From sequence record OP168898.1: DNA of 64,000 bases; one strand, given 5' to 3'. This DNA is from Escherichia phage ZCEC14. Positions within the stretch are counted from its first letter, which is position 1; the number at the start of each line of letters is the position of its first letter. The notes below the pieces were generated by a model. It was not told the origin of the DNA and did no database searches. It saw nothing but the letters and a program-made list of their open reading frames with translations. The position numbers were made by a program, and so were the translations under genes. Positions 1 through 64,000 of the stretch are shown here, piece by piece.

Positions 1-1255
1 CAGGAATTCCAACCACAGTTTCACGCGGAGGAGAGCACAATACTAAGCAATCTTGACGAGCATCTCCGATTGAAACGACGTGTTTTTGGACAGTAGATGC
101 TGTTTCTAAAGATTCACCGGCACAAGAACCCGCAATAAACAACTGAACATCAACAGATTCGCGGTCAGCAAAGAAGTCCCAAGCTTCCATCAAATCTCCT
201 GCTGTTACTTCAGCATTTGATGATAATCCACCAGACAGAGTTAAAATTCCAGAGAAGCCTTCTGGCCAGTTTTGTGCAGTTGCAAAAATATATTCTGAAC
301 CACCTTTTGCGAAAAAGTCATCGATATAGATGTTACTATCGTAAATATCTTTTTCACCACGCTTAGTTGAAAGAACAACGCTTTGAACAATAGCATCATT
401 ACGACGAACTATAATAGCGTACTGTGAATCAGTTTGCGGTCCATATCCAAACACTGCTTTGGCAGTAGATGCACGAGTACCACCACCTGGATAAATTGGG
501 AGTAATGCAGAAGCTCCTTTTGCATAGTCAGCTTTAGATACGATTTCAATTTCAATTTTATCGCCTAATTCGCCTGGATAAAGAGCTACTACTCCTGGAA
601 TTCCGTATTTTTCGAGATTTGCTTGAAAGTCAACCGCTGTCATAGCAGCTTCAGCATTTTCAATTTCAGCTAATAAAATACCAGAATCAGTAATAATTTT
701 TCCAAGAGTTATTACTGCAGCTAAACCAGAGGAAGACGAAGAAATTTCCGCAGTCCAGTTAGAACCTAATTCCGGATATTCACCGACTTCTTTAGCTTTA
801 GCGATAATTTTTGCAGTAGGAATATTAATTTTCTTAATTTTTCCATCTGCGTCTACTTCAGTAATTTTACCTTCAGTTTCAATATCATCTGAAACATATT
901 TGACCGTGATTTTATCTCCAACCTCGTAGTTACTACCTGGGGTAGAAATTGTGTATTCAATATTACCAGCGATTGGTGATGAGTTTTTAGCGGTATCTCT
1001 ATCAACAGCACGAACTACTCGTAAGTCATTTCCGTACTGCAAGAAATTCATCGCAGACATAAAATAGTCAGCAGTTTCAGCGGTTGGTTGACCAAAAGTA
1101 TTAACTAAATCTACTTCATTTGTAACCTGTTTAATCTGAAAAGCAGGACCCCACTGGAATTTACCGGCCAAAGCTGCTGTACCAGTAGAGTTATTAACCA
1201 CGGTGCTTTGAACCGTAGTTTCTTTGAGCTCAATGCCCGGAGATAATAAAGTCAT
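1..1255 (-). CDS. 18: Tail sheath protein gp18, N-terminal ~418 codons (C-terminus lies beyond window start)
   Basis: Minus-strand frame open to window edge; ATG at 1253-1255 (revcomp) giving MTLLSPGIELK...; late-promoter motif TATAAATA just upstream; directly downstream of gene 17 as in T4. Confidence 0.85.
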   Translation of the reverse strand, partial: MTLLSPGIELKETTVQSTVVNNSTGTAALAGKFQWGPAFQIKQVTNEVDLVNTFGQPTAETADYFMSAMNFLQYGNDLRVVRAVDRDTAKNSSPIAGNIEYTISTPGSNYEVGDKITVKYVSDDIETEGKITEVDADGKIKKINIPTAKIIAKAKEVGEYPELGSNWTAEISSSSSGLAAVITLGKIITDSGILLAEIENAEAAMTAVDFQANLEKYGIPGVVALYPGELGDKIEIEIVSKADYAKGASALLPIYPGGGTRASTAKAVFGYGPQTDSQYAIIVRRNDAIVQSVVLSTKRGEKDIYDSNIYIDDFFAKGGSEYIFATAQNWPEGFSGILTLSGGLSSNAEVTAGDLMEAWDFFADRESVDVQLFIAGSCAGESLETASTVQKHVVSIGDARQDCLVLCSPPRETVVGIP

Positions 1256-1283
1256 TTTTAATCCTCTTTAATATGCTTTAATA

Positions 1284-4424
<3,141 letters not shown>

Positions 4425-4465
4425 GATTTCTCCTAATCTGGGCTTTAATTAGTTTATAATATTTA

Positions 4466-6167
<1,702 letters not shown>

Positions 6168-6179
6168 TTAAAATCCTTT

Positions 6180-6195
6180 GGGGCCTTGCGGCCCC
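6180..6195 (-). other. GC-rich stem-loop between wac and gene 13
   Basis: GGGGCC-GCAA-GGCCCC on the minus-strand transcript (GNRA tetraloop), no strong U tract. Confidence 0.4.
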
Positions 6196-6198
6196 ATG

Positions 6199-7656
6199 TT
6201 ATGCTGGTGATAAAAAGGTAGAAAGTAGTACCCATTCGCCGTCTTTACGAACGTAAGCTTGACCATCCTTTGGAGCTTCAGGAATATAACCTGCTTCTTG
6301 TAGAGCTTGAACGCTGCTCTGTAAAGAGGATATATTGTCTTTAGCTGTATTTACTTCATGTGTGACTGCCGCAATGTTAGTTTCATTCGTTTTTACAGAA
6401 TTAGTTAATCCTCGTTCTTCAACAGTTGATCCGTCAGGATTATTTCCATTTATAAGTGAAGTAAGTTCAATAACTTGACCTTTAATTCCTGTTCTATTAT
6501 TTCCTATTTCAACTTGTATATTTTGAACATTATTGTTTAAAACTGAAACTTCTCCTTCAAGCACTGAAACTTTATTTAATAGAGATCCAGAAGGAGACGG
6601 TTGTCCTCCGCTGGAGTCAGTTCCAACAATTTGATTTAACCACGAAACATTCGCTCTTAAACCAGACGAAGTGTTTTCACCAACAATTCCGTTTAAAGAC
6701 TCGATAGAAGTTGTGTGATTTTTAATTTTTCCTTTAATACTAGAAGGAATATCATCTGAACCTATAGAAGTTTCAATAGACGTTAAGCGCTGTTTAACAC
6801 CTTCACTCTGATTTAATTCATTATTAATAGCTTCAATGCTACTTTTGTTATTATTAATTTCTGTTATTATAGAAACATTTTCTGGGTATCCAATAGAAGA
6901 TTTAATTTCTGCTATATCAGAATTTATTAAAGTTTGTTTATCATCTATAGTGTTTAATCTATTATAAATATTTGGTCCAAAATCTACCGGTTTATTACCA
7001 AGTTCATCACGTAATTTACCAACTTCAACAGTCAATGATCCTACGTCAGATTCAGTAAATTTAGTTTCTAATTCGCTTAAACGAATGCCTTGTGAAGATA
7101 ATAACGTACTATTTGTTATTATTCTGTGTTTCATTCCTGTGCTAGCATTACCAACAACAGGAAGACCGTTAATGTCTTGACCAGAATATTGTCCTAATTC
7201 CTGTTTAATCCACAATAAATCATTTCTAATTGTTCTATAAACAGAGTTTTCTTCATCATTAAATGGACCTATATCAGCAATAATTTTGTCAACTGTATTA
7301 TTAGTTCCAGTTAATATATCAGTGTGTTCACTAGTAAGTGTCTTTAAATTTGATATGTCATTTTTATTAACACTGATCTGCGATAGCGCTTCTATATCTC
7401 CTGATACGTCTAAAACTCCTTGAATTGTTTTAATATCTTTCTGTGATGTTTCAATGGCAGTTTTAAGAATTCCCACATTTTCATCAAGAACTTCGACGTT
7501 TTTAAACACGGAAACAATTGGTCTATTCATTGATCCATCATTTCCATACTTAGTACTAGCTCCTAATATTTCTTCACCATTTTTAATCCATGAAATACGT
7601 TCCTGACCTTCGTCAGGAATGCTATCAACAAAAGGTAACTCTTTTAATTCAATCAT
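6199..7656 (-). CDS. wac: Fibritin (whisker antigen control), trimeric coiled coil with C-terminal foldon
   Basis: 485 aa; C-terminus [27 protein letters not shown] is the foldon motif; heptad-rich body. Confidence 0.9.
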
Positions 7657-7665
7657 TTGTAATCC

Positions 7666-9216
7666 TTAGTAATGAACTTTAATAATATAGTTTAATGATA
7701 TATTCCATGGTCTAGTTTCATAACCAATTAATCCTTCACGATTAAGTGTACCATGAGCATCTCTCGGTCCACCTAATTCAAATCCATCATTAGTGAAGTA
7801 TGAAGCATTATCCCAGTCGGAATATTTTCTAGTTCCAAGATATCCTTGATAAACTGACGCGCCAAATGGGCCTTCACTTCTGTTATATTCTCCCCAACCA
7901 CCGGCGTGTTTATGGTATGACATTTGTTGTGCCTGGACACCACCAACATGCATTCCGTCACATCCTACGCCAAGTCTATCCTTTCCATAACCATCTTGTC
8001 CTCGTTGATTTAAAATATGACCGCCTGTGCCGGCTCCTCTGACGAAAAGACCTCGCATATCAGGAATACCAGGATTATTCCAATCACCACCAAATCTTGT
8101 TCCAACTACGTTTCTATAATCAGGAAATTGGTCACCTGACACGGTTCCACCGTGACACATAGACCAACCTGGAGGTGCTGAATCACCTGCAAACATCATA
8201 ATAGTCCCAACTGGAATTCTTTCGGACGCATATCTTTCAGTGGCAACAGGTTGATCGCCATTTTTCCACATTCCGCCGCGCGACCAAATTCCATTTGCTG
8301 TGAGATGATCTAAATTTAAAGAACCATTAATAGTTTGTCCACCACGAGTATTAATTACATCTGCGTTCCAGGCTAATGCTCCAGAGCTATCACCTTCAGG
8401 AGCAATACCGGCCTGCGTCGTTAATTTTACTACCCCACGCATAGAACCGGTAGCTCCTCGACCATTTAGTGTTTCACCTGTTACTGCAACATCCCCCAAA
8501 TTATTATTAATTTCTGCTTGTGTTCCTAGACGTATAATACCCTTATATTCTTGTGTTGCAACAGAATTCATAAAGGTATACGGGGAAATTGCATATCCTT
8601 CGCGGAGAGTTCCTTGACGAGTTTGTGCAACAGTAGATAATTGAACTACTCCTCTCACCGATTCTGTTGCAGTGTCTTCTGAAGGAGCTATTTGTGAAAT
8701 TAATTTTATTGCAAGTTTTTGGGTTTTCAACGGAGTCATCGCCGTAGTATCATCGACACCAGCCAAAGCTGCAGGCGTAGATGATATTTTAATAACCCCG
8801 TTTGATGACTCAGATGAATATCTATTTCGGAACACATCATCAGTATGGTATTTCAGTTTTTGCGGCGTTATTGATGAATTATTATCTGAGCCTTCTAATG
8901 TTTCTTCATTTGTTGAATAGCGCGTTAAACCGTATTTAGTTTCAGTAGCATTTGGATACAATAATCTTGTTGCTAATGTAGCTGGTGTAACGATTTTAGA
9001 ATTATTTGTTCCATCTAAAACCTCTTGCTCTGATGCAATCATTGCTATTCCTTTAACTTCCATAGTTGCATCAGGAATACCATTTACGCCGATATTACTT
9101 ATTCTTGATAATGCAGACTGCACTGTCGTAACAGTGTCAGGAAAATTCGATCCAGTAGGATCGAATTTAACATATTTTGATTCATTTGATACGTGCTGAT
9201 ATGTATTGTTACTCAT
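7666..9216 (-). CDS. 12: Short tail fiber protein gp12
   Basis: 516 aa; N-terminus [13 protein letters not shown] and C-terminus [15 protein letters not shown] recognised as T4 gp12-like; synteny. Confidence 0.9.
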
Positions 9217-9872
9217 GCTATTCTCTCAAAATAATAAAATACTGTAGGTTGTGTGTGACTATCTAGCGTAACAGTTTGCGCACCTAATAATTGCCAAGTT
9301 CCGTACCCAGGTTTAGAAGGAGAAATTATTTCCTGTTTGAAAGTAATTCCTTTATCAGAGTATTGTTCTAAGATATGTTCTTGGTTATCTAAATACTTAA
9401 CTTGTATTTTATTTCCTATGGTAGGATGGTCTTCAAATGAATCAATTGCAATAAATTTTACAACCATTTCCTGTAGAGCTATTCTAACGGCACTAGTGAA
9501 TTCGATTGAAGTCATTCCATTAGTAGCTTTAACTGGAATACCAAACATGTTAACAATAACTGGATCACCTGGTTTGGCTGAAGTATCAGTAACGGTTCCT
9601 TCAAATGACCAATAGTCTGTTTGTTGCACGCCAGTAGGAGATACACCGCTTATATTAACTAATACAGCTCCAACCGGTTGCTCTGCCATATTTCTAACGT
9701 CATTGATAGCAGATTCTACATTTGAATCATAAAAACCTTTTGCTATTTGTGAAATTGTTACAGCGCCTACCGGCTGATTATTCATAACCGAAATATCATT
9801 TTTCTTAGTTCTAAAACCAAGAAAATCTGCTAAGCGGGAAATAACTCCCGCTTTATTATTAAGTAAACTCAT
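9213..9872 (-). CDS. 11: Baseplate wedge protein gp11 (short tail fiber attachment)
   Basis: 219 aa from internal Met (MSLLNNKAG...), matching T4 gp11 N-terminus; start overlaps stop of gene 10. Confidence 0.85.
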
Positions 9873-11677
9873 TATGCAATCCTTATCCAACGGTATACAG
9901 TAATAGACGGTTGAATATTACTAATATTAGTAGGAGGAGTATGTGAAGAGTTTGTTGTTGCGTAGTCTTCACGATATTTTGTATATATAGGACCAGTTTC
10001 GTCTGGGTCATATTGGCAACCTCCAATAATAACTGATCCATTTTCGTCTTCAATTAAAACTCTTTCATCGGTTTTAGTCGCAGGAAGATTTGCGTTTTCA
10101 AGCGTTACTGTTGTTGTACCAACTGTTCCACCGGCGGTATGTGAAGGATTTCCGCTAGAATCTAAATCATTATTGTTTAATGCAAAGTTTGGATCTGTAA
10201 CATCATCATTCCATCCTACTAAAACCTGCCCTTTACCAAATAATTTCCATGAACCAAATCCCATATAAGTCACCGGATTATTTGGGTTTATAGCATTTTC
10301 ATAAATTGAACCAACAGGATAAATGCTGTCGAAAATAGATGATATTGAATTATACGTTCTAGTATAAGAATCAACTTTTTCAACATTTGGCCAACCGATT
10401 TTATCAAAATCTGTTAAGGCTACATCACCAGTAACTTCAGTAGATGTTCCTTTACTAACATAACGGTCATCGGTTAATTCAATAATGTCATCTTTTTCTA
10501 AAAGAGTTCCTAAATCATTATTGAACCATGTTATAACGATTATATCTCCTGATTCAAATTTTCTATCAAATAAAAGACTGACAGGTTTTCCATCTTCATA
10601 TTCTATAGAATAATCTGTGTTTGATTCTTTCCATTCGCCACCAAGAGATATACATCCTGCTTGCGTATCTGAATTAGCGCCTTCACACAAAAACAGAGGA
10701 TATCCGGCTGTTCCAGCTTGTTGTTGTAAAATTCCATTAAAACGAACTTCAAGAGAATTAGGATTAATAGGTTCTCCGGGAATTAATCCAAATGCAGAGA
10801 ATGGAATTGATTTCATTGTTGATAAATCAGTAACGTAAATACTTCCTTCTAAAGAAGTTTTTGACGTTAATTTTGAATCTAATACTTTTATTTGGCGTCT
10901 TGTATATGAACTTCTCCATTGTGATATACCATCCATAAATGTTTCAATTTGAACAGTGTCACCAATATTACAAGGCTGTCTTAACCTAATATTAAATCCA
11001 TCAAGAGGAATCAATTCTCCTTCATTTTCCCCAGGAGAGCCAAAGTCACTGTTTTCACTAAATACATCGCCGTAATATAATTCATTACCACGGTGTTTTA
11101 CTCGGATGTTATTAACATTATAGCTAGTTCCACGGAAAACATCTAAAAAGTCTGTTTGTCCTTGAACTTCGACTAAAAATTCTTTACGTGCTACATTACT
11201 AATATCTGAACTAATAATTTTGTCAATTTGCTTGTTTTTGACATATTCCCAACGTCCTGGAGCACAATAAACGAGCTCTAAATCACTAAATTGAATATTA
11301 ATTTCAACTGACGATGACGACCCTTTAATTGTATCCCCAGAAGCAGCTACTAAAGTAACTGGATTAATGTTCCATGTTGCAAATACATCCCTAGCTCTAA
11401 TTACTTTATTATAATCATTAACAGTTCCTTTAGGAAGTTGTAAAGTTACTCTTCCAGAAGAGGTATTAATAGCGTATGATTTTCCCCACTTAGCTTTTAA
11501 TGTTTGACCGGATGAAGCATTATAAGTTTTCCAGGCACCGGCTGAATATGGAACATCTCCATCGCCAAGTTCATAATAAAGTTCATCAAAGTTTTCATTT
11601 ATTTTTATACCACCTTTACGCAGGTAGTCACCGGTACCATCATCAACAACATTACCGATATTAATATTTTGTTTCAT
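9872..11677 (-). CDS. 10: Baseplate wedge protein gp10
   Basis: 601 aa (T4 gp10 is about 602); synteny between 9 and 11. Confidence 0.85.
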
Positions 11678-12543
11678 TATTGAGCCACCCCGATTTTCTG
11701 CGTAGCGATAACTTTAACTGCTGCTCTCATACCGACAGTTGAAGAACTTATAGTCGCCGTTACATAATTTTCTTTAATACTAAATGCAATATTAGCGATT
11801 TCGTCTTCTTCGGTTTCATTCCCAACTCGCATGACAGCATATTCAGAAGAAATGACCTCTGAATTAACAATATCCACAAGAATATTTATTTCTGCTGTTT
11901 TAATTTTTCTTCCATCTACCGATTGGCACGTAACTAACAATTTAGCCATATTGTATTCAGTGCGATGAAATAGTGGAATGTCAACTGATCCAGATGTAGA
12001 AATATTCCATGTGCCTTCAGCTGGTGATTCCCTTTGACCAAACATGCTTTCAATAGAATAATTCCAAACCGACGTAGAATTATCAGATGAAATACAGCGT
12101 AAAGTAACTTTACTATATGGAGTAGTTACTACCAAATTACCTGAAACACCTTTAATTGAATCAATAGCCTGAATCGTTAAAGGATTAGTAACTGATATTG
12201 ATCCATTAGAGTTAATGAATTCAACACAATCGCCAAGTTCTCCTCTTTCAATGATAACTTTAACACCTACAGTAGAGGTATCAATATCATGTCTAGTGCC
12301 AACTTTTACTGGAGTTGCATACTCAGCAATAGAGTGTTTTTGATAATATCCAGTAGCATGGATAATTTGACCATCTGCTCCGGTGCCATTTGCTACTGCC
12401 ATTTTACGTTGATCGCCAAACGCATTATAAATTGCGTTAAAATCACTATTAATTTTATTACCACCGTCGAATAAGATATCACCAGTAGAAGCGTTACCAA
12501 TTTCGCCGGTATCAATCAATTTCTTTGGTTCTTGAATGAACAT
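11677..12543 (-). CDS. 9: Baseplate wedge protein gp9 (long tail fiber socket)
   Basis: 288 aa as T4 gp9; synteny. Confidence 0.85.
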   Translation of the reverse strand: MFIQEPKKLIDTGEIGNASTGDILFDGGNKINSDFNAIYNAFGDQRKMAVANGTGADGQIIHATGYYQKHSIAEYATPVKVGTRHDIDTSTVGVKVIIERGELGDCVEFINSNGSISVTNPLTIQAIDSIKGVSGNLVVTTPYSKVTLRCISSDNSTSVWNYSIESMFGQRESPAEGTWNISTSGSVDIPLFHRTEYNMAKLLVTCQSVDGRKIKTAEINILVDIVNSEVISSEYAVMRVGNETEEDEIANIAFSIKENYVTATISSSTVGMRAAVKVIATQKIGVAQ

Positions 12544-12567
12544 AGCGGTTTCCTTATGAGTTTATAG

Positions 12568-12575
12568 TATTTATA
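12568..12575 (-). promoter_or_regulatory. T4 late promoter (TATAAATA) for gene 9
   Basis: Reverse complement of TATTTATA at 12568-12575, about 25 bp upstream of gene 9 start. Confidence 0.6.
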
Positions 12576-12603
12576 AAGAAAAAAAGGGAGCCCATGGGCT
12601 CCC
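12576..12603 (-). terminator. Rho-independent terminator between genes 8 and 9
   Basis: Perfect palindrome GGGAGCCCATGGGCTCCC followed on the minus strand by TTTTTTTCTTT. Confidence 0.75.
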
Positions 12604-12608
12604 TTAAT

Positions 12609-13613
12609 TTAAAATGTAAACAGAATATTGATTTCTTCTGTTTGATCCATTGCCATGATAATAGGTGGCCTATTTTCCATATAAATCATTTCGCCCGAAT
12701 GCCTCATTAAATCTTCTGGATCATAATAATCCTTTTCAGCTTTAACGTTTGGGTCATTTGGATGAGCTTTAGCTTCAAGAGGATTCGTGATTATTGATAT
12801 TTGTCTAAATCCTTTATTTCCTGGCAATGCAGCATCAGGAAAATAAACTGAATCTAAATATGCTTTAAAACGGATAGTATTTGCCTTAACCCGGTAAATT
12901 AATCCAAAATCATCTTGTTGCCAAGTGAGATTATCTTCATACCCCCATCTAGTCGGGTCTTCTTTTAATTCCTCAGGCCAAGGAACTACGATATATTCAT
13001 TCGTACATCTATTTATAGATACATCGGGTGGAATCTCAAATAGATATTCCCATACATACCCGTCCCCAGGTTCAATTGTTCCTTCAGCATCTCCTCGACC
13101 TTCAGGAGGAGTCATTGACCTAACAGAAGGTGTCCATTTTCCGCCTAATTTAAGGCATTCATCCTTATCAGTTAAAGATGAGATTGAACACATTCCGGTA
13201 TCAGGAACATCTAAACAACGATATACTAACCAGCCTGCACCTGATTCAGTAGCGTTGTAAGGAGCTGAGTTACACACTACAATATCGTTAATTCTAAATG
13301 TATACGGATCCGGATATCTAGTATCTCCCCAATCTCGACGAGGAATAACTGCATCAAGCATTGATGGAAGAACCTTTACGGTTCCCATCATATGCGTCCA
13401 CATGTCAGTTACGCCTAATACAGAATCGGTTGGATAAGGTGGGGCAAAGCCCACCTCATTTTCATTTGATGACCACGGTTCTGATCTTCCAAATGTGATA
13501 AAGATAGTGTTTTTATCCGGACCACTTCCAATTGAATTATAAAAATTCAACATTTTTTCTGTTCTAAATTTTGAAGTAACTATCGCACGATAGATAACAC
13601 TTGAATCATTCAT
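12609..13613 (-). CDS. 8: Baseplate wedge protein gp8
   Basis: 334 aa as T4 gp8; synteny. Confidence 0.85.
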   Translation of the reverse strand: MNDSSVIYRAIVTSKFRTEKMLNFYNSIGSGPDKNTIFITFGRSEPWSSNENEVGFAPPYPTDSVLGVTDMWTHMMGTVKVLPSMLDAVIPRRDWGDTRYPDPYTFRINDIVVCNSAPYNATESGAGWLVYRCLDVPDTGMCSISSLTDKDECLKLGGKWTPSVRSMTPPEGRGDAEGTIEPGDGYVWEYLFEIPPDVSINRCTNEYIVVPWPEELKEDPTRWGYEDNLTWQQDDFGLIYRVKANTIRFKAYLDSVYFPDAALPGNKGFRQISIITNPLEAKAHPNDPNVKAEKDYYDPEDLMRHSGEMIYMENRPPIIMAMDQTEEINILFTF

Positions 13614-16600
13614 CTATTTTAACCTGTGTTGGATTTTCAGGGTCTCTTGGATTTCCTATATTATCTTTTAGACGTTTATTAACTAAATCCCTAAATTGCG
13701 CAAATGTTGTTCCAGATGCATCAAATAGGGGACTCATTAATTTACGTCGTTCAGACGGCAATTGACCTTGAAATATTGAATTATTATTTTCAGCATTATA
13801 GTCATCAGGAAGAGGATATTCTACACCAGCCATTGGGCCAGGCTCATAAATTGCTTCGCCTGTTACTGAATCATACTCAATTTCACCAGTTGGAGTTAAT
13901 TTAGCTACTCTATCAGCATATTCAGTAGGTAATCCAGAATCCCATTTATAGTTTTTGTATTTATTAATTATAGTCTCTGTATGTTTAAGAGTTAAACCAA
14001 CATTAATAAACATTGTTAAAAGAGTAATTGCTATAAATCCAAATCCTACTGGATGAACAAAACGAATAACGTCAGATTTCCAGCGGGAAGAAGGTAAATT
14101 GGATTTAATTTTCATTACATAGTATGATCTACTTCTATTAATATAGTCTATATTGTTTTGAAGCAAATCCTTTCCTTTAACTCCACGAATAATTTCGCCT
14201 TCAAAACTAGGGAGTCTTTCTGCTTTAACTTCTTGACCAGCAATCAATCTTCCCAAAAGATTATGAATAGTTACGGTCCATTGCAATTTACCATTAGAAT
14301 AGCTTCTTTCTATATAAGTAACATTACATCTTCCTGTTGCCGTATAAATCGTTTGTCCTACTAAATCTTCAGTCAAAGAATCAGATTGAACGATTATATC
14401 ATATTCAGTACCAGCTCCAGATTCAATTTCAATTTCAACTTCTTCATTATAAAGAACTTTAAAAAGAAATTTGTATGATGCTTCAATTCCTTTAGTAGAA
14501 TAAAAATCATAACTACGTGATTCAAAAAATCTTGCTACAGCATCACGTTTATCAGCATTTAAATAAATGTTTCTTTTATATATCTCTGACCACAAATATT
14601 CCCATGCATGCTCTTCTCGTGGATACTGATTACGAATTAAATTTCGTAAATTATTATACTGAGTTCCATATCCGTCAGAAAGATACTGAATATATGCTTC
14701 GCAAAATGCCTCAAAATTAGAATCCTGTAACAAATAAGAATCAGGCATCATTGTGCCAATTAATGGTCTTAAATCAGGGTCAGCTAATCCATGCTCTTCT
14801 TCTGGTGACCAAGGAGTCTCATGCTCTTGGTTTTGTAAAAATGCTTTTAAAAATACTCCAGTCGGCTTCCAAATAATTTCTACTGTATCTCTCACACGAT
14901 AGTTAAAATCATAGTAAGAAATTATTTCACCGGAGGCTTTATAGAAAAGCATTCCTGATGCGTATTTTTTAAATCCAGTGAATTTAACATTTGGCATTAC
15001 TATAGTGCAATCACCATCATCCCAGTATTCATGAACTAATCTATCTGGCGATGTTTCTGGAAAATTTTCAATAACTTTAGTATATTTTAAATCTGCATAA
15101 ACTACTACAGCTCTATTAGAGTTGTTTATCCAACAGCGTGTGTTAGATTTTTTAGACCAGTTAAAGAACGGTTCTGCGTAGTATTTCATTGGTTGAGGAG
15201 TAAAAGTCTCCCAATCAGATTTTTCATCCGCTATAAATGCCATCATATGATAATGCTTATCAGCTAACCATTCACGAGGAAATTCATATTTAACAGCACC
15301 GATTAACTGATATTTTGCTGCAGTTTCAGGGTCATTAACAACATTATCACTTAAAAATTTAAAATTACTCGAAGACAGAGAAACTAATTTACCGTCAGTT
15401 GACATGTTTGCGTATCCAGGTTGAATACGTCTTCTTTCTTCTTCTGTATTACCGAAAACTCTTTTCCATGTTTTTTCGTCATGATTTAAAACATATATTC
15501 CTTTATCAGTAGAATCAATTATTTTTGACGTTCTAGGATTAGCATTTAATGTTTCAACTTCACCGATAATAAGAGCAAAAACTTTATCACCAATAGAATC
15601 CATTTTATAGCATACTGCTTTAGGATTTCCAGTTATAGTCATTGTATCAGGTTCAAATAGCCTTTCCGAATATGTTGGAGATAATGGATCAGAATCTATA
15701 GGTGCATTACTCGTTTTTATGTATCTAACTTTGTCTCTGGCGACAACGTAAATGTAATCATCGGTGCAAGTAATAGCTTCAGCTATACGATACACGTTTG
15801 CAGGTAATGTAGCATAAGTACCAAAGATTTCAACATCAAATCCCAAATGAAGTTGATCACCAAGTTTAGCGAATGTTATGTCCTGCGAACTAAATCTGAC
15901 ATCATCAGCTGACCATCTAACATCAGTAGATTTGCGGCCATAGAAAATCTTGTCGTATCCTAGAACATATGTTGTGCTCGCAGATTGATAATATACAGTC
16001 TTAGATAAAGGATATCCTACACGGTCATTGAAGAGCTTTACAGCTTTCCAGGTTTGACCTTTATCATTGGATACTTTAACTACAGGTTGATAACGCTCAA
16101 AAAGATATAGAATCCCTTCTGATTCCATCAAATAAACTCGATTAATATCCTTACATACTTGCTGAATAGAACCTTGTATTTCATGATACTCATTTTCACC
16201 AATAATAAAATTACTTATTGATGAAACATCAGCATACGATGGGCTGAATTGGAATGATTCATTCATCAATGCAGCCATTATAGTGTCATTATTAAAATTG
16301 ACATAATTAGAATTGTTAAGAGTAAATTTTTCCTGAATGAATTTATTGGCTAATTGCATTTCAATCATGTTTTGAAATGTGTAAGCATTCGTAGCAAAAG
16401 TTTCAAACTCTTCTGTATAAACCCAATCAGACTGCTCAAAATCTTGCGCCGCCGTAGCTACTCTAATGATGTATGATGTTAGTGGATCAGCATCATCAAA
16501 AAAGAAACTATTATTTGCTGTATATCCTAAATTAATCCAACGATATTGATCGCTCGGGAGATTTTCCCCCGAGTCTGTTTTTGTCTCAGCGATTTCTACA

Positions 16601-16704
16601 AAATAGTAGAAATTAGCACCAACGTCATCCCAGCGTACTTGCACCTGATTTGCGGATAACTTGGAAATTCTGAGACTAGTGACTGAAGGTGCTTTTACTG
16701 TCAT
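13606..16704 (-). CDS. 7: Baseplate wedge protein gp7
   Basis: 1032 aa as T4 gp7; synteny. Confidence 0.85.
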   Translation of the reverse strand: MTVKAPSVTSLRISKLSANQVQVRWDDVGANFYYFVEIAETKTDSGENLPSDQYRWINLGYTANNSFFFDDADPLTSYIIRVATAAQDFEQSDWVYTEEFETFATNAYTFQNMIEMQLANKFIQEKFTLNNSNYVNFNNDTIMAALMNESFQFSPSYADVSSISNFIIGENEYHEIQGSIQQVCKDINRVYLMESEGILYLFERYQPVVKVSNDKGQTWKAVKLFNDRVGYPLSKTVYYQSASTTYVLGYDKIFYGRKSTDVRWSADDVRFSSQDITFAKLGDQLHLGFDVEIFGTYATLPANVYRIAEAITCTDDYIYVVARDKVRYIKTSNAPIDSDPLSPTYSERLFEPDTMTITGNPKAVCYKMDSIGDKVFALIIGEVETLNANPRTSKIIDSTDKGIYVLNHDEKTWKRVFGNTEEERRRIQPGYANMSTDGKLVSLSSSNFKFLSDNVVNDPETAAKYQLIGAVKYEFPREWLADKHYHMMAFIADEKSDWETFTPQPMKYYAEPFFNWSKKSNTRCWINNSNRAVVVYADLKYTKVIENFPETSPDRLVHEYWDDGDCTIVMPNVKFTGFKKYASGMLFYKASGEIISYYDFNYRVRDTVEIIWKPTGVFLKAFLQNQEHETPWSPEEEHGLADPDLRPLIGTMMPDSYLLQDSNFEAFCEAYIQYLSDGYGTQYNNLRNLIRNQYPREEHAWEYLWSEIYKRNIYLNADKRDAVARFFESRSYDFYSTKGIEASYKFLFKVLYNEEVEIEIESGAGTEYDIIVQSDSLTEDLVGQTIYTATGRCNVTYIERSYSNGKLQWTVTIHNLLGRLIAGQEVKAERLPSFEGEIIRGVKGKDLLQNNIDYINRSRSYYVMKIKSNLPSSRWKSDVIRFVHPVGFGFIAITLLTMFINVGLTLKHTETIINKYKNYKWDSGLPTEYADRVAKLTPTGEIEYDSVTGEAIYEPGPMAGVEYPLPDDYNAENNNSIFQGQLPSERRKLMSPLFDASGTTFAQFRDLVNKRLKDNIGNPRDPENPTQVKIDE

Positions 16705-18683
16705 TGTGATATAGGCTCCAAATCGATAGTTAAGTATTGCGGACGTAAATCATTTTCAAATACAATCAGTGAACCATCACGGGTAAAGATAACATCATCG
16801 GTTGGATCAGAATATAATTCAATAGTCTGAACCTCAAATTTTTCAGATGTTAAATTAATTTTAGCGATATTCCAATAAATCATGTCAGCCGGATAATTTA
16901 TTTCACCGATAACATAGTATTTGTCGCGTCCATCAGAATTTGCTAATTTATTAAAATCATTGCCTGTATATGGCTGAATGTTTTCATTTTCTGTAACATC
17001 GCCAGAAGCAAATGGACCAATAATAACTTTACCAATTCCTTTAGAATCTCGGTCTGTTGATACTATACGAACGTCATATAATACATCTTCTTCTAAACCA
17101 GTATCAGGATTTACAACCTTTCGTCCAGAATTAAATGAAAACGTATTAGATTCCATAGAACGATCTTTTATTTGATTATTGTATTTAATACCTGCTTCAG
17201 GTGTTTTATAGAAGTTTTGTACTTCACGAACCATTTGAATAGTCGCTGATGAACCAATGACAGAATGATCTGCATCATCTACATAAGTTAACATCTTAGA
17301 TTTAGCGAAAGACGAGTTAAAAATTTCTACATCTTCGGTATAATAGCGATCAATTTTATCAATTATTTGACCTTCAAGCCACTGCTCGGATTCTTGCAGT
17401 TTATTTAAAGCATATGTGACTTTTAAATTAGTCTTAATAAAAAGATAATTAGGAGAAATAATTGATGGTGTAATAGGAGCCAAATTATAATCTTTGAGAT
17501 AATTTTTAATATCTTCACGCTGTACGGTAGTTAAATACAGACCTGATTTAGGTTTAGCAGCAATAAATGCATACCCAGGTTTAGTAGAATCAGTGAAAGT
17601 CTGAACTGCCTGAATAATAGAACCGAATCTCTCTGAAACGAATGTATCATAGTCAGTCGCAGTTACGCATCGTTGCTGGGTTTCGCGTTTAATAGTACCC
17701 AATTCGCGAATACGCTCAATATCTTCTGGATCACCGCCTCCATCTGCCCCAACAAAATCTGGGTCACCGTTTGGATTTTCATTAATATTGATGACAGTTA
17801 TATTTGTTAATGTATCTGCGTATGAAAATCCGACTGCTCCGTTCGCGTCAGCACCATTAGTACTAATGTACTCAATAACAATCGTAGAGTTCTGAGTAGG
17901 TTTAAGACCTCCAATATAATTAGCAGTCAAAGCTCCTTCAGAAGCATTAACAGAAATTTCACCTTCGCCAAAATAGAATTCAGTGTTTCCATCAATAGTT
18001 TCACGCATATAATAAATTGTTGATGTAGAACCAGCATGAACCATTGACTTTCTCGTCCAGTTAATCCATTCCGCTCCATCAACATATAATTTAACCTGGT
18101 TTCTATCAATATTTTTATCATAAATGATAATAGGCGTTAATTTATCATAAATGATTTCAGTTCTTACTATACGTCCCTGGGCCAATTTTAAACGCGGAAA
18201 ATATTGGTTATTTTTATCACGAATAGCAATAACGTCTTCAGTAGAAACGAAGTTATATGGATTAACAGAAGTATCTTTTGCATATGCTAAAAAGCGAGTT
18301 CCGCGAGGAATTGTAATGTAATTTCTATTCAATGCGTCTGTACAAGTTAGCATAATTTCAGTTTGAGCAGCTGATTTTGAAGTAGGTAAATATCCGTTAT
18401 CTTGTGCAGCTTGAACAACTGAACTTCGTAAGTTAGCAGTACGCATAAAGCTTTCATATACAGCAGCATTACCAAACTGCTGAATGTACAGCGTATTATA
18501 AGCCAAAAGGTCACACAGAACGTTTAATCTTGAGCCTTCAAAATCATAATCCAAAAATTCATTTTGGCCATTAAGCCATTCAATGAGGTTTTGTTTTATT
18601 TCAGCAAACGTACCCCCGACGAATATCTCGGGAATAGCATTTGCTGTTCTTGTTAATTGATAATTTACAGGGGTATTTGCCAT
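16701..18683 (-). CDS. 6: Baseplate wedge protein gp6
   Basis: 660 aa as T4 gp6; synteny. Confidence 0.85.
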   Translation of the reverse strand: MANTPVNYQLTRTANAIPEIFVGGTFAEIKQNLIEWLNGQNEFLDYDFEGSRLNVLCDLLAYNTLYIQQFGNAAVYESFMRTANLRSSVVQAAQDNGYLPTSKSAAQTEIMLTCTDALNRNYITIPRGTRFLAYAKDTSVNPYNFVSTEDVIAIRDKNNQYFPRLKLAQGRIVRTEIIYDKLTPIIIYDKNIDRNQVKLYVDGAEWINWTRKSMVHAGSTSTIYYMRETIDGNTEFYFGEGEISVNASEGALTANYIGGLKPTQNSTIVIEYISTNGADANGAVGFSYADTLTNITVININENPNGDPDFVGADGGGDPEDIERIRELGTIKRETQQRCVTATDYDTFVSERFGSIIQAVQTFTDSTKPGYAFIAAKPKSGLYLTTVQREDIKNYLKDYNLAPITPSIISPNYLFIKTNLKVTYALNKLQESEQWLEGQIIDKIDRYYTEDVEIFNSSFAKSKMLTYVDDADHSVIGSSATIQMVREVQNFYKTPEAGIKYNNQIKDRSMESNTFSFNSGRKVVNPDTGLEEDVLYDVRIVSTDRDSKGIGKVIIGPFASGDVTENENIQPYTGNDFNKLANSDGRDKYYVIGEINYPADMIYWNIAKINLTSEKFEVQTIELYSDPTDDVIFTRDGSLIVFENDLRPQYLTIDLEPISQ

Positions 18684-18691
18684 TTTAAATC

Positions 18692-18985
18692 CTATTTAAT
18701 GAATACTTTAGATGATGCCTGAGCCACAGTATCACCACATGATATTGGATCAGCCATTTGAACAGCTTTCTTTCCAGTGACATATACCTTAGAAGTTCTG
18801 GGTTGTGTCACTCCGCCATGTGTTTCATATGGCTTTTTAATTTCTGTATGTTCTGTAATTGGATCGCCTGCTACTAGAACAGCAATTCCTCCAGTGAATA
18901 CTTTACTTTGCGTAGCATTCACAACTGTTGGAGGCCATGCTTCATGGCCAGCAGTAACACACTTATCATAGCTTAATCCTGACAT
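18692..18985 (-). CDS. 5.4: Baseplate spike tip protein gp5.4 (PAAR-repeat-like)
   Basis: 97 aa as T4 gp5.4; located between 5 and 6. Confidence 0.8.
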
Positions 18986-19543
18986 TTATTGCCTCTCATA
19001 TACGTAGCTTCTCAATTTATTAGCCCAACGGCTCCAATTTCCAACTATAGTTTTTGTGTAATTTTTAACGAGAGTTTTTCTTATTGGAGCAGGAGGATCC
19101 GTTGGTTCAGTAGTATCAGAAGATGACCTAGAATTACTGCCAGAACCTCCAGATTCACTTTGTTCTTGGTAGTCATATATTAATGTTACTTCATAAGTGA
19201 ATGTCTTCTGGAGGTTTTGAGGAGCTTTCCATAGATATAACTGAGTATTAGAATCAGTTGGAAGGTCTTCCCATGAAGCAGCAGTTTTAAATTCATTATC
19301 TAAACGATATTTCAATGCGTCATTTCCAAATCCAAATACAGATTCATATGTTCCATATAAGCGATTTTCTTCTACTAAAACCCCAGGAGTTTCTTCGTAA
19401 CTAGTTATATTTATAGATACTAACGTTTCACCTGTTTCTAATTGAGCGGTAAAGGTGACGTCGATAGAAGAACCTTCCATGGATTCTCCTAAATCAGCGC
19501 TCATTGGAAGTATATTAGCCAATGTCAATCCTCGATCCATCAA
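18986..19543 (-). CDS. Hypothetical protein, gp5.1-like
   Basis: 185-aa ORF between gene 5 and 5.4; start overlaps 3' end of gene 5 so true start may be an internal Met. Confidence 0.55.
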
Positions 19544-21242
19544 TTGTGTATTGACCAGATGAAATAGAACTCATAGATGCCATTTTTTCTGTCCAATCAC
19601 CACCAACGTCCCAATCAACTGTTCCAGCAACTTTCCAAGAAAGATTTCCATTTACTGTATTAGTCTGATTTCCTTCAACTAAAGTGGTAGCATCTCCTTT
19701 AACTGTAATGTCAGCATTACCTTCAACTACAATAGTAACATTACCTTTAACTAGGATAGTTCCATTACCTTCAACCGTCTTAGTTTCATCGCCACGTACA
19801 AATATTGTATTGCTTCCATCTATTTGGTGAAGACGATTATCCATGTTGTAATAAATTTCTGATCCACCGACGTTAGTCTTTTTATCACCGGCTACCAAAA
19901 AATTACCATCAGCGTTGGTTATATCATACAAATTATCAACAGTTTTTCTTGTTCTTCTTCCTGACGGTGATACTTCTTCATAAGTTCCAGTTGGATGAAC
20001 TAATCTATATCGTTCTTGCCCAGGGGTATCATCAAATTCTTGGATATGTCCGCTTTCAGTTTCCATTGTATGCACATAAGGATATTCACCCTTATATGAA
20101 GAAACTGGCTCTTTAAATAAAATTCTCGAGTCATTTGGAATAGGAGGGTCAGCAGGGTCAGAAGATTTAGCTACAGTAGCAGCCATTGCTGATAAAGACC
20201 TAGCTGGGGTTTTCACTTCAACACCATATGATTCCAAATTTCCCGTAAGAATAATCATGGTAACACGGGATGCACGGCCTTTTGTTTGTTGATACCACAA
20301 TGAATCACGACCAGCTTTATATGCTTTTTCCCAATCTCCTGTTAACATAGCAGTTAACATTGTGTTAAATTTAGCTACACCACCAACACCCATCTGAAAT
20401 GCCATATTTTCTAATGCCATTTGACGAGAACGGTTGACAGCTTGCCAGACTGGTCCTACTTTAGAATGTGATTTAATGTCACGTTGCATATCAGCCAAAT
20501 CACGCTCAAATAAAGTCGTCGCCTCTTCCATTGTAATAGAACCTGGATTTCCTGTAATTTCACGACCAACTTGTTTTGATAAAACTTTATTAATTTGAGC
20601 CATATCACGAACTGGCTGCTTCATAATAAGATGACCAATACCAATTGTCGGATATCCTTCTGTATCCCAATAAACTTTTAGTCTTAATCCTTCATCACGG
20701 CGAAGCATTTCAGCCATTGACATATTTGGATTATCATCAGTTGGAATTTCTGATAGTGGTCTATCATCTGGATTTATTGCAGTGTCTAGATTGCTATCTT
20801 GGATAATGTTAGAAGACGAATCATATCCTACTTCTCCGCCTTGGTTTAATACGTTAGTATCATTTCCTAGACGTCTAGGATACTGTCCAGTTGGGTCAGA
20901 AAATCCTTCAAGTCTATTAGGTTTTTCGCGAACTATCCCGCCATACGTGCCAAGGACAATTCCGTTAGTTTTCCATTTGTCTAAAAAATGACCATAAACT
21001 CTAGTTCCTTCTACCGGACCAGTAACGGAGCCTCCAATTCCAGACATTGCTGCAGAAGTTATAGGTTGAATAACTGACATCCATGGTAATTTATCAGTTG
21101 GAATACCCATTACATCACCTTGTGCTCTTTGAGGCGGATGCAGACCAACCACACGAACACGAACACGACCTAATTTTAATGGGTCCATTCTATCTTCAAC
21201 AACACCAACAAACCAATTGAGGTTATTACTTATCATTTCCAT
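19515..21242 (-). CDS. 5: Baseplate hub / cell-puncturing device with tail lysozyme domain gp5
   Basis: 575 aa as T4 gp5; internal lysozyme motif EMLRRDEGLRLKVYWDTEGYPTIGIGHLI; C-terminal VxGxxxxxV beta-helix repeats. Confidence 0.95.
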   Translation of the reverse strand: MEMISNNLNWFVGVVEDRMDPLKLGRVRVRVVGLHPPQRAQGDVMGIPTDKLPWMSVIQPITSAAMSGIGGSVTGPVEGTRVYGHFLDKWKTNGIVLGTYGGIVREKPNRLEGFSDPTGQYPRRLGNDTNVLNQGGEVGYDSSSNIIQDSNLDTAINPDDRPLSEIPTDDNPNMSMAEMLRRDEGLRLKVYWDTEGYPTIGIGHLIMKQPVRDMAQINKVLSKQVGREITGNPGSITMEEATTLFERDLADMQRDIKSHSKVGPVWQAVNRSRQMALENMAFQMGVGGVAKFNTMLTAMLTGDWEKAYKAGRDSLWYQQTKGRASRVTMIILTGNLESYGVEVKTPARSLSAMAATVAKSSDPADPPIPNDSRILFKEPVSSYKGEYPYVHTMETESGHIQEFDDTPGQERYRLVHPTGTYEEVSPSGRRTRKTVDNLYDITNADGNFLVAGDKKTNVGGSEIYYNMDNRLHQIDGSNTIFVRGDETKTVEGNGTILVKGNVTIVVEGNADITVKGDATTLVEGNQTNTVNGNLSWKVAGTVDWDVGGDWTEKMASMSSISSGQYTIDGSRIDIG

Positions 21243-21816
21243 AAGATTTCTCCATTATACGTATAAGGTCGTTCATAAATGAATTGATGTCTGATTTTGC
21301 TATTATTTTTATTTGACGAAGTTTTTCATTTTCAAGAACAGCCGCTTCATACGTATCGACCGCAGCAAGTGCTCCTTCATATTGAGGATATTTTCTAGCT
21401 TTATCGCCTTTGTCATACCAAACATGTGGATTATCATCGTATGATACTAAATTATAAAATTTTTCACCATTCTCATTCACGTGATATACTATTTGGTCTC
21501 CACCTACATTTTTGTATTTTTGTATAGATGCTTGATAAGCTGCTTCTTGTGAAGTAATCCATCCATAATATGGATCATAATTATCATTACACATCAATAA
21601 AACCCAATACAACTGCGGATTTCCATATATAGCATTTGCTAATTCTTCCGGGCGTGGTGAACCTTTGATATAATAAGTACGTAAGCGGTATCCCGCAAGA
21701 GCACGTTTAAAATAGTCTTTATAGTTTCTAAAAATATCTGTCATAGGAATAGTCGGCGCGTTTTTATTCACCGTTTTGGCCGCATATTCAATCGGATCAA
21801 AAAATGTAAAGAGCAT
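21226..21816 (-). CDS. 53: Baseplate wedge protein gp53
   Basis: 196 aa as T4 gp53; RBS AGGAGG and late promoter upstream. Confidence 0.85.
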   Translation of the reverse strand: MLFTFFDPIEYAAKTVNKNAPTIPMTDIFRNYKDYFKRALAGYRLRTYYIKGSPRPEELANAIYGNPQLYWVLLMCNDNYDPYYGWITSQEAAYQASIQKYKNVGGDQIVYHVNENGEKFYNLVSYDDNPHVWYDKGDKARKYPQYEGALAAVDTYEAAVLENEKLRQIKIIAKSDINSFMNDLIRIMEKSYGNDK

Positions 21817-21829
21817 GGGCCCTCCTGTT

Positions 21830-21837
21830 TATAAATA
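21830..21837 (+). promoter_or_regulatory. T4 late promoter (TATAAATA) for gene 4
   Basis: TATAAATA at 21830-21837, 27 bp before ATG 21864. Confidence 0.65.
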
Positions 21838-21844
21838 TATTATC

Positions 21845-21852
21845 TATTTATA
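21845..21852 (-). promoter_or_regulatory. T4 late promoter (TATAAATA) for gene 53
   Basis: Reverse complement of TATTTATA at 21845-21852, about 29 bp upstream of gene 53 start. Confidence 0.6.
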
Positions 21853-21863
21853 AGGAGAATCCA

Positions 21864-22316
21864 ATGGCATATTCTGGAAAATGGGTTCCTAAAAATATAT
21901 CAAAATATAGAGGTGACCCTAAAAAAATTACGTATAGATCAAATTGGGAAAAATTCTTTTTTGAATGGTTAGATAAAAATCCAGAAATTATTGCATGGGG
22001 TAGTGAAACAGCAGTAATTCCTTATTTTTGTAATGCAGAAGGGAAAAAACGTAGATACTTCATGGATATTTGGATGAAAGATTCTTCTGGACAAGAATTT
22101 TTTATTGAAATAAAACCTAAAAAAGAAACACAACCACCAGTTAAACCGGCACATCTAACAACTGCAGCGAAGAAAAGATTTATGAATGAAATTTATACAT
22201 ATTCTGTTAATACTGACAAATGGAAAGCAGCACAATCTTTAGCTGAAAAGCGTGGAATAAAATTTAGAATTCTAACAGAAGATGGATTACGAGCTCTTGG
22301 CTTTAAGGGGGCATAA
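21864..22316 (+). CDS. 4: Head completion protein gp4
   Basis: 150 aa as T4 gp4; late promoter TATAAATA 27 bp upstream; RBS AAGGAG. Confidence 0.85.
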
Positions 22317-23140
22317 TGGCTATTTTTCAAATAATTAATGAAAGCACTCCCCAAGTTCCAAAGGTTAAGCAATCATTAAACGAGAAGAAATGGATTCAGA
22401 TAGGTCTTGAATATAAAAAGGCCAAAGCAAAAGGAATGACAGGAAAGCAATTTGCTGAAGAAAGAGGAATCAAATACTCTACGTTTACTTCAGCAATGTC
22501 AAAATATGCTTCAGGAATTAAAACGGCTGAAAAGATTCAAAAGCTTGAATCAAAACCAATGAATAAACTCAATAAGCAAGAAAGACAACTGCTTATGATA
22601 AATTCATTCAGACAAACATTGCGTGATAAAATTCGTAATGAAGGTGCAGCAATTAATAATAAAACCAGAAAGTGGTTTGCTGAAACTATTAAGCAAGTAA
22701 AAGGACATAAAGTTGTTCGCCCGCAGCCGGGACGAATATATGCTTTTGCTTATGATGCTAAACACAAGGAAACTCTTCCTTACTGGGATAAATTTCCTTT
22801 GATAATTTACCTTGGTTTAGGTAAGCATAATTTAATGTACGGATTAAACTTGCACTATATTCCACCTAAAGCTCGTCAGCAATTCCTAGAAGAGCTTTTA
22901 AAGCAATATGCAAATACACCTACTATTACTAATAAAACGAAATTAAAAATTGATTGGAGTCAAGTGAAAGGATTTAGGGGTGCAGACCAAATGATTAAGG
23001 CATATATACCTGGTAATATTATGGGTAGCCTTGTTGAAATCGCCCCGAAAGACTGGGCGAACGTTGTGTTGATGCCACTTCAGCAGTTCGTTTCAAAAGG
23101 AAAACGTTTCTCTGCAAACAAAGTCTGGTCAAATATCTAA
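22316..23140 (+). CDS. 2: DNA end protector protein gp2
   Basis: 274 aa as T4 gp2; synteny. Confidence 0.85.
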
Positions 23141-23246
23141 TTCTATTATCTTCCATTCTTTTCTGTTGTTTGTTCTAAATGAAATTGAATGGAAGGGACT
23201 TAGACCCATTATACCACCAACAGTTATAAAGCATTATGAGGAATAT

Positions 23247-23777
23247 ATGTCGCAAGCTCTGCAACAAATTTTTAACCAAGCAAATACAACTAACTTTGTA
23301 GTATCAATACCACATAGTAATACTACATCTGCTTTTACTTTAAATGCTCAGTCAGTTCCTATTCCAGGAATTAGAATACCTGTTACTGATACCGTGACTG
23401 GGCCGTTTGGACTGGGCCGAGCACAACGTCCAGGTGTTACATTCGAGTATGATCCACTCATTGTGAGATTTATAGTTGATGAAGAACTTAAGTCGTGGAT
23501 AGGAATGTATGAATGGATGCTAGGAACTAGCAACTATCTTACAGGTGAAAATACTGCTCAAAAAACAGGTCCTGAATACATTACGCTTTACATCTTAGAT
23601 AATAGCAAAACTGAAATCGTGATGTCAATAAATTTTTATAAGCCTTGGGTTTCTGACCTGTCTGAAGTAGAATTTAGCTACACAGAAGATTCAGACCCGG
23701 CTTTAGTATGTACAGCAACGATTCCTTATACGTATTTTCAAGTAGAAAAAGATGGCAAAATTATAGCAGAAGTTTAA
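23247..23777 (+). CDS. 3: Tail completion and sheath stabilizer protein gp3
   Basis: 176 aa from ATG 23247 (T4 gp3 length); the longer ORF-track start at 23166 is probably not used. Confidence 0.75.
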   Translation: MSQALQQIFNQANTTNFVVSIPHSNTTSAFTLNAQSVPIPGIRIPVTDTVTGPFGLGRAQRPGVTFEYDPLIVRFIVDEELKSWIGMYEWMLGTSNYLTGENTAQKTGPEYITLYILDNSKTEIVMSINFYKPWVSDLSEVEFSYTEDSDPALVCTATIPYTYFQVEKDGKIIAEV

Positions 23778-23801
23778 TGCTTCAGTTTCATGTGTTATAA
23801 T
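23778..23801 (+). promoter_or_regulatory. Candidate MotA-dependent middle promoter for gene 1
   Basis: MotA-box-like TGCTTCA at 23778-23784 and TATAAT at 23796-23801. Confidence 0.4.
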
Positions 23802-23826
23802 CTTAACTAAATTTGAGGAGAAACAT

Positions 23827-24551
23827 ATGAAACTAATCTTTTTAAGTGGTGTAAAGCGTAGTGGAAAAGATACTACTGCAGATTTTATCATGAATAATTA
23901 TTCTGCAGCTAAATATCAACTTGCTGGTCCTATTAAAGATGCATTGGCTTATGCATGGGGCGTGTTTGCTGCAAACACTGACTATCCTTGCTTAACTCGT
24001 AAAGAGTTTGAAGGAATTGACTATGATCGTGAGACTAATTTAAATCTGACTAAATTAGAAGTAATCACGATTATGGAACAAGCATTTTGCTATCTTAATG
24101 GTAAAAGCCCAATTAAGGGTGTGTTTGTTTTTGATGACGAAGGACAAGAATCAGTTAATTCCGTAGCATTTAACAAGATTATTGACGTTATAAATAATAT
24201 TGAAGATCAATGGTCAGTCCGTCGTCTGATGCAAGCCCTAGGTACGGATTTGATTGTTAATAACTTCGACCGCATGTATTGGGTAAAATTATTTGCTTTA
24301 GATTATCTTGATAAATTTAACTCAGGTTATGATTATTATATCGTTCCTGATACCCGTCAAGATCATGAAATGGATGCGGCTAGGGCGATGGGTGCTACAG
24401 TAATTCATGTAGTTCGTCCTGGTCAAAAATCCAATGATACACATATTACAGAAGCTGGATTGCCAATTCGTGATGGCGATTTAGTAATTACAAACGATGG
24501 TTCTCTTGAAGAACTTTTTTCTAAAATTAAAAATACACTAAAGGTACTATA

Positions 24552-24552
<1 letters not shown>
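23827..24552 (+). CDS. 1: Deoxynucleoside monophosphate kinase
   Basis: 241 aa as T4 gp1; P-loop GVKRSGKDT; middle-promoter-like motif upstream. Confidence 0.9.
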
Positions 24553-25237
<685 letters not shown>

Positions 25238-25249
25238 TTTCACAAAGTT

Positions 25250-25282
25250 GTTTACATACTGATGAGGTAGTGATACTATTAT
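25250..25282 (+). promoter_or_regulatory. T4-type early promoter (GTTTACA -35, TGATACTAT -10-like)
   Basis: GTTTACA at 25250-25256, -10-like at 25271-25279, followed by RBS and ATG 25310. Confidence 0.6.
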
Positions 25283-25309
25283 CTCATCAAAATTAATTAG
25301 GAAAATAAA

Positions 25310-25618
25310 ATGAAAACATTTAAAGAATTTATCAATGAAGCGGCTGCGCCAAAGACATTCGTTATTAATACTCAGACGAGTCTTGACGATGAGTATGCAG
25401 AGGCAATTCTGAAGTCACTTGCTAAGAACGGCGTTGAAGTAATCGCTTCGGACTTTAAGAAAGGGGCTTCCGAGATGTTTATTTCTATAACTAAAGGATC
25501 TAAAGCTAAGATCAAATCATCATTCGGAGTTGCTCGTACCGATCAAATCGACAATCATGACTTTAAACAAACTGGCGTTAAACGGCAGAACACAATTGCA
25601 TCACGCGGAATAAAATAG
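25310..25618 (+). CDS. Internal-protein-like ORF with capsid targeting leader (MKTFKEFINEA)
   Basis: N-terminal leader resembles T4 ip CTS MKTYQEFIAEA; basic 102-aa protein; cassette promoter upstream. Confidence 0.7.
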   Translation: MKTFKEFINEAAAPKTFVINTQTSLDDEYAEAILKSLAKNGVEVIASDFKKGASEMFISITKGSKAKIKSSFGVARTDQIDNHDFKQTGVKRQNTIASRGIK

Positions 25619-25627
25619 TTTATAAAC

Positions 25628-25658
25628 CGTTTACTTTTAGATGGGGTAGTGATACTAT
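25628..25658 (+). promoter_or_regulatory. T4-type early promoter (cassette copy 2)
   Basis: GTTTAC 25628-25633 and GTGATACTATTACCCTATCAACTACTGAGGAGAATAAAATG module. Confidence 0.6.
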
Positions 25659-25686
25659 TACCCTATCAACTACTGAGGAGAATAAA

Positions 25687-25910
25687 ATGAAAACATCTAA
25701 AGAATTTATTGTAGAAGCTAAAAGACGCGAAGACGAACTGCCTTTTGTTTCAAAAACCTTTGATGGAACATTGTCTGATTTTAAAAAATTCCTAATGATA
25801 AACTTGCTAAATTGGTTGGTTCTATCAGTGAAAAAGGTGGCAAGGTCACATTTTCTGCTCAAGGTGTTGCCAATCTTAAAAAACTTTTGAAAGCCGCTGG
25901 TGTTGAATAA
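25687..25910 (+). pseudogene. CTS-leader gene (MKTSKEFIVEA) interrupted by a -1 frameshift at an A6 run
   Basis: Frame 1 ORF 25687-25890 ends in low-complexity tail; frame 0 from 25785 to stop 25908-25910 encodes KIPNDKLAKLVGSISEKGGKVTFSAQGVANLKKLLKAAGVE; A7 instead of A6 at 25783-25788 would fuse them. Confidence 0.55.
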
Positions 25911-25916
25911 ATCGTT

Positions 25917-25947
25917 TACATAGGGTTTTAGTTGTGATACTATTACC
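25917..25947 (+). promoter_or_regulatory. T4-type early promoter (cassette copy 3)
   Basis: GTTTACA 25917-25923, TGATACTAT -10-like, same RBS module before ATG 25972. Confidence 0.6.
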
Positions 25948-25971
25948 CTATCAACTACTGAGGAGAATAAA

Positions 25972-26157
25972 ATGAAACGTTGTGAATTAATTCGAAATGT
26001 TGCTATTGCAATTTCTGCTTCCGCTTTTAGTTTTTCAATGTTTGTTGGATTTATATGTGGATTATTAACTACAGCAGAAAATGTGTTTTCACTTGTAGTA
26101 GCATTTTTAATTGGTTTAATTGCTATCGTTATGGATAAAATTTCTAAAGGTGAATAG
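25972..26157 (+). CDS. Small hydrophobic membrane protein (61 aa)
   Basis: Two predicted TM segments; driven by the cassette promoter/RBS but lacks the CTS leader. Confidence 0.55.
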   Translation: MKRCELIRNVAIAISASAFSFSMFVGFICGLLTTAENVFSLVVAFLIGLIAIVMDKISKGE

Positions 26158-26158
26158 A

Positions 26159-26539
26159 ATGTATAAAGTGTACGCGGATTATCAGGCTAATCCATCTGAA
26201 AAGCCAGGTTGTCAAATTGGATGGGCTCATGATACTTTACTTGAAGCAGTAGATGCTGCTCAAAAATTGGGATATAAATATGTAGAGATTGTTCAACCGT
26301 CAGGAAAAGTTATTACTCTTGAAGAGTTCAATAACATTAAACCGAACTTTTTACTTTTTGCAGGTGATAATTATTATCCTCGTGGTGGATATGCTGATTT
26401 AATCGCGAAAGCCGCCACTGAAGATGAACTCCGTGACATTATCAAAGAAAATGAAAACAAACCAGATTATGGTTCCAATCGCTTTGATTGGTGGCAAATT
26501 GTAAATGCCAATACGCATACTATTGTTGATGAAGGTTGA
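26159..26539 (+). CDS. Hypothetical protein (126 aa)
   Basis: ATG 26159 immediately after stop of preceding ORF; ORF-track start at 26120 overlaps upstream gene. Confidence 0.55.
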   Translation: MYKVYADYQANPSEKPGCQIGWAHDTLLEAVDAAQKLGYKYVEIVQPSGKVITLEEFNNIKPNFLLFAGDNYYPRGGYADLIAKAATEDELRDIIKENENKPDYGSNRFDWWQIVNANTHTIVDEG

Positions 26540-26829
26540 TAATGATTCTTTATGCTAAAGTATCGTCTATTGAAAATGGATATAAATATGATCAAGACGC
26601 GGCTAAAGCCTTGATTGATGATTATGGCATTTTAACATGTTTTGAAGTTGAAAAAGTTTATATTGACCGTTCATCTTCTCAAGTTAAATTAGTGAAAGAA
26701 GACCGTAAATTTAACACAGTTAACTTTGATTTCTTTATTGAAACGGAAAAAGGTCCTCTTGAATATGATATTTTCAAGAATCCTTTGGGTCTTGAATGTA
26801 TCGTAAATACGTATCATCATAAATGGTAA
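26536..26829 (+). CDS. Hypothetical protein (97 aa)
   Basis: ATGA start/stop overlap with preceding ORF; phage-like codon usage. Confidence 0.55.
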   Translation: MIMILYAKVSSIENGYKYDQDAAKALIDDYGILTCFEVEKVYIDRSSSQVKLVKEDRKFNTVNFDFFIETEKGPLEYDIFKNPLGLECIVNTYHHKW

Positions 26830-26926
26830 ATATGCTTTAAGAATTATTTGTTATTATTAACTCATACCGCACTGATTAATACCCTCTATCATCAAGGGTT
26901 CTTGTTTGAGAGCCTTTGTTAATAAT

Positions 26927-26999
26927 TGGGAATTAGCCAAGTTGGTAAGGCACTGGATTTTGATTCCAGGATGCAAAGGTTCGAGTCCTTTATTCCCAG
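26927..26999 (+). tRNA. tRNA-Gln (anticodon UUG)
   Basis: Acceptor TGGGAAT/ATTCCCA, anticodon loop TTTTGAT, T-arm GGTTCGAGTCC. Confidence 0.85.
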
Positions 27000-27000
27000 C

Positions 27001-27087
27001 GCGAGAATGGTCAAATTGGTAAAGGCACAGCACTTAAAATGCTGCGGAATGATTTCCTTGTGGGTTCGAGTCCCACTTCTCGCACCA
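27001..27087 (+). tRNA. tRNA-Leu (anticodon UAA), class II with long variable arm, CCA encoded
   Basis: Acceptor GCGAGAA/TTCTCGC, anticodon loop CTTAAAA, T-arm GGTTCGAGTCC, 3' ACCA. Confidence 0.85.
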
Positions 27088-27092
27088 AATTT

Positions 27093-27166
<74 letters not shown>

Positions 27167-27176
27167 ATTTAATTTA

Positions 27177-27250
27177 CTCCGTGTAGCTCAGTTTGGTAGA
27201 GCGCCTGATTTGGGATCAGGAGGTCCAAGGTTCAAATCCTTGTATGGAGA
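27177..27250 (+). tRNA. tRNA-Pro (anticodon UGG)
   Basis: D-arm TAGCTCAGTTTGGTAGAGC, anticodon loop TTTGGGA, T-arm GGTTCAAATCC; no encoded CCA. Confidence 0.8.
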
Positions 27251-27252
27251 CT

Positions 27253-27342
27253 GGAGGCGTGGCAGAGTGGTTTAATGCACCGGTCTTGAAAACCGGCAGT
27301 CGCTCCGGCGACTCATAGGTTCAAATCCTATCGCCTCCGCCA
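27253..27342 (+). tRNA. tRNA-Ser (anticodon UGA), class II, CCA encoded
   Basis: Acceptor GGAGGCG/CGCCTCC, anticodon loop CTTGAAA, long variable arm, T-arm GGTTCAAATCC. Confidence 0.85.
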
Positions 27343-27347
27343 GTTTT

Positions 27348-27423
27348 GCTGATTTAGCTCAGTAGGTAGAGCAACTCACTTGTAATGAGAAGGTCGGCGG
27401 TTCGATTCCGTCAATCAGCACCA
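27348..27423 (+). tRNA. tRNA-Thr (anticodon UGU)
   Basis: Acceptor GCTGATT/AATCAGC, anticodon loop CTTGTAA, T-arm GGTTCGATTCC, 3' ACCA. Confidence 0.85.
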
Positions 27424-27424
27424 A

Positions 27425-27499
27425 GGCCCTGTAGCTGGAAGGTTCAAGCAAGCGACTCATAATCGCCAGATGGTGGTTCAATTCCACCCAGGGCCACCA
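27425..27499 (+). tRNA. tRNA-Ile (anticodon CAU, presumably lysidine-modified; tRNA-Met not excluded)
   Basis: Acceptor GGCCCTG/CAGGGCC, anticodon loop CTCATAA, T-arm GGTGGTTCAATTCCACC, 3' ACCA; position matches T4 tRNA-Ile. Confidence 0.7.
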
Positions 27500-27511
27500 A
27501 ATTATGAATTA

Positions 27512-27598
27512 GGGGAGTTATCCCGTAGAGGTAGCGGTGTGGACTGTAAATCCATTGTCATTGCGACTCGGGTGGTTCGACTCCATCACTCCCCACCA
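27512..27598 (+). tRNA. tRNA-Tyr (anticodon GUA), class II with long variable arm
   Basis: Acceptor GGGGAGT/ACTCCCC perfect 7 bp, anticodon loop CTGTAAA, variable stem GTC-ATTGC-GAC, T-arm GGTGGTTCGACTCCATC, 3' ACCA. Confidence 0.7.
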
Positions 27599-27602
27599 AT
27601 TT

Positions 27603-27677
27603 GGATGTGTAGCTCAATGGCAGAGCGATCGCCTGTTAAGCGATTGGTTATAGGTTCGAATCCTATCACGTCCGCCA
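27603..27677 (+). tRNA. tRNA-Asn (anticodon GUU)
   Basis: Acceptor GGATGTG/CACGTCC, D-arm GCTCAATGGCAGAGC, anticodon loop CTGTTAA, T-arm AGGTTCGAATCCT, 3' GCCA. Confidence 0.75.
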
Positions 27678-27681
27678 AATC

Positions 27682-27757
27682 CGAGGCATAGCTCAGAAGG
27701 AAGAGCAAGGACCTTCTAAGTCCTGGGTCGTAGGTTCGATCCCTACTGCCTCGACCA
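27682..27757 (+). tRNA. tRNA-Arg (anticodon UCU)
   Basis: Acceptor CGAGGCA/TGCCTCG, D-arm TAGCTCAGAAGGAAGAGC, anticodon loop CTTCTAA, T-arm GGTTCGATCCC, 3' ACCA. Confidence 0.85.
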
Positions 27758-27775
27758 ATTATAAGTGAGGAAAAT

Positions 27776-28126
27776 ATGAAAGGTAATGTTTATTTAGTAG
27801 TTCATGATTTAACATTCTATTTTAATCATAATGATACTGTTATTTCTGAACGTGTAATTAATTTACTTTATCAGCATGCAGATTATGTTTATGTTGAAAA
27901 CGAATTTGGACATTGGCAATTTATTAAAAATCGTTCATTTGGTTTAGATGGTTACGAATATTTTGAACGTAAAGACCTTTTAGATAAAATTCCGTTATCT
28001 ACACAATATCAAAATCATAAGTCTTTATATAAATGTCGGCTAATTCGAAATGCTGAATCTGCGTATGAAGCAATTGATTTATGGCGTAAACGCCGTGAAC
28101 AGATTGATGCTTTAAAAGAATATTAA
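27776..28126 (+). CDS. Hypothetical protein (116 aa)
   Basis: ORF with RBS GAGGAAAAT immediately after tRNA-Arg; analogous to T4 tRNA.x ORFs by position. Confidence 0.55.
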   Translation: MKGNVYLVVHDLTFYFNHNDTVISERVINLLYQHADYVYVENEFGHWQFIKNRSFGLDGYEYFERKDLLDKIPLSTQYQNHKSLYKCRLIRNAESAYEAIDLWRKRREQIDALKEY

Positions 28127-28485
28127 GAAACCGGGTCGCTACCGGTAAGTCGTCGGACTGATGTTCCCTGAGTAAGGACTAGCATTAACAAATCTTTGCG
28201 ATTGGTTAATGCCCCCTTACATCACAGCAGAAACGGCGCACCGAATTATCGATTCGAGGAAATATCTTTGCCGTAAGCCGAGTAGCGTTTTTGACGGAAC
28301 GTTCGGATATGGTCGAGATATGGCCTTTTAAAAATATTGAGTAGCGTCAACTGCTTAATAACCGGGTTCGAATCCCGGCGTTTCGTACAAACACTTGCCT
28401 TAGCAGGTGGAACCCCGACAAGGTTGCCGCAAGGCTTAGCCCCGACCGAAAGGTTGGGGCTTTTTAGTTTGAATCATATAGAGAA
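28127..28485 (+). ncRNA. Candidate structured non-coding RNA(s) with tRNA-like T-arm motif and strong terminal hairpin
   Basis: About 350 nt without a credible ORF; GC-rich helices (ACCGGGTCGCTACCGGT; CCGGGTTCGAATCCCGG at 28362-28378); ends in terminator 28438-28465. Confidence 0.35.
28438..28465 (+). terminator. Rho-independent terminator
   Basis: AGCCCC-GACCGAAAGGTT-GGGGCT hairpin followed by TTTTT. Confidence 0.75.
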
Positions 28486-28555
28486 TGCTGTTACGGATAA
28501 TAACAAAGTAATAAATAATTAATAACCAACCGATAAATTATTTCAAGGATTTTAA

Positions 28556-29119
28556 ATGAAAACCTATGCCGAATTTTTAACCGAAGCAGCAAAATTACCA
28601 TCTGAAGCAGATCTTACTAAAGTATTCTTCCAATTGGACCCCAAAGACCGTGGTGATTTTCTTAAGTGGAAAGCTAAAGCTATTGAAATGTATAACATTG
28701 ATAATAGTTCTTTTACGATGAGTCAAGAAAATAAATTCAATAAAGCATTTTTCAAAATTTCTAAGAAATTGGCATCTGGCACTCAGGTTCCTAAATCTGC
28801 CTTAGCTACTCCTGAACGTGCACCTGTTAAAATTTCTAAGAATATGTTTGACACTAAAAAATATGTCAATGCTTTGAATAAAGCTCTTGATGCATTGGAT
28901 GATGCAAAGAAGGCAGCTCGTGATCTTCAAGACGTGTACACCGATTTTGATCGTAAAACTAAAGGTTCTATTTCAAATAGCGAACGCAATAGTGTAAGTG
29001 TTTATTCCGATAGCCTTGATGTTCTTGGCGATGCGTATACTGAAATTAAAAATCGTATTAACACTGCATCTAAGCTAAAAGCTGCTGCCGAAGCTATAAT
29101 AACTAAACTAGGTAAATAA
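28556..29119 (+). CDS. Internal-protein-like ORF with CTS leader (MKTYAEFLTEA), 187 aa
   Basis: N-terminal leader matches T4 ip CTS pattern; lysine/alanine-rich helical protein; terminator downstream. Confidence 0.65.
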   Translation: MKTYAEFLTEAAKLPSEADLTKVFFQLDPKDRGDFLKWKAKAIEMYNIDNSSFTMSQENKFNKAFFKISKKLASGTQVPKSALATPERAPVKISKNMFDTKKYVNALNKALDALDDAKKAARDLQDVYTDFDRKTKGSISNSERNSVSVYSDSLDVLGDAYTEIKNRINTASKLKAAAEAIITKLGK

Positions 29120-29127
29120 TTTTAAAT

Positions 29128-29152
29128 CCCTATCTAAATGATAGGGCTTTTT
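29128..29152 (+). terminator. Rho-independent terminator
   Basis: CCCTATC-TAAAT-GATAGGG hairpin followed by CTTTTT. Confidence 0.75.
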
Positions 29153-29274
29153 GGTATCTAGGCCTTTCTGGACCTCTCTAGGCATCATTTAGTTTCTACC
29201 CTTTATAATATATTATCCTATCTTTTAATTGCCCCTCCCTGCTCTAGAATTCCCTAAAATTTTTTTCACAAAAC

Positions 29275-29305
29275 GGTTTACATCCCTGTTCTTCCATGGT
29301 ACTAT
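29275..29305 (+). promoter_or_regulatory. T4-type early promoter
   Basis: GTTTAC 29275-29280 and GGTACTATA -10-like; upstream TTCCCTAAAATTTTTTTCACAAA element shared with promoter at 57941-57978. Confidence 0.55.
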
Positions 29306-29348
29306 ACAACTATCAACTACTGATACAGAAAACAACTTGGAGAATAAA

Positions 29349-29612
29349 ATGGATAATTACGGCGAACTGTTCAACTTCTTTATGAAATGCGTTTCAGAAG
29401 ATTTCGGTCGTACAGTGAATGATATTAAAGTTATCGGTCCTGACCATCCGATGTTTGAAACTTACGCAGTAATGGGTAATGAAGACGGTCAGTGGTATAC
29501 TGTAAAGGTTGTGATTAACATGTTCACTGCTGAAGGTTATGTTAAACTGTCTTCTAAAGTTTACCATGATAACGATGAAATCGCAGAAGAATATTTCAAT
29601 AATATGAAATAA
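29349..29612 (+). CDS. Hypothetical protein (87 aa)
   Basis: ATG 29349 preceded by GGAGAATAAAATG cassette RBS; ORF-track start at 29229 lies upstream of the promoter. Confidence 0.6.
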   Translation: MDNYGELFNFFMKCVSEDFGRTVNDIKVIGPDHPMFETYAVMGNEDGQWYTVKVVINMFTAEGYVKLSSKVYHDNDEIAEEYFNNMK

Positions 29613-29680
29613 TTGTGTACAAACACCAAGGATGGTGTTATTATAGACTTATCAAAACAAATACAGAAACGGAGAAATAA

Positions 29681-29857
29681 ATGACTACTTTAATTATTTG
29701 GTTTGACGAAAATGAAGAAACATACTGCGTGAACATTGGCGAAAGTCCAATGCCAGAATTTGAATCTTCAGATAAAAACTCGGTTGTATCTTGGGCTGAA
29801 GGTTATAAAGCAGCAAAAGGCGATGTTGAAATAGTTTACAAACTATCCGGAGTATAA
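29681..29857 (+). CDS. Hypothetical small protein (58 aa)
   Basis: ATG 29681 with RBS GGAGAAATAA; below the ORF-track length cutoff. Confidence 0.45.
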   Translation: MTTLIIWFDENEETYCVNIGESPMPEFESSDKNSVVSWAEGYKAAKGDVEIVYKLSGV

Positions 29858-29900
29858 TACTCTCATGGATTTTAAATTTTAATTAACCTAAGGAAATACT

Positions 29901-30494
29901 ATGAACACACTGAAGAAAATTGTTGAGTTTATTCGCACTAAACTTGGTTCTGCTATGGCTAAAAATCTGTCTGTTGAAGAACAGTATACTGCCGCAGCAG
30001 CAAAACTGCTTGATAAAATTAAAGACCTAAAAACTGCTTCTGTTAAATCTATTAATGAAGAAAAGCGTATTCGTGAACTTATCGTTGAAAAGAATAAGCA
30101 GGCCGAATCAAAAGAGCGTGAAATTCGCAAGCTTCTTTCCGAAGGTCAAGATGTAACAATGCATGCTAAACTCGGTTTGCTATATCGTCGAACAGCTGAA
30201 CAGTTGACTACTAAAGCTGATGGTTATGCTGAAATGCGAATTGAAATCGCCAAGAAAGTAGTTGAGTTAGATGATGCTCGTCAAGAACTTGCAGTTAAAT
30301 TGGAATATATCCGTGAAACTCGTGCAGCAAATGCCCTTGGAATTAGTACTGCCGATGATGTAGTTGAAATTGCAGCACTGACTAAGGTTGATATTGAAGA
30401 TACCCTTGCTCGAGTTGAAACCTTTAACGGTAATATTTCTGGGGTTGAAACTACCTCTGCCGATGTTCAGGAATACATTAATTCTCTGAAATAA
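29901..30494 (+). CDS. Coiled-coil protein, possibly PspA/IM30-like (197 aa)
   Basis: Entirely helical, charged heptad-rich sequence; loose resemblance to PspA family; terminator downstream. Confidence 0.5.
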
Positions 30495-30498
30495 TGAT

Positions 30499-30516
30499 AA
30501 GGGGCTTCGGCCCCTT
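30499..30516 (+). terminator. Stem-loop / probable terminator
   Basis: AAGGGGC-TTCG-GCCCCTT hairpin; weak U tract. Confidence 0.55.
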
Positions 30517-30535
30517 ATACTTGGAGTAAATAGGA

Positions 30536-31150
30536 ATGAAAATGAAAATGCAAAGTGATTTCAATTCAATGTTTGAAGAATTCCAACGACAAGTTGATGT
30601 TCCAGACCAATTGCTAAATGCTCTTAAACGTATGGCAGAAGGGCGTAATTATTATTGGGGTTCTTCATATGAAACTGATGAAAGTCTTTCTGGAAGATTT
30701 TCCAGAGGTAAAAAGTCTTTAATACGTCCTGGAATACTTATTAACAGTATTGAATCAATTTATTCATTGACATGTGATTTTGATGTTGAATTTACTGATT
30801 TCATTTCTCCTGAATGGACAGTTTGTTATTTAAACGACGATTTTGATTATCTCGGTGTTTATAGTTTAAGTGACGCATGGTTTAAACGTAATTTACAAAA
30901 GTCAAATTTATTTTATATTGATACTACAGTAAAATTTCAGGGAAAGAAATATTTCTTTACTCTTATAGTTGATTCTGAAACGAAACATGAAAATAAACGT
31001 ATTCTTAGTAAAAGAAATATCTTGAATATTGTTGATGATCTTTTTGATAAATTAGTGGAAAATCCTAATTTTGAAAGTGATTTATTACTAGAAAAATTTG
31101 TTAAGGAATGTAGAGAATATGTCAAAACCATCACTATACCTTCCAAGTAA
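30536..31150 (+). CDS. Hypothetical protein (204 aa)
   Basis: ORF with RBS GGAGTAAATAGGAATG; no recognised motif. Confidence 0.55.
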   Translation: MKMKMQSDFNSMFEEFQRQVDVPDQLLNALKRMAEGRNYYWGSSYETDESLSGRFSRGKKSLIRPGILINSIESIYSLTCDFDVEFTDFISPEWTVCYLNDDFDYLGVYSLSDAWFKRNLQKSNLFYIDTTVKFQGKKYFFTLIVDSETKHENKRILSKRNILNIVDDLFDKLVENPNFESDLLLEKFVKECREYVKTITIPSK

Positions 31151-31511
31151 ACCTGTGAAGTATGAACCAAAGCGTCAGCTAATTCCTACTGATGTATTAA
31201 TAGGTCCTGTGGTAGCTGTATCATTTGTGATTCTGCTGATTGCTGGAATGGTTATAGACGTTATGACTGATATTGAATCTGGTGTAATATTTGGAGCAAC
31301 ACTAATTCTTCCATTAGTAGTTCCATTTTTATTGGTACCTGTAAATTGGGTAGGATATTGGTATCAAGGAAGGCATTATCGTAAACGTGTACGTGAATGG
31401 AAAGCTCAGTGTAAAAAGATTAAAAAGGAACACCAGCTTAAGCTAGATATGTATGAATTTGATGAAATTATGAAATTTGTTAAGGAATCACGATGCAAAA
31501 GCCAAAACTAA
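31119..31511 (+). CDS. Membrane protein (about 130 aa)
   Basis: ATG 31119; hydrophobic TM segments; ORF-track start 31098 is a TTG. Confidence 0.5.
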   Translation: MSKPSLYLPSKPVKYEPKRQLIPTDVLIGPVVAVSFVILLIAGMVIDVMTDIESGVIFGATLILPLVVPFLLVPVNWVGYWYQGRHYRKRVREWKAQCKKIKKEHQLKLDMYEFDEIMKFVKESRCKSQN

Positions 31512-31851
31512 ATAAAGTCAAATATTCGTTTCCTGAGTCATTTTTAATTTTTGTTGTGGCGTTGACTGCAGCTCTTGCGGGTAGTCTTTTTGGATTGTTA
31601 ATTGACTGTATTATTTTAAACATCGATAGTTCAGCAATTATAACAGATGTTTGGAGTGAACTTCGTTTTACTATAGCGATTTCATTATTTTCATTCTTTG
31701 GTACCATACTATATTTTCATTATGATAATTTTAAAATAAATTGGCAAAGAAAAAAGGATTACAAAATACAATTAAAAGAATATAATAGCTACATGTCTTA
31801 TATTGAAAATGAATCAATGAAAGAGTTTGCGAGTGATTGCAGGAAATTAAA

Positions 31852-31855
<4 letters not shown>
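31493..31855 (+). CDS. Membrane protein (120 aa)
   Basis: Two hydrophobic helices; overlaps neighbours at both ends. Confidence 0.5.
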
Positions 31856-33096
<1,241 letters not shown>

Positions 33097-33107
33097 TTGT
33101 TTACTTC

Positions 33108-33130
33108 CTCCAAGGGTTTTGATATTATAC
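33108..33130 (+). promoter_or_regulatory. T4-type early promoter
   Basis: GTTTAC 33108-33113, GATATTATA -10; drives truncated denV-like ORF. Confidence 0.5.
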
Positions 33131-33155
33131 ATTCATCAACTACTTGGAGGAAATT

Positions 33156-33296
33156 ATGACCCGTATCAATTTAACACTTGTTTCTGAATTGACCGACCAA
33201 CATCTTATGGCTGAGTATCGTGAATTACCACGCGTATTTGGTGCAGTCCGTGAACATGTTCAAAACGGTTTACGCTTAAGTATTAATATGGTATAA
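33156..33296 (+). pseudogene. Truncated duplicate of denV 5' end (46 codons)
   Basis: Encodes [46 protein letters not shown], matching the first ~35 residues of denV at 34306 before diverging to a stop; same upstream TACTTGGAGG RBS. Confidence 0.7.
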
Positions 33297-33325
33297 TTAC
33301 TCTATCAAAACAAACAAGGAAACAC

Positions 33326-33904
33326 ATGAAAACATATCAAGAATTTATTGCCGAAGCTTCTGTAGTAAAGGCCAAAGGTATTAATAAAGATGAGTGGACC
33401 TACCGATCGGGAAACGGCTTTGACCCTAAAACAGCTCCTATTGAACGGTACTTAGCTACAAAGGCTTCCGACTTTAAAGCTTTCGCTTGGGAAGGACTTC
33501 GCTGGCGTACCGATCTAAATATTGAAGTTGATGGGCTTAAATTTGGCCATATTCAGGATGTTGTTGCTAGTAACTTAGACGCAGCTTTTGTTAAAGCCGA
33601 CGGTGACCTTCGTCGCTGGAATTTAAAACTGTTCTCTAAACAGAAAGGCCCGGTGTTTGTGCCTAAAGCTGGTAAATGGGTTATTGATAACAAATTAGCT
33701 AAGGCTGTCAACTACGCTGGTCTTGAATTTGCCAAGCATAAATCATCATGGAAAGGTCTTGATGCAATGGCTTTCCGTAAAGAATTTGCTGATGTTATGG
33801 CTAAAGGCGGCTTTAAGGCAGAACTAGATACCTCTAAAGGTACGTTTAAAGACGCTAATGTTCAGTACGCTTACGCCGTTGCTAATGCAGCCCGTAATTC
33901 CTAA
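33326..33904 (+). CDS. ipIII: Internal protein III
   Basis: 192 aa with MKTYQEFIAEA CTS leader; sequence recognised as T4 IPIII-like; position next to ipII/denV. Confidence 0.85.
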   Translation: MKTYQEFIAEASVVKAKGINKDEWTYRSGNGFDPKTAPIERYLATKASDFKAFAWEGLRWRTDLNIEVDGLKFGHIQDVVASNLDAAFVKADGDLRRWNLKLFSKQKGPVFVPKAGKWVIDNKLAKAVNYAGLEFAKHKSSWKGLDAMAFRKEFADVMAKGGFKAELDTSKGTFKDANVQYAYAVANAARNS

Positions 33905-33945
33905 TAAAGCTAATACTCAGACCTATTTACATTTAAAGGAAACAT

Positions 33946-34248
33946 ATGAAAACATATCAAGAATTTATTACTGAAGCGCGAGTGAGTGCAGGTAAATTAG
34001 AAGCCGCTATAAATAAAAAGGCCCATTCATTTCATGATTTGTCCGATAAAGACCGTAAGAAACTTGTAAGCCTTTATATTGACAAAGAGCGTATTCTCGC
34101 TCTTCCTGGCGCTAATGAAGGTAAACAGGCCAAGCCTTTGAATGCTGTCGAAAAGAAAATTGATAACTTTGCTTCTAAATTCGGTATGTCTATGGATGAC
34201 CTTCAGCAAGCGGCTATCGAAGCAGCTAAAGTAATTAAAGGTAAATAA
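33946..34248 (+). CDS. ipII: Internal protein II
   Basis: 100 aa with MKTYQEFITEA leader; size and position as T4 IPII. Confidence 0.85.
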   Translation: MKTYQEFITEARVSAGKLEAAINKKAHSFHDLSDKDRKKLVSLYIDKERILALPGANEGKQAKPLNAVEKKIDNFASKFGMSMDDLQQAAIEAAKVIKGK

Positions 34249-34250
34249 CA

Positions 34251-34282
34251 GTTTACTTTCTCCTAGAATTGTGATAGTATAA
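34251..34282 (+). promoter_or_regulatory. T4-type early promoter for denV
   Basis: GTTTAC 34251-34256, TGATAGTATAAT extended -10, RBS TGGAGGGGTAAAATG. Confidence 0.6.
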
Positions 34283-34305
34283 TCATAATTACTTGGAGGG
34301 GTAAA

Positions 34306-34722
34306 ATGACTCGTATTAATTTGACTTTAGTATCTGAACTTGCTGATCAACATTTAATCGCGGAATACCGTGAATTGCCACGTGTTTTTGGTATAATTCG
34401 TAAACACGTGGCAAATGGTAAACGGGTTAAAGATTTTAAAATATCTTCCGAGTTTATTTTAGGTTCTGGTCATGTTACGTTCTTTTACGATAAGTTAGAA
34501 TTTTTGCGAAAGCGTCAATCAGACATTATAACGGAATGCTTAAAACGCGGGTTTAGTATAAAAGATACTGAAGTTCCTGATATCAGTGATATTCCAGTAG
34601 AATGGAAAAATGATTATAATCCATGCAAATCAGCTATTAAGTTGAGTCAACAACGACTCGATGAAAAAATTTTAATGAAGCCGCACTGGTATAAGTATTA
34701 CGGCAAAAATATTTACATTTAA
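34306..34722 (+). CDS. denV: Endonuclease V (pyrimidine dimer DNA glycosylase / AP lyase)
   Basis: 138 aa as T4 DenV; N-terminus [17 protein letters not shown]...[10 protein letters not shown] recognised. Confidence 0.9.
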
Positions 34723-34866
34723 ATAACATGGGAACAAGCTGGACCTCATGATTCTGTGAGGGATTCCCGCCAACCTGTAATAAGGTCGAGCCCAAGCGCG
34801 GTAATGGGTAAATACAGAAATGGACAATTCATGCGCCACGGAATGGCCCAAACTTAGAGAGAAGAA

Positions 34867-35406
34867 ATGAGAACATTTTTAACTGGTCCTTATCTATCCC
34901 TGATGAATGCTTTTACACACCATTCTGATGCTAGAGTAGAAGAAATTTGTAAAAACGAATATATCCCGCCATTTGAAGACTTACTTAAACAGTATTGCAC
35001 ACTTCGACTAGACGGTGGACGTCAATCCGGTAAATCAATTGCTGTGACTAACTTTGCTGCTAATTGGCTGTATGATGGCGGAACAGTTATTGTTCTTTCT
35101 AATACTTCAGCTTACGCTAAAATTTCTGCAAATAACATTAAAAAGGAATTTTCGCGTTATTCTAATGATGATATACGTTTTCGTTTATTTACTGATTCTG
35201 TACGCAGTTTTATTGGTAATAAAGGAAGCAAGTTCAGAGGTTTATCGCTTTCGCGAATTTTGTATATAATTGATGAGCCTGTCAAATCTCCTGATATGGA
35301 TAAGATTTATAGTGTCCATATTGACACTGTGCAACACTGCTGCAATAGTAAATGCTGCATTGGTGGTATTACTCGTCCGCAGTTTTTCGTAATCGGAATG
35401 CAATGA
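34867..35406 (+). CDS. Small P-loop NTPase-like protein (179 aa)
   Basis: Walker A-like GGRQSGKS and Walker B-like ILYIIDE; position corresponds to T4 vs.x ORFs. Confidence 0.5.
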   Translation: MRTFLTGPYLSLMNAFTHHSDARVEEICKNEYIPPFEDLLKQYCTLRLDGGRQSGKSIAVTNFAANWLYDGGTVIVLSNTSAYAKISANNIKKEFSRYSNDDIRFRLFTDSVRSFIGNKGSKFRGLSLSRILYIIDEPVKSPDMDKIYSVHIDTVQHCCNSKCCIGGITRPQFFVIGMQ

Positions 35407-35732
35407 TGACAGACACACAGCTTTTCGAATATCTTTATTTTTCGCCAAAAACTATTAAAAATAAATTGGTGAATCATTTTGAAATTTTGGCAAAAAATAA
35501 CATTTTAAGTGAATTTTATCCTAAGCAATACAAATTACAAAAAGGAGTATTCAAAGGATGCAGAGTTTTGTGTACTGCTCCTAATGCAAGATTAATGAAT
35601 AAAATTCCATATTTTACCATGGAATTTATTGATGGACCTTTTAAAGGATTAATTACCCAAAGTTTAATGGCATATGATTCTGAGCCATTTTTAATTAAAG
35701 AACAATCTTGGATAAATTTATTTTCTAATTGA
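35406..35732 (+). CDS. Hypothetical protein (108 aa)
   Basis: ATG 35406 overlapping stop of preceding ORF (TGATG); ORF-track start 35352 is further upstream. Confidence 0.5.
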
Positions 35733-35739
35733 GGTTTAT

Positions 35740-36102
35740 ATGAAAGCATATCAAATTCTTGAAGGCACACATAAAGGTACTATTTATTTTGAAGATGGTA
35801 TTCAAGCACGAATTATTGTCTCTAAAACCTTCAAAGAGGACTCTTTTGTAGATCCAGAAATTTTCTACGGTTTGCATGCCCGTGAAATTGAAATTGAGCC
35901 ACAACCTACAGTTAAAATTGAAGGTGGTCAACACTTGAACGTTAACGTTCTGCGTCGCGAAACTCTGGAAGATGCAGTTAAGCATCCGGAAAAATATCCG
36001 CAGCTGACCATCCGTGTATCCGGTTATGCAGTTCGCTTTAACTCTCTGACTCCGGAACAGCAGCGCGACGTTATCGCTCGTACCTTTACCGAGAGTTTGT
36101 AA
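35740..36102 (+). CDS. Autonomous glycyl radical cofactor, GrcA/YfiD-like (T4 Y06I-type)
   Basis: C-terminus [63 protein letters not shown] is the GrcA/PFL glycyl-radical motif (RVSGY); 3' half has host-like codons. Confidence 0.85.
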
Positions 36103-36323
36103 TGGCAAAGATAATTATTGAAGGTTCTGAAGATGTGCTAAATGCTTTCGCCGAGTGGTTTAGTAATTCAGGCGAACAGCAATTTAATGAAGCGTGGAAT
36201 ATGGGTGATATTGATGGAATTTATCCTACGACAGAAATTTCTGTTCAGGGATATGGCATTCATGAACCTATTCGTTTAGTTGAATATGATTTGGGAACGG
36301 GTGAGGAAGTAGAATATGATTGA
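36102..36323 (+). CDS. Hypothetical small acidic protein (73 aa)
   Basis: ATGG overlap with upstream stop; phage-like composition. Confidence 0.5.
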   Translation: MAKIIIEGSEDVLNAFAEWFSNSGEQQFNEAWNMGDIDGIYPTTEISVQGYGIHEPIRLVEYDLGTGEEVEYD

Positions 36324-36582
36324 AGATATTAAAGGTTATAAGCCGCACACTGAAGAGAAAATCGATAAAGTGAATGCTATCAAAGACGCTGAAGTTCGTT
36401 TAGGACTTATCTTTGACGCTTTATACGATGAATTCTGGGAAGCACTAGATAATTGTGAAGACTGCGAATTCGCGAAGAATTATGCTGAAAGCCTCGATCA
36501 GTTAACTATTGCTAAAACGAAACTCAAAGAAGCCAGTATGTGGGCTTGTCGTGCCGTGTTCCAACCAGAGGAAAAATACTAA
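36316..36582 (+). CDS. Hypothetical protein (88 aa)
   Basis: Overlapping start/stop chain typical of T4 early operons. Confidence 0.5.
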
Positions 36583-36860
36583 TGGCTCAATTAAGCGCCG
36601 GGTTTGGTTATGAGTATTATACTGCCCCTCGTCGTGTGTCTGTTGCTCCTAAGAAAATTCAAAGTCTTGATGACTTCCAGGAAGTAGTCCGTAAAGCTTT
36701 CCAGGACTATGCACGTTATCTTAAAGAAGATTCGCAGGACTGTCTCGAAGAAGATGAAATTGCTTACTATGAGCAACGTCTTGAGCAGCTTAAAAACCTA
36801 CATGAGGTCCGTGCAGAAGTTTCAAAGTCTATGAATAAATTGATTAGATTTAAAGAATAA
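36582..36860 (+). CDS. Hypothetical protein (92 aa)
   Basis: ATG 36582 overlapping upstream stop TAATG; ORF-track start 36540 less likely. Confidence 0.5.
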
Positions 36861-36863
36861 CTG

Positions 36864-36893
36864 TTTACTTTTCCTCTTGACTGTGGTATAATT
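36864..36893 (+). promoter_or_regulatory. T4-type early promoter for regB
   Basis: GTTTAC 36864-36869, TGGTATAAT extended -10 at 36885-36893, RBS AAGAGGAGAACAACATG. Confidence 0.65.
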
Positions 36894-36919
36894 TTTCTAT
36901 CAGTTAAGAGGAGAACAAC

Positions 36920-37381
36920 ATGACTATCAACACAGAAGTTTTTATCCGTCGAAATAAGCTCCGTCGTCACTTTGAGTCGGAGTTTCGTCAAATTAACAAT
37001 GAGATTCGTGAGGCATCAAAAGCAGCAGGAGTCTCATCGTTTCATCTAAAATATTCTCAGCATCTTCTTGACCGCGCAATTCAACGGGAGATTGATGAGA
37101 CATACGTTTTTGAATTATTCCATAAAATAAAAGACCATGTTTTAGAAGTTAATGAATTCCTAAGTATGCCTCCGCGTCCTGACATTGACGAGGATTTTAT
37201 TGATGGGGTTGAATATCGTCCTGGACGTTTAGAAATCACAGATGGAAATCTTTGGCTTGGATTTACAGTTTGTAAACCTAACGAGAAGTTCAAAGACCCG
37301 TCACTTCAATGTAGGATGGCAATTATCAACAGTCGTCGTTTACCAGGAAAGGCTTCTAAAGCAGTAATTAAAACTCAATGA
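36920..37381 (+). CDS. regB: Site-specific endoribonuclease RegB
   Basis: 153 aa as T4 RegB; basic N-terminus; position between vs block and denV side. Confidence 0.8.
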   Translation: MTINTEVFIRRNKLRRHFESEFRQINNEIREASKAAGVSSFHLKYSQHLLDRAIQREIDETYVFELFHKIKDHVLEVNEFLSMPPRPDIDEDFIDGVEYRPGRLEITDGNLWLGFTVCKPNEKFKDPSLQCRMAIINSRRLPGKASKAVIKTQ

Positions 37382-37388
37382 GGTAAGC

Positions 37389-37934
37389 ATGAGAAAAGCA
37401 CTACTCGCTGGTCTATTGGCCATTTCAATGATGGCACATAGCTCCGAGCATACTTTCAGTAATGTCCAACTCGATAACATGCGTTACGCGTATCAATTCG
37501 GGGAACAATTTTCTAAGGATGGAAAATATAAAACACATAAAAATATCCACAAGAGCGGATTAGGTCATATAATGGCTGCTATTTTATGGCAAGAAAGCTC
37601 TGGCGGAGTTAATTTAAAATCTAAACCAAAGCATCACGCCTACGGAATGTTCCAAAATTATTTGCCTACTATGCGAGCAAGAGTTAAGGAACTTGGTTAT
37701 AATATGACCGATGCTGAAATAAAAAGAATGTTGAATAAACGATCCAATTCAGCTTCCTGGGCGTACATTGAACTTTCTTATTGGTTAAATATACATAAGG
37801 GCGATATAAGAAAAGCAATATCCTCTTATAATTCGGGATGGAATGTTAAAGCAGGTTCTAAATATGCTTCTGAAGTCCTAGAAAAGGCTAATTACCTTAA
37901 AAATAATAAACTTTTGGAAATAGTAAATGACTAA
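37389..37934 (+). CDS. Secreted lytic-transglycosylase-like protein (vs.1-like)
   Basis: 181 aa with N-terminal signal peptide MRKALLAGLLAISMMAHS; position of T4 vs.1. Confidence 0.55.
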   Translation: MRKALLAGLLAISMMAHSSEHTFSNVQLDNMRYAYQFGEQFSKDGKYKTHKNIHKSGLGHIMAAILWQESSGGVNLKSKPKHHAYGMFQNYLPTMRARVKELGYNMTDAEIKRMLNKRSNSASWAYIELSYWLNIHKGDIRKAISSYNSGWNVKAGSKYASEVLEKANYLKNNKLLEIVND

Positions 37935-38274
37935 AATTTTGGTTTTATGTATAGGATTAATTTCATTTTCTGCTTCTGCGTCAGCAGATACATCATATAC
38001 TGAAATTAGAGAATATGTAAACCGCACTGCGGCAGATTATTGTGGGAAAAATAAAGCATGCCAAGCTGAATTTGCACAGAAATTAATATATGCATATAAA
38101 GACGGAGAAAGAGATAAATCAAGCAGATACAAAAACGATACATTATTAAAACGATATGCTAAAAAGTGGAATACTTTAGAATGTTCAGTTGCGGAGGAGA
38201 AAGATAAAGCCGCTTGTCATTCAATGGTTGACCGTTTGGTAGATTCTTATAATCGAGGATTGAGTACTAGATGA
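37927..38274 (+). CDS. vs: Valyl-tRNA synthetase modifier-like protein (vs-like) with signal peptide
   Basis: 115 aa, matching T4 Vs length and position; N-terminal hydrophobic signal. Confidence 0.5.
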   Translation: MTKILVLCIGLISFSASASADTSYTEIREYVNRTAADYCGKNKACQAEFAQKLIYAYKDGERDKSSRYKNDTLLKRYAKKWNTLECSVAEEKDKAACHSMVDRLVDSYNRGLSTR

Positions 38275-38738
38275 TTGTAAAATATATCAAGGGCGATATT
38301 GTCGCCCTTTTCGCTGAAGGTAAAAATATTGCGCATGGATGCAATTGTTTTCATACTATGGGTTCAGGCGTAGCGGGTCAATTAACCAAAGCTTTCCCTA
38401 AAATTTTGGAAGCTGATAAATTACAGACTGAATGGGGTGATGTAACTAAACTCGGTTCTTACTCAGTCTATGAAAAATACTTTAGGACTCATAAAGCGTA
38501 TTGCTTCAACCTTTATACTCAATTTCAACCAGGGCCAAATTTTGAGTATTCCGCTTTAATGAATTGTATGTTAGAATTAAATGAGTTTGGTGAAAATAAA
38601 CTGATTAAACCTACAATCTATATGCCTAGGATTGGTGCAGGCATAGGTAAAGGGAACTGGGATATTATTGAGGGGATTTTAGATACGTATTCCTCTAAAT
38701 TAGAAATTGTGATTGTTGATTGGGAACCGTTATTATGA
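38271..38738 (+). CDS. Macro domain (ADP-ribose-binding/processing) protein
   Basis: N-terminal IKGDIVALFAEGKNIAHGCNCFHTMGSGVAGQL resembles the macro-domain signature; 155 aa. Confidence 0.6.
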   Translation: MIVKYIKGDIVALFAEGKNIAHGCNCFHTMGSGVAGQLTKAFPKILEADKLQTEWGDVTKLGSYSVYEKYFRTHKAYCFNLYTQFQPGPNFEYSALMNCMLELNEFGENKLIKPTIYMPRIGAGIGKGNWDIIEGILDTYSSKLEIVIVDWEPLL

Positions 38739-38947
38739 ATATACATTATCCACATCCATATGACCCAAAGAATAAGGCAGTAATTATTCGTCAATGGGAA
38801 CGCATTTGTCGTACTAAATGTCCAATTAATAGTCCACATGATGTAGATAAAGATTACATTGGAACATTCGTTGAATATACCTTTATTGATAAGAAAGGTC
38901 GTAAACAGCACGTAGAAGAATACTGCTTAAAGGTGACATGGTTATGA
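38720..38947 (+). CDS. Hypothetical protein (75 aa)
   Basis: Overlapping ORF chain; no motif. Confidence 0.45.
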   Translation: MGTVIMNIHYPHPYDPKNKAVIIRQWERICRTKCPINSPHDVDKDYIGTFVEYTFIDKKGRKQHVEEYCLKVTWL

Positions 38948-39150
38948 GTCAAACTAGTATTCTTAAAAATGCCCACTGTGAAAAGTGTAAATGGCCGGTT
39001 GTTTTTGCTTTATGCAACGATGAAATGGCTTGTGATTTCGATTATTGGTGCTATTGTTCTAATAAAGGATGCATCAATCATAAAGGTGAAGGATTTTATT
39101 CGGGATTTTATCCTTATCCAGAATTCGTTAAAGAAGGTAAACCGAAATGA
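38938..39150 (+). CDS. Hypothetical Cys-rich small protein (70 aa)
   Basis: Cys pattern CEKCKW...CNDEMACDFDYWCYCSNKGC suggests a metal-binding fold. Confidence 0.45.
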   Translation: MVMSQTSILKNAHCEKCKWPVVFALCNDEMACDFDYWCYCSNKGCINHKGEGFYSGFYPYPEFVKEGKPK

Positions 39151-39320
39151 ATAGTTCTGAGCTACAATATGAAGTGTCACGTGAACTTGATAATTTAATT
39201 GAACTCGCTGCTAATAAAGGTTTTGCCATTGGAATTGGTCAAAAAGATACTGATCATTTAACTATGGAAATATTTAAGCAAAAGCGAATTATTTTAAAAC
39301 TTCTGGAAATTAATATATGA
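39147..39320 (+). CDS. Hypothetical small protein (57 aa)
   Basis: ATGA overlap with upstream stop; below ORF-track cutoff. Confidence 0.4.
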   Translation: MNSSELQYEVSRELDNLIELAANKGFAIGIGQKDTDHLTMEIFKQKRIILKLLEINI

Positions 39321-39502
39321 GCCTAAGCAAAGAACAAAAAGACAAACTCTTTTCTCTTATCCACGAAGTTATGGATAAAAATAGTGAATTGGAAAAAGTT
39401 TGTAATGAATGCGGTCCTTTTAGCGCAAATGAATACGAAGAACTTTCCAAAGAATTTGATAATAAAGAACAAGAACTCATTAATTATATAAATTCCTTAT
39501 GA
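39317..39502 (+). CDS. Small helical protein, member of tandem ~60-aa paralog family
   Basis: 61 aa; shares xEQxxKh...helix...YLExL pattern with 39499, 41498, 41704, 41888, 42226. Confidence 0.5.
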   Translation: MSLSKEQKDKLFSLIHEVMDKNSELEKVCNECGPFSANEYEELSKEFDNKEQELINYINSL

Positions 39503-39687
39503 TTACTCGCGAACAAAAGAACGAAATATTATTTTTAGTTGGTGAAATTATTAGTTTAGAAAAGGATTTGTCTTTTGAATTATCTTCTGATTATGGAGAT
39601 GCCGAAACATATTACGAATTAGTAAAATCTATCGATAAAGCTGAAAATGATTTAGAAACATATTTAGAAAATTTAACTAAGGACTAA
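39499..39687 (+). CDS. Small helical protein, member of tandem ~60-aa paralog family
   Basis: 62 aa; MITREQKNEILFLVGEII...DLETYLENL. Confidence 0.5.
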   Translation: MITREQKNEILFLVGEIISLEKDLSFELSSDYGDAETYYELVKSIDKAENDLETYLENLTKD

Positions 39688-39688
39688 A

Positions 39689-40270
39689 ATGGCGAGTTTA
39701 ATTTTTACTTATGCAGCAATGAATGCTGGAAAATCTGCTTCTCTTTTGACTGCTGCACATAATTATAAAGAACGCGGAATGAGTGTATTAGTTCTTAAGC
39801 CTGCTATTGATACTCGCGACTCTGTCTGTGAAGTCGTTTCTCGCATTGGAATTAAGCAGGAAGCGAATATTATCACAGATGATATGGATATTTTCGAGTT
39901 CTATAAATGGGCTGAAGCACAAAAAGATATTCATTGTGTATTTGTAGATGAAGCTCAGTTTTTAAAAACTGAACAGGTGCATCAATTAAGCCGAATTGTT
40001 GATACATATAATGTTCCTGTTATGGCTTATGGATTAAGGACTGATTTCGCTGGAAAATTATTTGAAGGTTCTAAAGAACTTTTAGCGATTGCAGATAAAC
40101 TTATTGAACTAAAAGCAGTTTGTCATTGCGGTAAAAAAGCGATTATGACAGCTCGATTAATGGAAGATGGAACACCAGTTAAAGAAGGTAATCAAATCTG
40201 TATTGGTGATGAAATTTATGTTTCTTTGTGTAGAAAACATTGGAATGAATTAACTAAAAAGCTCGGTTAG
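39689..40270 (+). CDS. tk: Thymidine kinase
   Basis: 193 aa as T4 Tk; P-loop MNAGKSASLL, C-terminal Zn-binding CHCGKKA...C motif. Confidence 0.9.
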   Translation: MASLIFTYAAMNAGKSASLLTAAHNYKERGMSVLVLKPAIDTRDSVCEVVSRIGIKQEANIITDDMDIFEFYKWAEAQKDIHCVFVDEAQFLKTEQVHQLSRIVDTYNVPVMAYGLRTDFAGKLFEGSKELLAIADKLIELKAVCHCGKKAIMTARLMEDGTPVKEGNQICIGDEIYVSLCRKHWNELTKKLG

Positions 40271-40312
40271 TGCAAAAGTTATAAATAGGTTTATCTAACT
40301 AAAGGGGTATAT

Positions 40313-40525
40313 ATGTTACAATTAACTGAAAAGCAACTTCGCAATCTTACTGTGCTTCAATTAGATGAAATTCGTAGGGAAGTTGGAAATATCATTTCAG
40401 CTTTGCGTCGAGAAGTATCACTCAACCAATCTCCGGCAGACTATACTAGATTGCGAAATTTTGAAAAATACCTTGATAAAGTTAAGGCCGTGCATCGGCA
40501 CAAAGTAAATACAGGACAAAAATGA
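40313..40525 (+). CDS. Hypothetical protein (rI.1 position), 70 aa
   Basis: Small ORF between tk and rI. Confidence 0.5.
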
Positions 40526-40537
40526 TAGGAGGCCTTT

Positions 40538-40831
40538 ATGGCCTTAAAAGCAACGGCACTATTTGCCATGCTAGGATTGTCATTTGTTTTATCTCCATCG
40601 ATTGAAGCGAATGTCGATCCTCATTTTGATAAATTTATGGAATCTGGTATTAGGCACGTTTATACACTTTTTGAAAATAAAAGCGTAGAATCGTCTGAAC
40701 AATTCTATAGTTTTATGAGAACGACCTATAAAAATGACCCGTGCTCTTCTGATTTTGAATGTATAGAGCGAGGCGCGGAGATGGCACAATCATACGCTAG
40801 AATTATGAACATTAAATTGGAGACTGAATGA
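40538..40831 (+). CDS. rI: Lysis inhibition regulator RI (signal-anchor periplasmic protein)
   Basis: 97 aa; MALKATALFAMLGLSFVLSPSIEANVDPHFDKF recognised as T4 RI. Confidence 0.85.
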   Translation: MALKATALFAMLGLSFVLSPSIEANVDPHFDKFMESGIRHVYTLFENKSVESSEQFYSFMRTTYKNDPCSSDFECIERGAEMAQSYARIMNIKLETE

Positions 40832-41214
40832 AATTCAGCGACTTTTCACAAAGTGGAAAACCTTCGAAGGCAGATGAATACTTAGGTTTATTAATGGCTG
40901 CACAAGCTTATTTTCATTCTGCGCATTTTGAAACTAAAAATTATGCTAGACACAAAGCATACGATTTTATTTTCTCCGAGTTGCCAGATTTGATTGATAA
41001 ATTTGGTGAACAATATTTGGGGTATTCTGGTAGAAAATACACACCTTCAATTCCAGATGCCAGTAAACTTCCTACCGACACAATTAAAATGATTGATCGC
41101 ATATTAGACCAATCTAACAGCATTTATAAAGAAATGCCTCCAGCCATCCAAAGCACGATAGATGATATTACTGGAATGTTTTACCAGAGTAAGTATCTTC
41201 TTTCCCTCGAATAA
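40828..41214 (+). CDS. Hypothetical protein (rI.-1 position), 128 aa
   Basis: ORF immediately after rI followed by strong terminator. Confidence 0.5.
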
Positions 41215-41218
41215 CATT

Positions 41219-41242
41219 AGTCTCCTTCGGGAGACTTTTTTC
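41219..41242 (+). terminator. Rho-independent terminator
   Basis: AGTCTCC-TTCG-GGAGACT hairpin followed by TTTTTTC. Confidence 0.8.
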
Positions 41243-41251
41243 ATTTTACCG

Positions 41252-41281
41252 GTTTACTTTCCGTTTGAGCTGTGGTATTAT
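41252..41281 (+). promoter_or_regulatory. T4-type early promoter
   Basis: GTTTAC 41252-41257, TGGTATTAT extended -10, RBS AAGAGGAGAACATCATG. Confidence 0.6.
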
Positions 41282-41309
41282 ACAACTATCGGATAAAGAG
41301 GAGAACATC

Positions 41310-41498
41310 ATGAAAATTGAAGCACTCAATCAAGAAGGAAATATCTACGTCATCATTAATGGTGATTTTTTCGTCGACATGGATGAAGTTACTAGTGAAG
41401 AACTTGTAGAAGTTCTTAAGAAACGCTATAGTATGTGTGATGAAGCTGCAACTCATATGGCGTGTGCAATATTCTCTCTTTCATATGTGGTGGAATAA
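41310..41498 (+). CDS. Hypothetical small protein (62 aa)
   Basis: First ORF after early promoter. Confidence 0.5.
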
Positions 41499-41701
41499 TG
41501 ATTAGTATTGAACAAGCAGATAAAATTAAAGAATTGGTAGCTTTAATTCGCAAAGCAGATGAGGAACTTAGTGACTTTGCTTGGTTTTCGGCAGGCATTG
41601 CAAATAAAGGTATTGAAGAATTTGAAGCTAAAGTTGATAATGCTGTAGAAGCTTTAGATATGTTTCTTGATGAAATTATCGATCACAATACGAGAGTTTA
41701 A
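41498..41701 (+). CDS. Small helical protein, paralog family member (67 aa)
   Basis: [24 protein letters not shown]...; ATG 41498 overlapping upstream stop. Confidence 0.45.
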   Translation: MISIEQADKIKELVALIRKADEELSDFAWFSAGIANKGIEEFEAKVDNAVEALDMFLDEIIDHNTRV

Positions 41702-41703
41702 GT

Positions 41704-41898
41704 ATGCTGACACACGAACAGTTTGAAAAAATCATTAAATTAGCACGTGATGTTGAAATAGATTCATATCAATTAGCAGTTGAGCATTGTGAAGGATATT
41801 CATACGAAGGTATAGCAGCAGCTAAAAGAGATTTGGATAAATCTAAAGCTAAGTTAGTTCAATATCTTGAAATGATTAGGTGGAATAATGAAAACTGA
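41704..41898 (+). CDS. Small helical protein, paralog family member (64 aa)
   Basis: MLTHEQFEKIIKLARDVEID...LVQYLEMI. Confidence 0.5.
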   Translation: MLTHEQFEKIIKLARDVEIDSYQLAVEHCEGYSYEGIAAAKRDLDKSKAKLVQYLEMIRWNNEN

Positions 41899-42061
41899 AA
41901 AGCAGATGTTTTTAATGAAGCTAATTGAAGAATATGCTAATGCAGTTTCTGACTATGAGTGTTCTTCTAGGGAAAGAGGCATAGCTTTTGCAAAGGAAGA
42001 AATGAAAATCATGGTTGATGCTCACACAAAACTCCAGAATTTTATTGAAAACGTCATTTAA
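41888..42061 (+). CDS. Small helical protein, paralog family member (57 aa)
   Basis: MKTEKQMFLMKLIEEYANAV...; below ORF-track cutoff. Confidence 0.4.
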   Translation: MKTEKQMFLMKLIEEYANAVSDYECSSRERGIAFAKEEMKIMVDAHTKLQNFIENVI

Positions 42062-42063
42062 TG

Positions 42064-42094
42064 GTTTACAAGTTGGCAAGGTTATGGTATAGTA
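42064..42094 (+). promoter_or_regulatory. T4-type early promoter
   Basis: GTTTACA 42064-42070, TGGTATAGT -10, RBS AAGGAGAAGAGAATG. Confidence 0.5.
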
Positions 42095-42225
42095 ATCTTG
42101 CCAACTGCCAAGGAGAAGAGAATGAAAGTTTTGTTTGTTGTGTATGTGATGATTCAATATAATTACCCAATGTTTACTTATAATCTGGTGAACAACATTA
42201 TTGATATTATTCAAAGGAGCATGTA

Positions 42226-42411
42226 ATGACAAGTGAGCAGGCTTTTAAATTAAGAGAATTAATTGAGATGTATAGTAAAGCTGTTCATGCATCAACAGTT
42301 ATTGATGAATCAGCTTTCTCCGGACATGCTAATAAGATTAAATACAAAACTCTTATGGAAGAAGCTAAAGTAAATCTTGATTCTTATATTGAAACTTTAA
42401 TTGGTGAATAA
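42226..42411 (+). CDS. Small helical protein, paralog family member (61 aa)
   Basis: MTSEQAFKLRELIEMYSKAV...LDSYIETLIGE. Confidence 0.5.
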   Translation: MTSEQAFKLRELIEMYSKAVHASTVIDESAFSGHANKIKYKTLMEEAKVNLDSYIETLIGE

Positions 42412-42412
42412 C

Positions 42413-42679
42413 ATGAGCTTTCCTAAATTAGAAGTAGGCGATTTAGTCTTAACAAAATTGTGGAATGATGCTCAATCAGTAGAAATCTGTCAATATCGTG
42501 GAGCAACAGGTAATTTGATGTACACGATTTATAACCCAGAAATTTTGTTAGAGTGTCATTTGGAACGCTTTATAAAAGACACCGATAGTATGCCTTATAG
42601 TGTATCGATTGTACGTAAATCTGATACAAAGGAATACTCTAAAATTTTAGAACAAATTCATGCCAATAAAAAGGATTAA
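42413..42679 (+). CDS. Hypothetical protein (88 aa)
   Basis: ATG 42413; ORF-track start 42401 is GTG. Confidence 0.5.
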   Translation: MSFPKLEVGDLVLTKLWNDAQSVEICQYRGATGNLMYTIYNPEILLECHLERFIKDTDSMPYSVSIVRKSDTKEYSKILEQIHANKKD

Positions 42680-42680
42680 T

Positions 42681-43211
42681 ATGAAACGATTAGTACTAGA
42701 AGTTAGTTCACTTTTTGGTGAATTGGCTATAGAAAAAGTAAATAATATGTATCGTTTGACGCAAGAAGACGATATGCTATATTTTACGCCTAGCGAAATT
42801 ATTCATTTAACCCAAATTGAAAAACCATACACTGATAAAATTGTAAGCATTAATGATGAGCATAAAATTCATTTTTATTCTTTATGCCCAGGATTTAATA
42901 TTGAAAGCGAGTCAATATGCTTATCAATTAATAATTGGGATAATTTTATAGCTAAGATTAAATATTTCTATTATTCTAATGAAAGAAAACATGGTTTAAA
43001 ATGGTTTAAAAATTGCAATGCTATTATTACTAACGCTTGTAATCAAAATTATGAAACTGTTTTAAATGTATCAAAATGCTATGAAGAGGGAGATGTCTTA
43101 ACTATTCGTCAATCGGTAAATGATGTTAATGTTGTTGTATTAAACAAAGAAGAAGCTGTTTTATTAAAGACTTATCTTGATTCTGTCATTCCAACTATGA
43201 TTTCAAAGTGA
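42681..43211 (+). CDS. Hypothetical protein, paralog A (176 aa)
   Basis: C-terminus ...EEAVLLKTYLDSVIPTMISK parallels the next ORF. Confidence 0.5.
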   Translation: MKRLVLEVSSLFGELAIEKVNNMYRLTQEDDMLYFTPSEIIHLTQIEKPYTDKIVSINDEHKIHFYSLCPGFNIESESICLSINNWDNFIAKIKYFYYSNERKHGLKWFKNCNAIITNACNQNYETVLNVSKCYEEGDVLTIRQSVNDVNVVVLNKEEAVLLKTYLDSVIPTMISK

Positions 43212-43217
43212 GGAAAT

Positions 43218-43739
43218 ATGTTTATTTCAAGTGAAAGTGGTTTAATTCGTGTTGAATTTAAAAATGACATCTTCCTTATTCAAGGAGATGATAATATTAA
43301 AATGAGTTATGACGAAATTAAGAAAATTTGTCATGCTCTTGAAAGTCATGGAAAAGTAAATGCTACTATCGATATAGGCGATTTATGGGTGACACTTTAT
43401 GAAGTATCCGAAGGATTTAACATTGAAGATGAAAACAACATCTTAGCTATTGATAAAAGAAGTGATTTGTTTGATGTGTTAAAAGTTTATGAACAGTCAA
43501 ACGGTGGAAGAAAAGCCGTATTAATTTATCAAAAACCGCATTCATGTGGAACTGCTTCAATCATTTCAAATATTGAAGATGAAACTGATACTTATATGTG
43601 TGTTTTGAAAGCTGGCCGTGACCGTCATCCGGATTTTATTTCTATTCGTCAAAACAATGAAGAAATTTCATTATCAAAATCAGAAGCTGAAGCTATGATT
43701 AAGTATTTAACAACTGTTACACCTTCAATGAAAGGATAA
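43218..43739 (+). CDS. Hypothetical protein, paralog B (173 aa)
   Basis: C-terminus ...SEAEAMIKYLTTVTPSMKG parallels the preceding ORF. Confidence 0.5.
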   Translation: MFISSESGLIRVEFKNDIFLIQGDDNIKMSYDEIKKICHALESHGKVNATIDIGDLWVTLYEVSEGFNIEDENNILAIDKRSDLFDVLKVYEQSNGGRKAVLIYQKPHSCGTASIISNIEDETDTYMCVLKAGRDRHPDFISIRQNNEEISLSKSEAEAMIKYLTTVTPSMKG

Positions 43740-43741
43740 TT

Positions 43742-44203
43742 ATGATTATTAATGAAAGCTCTTGGCACTATAAATTATTCAAAATGTTTAATGATGAATG
43801 GAAACGGCCTAAGACACTATGCGCGTATTTTTGGTCTATTGTTATTCCTACATTTTTCGTTTCTTTTTTCGGATGTACTATACTCGCAGGTCTAACTATC
43901 ATCTGTGCAGAAATCATACAGAAATGGTTTATTTTTGGTAGTTTATGGACTCTTATTCCATCAGCATTTGTACTTGCCATTTTGCTTGTTTTACTTATTA
44001 TTGGTTCATTTGTTATTCCTGCACAACTGCATGAAAAATATAAAGATTATAAATGGAAAAAGGATTATGCTTTACATGTAGAAAATATTGATAGGGCGTA
44101 TAAAGGTTTACCTCCTATTCAACCCAAGAAATCTATTATCGTCGAATTTTTAAAAGCTCGTAAAGCTAAAGTATGTCCTGTTATTGAATATAAGGCTGAA
44201 TGA
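43742..44203 (+). CDS. Integral membrane protein (153 aa)
   Basis: Three to four hydrophobic TM helices. Confidence 0.5.
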   Translation: MIINESSWHYKLFKMFNDEWKRPKTLCAYFWSIVIPTFFVSFFGCTILAGLTIICAEIIQKWFIFGSLWTLIPSAFVLAILLVLLIIGSFVIPAQLHEKYKDYKWKKDYALHVENIDRAYKGLPPIQPKKSIIVEFLKARKAKVCPVIEYKAE

Positions 44204-45213
44204 TGAAAACAGTAATGAAAAGCTATTTTGGTAGTCATCTTTATGGAACTTCTACTCCAGAATCTGATGTAGATTTTAAAGAAATCTTTGTTCCTCCTGC
44301 TCGCGATATTCTTATCGGAAATGTTAAAGAGCATATGAGTAAAAACACTAACAACACATCATCTAAAAACACTAAAGATGATATTGACCATGAACTATAC
44401 AGTCTTAAGTATTTCTTTAAATTAGCAGCAGACGGTGAAACTGTAGCATTGGATATGCTTCACACTCCGCCTGAACTAGTAGTTAAATCTGATTTGCCTG
44501 ATGTATGGAAATTTATCCAAGACAATCGTTCACGGTTTTATACAACTAACATGAAAGCCTATTTAGGATATGTGCGCAAGCAAGCTTCTAAATATGGTGT
44601 TAAGGGTTCTCGTTTGGCTGCATTGCGTAATGTATTGAAAGTAGTTAATCAAATCCCCGATCAGTGGGTTGATTACCGAGAAGATGGAACACAAGGACAA
44701 CGTCGTACTAAAATTGTAGATATTAAACATCGGCTTCCTGAAAACGAGTTCTGTGAATGGGTATTCCATAACCACGAGAAAACAGGTCCTCAAACGTTCT
44801 ATACTGTTCTTGGACGTAAGTACCAAACCACCTTGTCTTTAATCGAGCTCAAGCAATCTCTGAATAAGCTCGATGCGGAATATGGTGAACGTGCTCGTAA
44901 GGCTGAAGCTAATGAAGGTATTGACTGGAAAGCTCTGAGTCATGCTTATCGCGCAGGGTATCAATTGATGGAAATCTACCAAACAGGTGATTTGGTGTTC
45001 CCATTGCGCGAAGCCTCTATCATTAAGCTGATTAAAGCCGGTGAATTACCATTTAAAGAAGTTCAAGAACTTCTTGAAGATACTGTTGATTTGGTTGAAG
45101 TCCTAGCCATCCAGGCAGCTAAGAACGGTATGCCTGATAAGGTAGACATGAAGTTCTGGGACAAGTTCGTTGAAGAGGTATATCTTGAAAACCACCGAAG
45201 TTATTATAAATGA
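44200..45213 (+). CDS. Nucleotidyltransferase-fold protein (Pol beta-like), 337 aa
   Basis: Motif GSHLYGTSTPESDVDF (hG[GS]...DxD) plus downstream acidic ALDMLH. Confidence 0.55.
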   Translation: MMKTVMKSYFGSHLYGTSTPESDVDFKEIFVPPARDILIGNVKEHMSKNTNNTSSKNTKDDIDHELYSLKYFFKLAADGETVALDMLHTPPELVVKSDLPDVWKFIQDNRSRFYTTNMKAYLGYVRKQASKYGVKGSRLAALRNVLKVVNQIPDQWVDYREDGTQGQRRTKIVDIKHRLPENEFCEWVFHNHEKTGPQTFYTVLGRKYQTTLSLIELKQSLNKLDAEYGERARKAEANEGIDWKALSHAYRAGYQLMEIYQTGDLVFPLREASIIKLIKAGELPFKEVQELLEDTVDLVEVLAIQAAKNGMPDKVDMKFWDKFVEEVYLENHRSYYK

Positions 45214-45214
45214 T

Positions 45215-45238
45215 AGGGAGCCTTCGGTCTCCCTTTTT
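45215..45238 (+). terminator. Rho-independent terminator
   Basis: GGGAGCC-TTCG-GTCTCCC hairpin followed by TTTTT. Confidence 0.75.
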
Positions 45239-45261
45239 GTTTAAAATGACGTCACAAAGTT

Positions 45262-45292
45262 GTTTACAAGCATAAAGCTTTATGGTACTATA
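45262..45292 (+). promoter_or_regulatory. T4-type early promoter
   Basis: GTTTACA 45262-45268, TGGTACTATA -10-like, RBS GGGGGAATAAAATG. Confidence 0.6.
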
Positions 45293-45326
45293 CAACTATC
45301 AACTGATGTGGATTTGGGGGAATAAA

Positions 45327-45476
45327 ATGAAAACTACGTTAATTGAAGTAAAAAAGTTGATTGACACAGAAGAGATTTCAGCTTGTTTTGAAAATTTCTT
45401 AGAAGATGCAACTGAAGATAACGCAGTTTATCTCGCTCAGAAAATTATAGAAACATATTTGGAGCAGAATCAATGA
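45327..45476 (+). CDS. Hypothetical small acidic protein (49 aa)
   Basis: ATG 45327 after cassette RBS; ORF-track start 45282 lies upstream of the promoter -10. Confidence 0.45.
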   Translation: MKTTLIEVKKLIDTEEISACFENFLEDATEDNAVYLAQKIIETYLEQNQ

Positions 45477-45736
45477 CAGTTTACGTAGATGTTTTAATGA
45501 ATCATGGATGGAAACTTCGCGGTCATCCAACTAAAAATTGTCATATGTTCACTGATGGAGATATTGAAGAGCTTCATGAAATGGCAGAAGCAATAGGAAT
45601 GAAACGCTCTTGGTTTCAAGATAAACGCATTAAACATTATGACTTACACGCGCGCCGCCGCCAAAAAGCCGTAGAACTTGGAGCTGTAGAAGTATCTCGT
45701 CGCGAAGCAGTAAAAATTTGGCGAACATTAAAATAA
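45473..45736 (+). CDS. Hypothetical protein (87 aa)
   Basis: ATGA overlap; basic C-terminus. Confidence 0.5.
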   Translation: MTVYVDVLMNHGWKLRGHPTKNCHMFTDGDIEELHEMAEAIGMKRSWFQDKRIKHYDLHARRRQKAVELGAVEVSRREAVKIWRTLK

Positions 45737-45739
45737 ATT

Positions 45740-45769
45740 GTTTACAGTAGGGTAGTAGTGTGATACTAT
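45740..45769 (+). promoter_or_regulatory. T4-type early promoter
   Basis: GTTTACA 45740-45746, GTGATACTATTACCCTATCAA module as in CTS cassette. Confidence 0.6.
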
Positions 45770-45805
45770 TACCCTATCAAAACAAATGTGAAATTGGAGA
45801 ATAAA

Positions 45806-46774
45806 ATGAAAACTGTAACTATCAATAAGGGTATCTACTTCGGTAAAGAAATCTCTGGAACTTTTGAGCTCTTAGGCGAATGGTTCCCAGATAATGCTCC
45901 GGTAGATGCACAAGGAGATGGTAAAGTTTTTGTTGAAATTGACGGTAAACGTCGCGGTGTTTGGGTTTACAAATCAGATATTTCATATGATGGTGTAAAA
46001 GTTGAAGAAGTTAAAGAATCATATGAAGATATGAAAACCCGCATTAATAAAAGATTTAATGTTATGGGAATGATGACGAATGGTATTATTAATGGAAATA
46101 TTCGTTCATTGATTATCTCTGGCGCAGCAGGTATTGGTAAAACGTATTCTTTAGATAAAGCTTTAAATAAAGCAAATGATAATGGATACATTGAATATAA
46201 AAGCATTAACGGTAAAATCTCTGGTATTGGTCTTTATGAACAGCTTTGGAATAATCGTGAAGAGAATTCTGTCCTTTTGATTGATGATGTGGATGTTTTC
46301 TCTGATATGGACATTCTTAATCTTCTAAAAGCTGCTCTGGACACTGGAGAGACCCGTAAAGTCTGCTGGAGCACTGCATCTTCTTACTTAGAAGAAAAAG
46401 GCATTGACCGTGAGTTTGAATTTAAAGGAACGATTGTTTTTATCACAAACGTTGACATTGACCGCGAATTAGACCGTGGTACTAAACTTGCTCCACATTT
46501 ACAAGCATTAGTGTCCCGCTCAGTTTATTTAGATTTGGGTGTTCACACTAATGAAGAAATTATGGTCAGGGTTGAAGATGTTATTCTTTCAACTGACATG
46601 ATGCAAAAGCGCGGTCTTTCTGATGAAGAAACTTATAAAGCATTATCATGGATGAAAGTTAATGTTAATCGTTTACGCAATGTTTCACTGCGTACTGCTC
46701 TTTATCTTGCTGACTTTATTATGACCGACAAAAACGGTTGGGAAGAAATTGCTGAGGTTACTCTTCTGAAATAA
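45806..46774 (+). CDS. P-loop ATPase (AAA-like), about 322 aa
   Basis: Walker A GAAGIGKTYS and Walker B VLLIDDVDVF; ATG 45806 after cassette RBS. Confidence 0.6.
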   Translation: MKTVTINKGIYFGKEISGTFELLGEWFPDNAPVDAQGDGKVFVEIDGKRRGVWVYKSDISYDGVKVEEVKESYEDMKTRINKRFNVMGMMTNGIINGNIRSLIISGAAGIGKTYSLDKALNKANDNGYIEYKSINGKISGIGLYEQLWNNREENSVLLIDDVDVFSDMDILNLLKAALDTGETRKVCWSTASSYLEEKGIDREFEFKGTIVFITNVDIDRELDRGTKLAPHLQALVSRSVYLDLGVHTNEEIMVRVEDVILSTDMMQKRGLSDEETYKALSWMKVNVNRLRNVSLRTALYLADFIMTDKNGWEEIAEVTLLK

Positions 46775-46875
46775 TTCATAAGAGGACTTCTATGACAAAA
46801 AGGCAGTTCAGAAATAGATTATATGGACTGCCATTAAAAAGATGACTAGAATTAAACTGGTGAATGGAGGTAGTG

Positions 46876-47178
46876 ATGTTATACTCAAAGGCTCGTGAAA
46901 TTTACGAAACTAAAATTAAAGAAGCAGTATTTCAGTTCGCAACGACAATGCGATGGACAAATGACTGGGAGTATTCAAAAAATCATAAGAAGCCCATGGT
47001 GACAAGAAAGGCTCATATGTTGGTGTTAATAGACCGTGAGCAGATTAAAGCCCGAGAAGCCCTCCAGAATCATAAAAAGGCTGCCTTTGAATGGTTTATG
47101 GATAACACTGCTCCTGAGACTAAGAAAGCAGTAAGCGCATGGTTCAGTGGAAAAAATTGTGAAAGAAGTTTCTTTTAG
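46876..47178 (+). CDS. Hypothetical protein (about 100 aa)
   Basis: ATG 46876 five nt after GGAGG; alternative ATG 46864. Confidence 0.5.
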   Translation: MLYSKAREIYETKIKEAVFQFATTMRWTNDWEYSKNHKKPMVTRKAHMLVLIDREQIKAREALQNHKKAAFEWFMDNTAPETKKAVSAWFSGKNCERSFF

Positions 47179-47180
47179 TG

Positions 47181-47211
47181 GTTTACAAGACTGTTCCTCT
47201 GTGGTACTATA
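47181..47211 (+). promoter_or_regulatory. T4-type early promoter
   Basis: GTTTACA 47181-47187, GGTACTATACAACTATCAACTAC module, RBS GGAGGAACAGAAAATG. Confidence 0.6.
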
Positions 47212-47238
47212 CAACTATCAACTACGGAGGAACAGAAA

Positions 47239-47766
47239 ATGAACGCTAAAGATATTTTCAACTTGGTAAATTACAACGATGGCAAATTTAAATCTGAAGC
47301 GCAAAGCAAGTTCTTTAACGACATCTCAATCGGAGGTGAAATCACTGTTGATGGAGGACAAATTTACAAATCCCGTTGGAATTGGATCGTTATTATTGAT
47401 GAGATCGGTATTGTAGAAATTTACAAGAATACGAATAAAAATCGTACATTACACTGGTCTCGTGATACTAACGAACAGTACAAAAAGGATAAAGCATCTA
47501 AAATGTCTCGTGTAACTCAAGAAGATATTGAGTTCATCAAGAAAGATATTTTAATGTATGATAACTTAATTGCTGAAGAGCAAGCTGTTATTGATAAATT
47601 TGACGAGATTAAAGCTTCTCGTGAAATTCCTGATTTTATGAAAGAATCAGTAAATGAACGATACTCTCTCATTTCAGAGCGTATTGAAACTTACAAAAAG
47701 CAAAGAGCTGAACGCCAAAATACTCTTCGGAAGTTTGAAGAACGGTTAAAGACGGTACTCGCATAA
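47239..47766 (+). CDS. Hypothetical protein with C-terminal coiled coil (175 aa)
   Basis: ORF directly after early promoter. Confidence 0.55.
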   Translation: MNAKDIFNLVNYNDGKFKSEAQSKFFNDISIGGEITVDGGQIYKSRWNWIVIIDEIGIVEIYKNTNKNRTLHWSRDTNEQYKKDKASKMSRVTQEDIEFIKKDILMYDNLIAEEQAVIDKFDEIKASREIPDFMKESVNERYSLISERIETYKKQRAERQNTLRKFEERLKTVLA

Positions 47767-47821
47767 CCGCTTTATACCAAGGATGGTATAATGGTTCTAA
47801 GCCCTTTTAATTGAGATTATT

Positions 47822-48229
47822 ATGAAACGGTTGATAATTAAAAGATTGAATTTATTGATATGTTGTTTATGTATAGTAGTTGCATATGGTTATTACGCAA
47901 TTAATGATTATATGCATTATAAAGATTATGATGTTACTGTAGTTAATACTATTACAGGAACTCAAGGAAAAGGGTCTAGTTTATCGTTTATTGCCGTATA
48001 TGAACTCAAAGACGGTTATAGATTTAGTGAATATATTTCCCCAGAGATGTATTCTTCAATAGAAAAAGGTGATAATATTACTGTAAGTTTACGTCCTTTC
48101 GACGTAAAACAGACACTGTTTGATAATATTGTTTGGTTCTTTGGGATGGTATTAGTTCAATCCGTGTGTGGCGCTTATGTAGTTTGTTCAATCATATTCT
48201 GTGTATTTAGTAAAATTGAAATTGAGTGA
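47822..48229 (+). CDS. Membrane protein (135 aa)
   Basis: N- and C-terminal hydrophobic helices. Confidence 0.5.
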   Translation: MKRLIIKRLNLLICCLCIVVAYGYYAINDYMHYKDYDVTVVNTITGTQGKGSSLSFIAVYELKDGYRFSEYISPEMYSSIEKGDNITVSLRPFDVKQTLFDNIVWFFGMVLVQSVCGAYVVCSIIFCVFSKIEIE

Positions 48230-48236
48230 GGAAAAT

Positions 48237-49127
48237 ATGTCAGTAGTAATTAATAATGTCAATGCAGTAATTAAATCTTTAGTTAATAAAAAAATGATGA
48301 ATGAATGGACTGTACTTCGTCGTGGAGAGCCAGATAAATTTTTTCATAGATTTAACCCAACTTTGGATTTGAATGTTATTGATAAAGATGTTCATGCCGA
48401 AATTTTAGATAAGTTTAAAGTTGATATTGGATTTGGATTAGAAAAACATTTACAGCGAACAAATGGATCTGGAATGAGTTTATCTAATCGCATTATGAAA
48501 GCCCTTAATAAAATTGGAGCATTGTCTCGTATTAACGCGAGTGAAATCCTTCGTAATTATAATAAAGGATACGACCTTTATGGTCGACTAATGCCGAAAT
48601 TATCATTTGACCAAATGATCGCAGATTTGTGGGAAAATCAACGACGATTATTAGCATTAGGCGCTCGATTAGCTAAAGGTCTAGATAAACAAATGATTTT
48701 TAAGACCAATAATACAGAAGACCTTAAATGCTTTAAATTTAGTACTCGTGGAGATGATTATTACGTCAGAGCTCACTCTACAGATTATGTTAATATGGGG
48801 CATCATCTCTGTTTAGCTTTTGAAGTTTTAAAAGAAGCTGGAACATTAGAATATTCATCTGGTGCTAAATGTCCGATTGGTTCAAATTGCATTTTAATTT
48901 ATCGCCCAGATGAATCCAGTTCATCTAAATTACCTACAAAACCTGTACCAGTTCGTAGTAACGAAAAACATTCTGAACAAATTGCTTATTTTAATAAGCA
49001 GATTGAAGAGCTAAATATTTCTATTCAGCAATATGATGATGAAATTTTCAGACTATCTGGATTGAGTAGTAAAGCTAAATCTGAGCGTGAAAAGTTAATT
49101 AAAATTGTCGATTTACTTAAATCTTAA
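48237..49127 (+). CDS. Paralog family protein 1 with C-terminal coiled coil (296 aa)
   Basis: ATG 48237 with RBS GAGGAAAAT; C-terminal heptad region; similarity to next three ORFs. Confidence 0.55.
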   Translation: MSVVINNVNAVIKSLVNKKMMNEWTVLRRGEPDKFFHRFNPTLDLNVIDKDVHAEILDKFKVDIGFGLEKHLQRTNGSGMSLSNRIMKALNKIGALSRINASEILRNYNKGYDLYGRLMPKLSFDQMIADLWENQRRLLALGARLAKGLDKQMIFKTNNTEDLKCFKFSTRGDDYYVRAHSTDYVNMGHHLCLAFEVLKEAGTLEYSSGAKCPIGSNCILIYRPDESSSSKLPTKPVPVRSNEKHSEQIAYFNKQIEELNISIQQYDDEIFRLSGLSSKAKSEREKLIKIVDLLKS

Positions 49128-49135
49128 GGAACACC

Positions 49136-50158
49136 ATGAAAACTCGTTCTCAAATTGAAGATATGGTTCGTAATGCCAGCTATACCCGTGATGTTATGAC
49201 ATTTTTGTGTGAAAATAATTTAGACCCTGATAAAGTTAATCGTGTTATTCATCACTTTAAGTATACGAATAGCAGTGAATGGGTGCGTAATTTTAGTAAA
49301 GCAGGGTATATTACACAAATGACTGCTCGTGAACAGCTCACCGATTTCTGTAAAACTATTGATTATAAAAATCCTTTGATTGTTCAAGGCGTTGGTCAAA
49401 GTAAGGTCGATTTATCATCTGGATTTTTCAATCCAAATCATTATCGTATTGAATGGAGATTTATTGCTCTGTTCCGTAGACAATTAAAGCAAATTTTGTC
49501 TACTGCTAGTCGATTAAAAGGCTCTGATATTAACTTAAAGAATCTGAAATTTGATGGTTATACTCTTCAGATGGAAGTAAGACCGTTAAAAGAAAATAAT
49601 AGAACTGCGCGAATTAGCTTTAAACCTAATACAAAAAATTCTCTTTCAATTTGTGAATGCCTTAAATCGCAGTTGACAGAAGCATTTAAGTATATGGATG
49701 TTGTTGCTGCTGTTCAATCTAAGATTTTACCTCGTTTTGAGCGAAATTGGGAACATACAACAACATATGAACTTGATATGATCGTTTCATTTAAATACGA
49801 TTTTTTGAGAAAGGACGAAGTCACACAAGAGAAAAAGCAGGAAGTGCAAGATAACTTAAATTTATCCAATTACTCATCAAACGATCCTAAATTTTGGATG
49901 TATAGTTCAGGTAATAAAGATGCATGGAAATTCAATAAAGTGAATTTTCTTCCTATTGAAAATCCGAGTCTTAAACCTGTTGAAAAATGGCATGCAGATG
50001 CGATTGAGAAGTCTATCAAGGCAGTAGATGATGAACTCGTTGAAGCAACTAATGAAGTGTTAGAAGCTGAAAAGGTGTTAGAAAAAGCTCAAGAAAAAGT
50101 CAAAAATCTCACGAAGCAACGTTCTAAACTGAACAATGCACTAAATGCACTGAACTAG
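49136..50158 (+). CDS. Paralog family protein 2 with C-terminal coiled coil (340 aa)
   Basis: Shares IEWRFIALFRRQLKQILSTASRL-type block with 50216 ORF; C-terminal coiled coil. Confidence 0.55.
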   Translation: MKTRSQIEDMVRNASYTRDVMTFLCENNLDPDKVNRVIHHFKYTNSSEWVRNFSKAGYITQMTAREQLTDFCKTIDYKNPLIVQGVGQSKVDLSSGFFNPNHYRIEWRFIALFRRQLKQILSTASRLKGSDINLKNLKFDGYTLQMEVRPLKENNRTARISFKPNTKNSLSICECLKSQLTEAFKYMDVVAAVQSKILPRFERNWEHTTTYELDMIVSFKYDFLRKDEVTQEKKQEVQDNLNLSNYSSNDPKFWMYSSGNKDAWKFNKVNFLPIENPSLKPVEKWHADAIEKSIKAVDDELVEATNEVLEAEKVLEKAQEKVKNLTKQRSKLNNALNALN

Positions 50159-50187
50159 TTTACTTTACCACAAGGATGTGGTATAAT
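50159..50187 (+). promoter_or_regulatory. T4-type early promoter
   Basis: GTTTAC 50159-50164, TGGTATAAT extended -10 at 50179-50187, RBS GAGGAGATTAATATG. Confidence 0.6.
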
Positions 50188-50215
50188 GTTCTTACTTTCT
50201 ACTGAGGAGATTAAT

Positions 50216-51217
50216 ATGACTCGTAACGAATATATCAAATCATTTAATAGCGTTATTGATGATAAAGTTAAACCTATGTCTAGTCAGAATAACGTTATTT
50301 CCATTATCAATCAATGGCTCAATAATATTGATGTAAGCATTGTTTCTTCCAGCAAATTTATTCATGAAGTTCATAAAATTTCTAGTCGCGAAGATAAAGG
50401 TGATATTAAGGAAACCTTTAAAGGTTCTCGTCTTCTTTCATATTTAGTTAATCAGGATATTCTTGGTAATTTTGGGAAAGAAATTAAACGAACCAAAGAT
50501 GTAGTAGGATATAATTGGTTTGGTGATGTTAATTCTTATCATCTTAATAATAAAGAAGACCCTGAGAATATTTTTACTCGTCGTTGGATTAGTAATTTCA
50601 GACTTTTCAAAAAGCAAATTCTAAAATCAGCTTCTAAATTATGCTATGGTGATTATCGTCAAATTCATCCTTGGGCTTCTGACATGATTATCATAAAAGA
50701 ATATGAACTTGATAAAAATAAAGCAGCTATTTTTGTGAATTATGGATTTTTTACACCAGAAGCTAATCAAAAGAACATTAATAAATTTTTCTCAATTGCT
50801 AGTGATATAACTCGTCAATTAGAGACTGCATTATTTTGTATGGAAACGGTAGAAAATATTCATACTTATCCTTTTAAGAATATGTGCGGCTGGGAAGGAT
50901 ATAAAATTGTAGTTAGTCTCCGTGAAGTAAAGTGCGCGTACTCACCGACTGATAAAGAAATTTACCAACAAAAATGTGATGAAATTGTGAATACTCCTAA
51001 AGAAGAAACTACCCTTGAGGAACTAATGGAATGTCTTGATGATTCACTTGAACCGGTAGAAATTCGTCCAGAAGTTATTGCACTAGAAAAAGCTTATAAA
51101 GAAGTTCTAGAAATTTCTAATAAAGCACAGAAAGAATATGAGCAGGCTAAAAGGATTTGGGAAGAATCTGTTAATCGCCTGGATCGTCTTGAACAAGCTT
51201 TACAGTTAATTAAGTAA
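50216..51217 (+). CDS. Paralog family protein 3 with C-terminal coiled coil (333 aa)
   Basis: RRWISNFRLFKKQILKSASKL block parallels 49136 ORF; ATG 50216. Confidence 0.55.
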   Translation: MTRNEYIKSFNSVIDDKVKPMSSQNNVISIINQWLNNIDVSIVSSSKFIHEVHKISSREDKGDIKETFKGSRLLSYLVNQDILGNFGKEIKRTKDVVGYNWFGDVNSYHLNNKEDPENIFTRRWISNFRLFKKQILKSASKLCYGDYRQIHPWASDMIIIKEYELDKNKAAIFVNYGFFTPEANQKNINKFFSIASDITRQLETALFCMETVENIHTYPFKNMCGWEGYKIVVSLREVKCAYSPTDKEIYQQKCDEIVNTPKEETTLEELMECLDDSLEPVEIRPEVIALEKAYKEVLEISNKAQKEYEQAKRIWEESVNRLDRLEQALQLIK

Positions 51218-51269
51218 TTTAAAGCCAAGGATGGCTCGGAGTATAAATCATTAACCAAGTGAGAAGAAC

Positions 51270-52199
51270 ATGAAAACTCGTAAACATTATATTGATTATT
51301 TTGATAGTCTTATTACTAAACACCGTAATTATCAGATTGGGCACAGAGCAGTAATCAATAATATTCTTCGTGATTTCTTTCAATATGTTGGCCAGGAAAA
51401 TCATATCTGTAAAGATACTCAAAACGCTTATTCTCATTCGTTAGGCAATTTGCTTGAATGGTTTAAACGTTCTCGTCTGTTATCTTCTACTGTAGCTAGT
51501 GATAACATTAAAAACTTTATGAAGCCGAGCTTCATTAAATCTGAGACATCTATAACCGATTTGGTTGAATTTACTATTGTTAACGATGTTAAAAAGACCC
51601 ATTTGGCTGATTGGTTATCTACCATTCCCGAAACTAAATTTGCTGATAAATTCGCTTGTCAATTCAATGACCAAGTGAATATGCTTTTTAAGCATGCTCG
51701 TAAACTATTTACCGCGGGCGATGACCGTACAAATACAGTTCATGTTAAGGATTGGGTTATTGCTGATGAAGTAACACACAAGCCAGGTGGTTCATCAGTA
51801 TTAATTAATATCCAGGTTCCTTATTATTACTCACGTAATCTCGGCACCATGACAGCTAGAGAAATTAATAAGCACAACAAAATTATTCGTTCGTTGTCTT
51901 ATAAACTCTGCACGATGGTGGAGATGATGGACGTAGTGGAAATGTATGACGAAACCGAAGATAATGGTTCAATGCTGTACAGTTCACGCATTCTAATTAA
52001 ACTGAAGAACCCTAATACATATAAGCAAGTTGTAAAAGAACCTAAAGTAGAAAAGGTTGATAACTTGAGCGAAGAACGTGAATATCTCAAATCTCGACTG
52101 GTTGAAGTTGAAGCCCAAATTGCAGAACACACCAAATTGTTAAAAGCTCTTAATGCAAAAGCAAATGGTTTACGTAATGCTATTGAGGTATTGAAATGA
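51270..52199 (+). CDS. Paralog family protein 4 with C-terminal coiled coil (309 aa)
   Basis: Similar N-terminal MKTRxxYIDxF and C-terminal coiled coil to 49136 ORF. Confidence 0.55.
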   Translation: MKTRKHYIDYFDSLITKHRNYQIGHRAVINNILRDFFQYVGQENHICKDTQNAYSHSLGNLLEWFKRSRLLSSTVASDNIKNFMKPSFIKSETSITDLVEFTIVNDVKKTHLADWLSTIPETKFADKFACQFNDQVNMLFKHARKLFTAGDDRTNTVHVKDWVIADEVTHKPGGSSVLINIQVPYYYSRNLGTMTAREINKHNKIIRSLSYKLCTMVEMMDVVEMYDETEDNGSMLYSSRILIKLKNPNTYKQVVKEPKVEKVDNLSEEREYLKSRLVEVEAQIAEHTKLLKALNAKANGLRNAIEVLK

Positions 52200-52510
52200 A
52201 AAAGCGTCTATTAGAAGACATTGCAGCTTCAAGTAATTCTAGTCTAATTAAAATTATTATGGCTGGTGAAGAAGACGATTTGGAAATGCGTGGAAAGATT
52301 CATGGTTGTGATGATTATAGCAGCCCTATTAATTGGGATTCTGTAATGGTCATGGTTGAACGCCGCGAACGTGCTTCTAAAAACGTTCCTAATTGCCCTG
52401 AATGTGGAACTGAACAGGTCCAATTGATCCATTGGCAGACTAATAATCTTCGTTATAAATGTCGCCATTGTAAACACCGATTTGACCGAGAAGAAAATGA
52501 CAAAGCGTAA
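52196..52510 (+). CDS. Zinc-ribbon protein (104 aa)
   Basis: CPECG...CRHCKHRF four-Cys motif. Confidence 0.5.
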
Positions 52511-52739
52511 AGAATATATGGAAACTGCTGAAAAGGCAGTCCGTGAATTAGCAATAGCTTATTATAATGAACATGGTAAATTTCCTGATAGATACAGCGT
52601 GCTTAAATCTGCTTTAACTCGTTCATATAAAAATATGCTATCAGAAGTAAGTGATATTATATACAAACATAAAGAACAAACGGGCCAAAGTCTTGATTAC
52701 GACGAGACTTTTAAACGAGTACTAGGAATTAAGGAATAA
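52497..52739 (+). CDS. Hypothetical protein (about 80 aa)
   Basis: ATG 52497 (ORF-track start 52482 is TTG); overlaps upstream ORF end. Confidence 0.45.
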
Positions 52740-52740
52740 T

Positions 52741-53004
52741 ATGTTTAAAGTATATGGTTATGATAGCAACATTCATAAATGCGTGTATTGTGATAATGCA
52801 AAACGTCTTTTGACCGTGAAGAAACAGCCGTTTGAATTTATCAACATTATGCCGGAAAAAGGTGTTTTTGATGATGAGAAAATTGCTGAGCTTCTGACGA
52901 AACTAGGTCGTGATACTCAAATCGGTTTGACAATGCCACAAGTATTTGCTCCTGATGGAAGTCATATTGGTGGATTTGACCAATTACGGGAATACTTTAA
53001 ATGA
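52741..53004 (+). CDS. nrdC: Glutaredoxin/thioredoxin NrdC
   Basis: 87 aa as T4 NrdC; active-site VYCDNAKRL (CxxC-type) and thioredoxin fold. Confidence 0.85.
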   Translation: MFKVYGYDSNIHKCVYCDNAKRLLTVKKQPFEFINIMPEKGVFDDEKIAELLTKLGRDTQIGLTMPQVFAPDGSHIGGFDQLREYFK

Positions 53005-53216
53005 TGCTCGAAGGAACTGATTATATTCATGATTACCGCGGAAGCGCGGTATATGTAGGTGATGAGGTTGCAGTTTACTACGGGTATGGAACTTTGATGA
53101 CAGCCAAGGTTATTCAAATTAAAAATAACCGTGCTAAACTTGAAGTTTATTATTCTAATGGTGAAAAGTCTATTTCTAAATGGAAATATGGCGATTGTAT
53201 GGTCAAACTGGGGTAA
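53001..53216 (+). CDS. Hypothetical protein (71 aa)
   Basis: ATGA overlap with nrdC stop. Confidence 0.5.
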   Translation: MMLEGTDYIHDYRGSAVYVGDEVAVYYGYGTLMTAKVIQIKNNRAKLEVYYSNGEKSISKWKYGDCMVKLG

Positions 53217-53218
53217 AT

Positions 53219-53389
53219 ATGATTTACGATATTAGTGTATCAAGAACTCCATCAATGGTTACTATTCCAGCTGAAGAACTAGATCGTCTTCAGAAAATTG
53301 AAGAGCTTCTTTGGGAAATTGAATCTGATTTGCCATCAGGATTAGAATCCTGGATTGATTATGAAGAACTTAATAAGCTTCGGGGTTAA
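53219..53389 (+). CDS. Hypothetical small protein (56 aa)
   Basis: ATG 53219 after GGGGTAAAT RBS-like; ORF-track start 53180 is internal to the previous gene. Confidence 0.4.
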   Translation: MIYDISVSRTPSMVTIPAEELDRLQKIEELLWEIESDLPSGLESWIDYEELNKLRG

Positions 53390-53511
53390 ACCCTGGTGGG
53401 CGGCTAGATGGGAAACTGTAGAGCCAGAGCCGGAAGAACCGGTTTACACTGATGAAGAAACAGTATATAATGAACCAACGATAAATGACTTAATTGATAT
53501 GGAGATGGGAC

Positions 53512-53958
53512 ATGATTACAGTAGATAAGTGGTTTAGAATTAATCGTGCTGATACAGGACTGTGTAATTACTGGCCGGAACTTAGTGCAGGTGCTGTCTT
53601 TAAAGTTCGTGAACTTGCAAAAGAATGTGAAGATGATATAGAGCCTGATACTGGAATTATTGAAATTGAACTTTCTGATGGAAAGATTATTAATATCTAC
53701 GATAAGCCAATTACATATTGGTGTTTGTGGAATACTGAATCAGTCGAAAATGGCGAAATTGAAGAAGTTGTAGAGCGAACTAATCAAGTTGTTCAGAAGC
53801 CTAAAGCCGATTTTCAAGGTGAACGTATTTCATACGCATTAGCTAAATTAGCTGCACAAGAAAATAACGATGGCTATGAAGGAAATTTAATGCAAGCTGC
53901 CGCAGAGTACATTGAATGGCTTGAAACTCAAAATTCTTTTTCTGACAGGGCATTTTAA
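53512..53958 (+). CDS. Hypothetical acidic protein (148 aa)
   Basis: ATG 53512; ORF-track start 53494 is TTG. Confidence 0.5.
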   Translation: MITVDKWFRINRADTGLCNYWPELSAGAVFKVRELAKECEDDIEPDTGIIEIELSDGKIINIYDKPITYWCLWNTESVENGEIEEVVERTNQVVQKPKADFQGERISYALAKLAAQENNDGYEGNLMQAAAEYIEWLETQNSFSDRAF

Positions 53959-54134
53959 TGAAAACCGAATTGGTTTATACTGAAAAGTTAAATGGCGGTA
54001 AGGTTTGGAAACTTTTTATTAAAGGACATTCTACGGACCCTCATATGACTACTTGCGTAGGAATCTATTCTCGTCCTACTAAAAAGATGATTCGACAGTA
54101 TAAACGATTGCATCGAATGTTTTACAATACTTGA
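53958..54134 (+). CDS. Hypothetical small basic protein (58 aa)
   Basis: ATG 53958 overlapping upstream stop. Confidence 0.4.
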   Translation: MKTELVYTEKLNGGKVWKLFIKGHSTDPHMTTCVGIYSRPTKKMIRQYKRLHRMFYNT

Positions 54135-54175
54135 AAATAATAAATACCCTTATCTATTTAAGGTAAGGGTTTATT

Positions 54176-54649
54176 ATGTTATTGACTGGCAAATTATATA
54201 AAGAAGAAAAACAGAAATTTTATGATGCACAAAACGGTAAATGCTTAATTTGCCAACGAGAACTAAATCCTGATGTTCAAGCTAATCACCTCGACCATGA
54301 CCATGAATTAAATGGACCAAAAGCAGGAAAGGTGCGTGGATTGCTTTGTAATCTCTGCAATGCCGCAGAAGGTCAAATGAAACATAAATTTAATCGTTCT
54401 GGCTTAAAGGGACAAGGGGTTGATTATCTTGAATGGTTAGAAAATTTACTTACTTATTTAAAATCCGATTACACCCAAAATAATATTCACCCTAACTTTG
54501 TTGGAGATAAATCAAAGGAATTTTCTCGTTTAGGAAAAGAGGAAATGATGGCTGAGATGCTTCAAAGAGGATTTGAATATAATGAATCTGACACCAAAAC
54601 ACAGTTAATAGCTTCATTTAAGAAGCAGCTTAGAAAGAGTTTAAAATGA
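54176..54649 (+). CDS. 49: Endonuclease VII (Holliday junction resolvase)
   Basis: 157 aa as T4 gp49; Zn-binding CLICQ...CNLC and HLDHDHE catalytic motif. Confidence 0.9.
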   Translation: MLLTGKLYKEEKQKFYDAQNGKCLICQRELNPDVQANHLDHDHELNGPKAGKVRGLLCNLCNAAEGQMKHKFNRSGLKGQGVDYLEWLENLLTYLKSDYTQNNIHPNFVGDKSKEFSRLGKEEMMAEMLQRGFEYNESDTKTQLIASFKKQLRKSLK

Positions 54650-56463
54650 CAATTGAAAAAGAAATTGAAGGATTGATTCATAAAACTAATAAAGACCTTT
54701 TAAACGAGAATGCTAATAAAGATTCTCGTGTTTTTCCAACTCAACGGGACCTTATGGCTGGTATTGTGTCTAAACACATTGCCAAAAATATGGTCCCGTC
54801 TTTTATTATGAAAGCGCATGAAAGCGGAATTATTCATTTCCACGATATTGATTATTCCCCTGCTCTTCCATTTACTAATTGCTGTTTAGTAGATTTAAAA
54901 GGAATGCTTGAGAACGGATTTAAGCTAGGTAATGCACAGATTGAAACTCCTAAATCAATTGGCGTTGCTACTGCAATTATGGCACAAATTACTGCACAGG
55001 TTGCTTCTCACCAATATGGCGGAACGACTTTTGCGAATGTAGATAAAGTACTTTCTCCTTATGTTAAACGCACCTATGCAAAACATATTGAGGATGCAGA
55101 AAAATGGCAAATCACTGATGCGTTGAATTATGCTCAATCTAAAACAGAAAAAGACGTATACGATGCATTCCAAGCTTATGAATATGAAGTAAATACTCTC
55201 TTTAGTTCAAACGGACAAACGCCTTTTGTAACAATTACATTTGGTACGGGAACTGACTGGACTGAACGAATGATTCAGAAAGCAATTCTGAAAAATCGTA
55301 TTAAAGGTCTTGGTCGTGATGGGATAACTCCTATTTTCCCTAAGCTTGTTATGTTCGTTGAAGAAGGTGTTAATCTTTATAAAGACGATCCGAACTATGA
55401 TATTAAGCAGCTTGCTCTAGAGTGTGCAAGCAAAAGGATGTATCCTGATATTATTTCAGCTAAGAACAATAAAGCTATCACTGGTTCATCTGTTCCTGTT
55501 TCTCCAATGGGTTGCCGTAGTTTCTTGAGCGTATGGAAAGATTCGACTGGCAATGAAATTCTTGATGGACGTAATAATCTTGGTGTTGTAACATTGAATC
55601 TTCCTCGCATCGCGTTAGATTCTTATATTGGAACACAGTTCAATGAACAGAAATTTGTTGAATTGTTCAATGAACGAATGGATTTATGTTTTGAAGCTTT
55701 GATGTGTAGAATTAGTTCCTTAAAAGGAGTTAAAGCTACTGTTGCTCCTATTCTTTACCAAGAAGGTGCATTCGGGGTTCGTCTTAAACCTGATGACGAT
55801 ATAATTGAGTTATTTAAAAACGGTAGAAGTTCAGTGTCTTTAGGATACATTGGTATTCACGAATTGAATATTCTTGTCGGTCGTGATATTGGACAGGAAA
55901 TTTTAACTAAAATGAATGCTCATCTTAAACAGTGGACTGAAAGAACCGGATTTGCTTTTAGTTTATATTCGACTCCTGCTGAAAACCTTTGTTATCGCTT
56001 CTGTAAACTTGATACAGAAAAATATGGAAGCGTAAAAGATGTTACCGATAAAGGCTGGTACACTAACAGTTTCCATGTTTCAGTAGAAGAAAATATTACT
56101 CCGTTTGAAAAAATTTCTCGTGAAGCGCCATATCATTTCATTGCGACAGGTGGTCACATTTCTTATGTTGAACTTCCTGATATGAAAAACAATTTAAAAG
56201 GTCTTGAGGCTGTATGGGATTATGCTGCACAACATTTAGATTATTTTGGTGTTAATATGCCAGTAGATAAATGTTTTACATGTGGAAGTACCCATGAAAT
56301 GACTCCTACTGAAAACGGATTTGTTTGTTCTATTTGTGAAGAAACTGATCCTAAAAAGATGAATACTATAAGAAGAACATGTGGTTATTTGGGAAATCCG
56401 AACGAACGCGGATTTAATCTCGGTAAAAATAAAGAAATCATGCATAGGGTTAAGCACCAATGA
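54646..56463 (+). CDS. nrdD: Anaerobic ribonucleoside-triphosphate reductase NrdD (glycyl radical enzyme), uninterrupted
   Basis: 605 aa as T4 NrdD; C-terminal Zn-ribbon CFTCGSTHE...CSICE and RTCGYLG glycyl-radical motif; no intron-like insertion. Confidence 0.9.
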   Translation: MTIEKEIEGLIHKTNKDLLNENANKDSRVFPTQRDLMAGIVSKHIAKNMVPSFIMKAHESGIIHFHDIDYSPALPFTNCCLVDLKGMLENGFKLGNAQIETPKSIGVATAIMAQITAQVASHQYGGTTFANVDKVLSPYVKRTYAKHIEDAEKWQITDALNYAQSKTEKDVYDAFQAYEYEVNTLFSSNGQTPFVTITFGTGTDWTERMIQKAILKNRIKGLGRDGITPIFPKLVMFVEEGVNLYKDDPNYDIKQLALECASKRMYPDIISAKNNKAITGSSVPVSPMGCRSFLSVWKDSTGNEILDGRNNLGVVTLNLPRIALDSYIGTQFNEQKFVELFNERMDLCFEALMCRISSLKGVKATVAPILYQEGAFGVRLKPDDDIIELFKNGRSSVSLGYIGIHELNILVGRDIGQEILTKMNAHLKQWTERTGFAFSLYSTPAENLCYRFCKLDTEKYGSVKDVTDKGWYTNSFHVSVEENITPFEKISREAPYHFIATGGHISYVELPDMKNNLKGLEAVWDYAAQHLDYFGVNMPVDKCFTCGSTHEMTPTENGFVCSICEETDPKKMNTIRRTCGYLGNPNERGFNLGKNKEIMHRVKHQ

Positions 56464-56930
56464 ATTATGATAGATTTTATCCTTGCGATTTTGTGAATGG
56501 CCCTGGTTGCAGGGTCGTTCTTTTCGTTACAGGTTGTTTGCATAAATGTGAAGGGTGTTATAATAAATCAACATGGAATGCTAGAAATGGTATTCCATTC
56601 ACTGGTGAAACACTAGAACAATTGATTGAATGTTTGAATAATGATTATATAGAAGGATTAACTATAACTGGAGGAGACCCTCTCTATCCTGACAATCGAG
56701 ATGTTATTCATTGCATTGTTCAAACAGTAAAAAATCTTTATCCCAATAAAAGCATTTGGTTGTGGACAGGATATAAGTTTGAAGATATTAAACAACTAGA
56801 AATGCTTAAATATGTTGATGTTATTATTGATGGGAAGTATGAGAAAAATCTTCCGACTAAAAAGCTGTGGCGAGGATCAGATAATCAGCGACTTTGGTCA
56901 AATACCGATGGGGTGTGGAAACATGATTAA
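56460..56930 (+). CDS. nrdG: Anaerobic RNR activating enzyme NrdG (radical SAM)
   Basis: 156 aa as T4 NrdG; radical-SAM Cys cluster CLHKCEGCYN. Confidence 0.85.
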   Translation: MNYDRFYPCDFVNGPGCRVVLFVTGCLHKCEGCYNKSTWNARNGIPFTGETLEQLIECLNNDYIEGLTITGGDPLYPDNRDVIHCIVQTVKNLYPNKSIWLWTGYKFEDIKQLEMLKYVDVIIDGKYEKNLPTKKLWRGSDNQRLWSNTDGVWKHD

Positions 56931-57048
56931 ATTGAATTATATTATGGATACTATAAATGATATGATTTTTCATTTTGGTCCAGAATTTTATTCGCAGTAT
57001 AGTTTAGTGCTTATCAATGCTTGGTTAATTAATTAAAGGTAAAGGTAA

Positions 57049-57264
57049 ATGTATAAATTTCGTAAAGGTTTAGCTGATTTTCTTACAACTGTAACATTCT
57101 TTCTGTTTATGGCAGTTGGAGCTATTTTCCTTATTCCTTTTATTGCTATATTTTTCGTGATTAGTTTGATTTCTCCAGAAAAGGGCTTATCTTCTAGTGA
57201 ATTCAATGAGCGTCTGGATAAAATTACTAACAAGCTGAATGCTGTTCTTGATAAAAAGGCTTAA
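57049..57264 (+). CDS. Small membrane protein (71 aa)
   Basis: Central hydrophobic helix. Confidence 0.5.
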   Translation: MYKFRKGLADFLTTVTFFLFMAVGAIFLIPFIAIFFVISLISPEKGLSSSEFNERLDKITNKLNAVLDKKA

Positions 57265-57266
57265 TT

Positions 57267-57578
57267 ATGATTAGTTTTGAGCGGTATGTGGTAGAGAGTT
57301 GGAATGGTTTTGATATGTTCGGTAATGACTATTATTTCTATGAATGTAGTCTAAATCCTAGTTTTTGGGCCGGACGTGAACGAGAACTCGAAGAAATTAA
57401 TAATCGTGCTGAATTGTTAGGTGAATTACCTACGGTTTATTTTACCTTTGATGCATCTGGATTTGTTATCCAGGTTTATTTTCCTGAAGAAAATTCTGGC
57501 GATGATTCTGTTAACCCGCCATATTGGGCTTATCAAGGAATTATTTCTCGTGGAACAAAACTCGAACTTAAAGAATAA
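57267..57578 (+). CDS. Hypothetical protein (103 aa)
   Basis: ATGA overlap with upstream stop. Confidence 0.5.
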   Translation: MISFERYVVESWNGFDMFGNDYYFYECSLNPSFWAGRERELEEINNRAELLGELPTVYFTFDASGFVIQVYFPEENSGDDSVNPPYWAYQGIISRGTKLELKE

Positions 57579-57873
57579 GATTGAAGTCTATGGAATTCCA
57601 GATGAAGTAGGTCGTTGTCCTGGATGTCAATCAGTTACAAAACTTCTAAAGGAGCTCAATGCTCCTTTTACTTTCTATAAAGTTCTTACAAATAATGGTA
57701 AGATTGAGTATGATCGTCCACTGATTGTATCTCTTGCTAAACGCGCTGGATTCACATCTCTTAGTATTCGTTATCCAGTCATTTTCATCAATGATTCTAG
57801 ACAAAAGAACATTAAACACTTCAAAGAAACTCTCATTTCACTTGGATATGATAGAGATATCATAGAAGATTAA
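57550..57873 (+). CDS. Glutaredoxin-like thioredoxin-fold protein (NrdH-like); start codon uncertain
   Basis: KIEVYGIPDEVGRCPGCQ (CxxC) thioredoxin-fold N-terminus; no in-frame ATG near the fold start, GTG 57550 is the nearest candidate. Confidence 0.5.
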   Translation: MEQNSNLKNKIEVYGIPDEVGRCPGCQSVTKLLKELNAPFTFYKVLTNNGKIEYDRPLIVSLAKRAGFTSLSIRYPVIFINDSRQKNIKHFKETLISLGYDRDIIED

Positions 57874-57876
57874 GAC

Positions 57877-57897
57877 GGGCCCTCTGGGCCTTTCTTT
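57877..57897 (+). terminator. Rho-independent terminator
   Basis: GGCCC-TCT-GGGCC hairpin followed by TTTCTTTC. Confidence 0.6.
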
Positions 57898-57971
57898 CTC
57901 ACATTCTGTATATTACCATTCTAAGCTATCGTTCCTTTCTTATCATTCCCTAAAATATTTTTCACAAAGTT

Positions 57972-58001
57972 GTTTACAACAAGTTCAAACCGTGGTATTA
58001 T
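57972..58001 (+). promoter_or_regulatory. T4-type early promoter
   Basis: GTTTACA 57972-57978, TGGTATTAT -10, upstream TTCCCTAAAATATTTTTCACAAA element. Confidence 0.6.
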
Positions 58002-58031
58002 TAACATATGAATTACCTTTGAGGAATTGAT

Positions 58032-58208
58032 ATGGTTGATAAAGAGATTAAAATTGACCAGTATTATCGTGTTAACGGACATATCGTTATTGTTACAGCA
58101 GTCGATGATTTAGATGTTCATTATACTGCGATTAAATGGAACAAACGTATGATTTGTGATCGTGCTGTATTTAGTTCAGTTGCTAAGGAAATTAAACTCC
58201 ATGGGTAA
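58032..58208 (+). CDS. Hypothetical small protein (58 aa)
   Basis: ATG 58032 after RBS GAGGAATTGATATG. Confidence 0.45.
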   Translation: MVDKEIKIDQYYRVNGHIVIVTAVDDLDVHYTAIKWNKRMICDRAVFSSVAKEIKLHG

Positions 58209-58494
58209 AACGTATCGTCGTAAAGACTTAAAAGTGCGTGATTATGACTATTTCGGAAAGCGTAAAGCTCCTGATGGTGTAAGTCATAAAGATATGGTTG
58301 AAAACATTTTTCGCTCAGATAAATGGCGTAGAATGAAAGGCATTGATTCAGAAGTTAAAGATGAGTTAAATCGTCAATTACGCGGTGAAGTAAGAAAGTT
58401 GAAAAAATCAGTTTACATTGACGATGATTTTGATTATAATACTTCTCAACGAGTTGCTAAACGTAAATCAAACGAGTGTTATCGTTACAGCTGA
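58201..58494 (+). CDS. Highly basic small protein (97 aa)
   Basis: MGKTYRRKDLKVRDYDYFGKRK...; ATG 58201 overlaps upstream ORF. Confidence 0.5.
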   Translation: MGKTYRRKDLKVRDYDYFGKRKAPDGVSHKDMVENIFRSDKWRRMKGIDSEVKDELNRQLRGEVRKLKKSVYIDDDFDYNTSQRVAKRKSNECYRYS

Positions 58495-58501
58495 GGAAAA
58501 T

Positions 58502-58636
58502 ATGAATATCAAACGAATGCTTTTTAAGCAAGGGCTATACACTTTAAATGTTACTCCAAAAGGCGATACAACTAAGTGGTCAGTAAATGACTGGATTAAA
58601 TTTATTGATGAAAATGGCAATTGGTGGGAAATTTAA
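58502..58636 (+). CDS. Hypothetical small protein (44 aa)
   Basis: ATG 58502 with RBS GAGGAAAATATG. Confidence 0.4.
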   Translation: MNIKRMLFKQGLYTLNVTPKGDTTKWSVNDWIKFIDENGNWWEI

Positions 58637-58837
58637 ATGAATCCTGAATCTAAATTATCGCAGCGAATTGCCGAAGCTCGTCGTCAGTTCTTTGAAAATA
58701 TGATAGCCCAAGGTATTGATGATGAAGTTTTTCTGAACTGGTTTTGGAATCACAAATATTCAAGTTGCTCAGGAGCAATATTAATATCAGCCGCAATGAT
58801 GTATGAAGGCTGGAAGGGTGCCAAAAAGTTTAGCTAA
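58637..58837 (+). CDS. Hypothetical protein (66 aa)
   Basis: ORF followed by terminator. Confidence 0.5.
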   Translation: MNPESKLSQRIAEARRQFFENMIAQGIDDEVFLNWFWNHKYSSCSGAILISAAMMYEGWKGAKKFS

Positions 58838-58855
58838 GGGCTTCGGCCCTTTTTG
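58837..58855 (+). terminator. Rho-independent terminator
   Basis: AGGGC-TTCG-GCCCT hairpin followed by TTTTT. Confidence 0.8.
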
Positions 58856-58889
58856 GATAATAAAATTTTAACGTAATTGAGGATAATGT

Positions 58890-59216
58890 ATGACTATTCA
58901 AATTAAAAACGCCATCAATTCTTACGCATATGATAAAGTAGTTTCTTTGCTAGAAAAAGGCGATATTGTAACTCCTCAAATTTTGGATAAATGGGAAAAA
59001 GAGCTTCATCAGACGATGAAACAGAATGATCAGAAGATTGGACGTAATACTGTCCGTGAATTGCTGGTTCAGTATATCTTGTCAGAATTTGATGTTAAAG
59101 CTTTTGGTGTAGAATCTAAAGCTTATCAAAAGCATGAAATTTCCGATAAGACTATTCGTCGCATGAAAAATCAACGCAAGAAAAAATTTGCAGACCTGAA
59201 AATTACTAAGGTATAA
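58890..59216 (+). CDS. Hypothetical protein (108 aa)
   Basis: RBS TGAGGATAATGTATG. Confidence 0.5.
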   Translation: MTIQIKNAINSYAYDKVVSLLEKGDIVTPQILDKWEKELHQTMKQNDQKIGRNTVRELLVQYILSEFDVKAFGVESKAYQKHEISDKTIRRMKNQRKKKFADLKITKV

Positions 59217-59218
59217 TT

Positions 59219-59434
59219 ATGAACGAAGCTCTTATTAACGATTTGCGTCTTGCTGGATATGAAGTAAATACAAATGGCATTGGTTTAACTCAAATTGAAG
59301 GAAATGGATTCATCCTTGAGTATGAATTTAGCCAATGGTGGTTATATGCTAATTACGGCGAATTGATTGAATATGTTGACCAATTTGATTCACTAGATGC
59401 AGCTCTCGAAGCGGCTAAGTTGATGAATGTATGA
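59219..59434 (+). CDS. Hypothetical acidic protein (71 aa)
   Basis: ORF chain with overlapping stops. Confidence 0.5.
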   Translation: MNEALINDLRLAGYEVNTNGIGLTQIEGNGFILEYEFSQWWLYANYGELIEYVDQFDSLDAALEAAKLMNV

Positions 59435-59700
59435 AATTTATTAATATTTCTATTACTATTGAAAATTATGGCATTTTCTATGTTGACCAATACATGAAAA
59501 TTTCATTTTTCCCAAATAAGACTGGTGTTGGATATTGGGAAAGTCATGTTTCTGAATTAAATGAAAGTGAATATGTTAGCACACATGAAAAGTTTTTAGA
59601 CTTTTTATATCATGCTGATTTAACTAGTCATTATATAGATATTCATGAATTTAAAAAGATGATGGAGAAAGTGTTCCAAGCATACTGCTTACTTAGATAA
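59431..59700 (+). CDS. Hypothetical protein (89 aa)
   Basis: ATGA overlap. Confidence 0.5.
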   Translation: MKFINISITIENYGIFYVDQYMKISFFPNKTGVGYWESHVSELNESEYVSTHEKFLDFLYHADLTSHYIDIHEFKKMMEKVFQAYCLLR

Positions 59701-59780
59701 CTGATTCATCCTCTATGCTTTAAGATAGATCTTCAAATATTATGATATAATAGATCTATGAATTGAGCTAAGAGGTGAAA

Positions 59781-60338
59781 ATGTCAGAAACTAAGCCTAA
59801 ATATAATTACGTAAACAATAAAGAGCTTTTACAAGCTATTATTGATTGGAAAACAGAATTAGCAAATAATAAAGACCCAAATAAAGTAGTTCGTCAGAAT
59901 GATACTATCGGATTAGCCATTATGCTTATTGCAGAAGGCTTATCTAAACGTTTCAACTTTTCAGGATACACCCAATCCTGGAAACAAGAAATGATTGCAG
60001 ATGGTATAGAAGCTTCTATTAAGGGGCTTCACAATTTTGATGAAACGAAATATAAAAACCCACATGCGTATATAACTCAAGCTTGTTTTAATGCATTCGT
60101 CCAACGTATTAAAAAAGAACGTAAGGAAGTTGCAAAGAAATATAGTTACTTCGTTCACAATGTCTATGACAGTCGTGACGACGATATGGTTGCGTTAGTA
60201 GATGAAACTTTTATTCAAGACATCTATGATAAAATGACGCATTACGAAGAATCAACCTATAGAACACCGGGGGCTGAAAAGAAAAGTGTTGTAGACGATT
60301 CTCCTAGTTTGGATTTTTTATATGAGGCTAACGATTAA
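59781..60338 (+). CDS. 55: Late transcription sigma factor gp55
   Basis: 185 aa; [24 protein letters not shown] recognised as T4 gp55. Confidence 0.9.
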
Positions 60339-60540
60339 CCTCTCCGGATTCTTGGAAGAAATACCTGAAGTTGAAGCTATTCCCTATTTACTTAAAATGT
60401 ATCTCAGGGAAGTTTTAGCTCTTGACATTGATATTGATCCAGAAAATCCGTATGATACCGCTTTTAAATCTAATGGTGTAGAATTAAACTATCGGTATCA
60501 TTTAACAGATGATGATTTTTATTTTATATTAGAGAAATAA
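60322..60540 (+). CDS. Hypothetical protein (72 aa)
   Basis: ORF overlapping 3' end of gene 55. Confidence 0.45.
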
Positions 60541-60541
60541 T

Positions 60542-60859
60542 ATGACTGATAAACCCGAAATTAATGATGAAGTGGAAAAGCTTATTTCTTCTATTGAAGA
60601 AAAGAACCGTCTTGAAGCAGAAAGAAAAGCAAATAAGTTATTGTCTAAAAACAAACGCGAACTGAACCGTCTTTATAAGCACGCTCAGATTGCAGCTGAA
60701 AACAATAATTTCGCTCAATACGAATATGCTATCAAGAAAAGTCGGGATATTCTAAAACAGCCATATAACGATGAACTCATTAGTATTCTTTGGAAGACTA
60801 CTAGATCGCAGATTGAGGATATGATTGATGCTTACACGCGTAAAATTCAAGCGTCTTAA
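60542..60859 (+). CDS. Hypothetical helical protein (105 aa)
   Basis: Charged helical sequence. Confidence 0.5.
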   Translation: MTDKPEINDEVEKLISSIEEKNRLEAERKANKLLSKNKRELNRLYKHAQIAAENNNFAQYEYAIKKSRDILKQPYNDELISILWKTTRSQIEDMIDAYTRKIQAS

Positions 60860-61031
60860 AATTAATGCAGGATTTACTGAATCTTTGAATGGTCATCTTT
60901 GCGTGAAAATTTCTGAAAAAGAATACCATGATAGTTCAATTAAAGAAGTTAATCCTCCTATTGTAAGAGCAGACCCTAATATGAAAGTGTGGGTTGATTC
61001 TTATCAAGTCAAAAAATGGTGGCAACTGTGA
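60825..61031 (+). CDS. Hypothetical protein (68 aa)
   Basis: ORF in chain. Confidence 0.45.
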   Translation: MMLTRVKFKRLKINAGFTESLNGHLCVKISEKEYHDSSIKEVNPPIVRADPNMKVWVDSYQVKKWWQL

Positions 61032-61034
61032 AAG

Positions 61035-61208
61035 ATGAACACCCAGACTTCTGAAATAGATTATAATAAAATTCGTTCCTCTAAAGTAGAAATGATGAGA
61101 CGCTTTAAAGAGTCTCATGATAAAGCTAAAGCAGAAGGAACTATAACATATAAGCGTATAAAATTTAGAAGCTCTAATGAGCCTCTGTATGGCGTATTAT
61201 GCGGATAG
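61035..61208 (+). CDS. Hypothetical small protein (57 aa)
   Basis: ATG 61035; below ORF-track cutoff. Confidence 0.4.
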   Translation: MNTQTSEIDYNKIRSSKVEMMRRFKESHDKAKAEGTITYKRIKFRSSNEPLYGVLCG

Positions 61209-61274
61209 GAGCTTCGGCTCCTATATTGCTTTATAAATTTTTGGTAAAATAAACCAAAACAATGAGGATATTAA

Positions 61275-62477
61275 ATGAAAGTATGTATTTTTATGGCTCG
61301 AGGTCTTGAAGGTTGCGGTGTAACTAAATTTTCTCTTGAGCAACGTGATTGGTTTATTAAAAATGGTCATGAAGTAACTTTGGTTTATGCTAAAGATAAA
61401 TCATTTACTCGTAATTGCGCACATGATTATAAGTCATTTTCAATTCCGGTTTTATTGGCAAAAGAATACGATAAAACACTTAAACTGGTAAATGATTGCG
61501 ATATTTTAATTATCAATTCAGTTCCTGCTACTTCAGTAGAAGAAGACACCATTAATAACTATAAAAAAATTATTGATAACATTAAACCTTCGGTTCGTGT
61601 TGTAGTTTATCAGCATGACCATTCTTCTCTTTCTTTGCGTCGAAATTTGGGATTAGAAGAAACTGTTCGTCGAGCTGATGTTATTTTTAGCCATTCTGAT
61701 AATGGTGACTTTAATAAAGTTTTGATGAAAGAATGGTATCCGGAAACTGTTTCTCTGTTTGATGATATTGAAGAAGCACCGACCGTATATAACTTTCAGC
61801 CTCCTATGGATATTGCGAAGGTTCGATCAACCTACTGGAAAGATGTTTCTGAAATTAACATGAATATCAACCGTTGGATTGGTCGTACTACTACATGGAA
61901 AGGCTTTTATCAGATGTTTGATTTTCATGAAAAACATCTTAAACCTGCAGGACTAAGTACTATTATGGAAGGTCTGGAACGTTCTCCAGCATTCATTCCT
62001 ATTAAAGAAAAAGGAATTCCATACGAGTATTATCGTCTTCATCAAGTAGACCAAATTAAAATTGCTCCTAATTTGCCAACGCAAATTCTCGACCGTTATG
62101 TAAATAGCGAAATGCTTGAACGCATGAGTAAATCCGGATTTGGTTATCAGCTGAGTAAGTTGGACAAAAAATATCTACAGCGTTCTTTAGAATACACTCA
62201 TCTCGAGCTTGGTGCATGTGGAACAATTCCAGTATTTTGGAAATCTACTGGCGAAAATTTAAAATTCCGTGTTGATAATACTCCATTAATTTCACATGAT
62301 AGCGGTATCGTTTGGTTTGATGAAAATGACATGGAATCAACATTTGAACGTATTAAAGAACTGTCATCTGACCGAGCTCTTTATGATCGCGAACGCGAAA
62401 AAGCTTATGAATTTTTGTATCAGCATCAAGATTCAAGCTTCTGCTTTAAAGAACAGTTTGACATTATTACAAAATAA
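61275..62477 (+). CDS. a-gt: DNA alpha-glucosyltransferase (glucosylates hydroxymethylcytosine)
   Basis: 400 aa as T4 AGT; MKVCIFMARGLEGCGVTKFSLEQRDWFIKNGHEVTLVYAKDKSF recognised. Confidence 0.9.
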   Translation: MKVCIFMARGLEGCGVTKFSLEQRDWFIKNGHEVTLVYAKDKSFTRNCAHDYKSFSIPVLLAKEYDKTLKLVNDCDILIINSVPATSVEEDTINNYKKIIDNIKPSVRVVVYQHDHSSLSLRRNLGLEETVRRADVIFSHSDNGDFNKVLMKEWYPETVSLFDDIEEAPTVYNFQPPMDIAKVRSTYWKDVSEINMNINRWIGRTTTWKGFYQMFDFHEKHLKPAGLSTIMEGLERSPAFIPIKEKGIPYEYYRLHQVDQIKIAPNLPTQILDRYVNSEMLERMSKSGFGYQLSKLDKKYLQRSLEYTHLELGACGTIPVFWKSTGENLKFRVDNTPLISHDSGIVWFDENDMESTFERIKELSSDRALYDREREKAYEFLYQHQDSSFCFKEQFDIITK

Positions 62478-62494
62478 AGGGCTTCGGCCCTTTA
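62476..62494 (+). terminator. Stem-loop / probable terminator
   Basis: AAAGGGC-TTCG-GCCCTTT hairpin; short U tract. Confidence 0.55.
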
Positions 62495-62516
62495 GCTTTA
62501 TACGGAGTTTGATATA

Positions 62517-62657
62517 ATGATATTTCTTGGATATGTGATACTTTTTCTAGCGTTTTATCTATTCACTAGAGCATGTTGGATTGGATTCTTTAGTACTCCA
62601 GATGGATTTATTTCAATAATTTTATTTTGCATTTCAATGACGGTTCTTGATATATGA
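62517..62657 (+). CDS. Small hydrophobic membrane peptide (46 aa)
   Basis: MIFLGYVILFLAFYLF... two TM stretches; ATGA overlap with gene 47 start. Confidence 0.4.
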   Translation: MIFLGYVILFLAFYLFTRACWIGFFSTPDGFISIILFCISMTVLDI

Positions 62658-63673
62658 AAATTTTAAATTTAGGTGATTGGCATTTAGGTGTTAAAGCCGA
62701 TGATGAGTGGGTTCAATCCATTCAGTTGGATGGAATTAAACAAGCAATAGAATATTCTAAGAAAAATGGAATTACTACATGGATTCAATATGGCGATATT
62801 TTTGATGTGCGAAAAGCAATCACACATAAAACTATGGAGTTCGCTCGTGAAATAGTTCAAATGCTTGATGATGCTGGTATTACCCTACATACTGTTGTAG
62901 GAAACCATGATATGCACTTTAAAAATACTTTAACTCCAAATGCTTCTACTGAACTTTTGGCTAAATATCCTAATGTTAAAGTATATGATAAGCCTACTAC
63001 AGTAGATTTTGACGGATGTTTGATTGATTTAATTCCTTGGATGTGTGAAGAAAATACTGGTGAAATTCTTGAACACATCAAAACTTCATCTGCTTCTTTT
63101 TGTGTTGGCCACTGGGAGCTGAATGGATTTTATTTTTATAAAGGAATGAAATCTCACGGTCTTGAACCCGATTTCCTTAAGACTTATAAAGAGGTGTGGT
63201 CTGGTCACTTCCATACTATCTCTGAGGCTGCTAACGTCAGATATATTGGGACACCATGGACACTAACTGCAGGTGACGAGAATGACCCTCGTGGGTTCTG
63301 GATGTTTGATACAGAAACAGAACGAATGGAATTTATTCCAAACAATACTACCTGGCATCGTAGAATTCATTATCCATTTAAAGGAAAAATTGACTATAAA
63401 GATTTTACAAATCTATCAGTACGTGTTATAGTAACTGAAGTAGACAAAAATCTGACGAAGTTCGAATCTGAACTAGAAAAAGTTGTGCATTCATTACGAG
63501 TTGTGTCAAAGATTGATAACTCTGTCGAGTCAGATGACAGTGAAGAAGTTGAAGTTCAATCGCTTCAGACGTTGATGGAAGAATACATTAATGCAATTCC
63601 AGACATCACTGATTCTGATCGTGAAGCACTTATTCAATATGCAAATCAGCTATATGTAGAGGCAACACAATGA
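62654..63673 (+). CDS. 47: Recombination endonuclease subunit gp47 (Mre11-like phosphoesterase)
   Basis: 339 aa as T4 gp47; phosphoesterase motifs LGDWHLG, GDIFD, GNHD. Confidence 0.9.
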   Translation: MKILNLGDWHLGVKADDEWVQSIQLDGIKQAIEYSKKNGITTWIQYGDIFDVRKAITHKTMEFAREIVQMLDDAGITLHTVVGNHDMHFKNTLTPNASTELLAKYPNVKVYDKPTTVDFDGCLIDLIPWMCEENTGEILEHIKTSSASFCVGHWELNGFYFYKGMKSHGLEPDFLKTYKEVWSGHFHTISEAANVRYIGTPWTLTAGDENDPRGFWMFDTETERMEFIPNNTTWHRRIHYPFKGKIDYKDFTNLSVRVIVTEVDKNLTKFESELEKVVHSLRVVSKIDNSVESDDSEEVEVQSLQTLMEEYINAIPDITDSDREALIQYANQLYVEATQ

Positions 63674-63933
63674 CTTTTGATGAATTTAAAAATGTTATGA
63701 TGAGTCAGCATTTTGAATGCGAAGTGAAAGATGATATTGGGCATAAAGAAATTATTGAATATTGGTTTGAACCGCTAGAGGTTGAAGATAATCGTATTAA
63801 AAAGGTTACGGTCTGCACTGATTGGGCCGTATCTTTTAACTTCAACATTTTAGATAATGACACACCTAAATCATTACAAGATATGGCTGTATCTTGTATT
63901 AAGGATGCATACTGTGAAGTTTTCGACATTTGA
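63670..63933 (+). CDS. Hypothetical acidic protein (87 aa)
   Basis: ATGA overlap with gene 47 stop. Confidence 0.5.
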   Translation: MTFDEFKNVMMSQHFECEVKDDIGHKEIIEYWFEPLEVEDNRIKKVTVCTDWAVSFNFNILDNDTPKSLQDMAVSCIKDAYCEVFDI

Positions 63934-64000
63934 CATTAACGATGAATTCATAGCAAATATTGATTACACCGAAGAAGATTCTAGATATGTTGGAATAATT
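63905..64000 (+). CDS. Hypothetical ORF, 5' part only (runs off window end)
   Basis: ATG 63905 opens a frame (MHTVKFSTFDINDEF...) still open at 64000; identity not established. Confidence 0.3.
   Translation, partial: MHTVKFSTFDINDEFIANIDYTEEDSRYVGII

Follow-up and report, generated by a model that had tools for sequence, protein, structure and literature searches.

Repeated early-promoter units as probable crossover joints for internal-protein cassettes at the ipI-type locus of Escherichia phage ZCEC14

Upstream of its tRNA cluster, in the interval from gene 57B to trna.4, Escherichia phage ZCEC14 carries an ipI-type internal-protein (IP) locus whose repeated expression units very probably serve as crossover joints for IP cassettes. 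We analysed a 64,000-nt stretch of DNA (record OP168898.1; hereafter the window), which is a segment of a Tequatrovirus (T4-like) genome in the orientation opposite to the T4 map. Three observations made here underlie this reading: the anatomy of the units, the polymorphism of the locus among related phages, and the positions of the recombination junctions. The phenomenon itself is already known (Repoila et al. 1994, and later work on promoter-early stem-loop [PeSL] cassettes) and is ordinary for T4-like phages. What is new is minor: an unrecorded combination of cassettes, a frameshifted ip8, and a reconstructed history of the junctions.

Gene 1 (dNMP kinase; 23827–24552) and 57A (24552–24782) precede gene 57B (24779–25237, + strand), a conserved anchor at the left end of the locus, which was assigned from the T4 annotation and a match to phrog_755 (E = 5e-68) and whose protein is identical to T4 57B in a six-frame comparison. 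There follow, all on the + strand, unit 1 (25240–25309, extending to about 25312), ip7 (25310–25618; 102 aa), unit 2 (25619–25686, to about 25689), ip8 (25687–25910; interrupted by a 1-nt deletion), unit 3 (25911–25971, to about 25974), and the conserved right anchor trna.4 (25972–26157; phrog_1692). The units, which were delimited by early-promoter pattern matching and RNA folding, bracket ip7 and ip8, with repeats on both sides of the IP open reading frames (ORFs) from 57B to trna.4, and they lie where the first-pass annotation of this DNA had placed its modules. Farther downstream are trna.3, trna.2, and ten tRNA genes (26927–27757). An Rfam E-value search of positions 24500–29700 returned only tRNAs and no family over the units.

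All three copies have a -35 box GTTTAC, a 15-nt spacer, and TGATACTAT, with a TG-extended -10 box TACTAT. For unit 1, the -35 box is at 25250–25255, the TG at 25271–25272, the -10 box at 25274–25279, a predicted hairpin at 25260–25289, and the ribosome-binding site (RBS) AGGAAA at about 25298–25303. The corresponding elements of unit 2 are at 25629–25634, 25650–25651, 25653–25658, and 25640–25667, with the RBS GAGGAG at 25675–25680; those of unit 3 are at 25914–25919, 25935–25936, 25938–25943, and 25920–25951 (a hairpin whose 5' arm differs), with GAGGAG at 25960–25965. Either form of the RBS is followed by AATAAAATG. These promoters conform to the T4 early-promoter pattern GTTTAC-N14-16-TRNTANNWT, which occurs at 14 sites in the window, 14 of 14 on the + strand (that of early transcription), against an expectation of 0.39. 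Generic sigma-70-like sites were not enriched (18 versus 16.7 expected), and finding the promoters needed the T4-specific pattern. The late-promoter motif TATAAATA is absent from 25236–25990.

The more distant variants of the module proposed in the first pass, at 29275 (29276 in our count), 45262, 45740, and 47181, are 4 of the 14 early-promoter sites, all with coordinates on the + strand. One is an early promoter with an RBS (29276–29351) upstream of an ORF equal to T4 e.8, and two border an insertion at nrdC.11/nrdC.10, on its left edge (45262–45329) and, upstream of nrdC.10, on its right edge (45740–45808). The fourth lies upstream of nrdC.8 (47181–47241); its spacer pairs with the RBS, and its fold reaches -23.2 kcal/mol (z = -6.32). 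Only the unit at 45740, which has a hairpin of -19.6 kcal/mol (z = -4.48), shares the IP-type core TGATACTATTACCCTATCAA outside the ipI locus; in its narrower form TGATACTATTAYCYYATCAA, the core is limited to position 45761 and the three copies at the ipI locus.

The similarity of the three units is uneven. The 41-mer GTGATACTATTACCCTATCAACTACTGAGGAGAATAAAATG occurs exactly at 25649–25689 and 25934–25974 (0 occurrences expected by chance), so that units 2 and 3 match at 41 of 41 positions, and they are 86 per cent identical over 71 nt. A search for the same 41-mer with up to three mismatches returned these two sites only and did not recover unit 1. The unit 1 copy (25245–25312) has 74–82 per cent identity to the other copies over selected sub-segments only; aligned without gaps in a 60-nt frame with GTTTAC as its anchor, it is 60 per cent identical to units 2 and 3. 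For comparison, any two early promoters in the window have a mean identity of 53–55 per cent in a gapless 60-nt frame, and the trio at 29276, 45262, and 47181 reaches 70–75 per cent mutual identity in such a frame. The first-pass description of three near-identical modules thus holds for units 2 and 3 but is overstated for unit 1, whose 60 per cent lies in the range of early promoters generally. Because unit 1 is no closer to the other two than unrelated early promoters are, much of the 'module' is promoter consensus and not a purpose-built site of recombination; the units are largely generic T4 early-promoter consensus.

Each unit is predicted to fold into a hairpin; its 5' arm is part of the promoter spacer, and its 3' arm extends from the -10 box to about +1. 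Folding energies are -14.8 kcal/mol for unit 1 (z = -4.25), -16.1 kcal/mol for unit 2 (z = -2.78), and -14.2 kcal/mol for unit 3 (z = -2.10). Most of 51 unique units from related phages are also hairpin-capable, with varied arm sequences that include GGGTA/TACCC, GGGCT/AGCCC, GGGTT/AACCC, and GGTCT/AGACC. When pairs were counted over 45 unique units with registers mixed, 72.4 per cent of cells were paired in register one versus 71.4 per cent in shuffles; in the other register of the same mixed set, cells changed on both sides numbered 16 versus 8.5, a modest excess that 1 of 500 shuffles reached. The stems are AT-rich and contain G·U pairs, and in a terminator scan the hairpins, which have no T-run, were not scored as terminators. 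Since a transcript from a unit's own promoter would start at or past the 3' arm, the hairpin could form solely in RNA reading through from upstream, where it may act as an attenuator or a processing signal.

Behind the units lie unrelated cargos, as had been proposed. Cargo 1 is Ip7: it groups with RB15 Ip7 (Z35082.1) in one family and has a hit to phrog_2667 'internal head protein' (E = 5e-41); cargo 2 is Ip8. The resemblance of the two proteins is confined to an 11-residue leader, already recognized in the first pass and fitting a capsid-targeting sequence, which reads MKTFKEFINEA in Ip7 and MKTSKEFIVEA in Ip8 and is encoded by DNA identical at 27 of 33 positions. Their mature parts gave no BLASTP match to each other even at E <= 100. 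The Ip7 leader (MKTFKEFINE/A, with the slash at the cut) contains the gp21-type site I-N-E, and that of Ip8 (MKTSKEFIVE/A) fits the L/I-x-E cleavage rule of gp21 (PMC9026906). Across the loci studied, 48 distinct leaders give the consensus M-K-(T/S)-(Y/F)-x-E-F-(I/L)-x-E-(A/S). The Ser4 of the Ip8 leader is atypical, being present in 1 of those 48. Position 4 of the leader is reported to be important for targeting. Pfam has no family for Ip7, Ip8, or Trna.4.

The ip8 sequence matches 105 records, including RB15 ip8, with the best match in VEc74 (99.5 per cent); among the matches listed, the alignment spans about 222 nt in every relative versus 221 nt in the window. Alignment with ip8 of VEc74, UFV-AREG1, and RB15 places a 1-nt deletion at 25783–25788, where A7 has become A6. 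As written, ip8 encodes 67 aa (25687–25890) and ends out of frame, and the native frame resumes in the -1 (+2) frame, with its TAA at 25908–25910. The intact VEc74 homologue matches phrog_8765 'internal virion protein'. The gene in ZCEC14 is either inactivated by the A7-to-A6 change or mis-sequenced. We considered a programmed frameshift, as a -1 slip of tRNA-Lys on A6 would restore the native protein exactly, and disfavour it: a stimulatory element is lacking and all relatives carry A7, which makes a mutation or a homopolymer sequencing error the simpler reading. The interruption went unmentioned in the first-pass annotation.

The third ORF is, as first described, a predicted membrane protein of 61 aa that has no leader. 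This protein, Trna.4, is identical to its T4 counterpart, is found in nearly all relatives, and is listed in the UFV-AREG1 annotation as a predicted membrane protein. It is a conserved right flank of the locus and not a swappable IP cargo.

Among relatives, the flanking genes are conserved, whereas the number, identity, and order of the cargos are not. We added 36 loci, located via 57B in viral contigs, to obtain 37 resolved related loci; their 57B–trna.4 intervals hold 0–5 cargos from about 15 families in varying order. T4 has IpI alone and G8 has Ip7 alone; HMD-9 and SYGD1 have Ip9-Ip7, P922 has IpI-Ip7, RB15 and VEc74 have Ip5-Ip9-Ip7-Ip8, and UFV-AREG1 has IpI-Ip9-Ip7-Ip8. Order differs as well, with Ip8-Ip9 in distant phages (loci L017 and L019–L022) versus Ip9-Ip7-Ip8 in RB15. 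Megablast found 890 related phage records, 0 of which are collinear with the window across the entire 57B–tRNA stretch, and the allele 57B-Ip7-Ip8-trna.4 has no collinear record among 50,697 phage records; single-piece matches of the allele in that collection begin at 25266, within unit 1. The first-pass proposal that cargo genes are swapped at this locus is borne out by this comparison, and the cargos do not keep one order in close relatives. The RBS and leader variants AATTAATTAGGAAAATAAAATG, CTACTGAGGAGAATAAAATG, and AACAAATG(A/T)G(T/A)GA(T/A)TTGGAGAATAAAATG precede different cargos in different phages, so the units, too, are mosaics. Several distant relatives have adjacent IP genes that lack a promoter between them and still vary. 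Shuffling therefore does not depend on the promoter part, and the RBS and leader alone can serve as the shared joint.

Comparison with eight relatives places the breakpoints inside the promoter/RBS/leader units, in keeping with the first-pass expectation of module-bounded breakpoints. Two collinear blocks relate the window to VEc74, one ending at 25330 and the other starting at 25266, so that the overlap consists of unit 1 and the first leader codons. The left half of unit 1 follows the 57B-proximal unit (ip5/ipI-type) up to GATGAGG, and from TATTATCTC on its right half matches the ip7-type unit; the crossover falls in the shared GTAGTGATACTATTA, an approximately 15-nt core that comprises the -10 box and the hairpin loop. 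Judged by its sequence, unit 1 is a two-parent chimera. G8 carries the same chimeric unit and is otherwise the same as the window but lacks exactly one repeat unit of 285 bp, with a crossover that may lie anywhere in the approximately 46 nt common to units 2 and 3. T4 leaves the window at 25331, in leader codon 7, and rejoins it at 25914, in the -35 box of unit 3. Together with the variation in cargos, these junctions support the first-pass inference of modular shuffling at the T-even ipI locus.

Chaining the whole 64-kb window against T4 gave 21 structural breaks, and 2 of the 21 differences have both edges in units, namely the ipI locus and the junction of nrdC.11 with nrdC.10. The latter is a 458-bp insertion of two ORFs relative to T4 (45336–45793) with the duplicated joint GGAGAATAAAATGAAAAC. 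The ipIII difference from T4 has one edge in a unit. Within the early region, 5 of 38 break edges lie in units versus 4 per cent expected (binomial P-value = 0.018). Many of the other differences are homing-endonuclease genes that are missing here (segC, the I-TevII intron, mobC, mobB, and segB). Exchange in the window is enriched at units, which nevertheless constitute a minority route.

The mechanism that we favour follows from the arrangement of the locus: because the same 60–100 bp of promoter, RBS, and leader precede unrelated bodies, T4 homologous recombination can cross over between units. Each gene in the interval has its own unit, with a T4 early promoter presumably read by the host sigma-70 RNA polymerase and a strong RBS 6–8 nt before the ATG. 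The IP cargos open with a capsid-targeting sequence of about 10 residues, MKT(Y/F)xEF(I/L)xE, which would direct the protein into the prohead core and be cut off after Glu10 by the gp21 protease (PMC9026906; PMC3012670); the mature IP would then be injected with the DNA, and characterized IPs inhibit type IV (GmrSD) restriction enzymes. Promoter activity, packaging with cleavage, and anti-restriction function are taken from the literature in this account. A crossover within one genome would produce an unequal exchange that deletes or duplicates a whole cassette, a crossover between co-infecting phages would replace a cassette, and every exchange would leave each cargo with a working expression unit. 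The Ip7-Ip8 allele of ZCEC14 would then be a longer IpI/Ip5–Ip9–Ip7–Ip8 array minus its first two cassettes, lost when unit 1 recombined within its -10 core.

Other origins of the pattern have to be weighed against this one. The repeats might be convergent expression signals that play no special part, with cassettes exchanged through illegitimate recombination or homing-endonuclease repair. The 60 per cent identity of unit 1 to units 2 and 3, which is the same as the background between early promoters, agrees with such a view, as do the 19 of 21 T4 differences that are not unit-bounded on both sides and the several that coincide with segC, I-TevII, mobC, mobB, and segB. We nevertheless consider it unlikely, since convergence would not explain why unit 1 is a clean two-parent chimera that switches in a shared core, why G8 differs by exactly one repeat unit, or why the divergence of T4 starts in the leader and ends at the -35 box of unit 3; moreover, units 2 and 3 share their 41 identical nucleotides even at non-consensus leader positions, and break edges are enriched in units. 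Descent of the whole array from one ancestral IP gene and its promoter by tandem duplication, with bodies diverging while promoter and leader were kept, would account for the leader and upstream signals common to all cargos, and an ancient duplication could have seeded the array. As an explanation of the present array it is very improbable: the mature regions of Ip7 and Ip8 have no detectable similarity, and identity falls sharply at leader codons 7–11; a given cargo family can have different neighbours and a different place in the order from phage to phage; leader and RBS variants have been exchanged independently of cargo; and the same type of unit precedes Trna.4, a protein other than an IP.

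Site-specific exchange is a further candidate, in which the hairpin at the -10 box would be a recognition or cleavage site, for example as a cruciform that endonuclease VII or some unknown factor cuts, in the manner of an integron; in another version, cassettes would excise as small circles and reinsert instead of being exchanged passively by homology. All three units, and most related ones, do have hairpins with arms of varied sequence, the unit 1 crossover falls at the hairpin loop and the -10 box, and PeSL mini-circles have been shown in RB49/phi1 (PMC2839356). The crossover interval of unit 1 is, however, the longest identical stretch between the parental units, and other junctions lie in the RBS or the leader, away from the hairpin, for which covariation support is weak. 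There is also no recombinase gene at the locus, where each neighbouring ORF is a T4 orthologue (gene 1, 57A, 57B, trna.4 to trna.2, and the tRNAs). We regard site-specific exchange as quite improbable and retain homologous crossover between the units as the preferred explanation. For the same reasons of gene content, the likeness to integron gene cassettes does not extend to an integrase and attC-type sites.

Repoila, Tétart, Bouet, and Krisch reportedly described in 1994 that the IP loci of T-even phages are flanked by repeats. As far as that work (Repoila et al. 1994; EMBO J 13:4181) is represented where it is cited in PMC2839356 and PMC4122927, the correspondence with ZCEC14 is close. It concerns the same 57B–trna.4 locus and the same cargos, ip7 and ip8 (ip8 at 92–99 per cent DNA identity), with an early promoter and stem-loop of about 70 bp on both sides of the ORFs, an 11-residue leader, and ORFs polymorphic in number, order, and identity; in both, junctions lie in the repeats or the leader (here versus G8, VEc74, UFV-AREG1, T4, and others). 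The RB15 record Z35082.1 annotates ip5, ip9, ip7, and ip8 between 57B and tRNA.4. The window allele differs in its lack of collinearity with the phage records searched and in the deletion within ip8.

The phenomenon was later generalized as PeSLs (Arbiol et al. 2010; PMC2839356), a link that Comeau et al. (2014; PMC4122927) repeat, and PeSL cassettes have been described from RB49/phi1, PST/T4, and nt-1/KVP40 (Arbiol et al. 2010; Comeau et al. 2014). Like PeSLs, the ZCEC14 units run from a stop codon through an AT-rich stretch, -35 and -10 boxes, a stem-loop between or over the boxes, and a Shine–Dalgarno sequence to the ATG; they flank small non-essential ORFs, with crossovers between the -10 box and the ATG and with insertions and deletions of whole ORFs. 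Unlike PeSLs in the strict sense, which have a sigma-70-consensus promoter and a terminating G/C-rich stem, the units are of the T4-early type, AT-rich, and not terminator-like, and terminator activity and mini-circles have been shown for RB49/phi1 and not for IP units. T-even IP elements, which have T4-type early promoters, have been called analogues and not homologues of PeSLs, with stems that are weaker, AT-richer, and devoid of polyG/polyC (PMC2839356). The units work like PeSLs but are outside the PeSL family.

The cargos likewise resemble T4 IPI, IPII, and IPIII as a non-essential, variable set of small basic proteins with an N-terminal capsid-targeting sequence of about 10 aa followed by an L/I-x-E gp21 site (PMC9026906). 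Beyond the leader, neither Ip7 nor Ip8 resembles these proteins in sequence, and Pfam contains no match to either. A canonical capsid-targeting leader, MKTYAEFLTE/A, also opens a 187-aa ORF (28556–29119) at a third site, flanked by the tRNA/rnaC-rnaD cluster and e.8. This ORF represents a 659-bp insertion relative to T4 that is bounded by a duplicated terminator-like hairpin (28438–28468 and 29128–29155), not by promoter units. ZCEC14 may carry IP cargo beyond the two canonical IP loci, although we offer the 187-aa ORF only as a tentative third-site candidate. Unit-mediated shuffling has been suggested to keep IP genes within two loci (PMC2839356). If the 187-aa protein is packaged and injected, that suggestion would be incomplete, and any repeated signal, whether promoter, RBS-leader, or terminator, could be a cassette joint.

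For ZCEC14 itself, the practical gain is a corrected annotation (ip7, a frameshifted ip8, and trna.4 as a gene other than IP cargo) and a history of the allele, and current understanding of such loci is unchanged. For T-even phages, the IP cassettes would constitute an injected anti-restriction arsenal, in which a distinct GmrSD type IV restriction enzyme is inhibited by each of Ip1, Ip2, and Ip3 (PMC12373910). The set of IPs that a phage carries would help to decide which hosts it can infect, and the repeated expression units would explain how that set can be reshuffled quickly.

In ip8 (25687–25910), the second of the two internal-protein (IP) genes at the ipI-type locus between 57B and trna.4, an A-run has six residues (25783–25788), compared to seven in all related records, and the gene is therefore frameshifted. 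Apart from this change, ip8 is 99.5 per cent identical to its counterpart in the related phage VEc74. The leader of ip8 has Ser at position 4 of the capsid-targeting sequence (CTS), a residue found in only one of forty-eight distinct leaders. The A6 tract could mark a recent pseudogene, could be a homopolymer sequencing error, or could belong to a gene that ribosomal slippage (−1) at the A-run rescues at a low level.

The second IP locus (32800–34722) has an extra IP gene (32815–33096; phrog_3499) that begins within the last part of e. After it comes a diverged, approximately 74 per cent identical duplicate of part of denV, made up of the promoter and ~46 codons from the start of the gene (33087–33296). 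This partial copy stops at the −35 element of the ipIII promoter (33268), and downstream of it lie ipIII, ipII, and the real denV (34306–34722). The arrangement looks like the footprint of an imported cassette that brought with it part of its previous neighbor.

A CTS is also found outside of the two classical IP loci. Specifically, a 187-aa ORF (28556–29119) with the canonical leader MKTYAEFLTEA is situated between the tRNA/rnaC–rnaD region and e.8. T4 lacks this ORF, and the window carries a 659-bp insertion there relative to T4; a terminator-like hairpin present as a single copy in T4 is duplicated at both edges of the insertion (28438–28468 and 29128–29155). The ORF matches phrog_2280 (unknown function), and it is labeled 'hypothetical' in the phage records listed, at least 117 of which span most of the query stretch. 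Another insertion relative to T4, located between nrdC.11 and nrdC.10 (45336–45793), encodes two ORFs, of 49 aa (phrog_6888) and 87 aa (phrog_4887). An early-promoter/RBS unit borders it on each side, and the duplicated joint is GGAGAATAAAATGAAAAC.

In trna.3 (26161–26357), no similarity to the T4 gene is detectable at the DNA level over the N-terminal half, whereas the flanks on either side are 92–98 per cent identical; judged from this pattern, trna.3 is an intragenic mosaic. The T4-type trna.3 is present in phage P922. The tRNA cluster (26927–28126) comprises ten genes (Gln, Leu, Gly, Pro, Ser, Thr, Met[CAT], Tyr, Asn, and Arg), compared to eight in T4, lacks the segB of T4, and has a 116-aa ORF (27776–28126; phrog_3355) after tRNA-Arg. 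When the whole window is compared with T4, most T4-specific segments prove to be homing-endonuclease genes that the window lacks, namely segC, mobC, mobB, and the I-TevII intron of nrdD; the mobD region is replaced.

At several early promoters (33099–33168, 36863–36935, and 47181–47241), the downstream Shine–Dalgarno sequence is complementary to the −35/−10 spacer, as exemplified by the spacer/Shine–Dalgarno pairs TTCCTCCAAG/CTTGGAGGAA (z = −3.0) and CTGTTCCTC/GAGGAACAG (z = −6.3). Due to this complementarity, the RBS would be sequestered in read-through transcripts only and would remain free in RNA initiated at the proximal promoter. Translational control is known for T4 gene e, and the sequestration predicted for the early promoters of the window is reminiscent of it.

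What the first reader, a model, noticed from the sequence alone, without database searches (positions are those of the whole stretch)
25687..25910. Leader-bearing gene broken by a -1 frameshift in an A6 homopolymer
The frame from ATG 25687 runs into a low-complexity tail and stops at 25888-25890. A second frame opening at 25785 encodes a protein-like continuation (KIPNDKLAKLVGSISEKGGKVTFSAQGVANLKKLLKAAGVE) to stop 25908-25910. One extra A in the A6 run at 25783-25788 would join them into a 74-aa product. This is either a genuine pseudogene, a sequencing error at a homopolymer, or slippage-dependent expression.
Basis: seen in the sequence. Interest (0 to 1): 0.5.

Follow-up and report, generated by a model that had tools for sequence, protein, structure and literature searches.

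The report
Frameshifted internal-protein gene ip8
A small accessory gene (ip8) of a T4-like phage, which encodes a protein packed into the phage head and injected with the DNA, has lost one A from a run of seven and is knocked out; this is an ordinary slippage mutation, not a recoding signal.

Summary
ATG 25687 opens a frame that stops at 25888-25890. A second frame runs to TAA 25908-25910. One extra A in the A6 run (25783-25788) joins them into 74 aa.

The gene is ip8, an internal head protein gene first described in phage RB15. It carries the N-terminal capsid-targeting leader and its own promoter/RBS cassette. Every close relative examined has A7 and an intact 74-aa gene, and both halves are under purifying selection. 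VEc74 ip8 is identical apart from the missing A. The 67-aa product occurs nowhere among ~15 billion public proteins.

The window is phage vB_Ec_ZCEC14 (OP168898, positions 64001-128000), sequenced on Illumina MiSeq and assembled with SPAdes. Its authors annotated nothing at this site. No other gene in the 64 kb is broken by a small indel, and 52 of 57 aligned homopolymer runs match both relatives.

Most likely (~0.7) this is a real, very recent replication-slippage null allele of a dispensable accessory gene. A one-off consensus error (~0.2) needs the reads to exclude. Programmed frameshifting is not supported: there is no canonical slippery heptamer, no downstream structure (z = -0.04), and no relative shares the split. 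T-even homopolymers mutate reversibly at high rates, so A7 revertants should be present in stocks. Interest is low.

The parts
25629..25658 (+). Promoter-like element of the ip8 cassette: GTTTAC (25629-25634), then TG (25650-25651) and TACTAT (25653-25658)
   Evidence: Motif positions. It lies in a ~70-nt block repeated before ip7 (25245-), ip8 (25622-25692) and tRNA.4 (25907-25977). The two sister copies were picked up by the sigma-70-type scan. Reading it as a T4 early-type promoter is inference.
25675..25680 (+). Shine-Dalgarno GAGGAG, 6 nt upstream of ATG 25687
   Evidence: Conserved in the repeated cassette block.
25687..25719 (+). Codons 1-11, MKTSKEFIVEA: capsid-targeting sequence (the 'leader') ending in the I-V-E/A prohead-protease-type site
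   Evidence: The same leader type occurs on ip7 (MKTFKEFINEA). The CTS is defined as the first ~10 residues of T4 IPIII in PMC9026906. Disordered in the AF2 model.
25687..25788 (+). Codons 1-34 of ip8, still in the native frame
   Evidence: Identical to VEc74 ip8 over this stretch.
25783..25788 (+). A6 run, the site of the 1-base deletion (ancestral A7: AAA AAA ATT = Lys-Lys-Ile)
   Evidence: All 16 phage records sharing this stretch span 67 nt against the 66-nt query. It is the only gene-internal homopolymer in the window that differs in length from both reference genomes.
25789..25890 (+). Out-of-frame tail (33 codons, FLMINLLNWLVLSVKKVARSHFLLKVLPILKNF) and stop TGA 25888-25890
   Evidence: 64% hydrophobic against 42% for the native C-terminal part. 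The 67-aa product is absent from ~15 billion proteins.
25788..25910 (+). Stranded ancestral frame: codons 35-74 of Ip8 (IPNDKLAKLVGSISEKGGKVTFSAQGVANLKKLLKAAGVE) and TAA 25908-25910
   Evidence: This half is under purifying selection in relatives (pooled pN/pS 0.25). It holds 4 of the 5 predicted secondary-structure elements. No SD precedes the internal TTG 25812.
25310..25618 (+). Context: ip7, the intact neighbouring internal-protein gene (102 aa)
   Evidence: phrog_2667 'internal head protein', E = 5e-41; exact match to Ip7 of several Tequatroviruses.
25972..26157 (+). Context: tRNA.4 homolog (61 aa), the downstream boundary of the internal-protein locus, with its own copy of the promoter/RBS block (25907-25977)

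Best explanation
This is ip8, a CTS-bearing internal head protein gene in the polymorphic locus between 57B and the tRNA cluster of a T4-like phage (vB_Ec_ZCEC14). It carries a genuine, very recent 1-base deletion in an A7 tract (A7 to A6). The likely mechanism is strand slippage by the phage DNA polymerase on the homopolymer during replication (Streisinger-type). The allele then became fixed in this isolate by a bottleneck or drift, because ip genes are dispensable on hosts that lack the matching defence. As written, the gene is still transcribed and translated from intact signals. The product keeps the targeting leader and 23 native mature residues, then reads 33 nonsense, mostly hydrophobic residues. 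It loses four of the five secondary-structure elements of the ~60-residue domain, so it is a null allele. The lesion sits in a homopolymer, so rare -1 slips by RNA polymerase or the ribosome, or true reversion to A7, would each regenerate exactly wild-type Ip8. The allele is therefore expected to be slightly leaky and readily revertible. That is a by-product of the sequence, not a designed recoding signal. Shown here: the deletion, its uniqueness, the intactness and constraint of orthologs, the source genome and its sequencing platform. Inferred: that the base is truly absent from the phage DNA, the slippage origin, the loss of function, and the leakiness.
For: Identity: the gene is homologous to RB15 ip8 and lies in the same position, 57B-(ip5-ip9)-ip7-ip8-tRNA.4. 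phrog_8765 'internal virion protein' matches at E = 8e-23. Deletion: five relatives have A7 and a 225-nt CDS, and VEc74 is identical at the other 224 positions. All 16 records sharing the stretch are one base longer. Two metagenome contigs carrying the window's exact dNMP kinase have A7 and one substitution. The 15 listed members of the 21-member 90% Ip8 cluster are 73-74 aa, and the 67-aa product is not in the 15-billion-protein collection. Constraint in relatives: pN/pS is 0.19 and 0.25 for the two halves. Of 60 listed tblastn hits, 58 cover residues 1-74 in one frame. Not a dirty assembly: 52 of 57 aligned homopolymer runs have the same length as in VEc74 and G4498. The ip8 run is the only gene-internal run differing from both. 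About 90 ORFs that are open in each relative are intact in the window, and the other flags are start-codon artefacts or a common variant. There are no ambiguous bases. Platform: window coordinates plus 64,000 equal the ZCEC14 ORF table, and four exact proteins carry ZCEC14 accessions. ZCEC14 was sequenced on Illumina MiSeq and assembled with SPAdes. Plausibility: in T2/T4/T6, runs of 6 or more bases carry +/-1 indels at a mean of ~3e-4 in unselected stocks, and 10 of 15 TgvAB-escape mutants were +/-1 changes in A-runs of agt. T4 ip genes are non-essential, host-specific anti-restriction factors. The ancestral A7 would be one of only six 7-base runs in this 64 kb. Structure: the frameshift at codon 35 precedes H37-42, E45-50, E53-59 and H61-70.
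Against: No raw reads could be inspected, and the paper lists only GenBank accessions and reports no coverage. The allele has accumulated no other change relative to VEc74, which is what a consensus error would also look like. The source paper's QC is not flawless: it reports 48.87% GC, while this 64 kb is 35.1%, and several products are misnamed. Another ip8 record (phage C6) is broken at a different A-run, and an early UFV-AREG1 version held a chimeric ip8 product. So errors at this locus do occur in deposits. Loss of function and leakiness were not measured.
Confidence: 0.72

Rival explanations
1. Consensus or assembly artefact: the phage DNA has A7 and an intact ip8, and one A was dropped during library PCR, sequencing or SPAdes assembly.
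For: The lesion is a 1-base change in a homopolymer, with zero further divergence from the nearest intact allele. The allele is a singleton among all public copies. Depth is not reported and the reads are not listed as deposited. The paper's stated GC content is wrong for this sequence. Deposited ip8 sequences have been wrong or broken before.
Against: Illumina chemistry has no systematic indel bias at 7-base runs, and a consensus error would need most reads to be wrong (platform; the error behaviour is established knowledge). None of the other 50 runs of 6 or more bases in the window breaks a gene. 52 of 57 aligned runs match both references, and no other gene is frameshifted. That is unlike an error-prone assembly.
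Confidence: 0.22
2. Programmed recoding: the A6 run is a functional -1 ribosomal frameshift or transcriptional slippage site, so that both a short form and full-length Ip8 are made by design.
For: Any -1 slip within the run (tRNA-Lys on AAA AAA, or RNA polymerase adding an A) yields exactly the native Lys-Lys-Ile-Pro junction. A-runs with tRNA-Lys are known shifty sequences in E. coli (established knowledge, e.g. dnaX A-AAA-AAG).
Against: No relative has the two-frame arrangement; all are in-frame. In frame 0 the site reads U-AAA-AAA, which is not a canonical X-XXY-YYZ heptamer, and it ends in AAA rather than AAG. The 82 nt downstream fold no better than shuffles (-14.8 kcal/mol, z = -0.04). 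No SD-like stimulator lies upstream of the run. A6 is shorter than the runs of about 8-9 or more bases known to give efficient transcriptional slippage (established knowledge). The shifted 33-residue tail has no homolog anywhere.
Confidence: 0.03
3. Adaptive loss or phase-variable switch: the null allele was selected (for example because Ip8 triggers or is useless against a defence in the uropathogenic isolation host), and the A7 tract serves as a reversible contingency locus for this injected protein.
For: The tract meets the operational definition of a putative contingency locus in T-even phages (SSR of 6 or more bases in an ORF). ip genes are host-specific counter-defence factors. A second natural ip8 allele (phage C6) is also off through a homopolymer indel.
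Against: The tract is what codon usage gives by default: AAA is 79% of Lys codons, so P(A7 | Lys-Lys-Ile) = 0.62. It is interrupted (A6G) or absent in several lineages that keep the protein. Only 1 OFF allele at this tract was seen among roughly 20 close copies. No phenotype data exist, and Ip8's target is unknown.
Confidence: 0.1

Closest known systems
Ip8 of phage RB15 (Z35082, CAA84465.1; Repoila et al. 1994) and its orthologs, e.g. VEc74 QOI68320.1
   Same: Same gene, same position (after ip7, before tRNA.4), same leader, same promoter/RBS cassette. 224 of 225 nt are identical to VEc74.
   Different: The window copy lacks one A of the A7 tract, so it encodes a 67-aa product with a nonsense tail instead of 74 aa.
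T4 internal proteins IPI, IPII, IPIII (CTS-bearing, injected inhibitors of distinct GmrSD type IV restriction enzymes)
   Same: N-terminal MKT..EFI.EA capsid-targeting leader with an E/A processing site, small size, non-essential, and located in a polymorphic ip locus.
   Different: There is no detectable sequence or fold similarity of the mature Ip8 domain to anything of known function. The target of Ip8 is unknown, and packaging and injection of Ip8 were not tested here.
Homopolymer frameshift hotspots or 'contingency loci' of T-even phages (T2 agt A-runs, T4 rIIA A6; Gomez, Barrick & Waters 2025 preprint; classically Streisinger slippage)
   Same: A +/-1 change in an A-run of 6 or more bases inside a non-essential, defence-related gene of a Tequatrovirus. 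It is expected to revert at high frequency.
   Different: Here only a single fixed OFF allele in one deposited genome is seen. No rate, reversibility or phenotype was measured, and the tract is no longer than codon usage predicts.
Programmed -1 frameshift sites (E. coli dnaX A-AAA-AAG; IS element transposases)
   Same: An A-rich Lys-Lys site where a -1 slip gives a defined longer product.
   Different: No canonical heptamer in frame, no stimulatory SD or downstream structure, and the out-of-frame arrangement is not conserved in any relative.
ip8 of Escherichia phage C6 (MW679410.1)
   Same: An independent ip8 copy broken by a 1-base homopolymer indel, annotated only as a 46-aa remnant.
   Different: A different tract near codon 12 (GCTAAAAAAACAC against GCT-AAAAGACAC), an insertion rather than a deletion, and a Dhakavirus rather than a Tequatrovirus.

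Membership tests
T-even internal head protein (Ip) genes | N-terminal ~10-residue capsid-targeting sequence resembling MKTYQEFIAEA, ending in a prohead-protease site (I/L-x-E, then A) | tested here: met
   MKTSKEFIVEA at 25687-25719. CTS definition from PMC9026906. Residue 4 is Ser rather than Tyr in this allele and in VEc74.
T-even internal head protein (Ip) genes | Location in the polymorphic locus between 57B and tRNA.4/tRNA genes, each ORF with its own conserved promoter/RBS block | tested here: met
   Order 57B 24779-25237, ip7 25310-25618, ip8 25687-25910, tRNA.4 25972-26157. Repeated ~70-nt block. Same order in RB15, VEc74, UFV-AREG1 and G4498.
T-even internal head protein (Ip) genes | Sequence homology to a named Ip family | tested here: met
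   92% DNA identity to RB15 ip8. phrog_8765 E = 8e-23 for the restored protein and 2e-07 for the 67-aa product.
T-even internal head protein (Ip) genes | Protein physically packaged in the head, processed by gp21 and injected with the DNA | not testable with these tools
   Needs virion proteomics or injection assays. Inferred only from the leader.
Pseudogene / null allele by frameshift | Reading frame disrupted relative to intact orthologs that are under purifying selection | tested here: met
Pseudogene / null allele by frameshift | The lesion is present in the DNA of the organism, not only in the deposited consensus | not testable with these tools
   Reads are not available. Indirect support comes from the Illumina/SPAdes platform and an otherwise clean window.
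Programmed -1 ribosomal frameshift site | Canonical slippery heptamer X-XXY-YYZ in the zero frame | tested here: not met
   Frame-0 codons are GAU UUU AAA AAA UUC. The candidate heptamers U-UUU-AAA and U-AAA-AAA each leave one tRNA mispaired at the first position.
Programmed -1 ribosomal frameshift site | Stimulatory downstream RNA structure and/or upstream SD-like element | tested here: not met
   Fold of 25789-25870: -14.8 kcal/mol against a shuffle mean of -14.68, z = -0.04. No GGAGG-like motif in the 33 nt upstream.
Programmed -1 ribosomal frameshift site | Two-frame arrangement conserved among relatives | tested here: not met
   All relatives are in-frame with A7, A6G or no run.
Transcriptional slippage site | Long A/T run (typically about 8-9 bases or more) with an out-of-frame downstream ORF conserved | tested here: not met
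   The run is A6, and the arrangement is not conserved. The length threshold comes from established knowledge.
Phage contingency locus (Gomez et al. 2025) | Simple-sequence repeat of 6 or more bases within an ORF | tested here: met
   A7 in relatives, A6 here. Definition.
Phage contingency locus (Gomez et al. 2025) | Elevated, reversible mutation rate at the tract with a selectable phenotype | not testable with these tools
   Needs deep sequencing of stocks and reversion or plating assays.
Phage contingency locus (Gomez et al. 2025) | Tract maintained beyond what amino-acid sequence and codon usage predict | tested here: not met
   P(A7 | Lys-Lys-Ile) = 0.62 from window codon usage. The tract is interrupted in QL01, WG01 and Mineola and absent in Merlin.

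The most novel reading that the evidence does not exclude
The A7 tract of ip8 works as a natural ON/OFF contingency switch for an injected counter-defence protein. ZCEC14 would be a wild OFF-phase isolate, selected or tolerated on its uropathogenic host, whose stocks carry A7 revertants that take over on hosts where Ip8 is needed. Together with the independent homopolymer break in phage C6, that would make ip genes a class of phase-variable anti-defence cargo.
Probability: 0.08. Interest if true: 0.5.

Novelty: new member of a known kind. Interest (0 to 1): 0.15.

Why it matters
There are three practical consequences:

- **Annotation.** The ZCEC14 record (OP168898) has an unannotated 353-bp gap at 89,619-89,971. 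That gap holds a frameshifted ip8 and should be marked as a pseudogene or re-checked.
- **Phage therapy.** ZCEC14 is proposed for therapy. Internal proteins are host-specific anti-restriction cargo, so a null ip8 could narrow the host range on strains carrying the matching, still unknown, defence.
- **A natural test pair.** Isogenic A6 and A7 phages would offer a way to find the target of Ip8, which has no assigned function.

Conceptually this adds nothing new. Homopolymer frameshifts in T-even accessory genes have been known since Streisinger, and a 2025 preprint has quantified them genome-wide.

Tried and rejected
- **Larger collections.** A pattern matching both A6 and A7 found nothing in metagenome contigs or genome contigs, so these gave no information. 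IMG/VR held no A6 copy and one A7 copy. A protein-guided IMG/VR scan gave only 7 loci, all intact and mostly the same isolates.
- **Independent assembly.** An exact look-up of gp5 found nothing on record. The dNMP-kinase look-up found three metagenome contigs of a related phage, not ZCEC14 itself.
- **Function of Ip8.** Pfam gave nothing above threshold. PDB by sequence gave nothing significant (best E = 0.05, a KH-domain protein). Foldseek against PDB gave no hit at E <= 0.001 (best 0.26, weak KH-like resemblance). BFVD returned only Ip8's own family.
- **Frameshift stimulators.** No RNA structure and no SD-like motif.
- **Downstream ORF as a separate gene.** Rejected. The ORF from TTG 25812 has no SD, would lack the targeting leader, and is only 32 aa.
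- **Systematic homopolymer error.** Rejected. The many gaps against VEc74 are compensating pairs in divergent segments, not window errors.
- **Over-reading corrected.** I first read as showing that all 107 homologs are intact. Coverage of 80% or more would hide breaks near the 5' end, as phage C6 shows.
- **Paper not available.** Repoila et al. 1994 (PMC395341) is not held. An 'Ip7/Ip8' text search returned only inositol-pyrophosphate papers.

Full report
**1. The observation**

- ATG 25687 is preceded by GAGGAG at 25675-25680.
- The frame from that ATG runs through ...GAT TTT AAA AAA TTC... and stops at TGA 25888-25890, giving 67 aa.
- The A-run is exactly six bases, 25783-25788.
- The frame two bases ahead reads KIPNDKLAKLVGSISEKGGKVTFSAQGVANLKKLLKAAGVE and ends at TAA 25908-25910.
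- Adding one A gives a 225-nt ORF of 74 aa.

**2. What the gene is**

The window is a Tequatrovirus (T4-like) genome, about 97% identical to its nearest published relatives. The local gene order is dNMP kinase, 57A, 57B, a 102-aa ORF, the broken ORF, then tRNA.4, tRNA.3 and the tRNA cluster.

A DNA search hits the internal-protein locus of phage RB15 (Z35082; ip5-ip9-ip7-ip8) and many Tequatrovirus genomes. In those genomes the homologous ORF is annotated 'ip8', 'internal virion protein' or 'internal head protein'. The restored protein matches phrog_8765 'internal virion protein' at E = 8e-23. The upstream neighbour matches phrog_2667, the Ip7 family, at E = 5e-41.

Both start with the MKT.KEFI.EA leader. 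In T4 IPIII the first ~10 residues form the capsid-targeting sequence, which directs the protein into the prohead and is removed by the prohead protease (PMC9026906).

Each of ip7, ip8 and tRNA.4 sits behind its own copy of a ~70-nt block: GTTTAC, about 17 nt, TG-n-TACTAT, then GAGGAG and ATGAAA. The ip8 cassette's expression signals are therefore intact.

**3. The lesion**

I aligned the window with five relatives: VEc74, UFV-AREG1, Salmonella phage F13076, RB15 and the Dhakavirus VR5. All five have a 225-nt CDS with A7 where the window has A6. VEc74 is identical to the window at all other 224 positions.
- All 16 phage records containing this 66-nt stretch span 67 nt.
- Two metagenome contigs that encode the window's exact dNMP kinase carry A7 plus one substitution.
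- The 15 listed members of the 21-member 90%-identity Ip8 cluster are 73-74 aa.
- The window's 67-aa product is not among ~15 billion public proteins.
- In more distant homologs the tract is A7 (Klebsiella phage kv_tblp2), A6 followed by G and in frame (QL01, WG01, Mineola), or absent (Merlin). The reading frame is preserved in all of them.
- Of 60 sampled tblastn hits, 58 cover residues 1-74 in one frame.

Both halves of the gene are under purifying selection in relatives. Pooled pN/pS is 0.19 for codons 1-34 and 0.25 for codons 35-74. The window therefore carries a singleton 1-base deletion (A7 to A6) in a gene that is otherwise conserved.

**4. Consequence for the protein**

An AlphaFold2 model of intact Ip8 was built from 9 sequences (mean pLDDT 77.5, about 85-90 over residues 21-70). 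Residues 1-13, the leader, are disordered. A compact domain follows, with E20-26, H37-42, E45-50, E53-59 and H61-70.

The frameshift at codon 35 removes four of these five elements. It replaces them with 33 residues that are 64% hydrophobic. The product would still carry the targeting leader, but it cannot form the domain, so I infer a null allele.

The function of Ip8 is unknown. There is no significant Pfam, PDB-sequence, PDB-fold or BFVD match outside its own family. By analogy only: T4 Ip1, Ip2 and Ip3 are non-essential injected proteins, and each inhibits a different GmrSD type IV restriction enzyme (PMC12373910).

**5. Real mutation or artefact?**

*The rest of the window is clean.* I compared all 64 kb with the syntenic regions of VEc74 and G4498.
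- Of 57 aligned homopolymer runs (A/T of 6 or more, G/C of 5 or more), 52 have the same length in both relatives.
- The ip8 run is the only gene-internal run that differs from both.
- About 90 ORFs that are open in each relative are intact in the window.
- The other flagged cases are artefacts of longest-ORF start calling, with the real starts intact, or a ~140-nt segment near pinA that 195 other phage records share.

The assembly therefore shows no homopolymer-error signature.

*The source and platform are known.*
- Four window proteins are exact matches to proteins of Escherichia phage ZCEC14: UVD33424, UVD33425, UVD33427 and UVD33433. The last is found only there.
- The ORF table in the ZCEC14 paper equals window coordinates plus 64,000. 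For example, ORF199 87827..88552, ORF202 89310..89618 and ORF203 89972..90157.
- The window is therefore OP168898:64001-128000.
- The authors annotated nothing between ORF202 (ip7) and ORF203 (tRNA.4), so the broken ip8 lies in an unannotated gap.
- The genome was sequenced on Illumina MiSeq (Nextera, 150-bp paired reads) and assembled with SPAdes into one contig (PMC10873995). By established knowledge, this chemistry does not systematically miscall 7-base runs.

*Real slippage at such runs is common in T-even phages.* A 2025 preprint reports:
- ±1 indels at a mean frequency of ~3e-4 across 168 runs of 6 or more bases in unselected T2 stocks;
- 10 of 15 defence-escape mutants carrying ±1 changes in A-runs of agt;
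- reversion 1,000 to 10,000 times more frequent than for point mutants.

The ancestral A7 would be one of only six 7-base runs in this window.

*Caveats.* Reads are not listed as deposited and depth is not reported. The paper's stated GC (48.87%) is wrong for this sequence, which is 35.1%. The allele shows no further decay, which fits either a very recent mutation or an error. I put a real mutation at about 0.72 and an artefact at about 0.22.

**6. Programmed frameshifting or slippage**

Any -1 slip inside the run, by the ribosome or by RNA polymerase, would recreate exactly the native Lys-Lys-Ile-Pro junction. Some leakiness is therefore expected. Nothing marks the site as a designed recoding signal:
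- The zero-frame context (U-AAA-AAA or U-UUU-AAA) is not a canonical heptamer.
- There is no SD-like element upstream.
- The downstream 82 nt fold no better than shuffled sequence (z = -0.04).
- A6 is short for efficient transcriptional slippage.
- No relative shares the split arrangement.

**7. Contingency-locus reading**

The tract meets the preprint's operational definition (a run of 6 or more bases in an ORF). A second natural ip8, in phage C6, is broken by a +1 indel at a different A-run and is annotated as a 46-aa remnant.

The evidence against a selected switch is stronger:
- AAA makes up 79% of Lys codons here, so a Lys-Lys-Ile peptide is expected to be encoded as A7 62% of the time.
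- Several lineages keep the protein with the run interrupted or absent.

There is no sign that the tract itself is maintained as a switch. This remains the most novel reading not excluded, at a probability of about 0.08.

**8. Verdict**

It is an ordinary event: a recent homopolymer frameshift that knocks out a dispensable, CTS-bearing internal-protein gene in one phage isolate. The gene is unannotated in the deposited record. Interest is low (0.15). The practical value is a corrected annotation and a possible natural tool (A6 against A7) for finding Ip8's target.

Noticed in passing
whole window (= OP168898 positions 64001-128000): The window is Escherichia phage vB_Ec_ZCEC14. The published ORF table equals window coordinates plus 64,000. 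Several products are misnamed there: dNMP kinase (23827-24552) is called 'primase', and 57B/Acb1 (24779-25237) is called 'distal tail protein'. The paper's stated GC of 48.87% disagrees with 35.1% measured here.
   Followed up: yes
L016:440-460 (Escherichia phage C6, MW679410.1, about 72,700): An independent ip8 copy is broken by a +1 indel that creates an A7 run near codon 12 (GCTAAAAAAACAC against GCT-AAAAGACAC in relatives). Only a 46-aa remnant is annotated (QVW28295.1).
   Followed up: partly
protein P0039 (UniRef entry for UFV-AREG1, 101 aa): An earlier version of the UFV-AREG1 record encoded a chimeric Ip8: native to ...GSISE, then an unrelated tail. The current record (KX009778.4 / NC_031030.2) has the normal 74-aa gene, so this locus has been mis-assembled and corrected before.
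   Followed up: partly
window 53947-54086: A ~140-nt segment is absent from VEc74 and G4498 at the 3' end of the pinA-like gene. In the window the gene ends at 53958, and a 58-aa ORF (53958-54134) takes over the ancestral last 17 codons. The same arrangement is present in 195 phage records, so it is a common natural variant.
   Followed up: yes
window 25238-25971: The internal-protein locus here holds only ip7 and ip8. RB15 and VEc74 have ip5-ip9-ip7-ip8, G4498 has ip9-ip7-ip8, and VR5 has ip8-ip9. This fits cassette shuffling between the repeated promoter/leader blocks.
   Followed up: partly
window 25696-25701 (codons 4-5 of ip8): The leader reads MKTSKEFIVEA (Ser4, Lys5) in the window, VEc74 and the two metagenome contigs, against the usual MKTYQEFI. 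Residue 4 is reported as important for capsid targeting in T4 IPIII (PMC9026906), so packaging efficiency of this allele lineage may differ.
   Followed up: no
window 34864: One T is missing relative to both VEc74 and G4498 in the spacer between the RBS and the ATG of a 179-aa gene (TTAGAGAGAA-GAAATG against ...GAATAAAATG). It lies outside the coding sequence and might alter translation initiation.
   Followed up: partly
model mf929a063781b (intact Ip8): The predicted beta-alpha-beta-beta-alpha domain gives weak, non-significant resemblances to KH domains: PNPase KH with TM about 0.55 and E about 0.3, and a PNO1 sequence hit at E = 0.05. This is a lead at most.
   Followed up: partly
window 25837-25849: A terminator-like hairpin (GTGGCAAGGTCAC followed by ATTTTCTGCT) lies inside the ip8 coding sequence. 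It was the single hit against 0.5 expected by chance, and it is conserved only as coding sequence.
   Followed up: no

What the first reader, a model, noticed from the sequence alone, without database searches (positions are those of the whole stretch)
28127..28485. ORF-free, GC-rich structured segment with a tRNA-like T-arm and a strong terminator
About 350 nt after the 27776 ORF have no convincing reading frame; the only ORF-track hit (28337-28522) runs through the terminator. The segment holds several stable helices, including ACCGGGTCGCTACCGGT and a canonical T-arm-like CCGGGTTCGAATCCCGG followed by a possible acceptor-like 3' strand. It ends in AGCCCC...GGGGCT plus TTTTT at 28438-28465. 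It could encode one or two small stable RNAs, perhaps counterparts of the T4 tRNA-cluster stable RNAs, or a degenerate tRNA.
Basis: seen in the sequence. Interest (0 to 1): 0.6.

Follow-up and report, generated by a model that had tools for sequence, protein, structure and literature searches.

The report
Known T4 small stable RNAs rnaC/rnaD
The ORF-free segment is this phage's copy of phage T4's two small stable RNAs (species 2/rnaD and species 1/rnaC) plus the terminator of the tRNA gene cluster; these RNAs have been known since the 1970s, their function is still unknown, and the comparison made here shows rnaC to be a tRNA look-alike with two loops that pair with each other.

Summary
Window 28127-28485 has no conserved ORF, is more GC-rich than its flanks, and holds the named helices and a strong intrinsic terminator. 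It is not new: it is 92-97% identical to the T4 rnaD-rnaC-terminator locus, which ends the tRNA cluster transcript. Mapped onto the window: rnaD 28123-28243, rnaC 28250-28386, conserved trailer 28387-28437, terminator 28438-28465. The "T-arm plus acceptor-like strand" belongs to rnaC.

Comparing 25 rnaC sequences from about ten genera of T4-like phages gives a tRNA-like four-arm cloverleaf:
- a 7-bp acceptor stem;
- a canonical T-arm;
- a roughly 25-bp long arm;
- a 10-bp hairpin.

In the count on 23 sequences, 97% of cells are paired and 32 of 52 pairs show compensatory changes. The 6-nt loops of the long arm and the hairpin are perfectly complementary and covary (UUGACG/CGUCAA, UUGAUG/CAUCAA, UUGGCG/CGCCAA). 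I found no report of this loop-loop contact.

A published convergent host-adaptation SNP in phage BW-1 restores a base pair in the apical hairpin of rnaD. Function remains unknown. Most likely both RNAs are excised by the tRNA-processing enzymes and rnaC acts as a non-decoding tRNA mimic. The element itself is already known, so interest is moderate.

The parts
28123..28243 (+). rnaD, the orthologue of T4 species 2 RNA (about 121 nt). The 5' end overlaps the TAA stop (28124-28126) of ORF 27776-28126. Both ends are transferred by alignment, not measured.
   Evidence: Aligned to the T4 X03016 'species 2 RNA' feature 4615-4734 and to RB3 rnaD. Covariance model R2 scores 142.9 bits, E = 1.4e-37, over 28123-28243.
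28130..28146 (+). rnaD 5' hairpin ACCGG-GUCGCUA-CCGGU.
   Evidence: RNAalifold on 17 sequences; the closing pair is A-U in 13, G-C in 3 and G-U in 1. Karamvirus and Moonvirus rnaD-like elements keep a hairpin here with a different, covarying stem.
28149..28241 (+). rnaD body. The closing stem GUCGUCG (28149-28155) pairs with CGGCG-C-AC (28234-28241). It encloses inner stems and a variable apical hairpin (about 28170-28220).
   Evidence: 96.9% of cells paired and 5 pairs with compensatory change. The closing stem is invariant, so it is untested by covariation. The apical hairpin comes in three sequence types, each self-complementary.
28244..28249 (+). A/U-rich spacer AAUUAU between rnaD and rnaC.
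   Evidence: Same spacer (AATTAT) in T4 and RB3. That it is a processing site is an inference.
28250..28386 (+). rnaC, the orthologue of T4 species 1 RNA (137 encoded nt). It is a tRNA-like cloverleaf.
   Evidence: Aligned to the T4 X03016 'species 1 RNA' feature 4741-4877. Model R1 scores 159.8 bits, E = 4e-40, over 28249-28390. At least 99% identical in 490 phage records.
28250..28256 (+). rnaC acceptor-like stem, 5' strand CGAUUCG. It pairs with 28379-28385 (CGUUUCG) and has two central U.U mismatches.
   Evidence: A-U changes to G-C at the third pair (9 against 14 sequences). In Tegunavirus the two U.U positions become U-A and C-G, giving a perfect 7-bp stem.
28257..28326 (+). rnaC long arm (about 25 bp with bulges) in the position of a tRNA D-arm. 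Its apical 6-nt loop UUGACG lies at 28291-28296.
   Evidence: Helices 2-4: 20 of 26 pairs show compensatory changes. A second, unrelated arm sequence of the same length occurs in the Gelderland, PEi20, Kanagawa and Marfa types.
28327..28334 (+). A-rich linker UUUAAAAA, with an invariant AAAA.
   Evidence: Invariant columns in A5.
28335..28360 (+). rnaC hairpin 2 (10 bp). Its 6-nt loop CGUCAA (28345-28350) is complementary to the long-arm loop.
   Evidence: 7 of 10 stem pairs show compensatory change. For the loop-loop pairing 28291-28296 x 28345-28350, 100% of cells are paired in 23 distinct sequences, with compensatory changes at two positions in two separate lineages.
It abuts the acceptor 3' strand 28379-28385; the discriminator is U28386.
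   Evidence: Compensatory changes at two of the five stem pairs: the middle pair is G-C in the window and U-A in most other genera, and the second pair is C-G against U-A in Tegunavirus. The geometry is that of a tRNA, with no linker between T-stem and acceptor strand.
28387..28437 (+). Conserved 3' trailer, with hairpin 28392-28409 and AACC-CCGACAA-GGUU at 28411-28425.
   Evidence: Nearly invariant against T4. Kept in JS98, IME08 and VR5, where rnaC is absent. Fold z = -3.8.
28438..28465 (+). Intrinsic terminator of the tRNA-cluster transcription unit.
   Evidence: 10 pairs, 7 G-C, GAAA loop, T run. Annotated as terminator in Aplg8 and X03016. PMC2330249 states that the T4 cluster transcript terminates after the species I gene.

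Best explanation
The segment is the 3' end of the tRNA-cluster transcription unit of a Tequatrovirus (T4-like phage). It encodes, in order, rnaD (T4 species 2 RNA), rnaC (T4 species 1 RNA), a conserved trailer and the operon terminator.

Established for T4 in the literature: both RNAs are cut out of the long tRNA precursor transcript, accumulate as stable RNAs, and have no known function.

Shown here:
- rnaC is a four-arm, tRNA-like cloverleaf. A 7-bp acceptor stem stacks directly on a canonical T-arm (the 'top half' of a tRNA).
- The D-arm and anticodon arm are replaced by a roughly 25-bp arm and a 10-bp hairpin.
- The 6-nt loops of those two arms form a covarying 6-bp loop-loop helix.
- rnaD is a separate structured RNA: a 5' hairpin plus a long irregular arm with a variable tip.

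Inferred biogenesis (about 0.8): the acceptor/T minihelix makes rnaC a substrate of the host tRNA machinery. RNase P would cut at C28250; 3' trimming would stop at discriminator U28386; non-templated CCA would be added, giving 137 + 3 = the classical 140 nt. That same machinery would make the RNA stable.

Inferred function (about 0.3): rnaC has no anticodon arm and cannot decode. It would act as a tRNA mimic that titrates or recruits a factor reading the acceptor/T half of tRNA, for example a host tRNA-directed defence or tRNA-end enzyme.

The arm lengths are conserved and unequal, which fits this.

rnaD contributes to growth on particular hosts, and its folded apical hairpin matters.
For: Identity
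- 806 phage records match, at 92-97% identity to T4-type loci over the whole segment. Curated annotations read rnaD, rnaC and terminator.
- Synteny is the same: directly downstream of the tRNA array (10 tRNAs at 26927-27757).

Expression in T4
- A 1.75-kb primary transcript runs through the cluster and ends after species I (PMC2330249).
- A Northern blot of RNAC used a probe identical to window 28249-28305. RNAC and RNAD were classed as late RNAs of unknown function (PMC9697503; PMC3014915).

rnaC structure
- The single-sequence MFE equals the comparative consensus.
- 52 pairs, 97.2% of cells paired, 32 pairs with compensatory change, 0/500 shuffles as good, slid controls 39-47%.
- The acceptor stem is perfect in Tegunavirus.
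- The weak hits of model R1 are ordinary tRNAs at 12-30 bits, against 92-163 bits for rnaC.
- In other genera rnaC sits as one unit of the tRNA array, between tRNA-Trp and tRNA-Gly with 5-8 nt spacers.

Loop-loop helix
- 100% paired in 23 sequences. The three loop-pair variants are UUGACG/CGUCAA, UUGAUG/CAUCAA (Tegunavirus) and UUGGCG/CGCCAA (Marfavirus).
- The loop is kept when the arm beneath it is replaced.

CCA inference
- The X03016 authors end each tRNA feature at the last templated base. They end species 1 at ...CGUUUCGU, before genomic ACA.

rnaD phenotype
- The single convergent SNP in all BW-1 lines adapted to ECOR34 raised virulence from 0.17 to 0.98 (PMC12685909).
- It maps to CACAG-UUUUA-CU[A>G]UG and restores the C-G pair present in KNP5 and the ZN18 type.
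- MFE is -25.9 kcal/mol with the fold lost, against -31.0 with the fold restored.
Against: - No experiment on this phage: transcript ends are transferred from T4 by alignment. Here an ORF, not tRNA-Arg, precedes rnaD, so its 5' end may differ.
- RNase P cleavage, CCA addition and T/psi modification of species 1 are inferred from structure, from an annotation convention and from my recollection of the 140-nt length. They are not documented in papers I could read.
- The Winklervirus homologue has a non-canonical 6-nt T-loop, so a canonical T-loop is not universal.
- The loop-loop covariation rests on two independent events only.
- The decoy or scaffold function has no direct support. T4 deletions of the whole tRNA region are viable on laboratory hosts (my knowledge), so any function is conditional.
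- Dhakaviruses lack rnaC altogether.
- No target, partner or host homologue was found.
Confidence: 0.85

Rival explanations
1. The RNAs are only by-products of a cis-acting module. The structured segments would exist to direct processing of the tRNA precursor, protect its 3' end from exonucleases and terminate transcription, with no trans function.
For: - In Tequatrovirus and Dhakavirus, rnaD, the trailer and the terminator always close the tRNA operon.
- The trailer is conserved even without rnaC.
- Literature up to 2025 reports no function.
Against: - rnaC in other genera lies in the middle of tRNA arrays, far from any terminator.
- Its loops and linker are invariant, and its loop-loop contact covaries. 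A mere processing spacer would not need this.
- A point change in the rnaD apical hairpin has a strong host-specific phenotype.
Confidence: 0.12
2. They are base-pairing regulatory sRNAs that act on host or phage mRNAs, possibly through Hfq or ProQ. The trailer plus terminator could be an additional 3'-derived sRNA.
For: - Invariant single-stranded stretches exist, such as the rnaD loop GUCGCUA and the rnaC linker AAAAA.
- The 3' trailer ends in a terminator hairpin plus U tail, as Hfq-binding sRNAs do.
- A 2022 paper calls them 'small regulatory RNAs'.
Against: - blastn found no similarity to any of 5,426 E. coli genomes on either strand. This excludes only long complementarity.
- The most conserved rnaC loops pair with each other rather than being free.
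- A 2010 review states that no trans-acting regulatory RNA had been characterised in T4.
Confidence: 0.1
3. The segment is a decaying tRNA pseudogene, or two of them, with no selected function.
For: - A T-arm and acceptor strand are present, but no D-arm or anticodon arm is detected by ARAGORN or Rfam.
- Some genome records and ARAGORN call homologues odd tRNAs.
Against: - rnaC is at least 99% identical in 490 records and recognisable across about ten genera.
- 32 pairs show compensatory change, including the non-tRNA arms.
- The ARAGORN-type alternative acceptor has no compensatory support.
Confidence: 0.02
4. The region encodes small proteins: ORF 28209-28331 and ORF 28337-28522.
For: Both translations match PHROG families (phrog_24262 at 6e-33, phrog_28391 at 2e-34). 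Many GenBank records annotate 'hypothetical protein' here.
Against: - ORF 28209-28331 carries a stop in T4 itself and 1-3 stops in the Gelderland, Edwardsiella-phage and Marfa types.
- ORF 28337-28522 starts with TTG only in Tequatrovirus; elsewhere the codon is CAA, TAT, TAG or CAG. It also runs through the terminator into non-homologous DNA.
- Substitutions are paired across stems rather than following codon periodicity.
- The PHROG hits are explained by nucleotide conservation of mis-called ORFs.
Confidence: 0.02

Closest known systems
Bacteriophage T4 species 1 RNA (rnaC) and species 2 RNA (rnaD)
   Same: Same genes. rnaC is 98-100% identical to the T4, RB3 and RB10 genes, and rnaD is about 90-97% identical. 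Order (rnaD, 6-nt spacer, rnaC, trailer, terminator) and position at the end of the tRNA cluster are the same.
   Different: Here a 116-aa ORF (phrog_3355) separates tRNA-Arg from rnaD, whereas T4 has 1 nt and carries segB elsewhere. The apical hairpin of rnaD differs by a few bases and 2 extra nt.
tRNA (Rfam RF00005), acceptor/T-arm 'top half'
   Same: rnaC has a 7-bp acceptor stem joined without a linker to a 5-bp T-stem with loop UUCGAAU, and a single discriminator base. It lies in tRNA arrays with tRNA-like spacers, and tRNAs are the weak hits of the rnaC model.
   Different: There is no D-arm and no 5-bp/7-nt anticodon arm; a 25-bp arm and a 10-bp hairpin locked by a loop-loop helix stand in their place. 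There are two U.U mismatches in the acceptor stem, CCA is not encoded, and ARAGORN and Rfam do not detect it in the window.
   Same: A small phage-encoded structured RNA of about 120-170 nt with two loops that are complementary to each other and covary among relatives.
   Different: pRNA has 4-nt loop pairs and a three-way junction, binds the portal and is needed for DNA packaging. T4 packaging needs no RNA. There is no sequence or Rfam similarity. Whether the rnaC pairing is intermolecular is unknown.
ROOL and GOLLD RNAs of phages and prophages
   Same: Structured RNAs of unknown function encoded next to phage tRNA islands. Cryo-EM shows RNA-only homo-oligomers (PMC12286853).
   Different: They are 500-800+ nt with unrelated folds and give no Rfam hit here. 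Oligomerisation of rnaC is only a hypothesis.
Other bacterial tRNA-like RNAs: tmRNA and YrlA (Y RNA-like)
   Same: A tRNA-like acceptor/T module fused to a non-tRNA body.
   Different: ARAGORN finds no tmRNA. Rfam tmRNA and YrlA models hit only the true tRNAs upstream, not 28123-28470. There is no tag reading frame, and no long 5'/3' stem as in Y RNAs.

Membership tests
T4 rnaC (species 1 RNA) | Sequence homology to the sequenced T4 species 1 RNA gene over its full length | tested here: met
   The 148-nt query is 98.6-100% identical to T4, RB3 and RB10 records annotated rnaC. It aligns to the X03016 feature 4741-4877.
T4 rnaC (species 1 RNA) | Location in the tRNA gene cluster, downstream of rnaD and upstream of the cluster terminator | tested here: met
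T4 rnaC (species 1 RNA) | Accumulates as a discrete stable RNA of about 140 nt in infected cells | not testable with these tools
   Shown for T4 by others (Northern, PMC9697503), not for this phage.
T4 rnaD (species 2 RNA) | Sequence homology to the T4 species 2 RNA gene, including both conserved ends | tested here: met
   About 90% identical to X03016 'species 2 RNA' and up to 97.7% to other Tequatrovirus records. Model R2 scores 142.9 bits.
tRNA | 7-bp acceptor stem contiguous with a 5-bp T-stem and a 7-nt T-loop (UUCRANY) | tested here: met
   28250-56/28379-85 and 28362-78, both supported by compensatory changes.
tRNA | D-arm and an anticodon arm with a 7-nt loop presenting an anticodon; detection by tRNA models | tested here: not met
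   ARAGORN and Rfam tRNA find nothing in 28123-28470. The arms are 25 bp and 10 bp with 6-nt loops. The ARAGORN 'tRNA-Phe' call in KKP_3262 uses an acceptor pairing without compensatory support.
tRNA | 3'-terminal CCA and aminoacylation | not testable with these tools
   CCA is not encoded: U28386 is followed by ACA. Post-transcriptional addition is inferred from how X03016 annotates feature ends.
tmRNA | tRNA-like domain plus a tag-peptide reading frame and pseudoknots | tested here: not met
   ARAGORN reports no tmRNA in the window. Rfam tmRNA families give no hit in the segment.
YrlA / Y RNA-like | Match to the Rfam RF02553 architecture | tested here: not met
   The only YrlA hits (E = 0.014 and 1.5) lie over genuine tRNAs at 27113-27229 and 27644-27708.
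Intrinsic (Rho-independent) terminator | G+C-rich hairpin followed immediately by a U run, at the end of a transcription unit | tested here: met
   28438-28461 plus the T run. It is conserved, with a compensatory change in JS98. Termination itself has been shown only for T4.
   28291-96 x 28345-50: 100% paired in 23 sequences, with three loop-pair variants.
   Only a geometric argument is available: the arms are about 25 bp and 10 bp and their bases are adjacent at the junction.
Hammerhead ribozyme (considered for rnaD because of CUGAUG...GAAAC) | Conserved core CUGANGA...GAAA around a three-way junction | tested here: not met
   The sequence is CUGAUGU or CUGAAGU, so the core A is absent. No Rfam hammerhead hit at E <= 10.

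The most novel reading that the evidence does not exclude
rnaC is a non-decoding tRNA mimic whose long-arm loop and hairpin-2 loop pair between molecules. This would be a miniature RNA-only assembly encoded in the tRNA islands of T4-like phages, analogous in principle to phi29 pRNA rings and to the ROOL and GOLLD cages. Together with rnaD it would act as a host-range or counter-defence factor. The evidence does not exclude this. The loop complementarity covaries, the unequal arm lengths are conserved even when the arm sequence is replaced, and a single base-pair-restoring change in rnaD switches a T4-like phage from poor to full virulence on one E. coli strain.
Probability: 0.2. Interest if true: 0.75.

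Novelty: already known. Interest (0 to 1): 0.35.

Why it matters
The locus itself is textbook T4 biology, so finding it in a T4-like genome is not news. Three points give it some value.

1. These two RNAs are among the oldest 'orphan' non-coding RNAs. They were sequenced in the 1970s and were still described as of unknown function in 2010, 2022 and 2025. No Rfam family covers them.
   - As a result, genome pipelines mis-annotate them as hypothetical proteins or odd tRNAs.
   - They have even seeded two apparently spurious PHROG families.
2. The comparative model built here turns an open question into concrete mutational experiments. The model comprises a tRNA top half, a covarying loop-loop helix, two interchangeable long arms of equal length, and presence across about ten genera of T4-like phages.
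3. A published convergent host-adaptation SNP can be re-read as restoring a base pair in the apical hairpin of rnaD. This ties rnaD structure to a host-specific phenotype.

Tried and rejected
- **Rfam.** Gathering thresholds over the whole window and E <= 10 over 26500-29500 gave nothing in the segment except chance-level hits (isrK on the - strand E = 2.1, anti-hemB 6.6, Rev39 3.4).
- **ARAGORN.** No tRNA or tmRNA in the segment.
- **ARAGORN-style cloverleaf for rnaC.** This uses the internal ACGRAAC as the acceptor 5' strand, as called 'tRNA-Phe' in KKP_3262. In correct register (the +1 slide row; my input was one column off) it is 85.7% paired with no compensatory change, and G.U becomes A.C in other genera. 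Rejected in favour of the terminal stem.
- **tRNA-like 3' end for rnaD.** T4 encodes ...GCGCACCA, but the terminal bases vary (CCA, CCG, CAG, CCT) and no 7-bp acceptor plus T-arm can be drawn. Not supported.
- **Hammerhead-like core in rnaD.** Rejected.
- **Coding potential.** Rejected.
- **Host origin or a long antisense target.** No blastn match in 5,426 complete E. coli genomes.
- **Homologues outside T4-like phages.**
  - A loose pattern scan of IMG/VR returned ordinary tRNAs. The rnaC model scored 100 of those loci at no more than 30 bits.
  - A scan of GTDB genomes returned at least 120 matches, about the number expected by chance. None of the 80 I tested was confirmed by the model.
  - A stricter IMG/VR pattern found nothing.
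- **Literature.** Searches for a function, a published tRNA-like or kissing-loop model, or the original sequencing papers found only the statements cited. Miller et al. 2003 is not held.
Full report
**1. What is in the sequence**

The window is a T4-like (Tequatrovirus) genome segment. ARAGORN and Rfam find ten tRNA genes at 26927-27757 on the + strand. These are followed by a 116-aa ORF (27776-28126, phrog_3355, unknown function), and then by the segment in question.

- hairpin ACCGG-GUCGCUA-CCGGU at 28130-28146;
- CCGGG-UUCGAAU-CCCGG at 28362-28378, followed at once by CGUUUCG;
- a 10-bp GC-rich hairpin with a T run at 28438-28465.

GC content is 0.445-0.47, against 0.27-0.38 in the flanking genes. 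The + strand folds far better than shuffled sequence, with z = -5.1.

Only short ORFs cross the segment. None is conserved as a reading frame. ORF 28209-28331 has a stop in T4 itself. ORF 28337-28522 loses its start codon outside Tequatrovirus and runs through the terminator into DNA that is not homologous between phages. Both nevertheless match PHROG families. I take those families to be built from ORFs mis-called over conserved RNA genes.

**2. Identity**

blastn of 28100-28500 against 50,697 phage records finds 806 records, 678 of them covering at least 80% of the query, almost all T4-like coliphages. In curated records the matching DNA is annotated rnaD (species 2 RNA), rnaC (species 1 RNA) and terminator:
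- T4 KJ477684;
- Aplg8;
- the original T4 tRNA-region entry X03016;
- RB3.

The four-way alignment is nearly invariant from 28127 to 28466. Transferring the X03016 features gives these window coordinates:

| Element | Window coordinates |
|---|---|
| rnaD | 28123-28243 |
| spacer AAUUAU | 28244-28249 |
| rnaC | 28250-28386 |
| conserved trailer | 28387-28437 |
| terminator | 28438-28465 |

Covariance models built here find exactly one copy of each RNA in the window: rnaC at 159.8 bits and rnaD at 142.9 bits. Rfam has no family for either.

The literature agrees with this reading:
- In T4 the middle-promoter transcript of about 1.75 kb runs through the whole cluster, terminates after the species I gene, and is the precursor of the tRNAs and of species I and II RNAs (PMC2330249).
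- RNAC is seen by Northern blot with a probe identical to window 28249-28305, and both RNAs behave as late-accumulating RNAs 'of yet unknown functions' (PMC9697503).
- A 2010 review says their biological roles are unknown (PMC3014915).

**3. Anatomy of rnaC**

rnaC is far more conserved than its neighbours, being at least 99% identical in 490 records.

More distant homologues exist in several other groups of T4-like phages:
- named genera: Karamvirus, Moonvirus, Winklervirus, Tegunavirus, Gelderlandvirus, Kanagawavirus, Gaprivervirus and Marfavirus;
- Edwardsiella phages, which were not assigned to one of these genera here.

In most of these rnaC sits inside the tRNA array, most often between tRNA-Trp and tRNA-Gly with spacers of a few nucleotides.

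RNAalifold on 17 distinct sequences returns the same structure as the single-sequence MFE. It is a four-way junction made of:
- a 7-bp terminal stem (28250-56 with 28379-85);
- a roughly 25-bp interrupted arm (28257-28326);
- an A-rich linker;
- a 10-bp hairpin (28335-28360);
- one linker base;
- a 5-bp stem with the loop UUCGAAU (28362-78) that abuts the terminal stem with no linker.

On the model-based alignment of 23 distinct sequences, 97.2% of cells are paired. 32 of 52 pairs show changes on both sides. No shuffle reaches the observed values, and slid registers give 39-47% pairing.

The terminal stem carries two U.U mismatches in T4-type phages. In Tegunavirus these positions become U-A and C-G, and A-U alternates with G-C at the third pair.

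The acceptor/T 'top half' is thus that of a tRNA, while the D-arm and anticodon arm are replaced. The weak hits of the rnaC model are ordinary tRNAs at 12-30 bits. Annotation pipelines sometimes call rnaC homologues tRNA-Phe, tRNA-Lys or tRNA-OTHER. The cloverleaf ARAGORN proposes for KKP_3262 uses an internal acceptor strand that has no compensatory support.

**4. A covarying loop-loop helix**

The 6-nt apical loop of the long arm (UUGACG, 28291-28296) is the exact complement of the 6-nt loop of hairpin 2 (CGUCAA, 28345-28350). The pairing holds in all 23 distinct sequences and changes in concert in two separate lineages:

| Lineage | Long-arm loop | Hairpin-2 loop |
|---|---|---|
| T4 type and most genera | UUGACG | CGUCAA |
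| Tegunavirus | UUGAUG | CAUCAA |
| Marfavirus-type Klebsiella phages | UUGGCG | CGCCAA |

Slid controls give at most 50% pairing.

The long arm comes in two unrelated sequence versions of the same length. One is the T4 type. The other occurs in Gelderlandvirus, Edwardsiella phage PEi20, Kanagawavirus and Marfavirus. Both versions end in this loop.

Two independent covariation events are few, but together with the invariance and the preserved arm length I regard the contact as real. I found no report of it in the papers I could search.

Whether the contact forms within one molecule or between molecules cannot be decided here. The bases of the two arms are adjacent at the junction and the arms are about 25 and 10 bp long. 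An intramolecular contact would therefore need a sharp fold-back of the long arm.

Other phage RNAs encoded beside tRNA islands, ROOL and GOLLD, are now known to form RNA-only homo-oligomers (PMC12286853). This is an analogy, not evidence.

**5. Anatomy of rnaD and the trailer**

rnaD is less conserved, at 78-97% identity. The consensus of 17 sequences has three parts:
- a 5' hairpin whose closing pair alternates between A-U and G-C;
- an invariant 7-bp closing stem with one bulge;
- inner stems with compensatory changes.

Overall, 96.9% of cells are paired and 5 pairs show double changes.

The apical hairpin exists in three unrelated but self-complementary versions.

Weaker full-length matches at 24-28 bits show rnaD-like elements after tRNA-Asn in Karamvirus, and one in Moonvirus. 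They share the motifs AAGUCGUC, UCCCUG and GGCGC.

Dhakaviruses (JS98, IME08, VR5) have rnaD joined directly to the trailer and terminator, with no rnaC. The two RNAs are therefore separable modules.

I could not draw a tRNA-like end for rnaD. The CCA encoded in T4 is not conserved.

**6. A link to phenotype**

A 2025 evolution study found one convergent SNP (T>C at position 164264) in all lines of the T4-like phage BW-1 adapted to E. coli ECOR34. Virulence rose from 0.17 to 0.98. The authors mapped the SNP to rnaD but saw no clear structural effect (PMC12685909).

In the GenBank record the position is an A on the RNA strand, inside the apical hairpin CACAG-UUUUA-CUAUG. The A>G change restores the C-G pair and makes BW-1 rnaD identical to that of phage KNP5. 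The ancestral sequence loses the consensus fold (MFE -25.9 kcal/mol), whereas the KNP5 or evolved sequence keeps it (-31.0).

This is indirect evidence that the folded rnaD has a host-specific function. It assumes that the coordinates in the paper are those of the GenBank record. That fits the range of 164080-164336 the authors give for the two RNAs.

**7. How it most likely works**

Shown here:
- identity with T4 rnaD and rnaC;
- the structures and the loop-loop contact;
- the terminator;
- the absence of a conserved ORF.

Established by others for T4:
- co-transcription with the tRNAs;
- excision from the precursor;
- stability and late accumulation.

Inferred, probability about 0.8: the acceptor/T minihelix makes rnaC a substrate of the tRNA maturation machinery, which both releases and stabilises it. 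This would mean RNase P at the 5' end, 3' trimming to the discriminator U28386, and CCA addition.

The CCA inference has two legs. The X03016 authors end each tRNA feature at the last templated base and end species 1 at ...CGUUUCGU, before genomic ACA. From my own recollection, the mature RNA was reported as 140 nt, which is 137 + 3.

Inferred, probability about 0.3: rnaC cannot decode. It would act as a tRNA mimic that titrates or recruits something which reads the tRNA top half, possibly as a multimer. rnaD would act in a host-dependent way.

Rivals:
- a purely cis-acting processing and termination module (0.12);
- base-pairing sRNAs (0.10);
- a tRNA pseudogene (0.02);
- small proteins (0.02).

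**8. Verdict**

The feature is already known, and its presence here is ordinary. The residual interest lies in the unsolved function and in three testable features found on the way: the tRNA top half, the covarying loop-loop helix, and the pair-restoring adaptive SNP.

Noticed in passing
window 28209-28331 and 28337-28522: Two short ORFs lying over rnaC/rnaD match PHROG families phrog_24262 and phrog_28391 at E about 1e-33, yet are not conserved as reading frames. These PHROGs appear to be built from ORFs mis-called over RNA genes. Many GenBank records annotate 'hypothetical protein' here.
   Followed up: partly
L004 1547-1642 (Enterobacter phage KKP_3262); also records MK327928 and MK373779: rnaC homologues are annotated as tRNA-Phe, tRNA-Lys or tRNA-OTHER in public records. 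ARAGORN reproduces the tRNA-Phe call using an acceptor pairing that covariation does not support.
   Followed up: yes
L146 position 399 (Escherichia phage BW-1, record position 164264): The single convergent SNP reported for adaptation of BW-1 to E. coli ECOR34 is A>G on the RNA strand, in the apical hairpin of rnaD. It restores a C-G pair found in relatives (KNP5, ZN18 type) and about 5 kcal/mol of predicted stability.
   Followed up: yes
L006 1499-1700, L143, L144 (Dhakavirus JS98, IME08, VR5): These phages keep rnaD, the trailer and the terminator but lack rnaC entirely. rnaC therefore behaves as an independent insertable module.
   Followed up: partly
L004 72-173, L014 6805-6905, L018 1747-1848, L022 790-890 (-): rnaD-like elements in Karamvirus and Moonvirus tRNA arrays score 24-28 bits with the rnaD model and share AAGUCGUC, UCCCUG and GGCGC. 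Their 5' hairpin has a covarying stem and a constant GACG loop, which is complementary to CGUC in the rnaC hairpin-2 loop.
   Followed up: no
window 28387-28437: The trailer between rnaC and the terminator is almost invariant and is kept even where rnaC is missing. It holds a 7-bp hairpin (28392-28409) and AACC-CCGACAA-GGUU (28411-28425). The motif CCCCGAC..AAGGUU recurs inside the terminator hairpin. With its terminator and U tail, the trailer could be released as a third small RNA.
   Followed up: no
window 27776-28126: A 116-aa ORF of unknown function (phrog_3355; 'RB69ORF150c' in ime09) sits between tRNA-Arg and rnaD, where T4 has a single nucleotide. Its stop codon overlaps the predicted rnaD 5' end. 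The T4 homing endonuclease gene segB is absent, and tRNA-Tyr and tRNA-Asn are present in addition to the T4 set.
   Followed up: partly
window 28282-28290 and 28340-28348: The 9-mer GAGUAGCGU occurs twice in rnaC, just 5' of each of the two kissing loops. The duplication is not kept in Tegunavirus or the Marfa type, so it is probably a lineage-specific trace of how the arms arose.
   Followed up: partly
L011, L023, L147-L153 against the window, rnaC long arm: Two unrelated sequence versions of the rnaC long arm exist, with the same overall length (about 68-70 nt) and the same terminal 6-nt loop. This suggests that arm length, not arm sequence, is under selection.
   Followed up: partly

Follow-up and report, generated by a model that had tools for sequence, protein, structure and literature searches.

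A 46-codon reading frame upstream of ipIII in Escherichia phage ZCEC14, the probable 5' stump of a second denV allele

Why should a T4-like coliphage that carries an intact denV gene also carry, 1150 bp upstream of it and directly in front of ipIII, a short ORF that begins like endonuclease V and then breaks off? The ORF (33156–33296, plus strand; 46 codons plus stop) lies in a stretch of 64,000 nucleotides from Escherichia phage ZCEC14 (OP168898.1), the whole of which is referred to here as the window; this is the DNA of a T4-like coliphage, with 95–97 % nucleotide identity to Tequatrovirus vB_EcoM_G2133 (G2133 below) across most of its length. A preliminary description had taken the ORF for a truncated duplicate of the resident denV and for a scar of duplication or recombination that moved the ipIII–ipII block into, or next to, denV. 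We argue here that the ORF is very probably a young pseudogene, what is left of the 5' end of another denV allele distinct from the resident one, which arose when two gene orders recombined and one of the resulting copies was then deleted.

The resemblance of the ORF to denV is confined to its first 38 codons (33156–33269, plus strand), over which stump and resident gene share 32 of 38 amino acids and 83 of 114 nucleotides. At 33269 the similarity ends abruptly, and past this point 11 of 27 nt match. The 46 aa product matches residues 1–41 of T4 endonuclease V (PDB 2END) with E=1.1e-18 and positions 1–41 of the 139 in phrog_1183 with E=5e-18, and scores 28.8 bits (cutoff 23) against the Pfam family Pyr_excise (PF03013) over profile positions 1–35 of 81 only; these profile and structure-sequence matches place the likeness far above chance. 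The preliminary description had located the ORF correctly, directly upstream of ipIII, and had seen rightly that its start follows the first ~35 residues of DenV before diverging, as well as the GTTTAC, −10 and denV-like RBS before it, which are present in both copies; what is shared with the resident gene at nucleotide level goes beyond the RBS. The remainder of the ORF, LRLSINMV plus stop (33270–33296, plus strand), is identical to the G2133 sequence 5' of ipIII, and is the ipIII promoter read in frame, not coding by origin.

Set against the T4 enzyme (PDB 2END/1VAS; PF03013), stump residues 1–38 align with DenV residues 1–38, which amounts to 38 of 138 residues, and the remainder of the fold is missing. 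There is no complete ~138 aa DenV domain: 38 of the 46 amino acids are homologous, residues 39–138 have been deleted, and the C-terminal WYKYY region of the fold has gone. What is retained is MTR...YRELPR, including Thr2, Arg3, Arg22, Glu23 and Arg26, which are catalytic and DNA-binding residues of T4 DenV, the N-terminal Thr2 and Glu23 being among the catalytic ones. Since it is about 100 of 138 residues short, the 46 aa peptide should be inactive, and the UV-repair glycosylase activity presumably comes from the intact downstream denV (34306–34722). Judged from its sequence, the ORF appears to be a gene fragment and not a functional member of the DenV family, and it is best labelled a denV pseudogene fragment, not endonuclease V.

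The interval from e to vs.8 is found in T-even phages in two orders, the RB69 type (e–ipX–denV–IPs–vs.8) and the T4 type (e–ipIII–ipII–denV–vs.8), and the window has the RB69 order in its left half and the T4 order in its right half. All of the genes concerned are on the plus strand. The e lysozyme gene (32330–32818) is followed by ipX (32815–33096), which encodes a 93 aa internal head protein (phrog_3499 'internal head protein', E=1e-46) with an MKTY..EF capsid-targeting leader; the ipX leader and RBS form one repeat family (D1) with those of ipIII and ipII. Its place next to full-length denV in G2133, SP1, W143, AV112, JS09 and RB69 makes ipX a marker of the RB69-type left half. Beyond the stump, ipIII (33326–33904) and ipII (33946–34248), which match phrog_5341 and phrog_7857, form the cargo between the two denV copies and are 99.0 % identical to G2133 and 93–94 % identical to T4. 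The resident full-length denV (34306–34722, 138 aa; Pfam Pyr_excise E=1e-13, phrog_1183 E=4e-62), here called the 'B' allele, and a vs.8-like gene (34867–35406) complete the interval. A conserved promoter/RBS/leader block precedes every IP gene (repeat family D1), the block at 33263–33355 being common to RB69.

Both pure parental orders are found, the one in RB69, without a downstream remnant, and the other in T4 and in contig L096. The window's left half, from e through ipX to the 5' end of denV, has the arrangement of RB69 (e–ORF127 (ipX)–denV–ORF125–ORF124–ORF123–vs.8) at 88 % nucleotide identity, the three ORFs before vs.8 being IP-like, but RB69 differs in that its upstream denV is whole and that neither promoter nor gene of a downstream denV has left any trace. 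The order in G2133, W143, SP1 and AV112 is e–ipX–full-length denV (137 aa)–small IP-like ORF–ipIII–ipII–vs.8, without a full denV after ipII. A further configuration of the locus is the minimal arrangement of Logan contigs L093 and L094 (2447–4102), which is e–denV(B)–vs.8 with no internal-protein genes and with a DenV protein identical to that of the window.

Some other features of the window may be recorded here. The vs.8-like protein has a Walker-A-like GGRQSGKS motif and a weak match to the large-terminase family phrog_2 (E=1e-5); its annotation in SP1 as 'large terminase subunit' is probably an over-call. Just 5' of the e start (32330) stand two exact T4 late-promoter motifs, TATAAATA, 13 bp apart at 32296–32316. 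Ten tRNA genes are clustered at 26927–27757, among them tRNA-Tyr and tRNA-Asn at 27512–27677, between a CAT-anticodon tRNA and tRNA-Arg; the counterpart of this interval in G2133 is a homing-endonuclease gene (annotated 'group I intron endonuclease'), and 27496–28125 of the window has no match to G2133.

The two denV copies belong to different alleles. The 'A' protein of G2133 is 90 % identical to T4 DenV, and the B protein of the window is 77 % identical to T4 and 75 % to A. The downstream gene is not a 'T4-type' allele, as T4 denV is closer to A than to B; a third allele, B, thus holds the T4 position. Versions at least 95 % identical to B are carried by 272 phage records, and its place in JE01, contig L096 and other genomes of T4 order is the T4 position after ipII; the denV(B) segment of the window is at best ~97 % identical to any record. 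PV654520.1, labelled 'Pseudomonas phage vB_PSGBLB0006', has a denV 99.3 % identical to that of the window, although such a host name is unexpected for a gene of T4-like coliphages.

The stump is pure A, of the RB69/G2133 type, up to its junction, and the resident gene is pure B from promoter to stop. Over 33085–33269 the stump is 98.4 % identical to G2133, whereas its coding part and that of the resident gene are 73 % identical in nucleotides; of the 31 differences, 21 fall on third codon positions. This preponderance of third-position differences indicates that the two sequences diverged over a long time as two functional genes, so that the stump did not come from a recent duplication of the resident denV. 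Against the aligned relatives (10 and 12 of them) the stump has 2 private changes in 185 nt, one in the −10 and one a nonsynonymous A>G at 33252 that turns the conserved Lys33 into Glu; two private substitutions in one genome are too few to prove decay or function. A reading of the stump as one part of a split gene was rejected, since an A-type denV 3' part was sought across the 64 kb window and none was found.

How the upstream copy was cut short can be read from the comparison with G2133, in which an intact denV stands in the place of the stump. Two blastn blocks connect the genomes: 32300–33269 of the window corresponds to 1501–2470 of the G2133 sequence (L001) at 99.5 % identity, and 33263–34307 matches at 99.0 %. 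In the window the blocks share 7 nt; in G2133 they are separated by 565 bp, and this segment, which the window lacks, holds the rest of the 137 aa denV and a 58 aa ORF. A three-way alignment with both G2133 flanks places the heptamer AAACGGT once in codons 36–38 of denV(A) and once just 5' of the ipIII promoter GTTTAC; the window has a single copy (33263–33269, plus strand), which abuts the −35 box of that promoter. The truncation is a 565 bp deletion at this 7 bp microhomology. Identity to G2133 is 99.1–99.5 % across 32300–34305 and about 96 % elsewhere, which points to a recently shared segment. The small ORF lost together with denV(A) (L001 2783–2959; ORF125c in RB69) begins MYQEFIVEA, matches the internal-head-protein family phrog_2667 and resembles an IP gene that is short or has degenerated; in relatives it is 58 to 86 aa long, and it is absent in some (424 bp as against 565 bp spacing).

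The same state before deletion is widespread. Megablast with 32800–33330 found about 240 phage records that match in two pieces ~850–1,100 bp apart, and an intact denV orthologue occupies the position of the stump in about 240 records, G2133, SP1, W143, AV112, JS09 and RB69 among them. The normal place of denV(A) thus appears from the compared sequences to be between ipX and the next internal-protein gene. Comparison of the junctions in relatives bears out one half of the preliminary description and not the other: the ORF is a non-functional scar and no chance match, and it came about by deletion at a position where relatives have a whole gene, not by duplication of the resident denV, to which it is so much less similar than to the full-length allele in G2133. 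Nor does the proposed movement of the ipIII–ipII block into denV agree with a stump that is pure A beside a full gene that is pure B, or with a deletion at a 7 bp microhomology relative to G2133.

The deleted form itself was not found elsewhere. An exact 23-mer across the junction had no match in IMG/VR viral contigs; a 91 nt junction query against 50,697 phage records returned two-piece matches 424–519 bp apart only, and no junction; the arrangement of the window is absent from the same 50,697 records, none of which covers more than 87 % of 32300–34900; and the exact products of the 46 aa ORF (ATG start) and of a 50 aa ORF (TTG start) are not on record in the gene catalogue. The deletion is carried by one genome only among those searched, and the window is the only genome among those examined in which the upstream denV copy has been lost. 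As to copy number, tblastn (E<=1e-25) located denV in 737 records at 737 places, with no phage having two full denV genes, and a metagenome scan with ipX gave three loci only, each of which has a full-length denV(A) and lacks another complete copy. A tblastn search with the N-terminal 38 aa found 5 more places than records, for which the JS09 and TU01 stumps described below are candidates. The best denV match of ECO07P3 (OP172786.1, 67486–67710) covers residues 1–75 only, and this may be a truncated denV.

Relatives of the window have remnants on the other side of the ipIII–ipII block. Phages with an intact upstream denV(A) and ipIII–ipII keep a B-type promoter after ipII, followed by a deleted B-type denV; a promoter of the resident-denV type survives in this way, with the gene behind it deleted, in G2133, SP1 and JS09. 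In window coordinates, SP1, W143 and AV112 lack 34314–34651 (338 bp; junction GACTCG; 18 records), G2133 lacks 34308–34805 (498 bp; junction GGGTAAA; about 60 records) and JS09 and TU01 lack 34416–34701 (286 bp; junction GCAAA; at least these two), so that each of these downstream deletions has a microhomology of 5–7 bp. SP1, W143 and AV112 retain the last 21 codons of denV, 95 % identical to B, and the G2133 junction falls exactly where the window continues into denV(B).

In the Mosigvirus genomes JS09 (JS09_060) and TU01 (QYC95579) a ~36-codon N-terminal denV stump with promoter and RBS was likewise left by a short-homology deletion, adjoins IP genes and is accompanied by one intact denV, as in the window. 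It is the mirror image of the window's stump, since there the downstream B copy is the stump (42–45 aa, downstream of ipII; NC_024124.2, contig L091, 2808–2945; TU01, contig L090, 2817–2945) and the upstream A copy is intact, and it is older: the JS09-like stump shows R3Y, R22C and a change of the Shine–Dalgarno (SD) sequence from GGAGG to GGATG. It is a decaying pseudogene and mis-named, the RefSeq name in JS09 being 'endonuclease V N-glycosylase UV repair enzyme'. The IMG/VR contig IMGVR_UViG_2974787500_000001 (L019; 3176–5099) has the order e–ipX–denV–vs.8, without ipIII–ipII, and its denV is chimeric, of A type in its promoter and as far as about codon 28, and B from there on. It looks like what would result if an upstream A copy had crossed over with a B copy downstream. 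The pattern of reciprocal loss around ipIII–ipII was not found in the papers covered by keyword search.

Our working hypothesis is that homologous recombination between an RB69-order and a T4-order phage, at the conserved promoter/RBS/leader block preceding the IP genes, would have produced the order e–ipX–denV(A)–orfY–ipIII–ipII–denV(B)–vs.8, with two diverged denV genes, orfY being the small IP-like ORF. One copy would then have been redundant, and could be removed by a short-homology deletion, or both could be fused by a homologous crossover. In this phage the 565 bp deletion between the two AAACGGT sequences took out codons 39–137 of denV(A) together with orfY and spared the ipIII promoter, and in relatives the downstream copy was deleted instead. 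The deletions and their junctions can be seen in the genomes compared; the two-copy intermediate we infer from the reciprocal remnants and from L019, since none of the 737 records has two intact copies of denV. What is left in the window repeats the 5' end of the resident denV in direct orientation, over 170 bp and at roughly 75 % identity, and might therefore serve as substrate for further recombination excising ipIII–ipII.

A different sequence of events, in which denV(A) was deleted in a G2133-like phage that had already lost its downstream copy and a B-type denV was then regained from a T4-order phage, would mean that a two-copy genome never existed in this lineage. Gene denV is non-essential in T4. 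As it is dispensable, loss followed by regain would give the same end state, and a denV(B) that is at best ~97 % identical to any record, next to a left flank 99 % identical to G2133, fits a separate import; some records, such as ECO07P3, do appear to have a partial denV only. This route nevertheless requires two rare events and a UV-sensitive intermediate, and the presence of an intact copy together with a remnant in four independent deletion types, as well as the chimeric gene of L019, is more simply explained by redundancy after duplication. The coincidence of the G2133 remnant junction with the point at which the window runs on into denV(B) also speaks against it, and we regard loss and regain as improbable.

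PeSL (promoter-early stem-loop) cassettes and the shuffling of the internal-protein locus in T4-like phages have been described by Krisch and colleagues (Arbiol 2010, PMC2839356; Comeau 2014, PMC4122927; Repoila 1994, as cited there), and this locus is known as highly polymorphic. It is possible to imagine a PeSL-type mini-circle, made up of an ipIII–ipII cassette and a 5' fragment of denV, that integrated by a single crossover into the only denV of an e–ipX–denV–vs.8 genome and so duplicated its 5' end. The topology of stump, cargo and full gene is that of Campbell-type integration, PeSL mini-circles have been documented in RB49 and phi1 (PMC2839356), and a putative recipient order exists in L019. 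A crossover inside denV should, however, have left reciprocal chimeras, not a pure A stump and a pure B gene, and L019 cannot be the recipient because its switch from A to B, at about codon 28, lies upstream of the end of the stump. G2133 moreover is collinear with the window and 99 % identical to it on either side of the junction, which makes it a pre-deletion template from which a simple deletion is sufficient, and we think integration of a cassette quite unlikely.

The stump does share features with a PeSL of the T4/PST type: it has an early promoter, an associated inverted repeat, an SD and an ATG, and, bordering the variable ipX, denV and IP blocks, it lies at an indel border between close relatives. 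It departs from a PeSL in that the stem-loop of the latter, a terminator, lies upstream of the promoter, whereas that of the stump extends over promoter spacer, −10 and SD, with no T-run terminator found. The deletion, too, used a 7 bp repeat in coding sequence and just 5' of a promoter and was not an exchange between two PeSLs; 'small randomly homologous sequences' are the alternative deletion route given by Comeau et al. (PMC4122927).

The regulatory sequences in front of the stump have remained whole. The early-promoter-like site of the former upstream denV (33099–33128, plus strand) has a −35 GTTTAC at 33099–33104 and a −10 TATTAT at 33123–33128 with a 17 nt spacer; in the promoter scan it appears as TTTACT-17-TATTAT (33100–33128) with TG before the −10, and it fits the T4/PST PeSL promoter consensus TTTACW-N17-TAYWAT (PMC4122927). 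Its −10 has a C>T change private to the window, the 10 aligned relatives having TACTAT, and is nearer the consensus. An inverted repeat follows (33105–33152, plus strand), with its 5' arm (33105–33118) between −35 and −10 and its 3' arm at 33138–33152; the latter contains the SD GGAGG (33146–33150), ahead of the ATG at 33156, so that the stem pairs a CCTCC tract of the promoter spacer with the SD. The RNA fold of 33096–33160 has −19.7 kcal/mol and z=−4.55, none of 200 shuffles being as good, and the equivalent fold upstream of the resident denV has z=−4.56. That gene has its own promoter-like site, stem-loop and SD in the T4 position (34251–34305, plus strand), and both copies share GTTTAC (33099; 34251), a −10 and ACTTGGAGG with GGAGG (33146; 34295). 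In the T4 record X04567 the homologous element is entered as 'imperfect inverted repeat C/C'', and the RBS of denV falls within C'. A scan of 32700–34950 for intrinsic terminators found none.

Next in line is the early-promoter-like site of ipIII (33268–33297, plus strand; GTTTAC at 33268–33273, TATAAT at 33292–33297), which the deletion left intact and which the scan gave as TTTACG-17-TATAAT, 10/12 and TG-extended; a promoter block of this type precedes IP genes in G2133, SP1, AV112 and RB69. The stump promoter lies 169 bp upstream of it, measured from −35 to −35. With a good −10 and with SD and ATG intact, the stump is probably still transcribed early and translated into the 46 aa peptide, and its promoter may add early transcription into ipIII–ipII–denV. 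In read-through transcripts from e and ipX the predicted stem-loop would sequester the SD, and in transcripts from the stump's own promoter, from which the 5' arm is absent, the SD would be free; the same logic is known for T4 gene e.

It could be asked whether the stump is functional and under selection, either through its 46 aa product, which might be a small peptide that binds DNA, or through the retained promoter cassette, which might add early transcription and so boost the anti-restriction proteins Ip3 and Ip2. SD and start codon are intact, the private −10 change from TACTAT to TATTAT is towards the consensus and both promoters were spared by the deletion; Ip2 and Ip3 inhibit GmrSD restriction enzymes (PMC12373910), and their dosage could matter. 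Against this stand the restriction of the stump to one genome, a peptide that spans 35 of 81 Pfam profile positions and 41 of 138 enzyme residues, the replacement of the conserved Lys33 by Glu, and the visible decay of the analogous JS09 stump, and we place little credence in a selected function. An assembly artefact from a mixed lysate of RB69-order and T4-order phages is less likely still. Both parental orders are common among coliphages and the arrangement is unique, yet a mis-join would be expected in the long, 99 % identical ipIII–ipII block and would give two full genes; a clean 565 bp loss at a 7 bp repeat, far shorter than assembler k-mers, is not what such an error would leave, and similar short-homology deletions have occurred independently in other genomes. 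In-situ duplication of the 5' end of the resident denV, for which similar promoters, RBSs and 38 codons might speak, is refuted by a divergence from that gene that is old and bears the mark of purifying selection, set beside near-identity to the G2133 allele, and hardly deserves further consideration.

The young A-type stump that we favour invites speculation about the locus as a whole. One tentative possibility, which we would not put forward as the likelier case, is that the interval from e to vs.8 acts as a recombination 'switchyard', in which the two orders recombine repeatedly and short-lived two-denV genomes are resolved by reciprocal loss or by crossover between A and B. The diverged 5' ends of denV with their promoter/stem-loop cassettes, stumps included, might then be portable homology for the gain, loss and swapping of anti-restriction IP genes (ip2, ip3 and others), and the stump of the window a usable landing pad and an extra early promoter for ipIII–ipII.

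Events of the kind described here are known; the arrangement seen in the window is, within the genomes searched, new. The stump leaves knowledge of DenV, and of phage recombination in principle, unchanged; it is an ordinary pseudogene scar, informative mainly on the reshuffling of this T-even locus. As such it offers a clean, sequence-resolved case of how homologous recombination, acting on a gene-order polymorphism, can leave a T4-like phage with two copies of a gene. Short-homology deletions, at least four of them independent, then disposed of the redundancy, and in L019 it was apparently a crossover of one copy with the other that did so. The products of T4 ipIII–ipII inhibit distinct GmrSD type IV restriction enzymes (PMC12373910), and because these genes are the cargo, the mechanics of the locus bear on how T-even phages exchange anti-defence genes; inhibition of GmrSD enzymes by the cargo is a plausible selective context for the shuffling.
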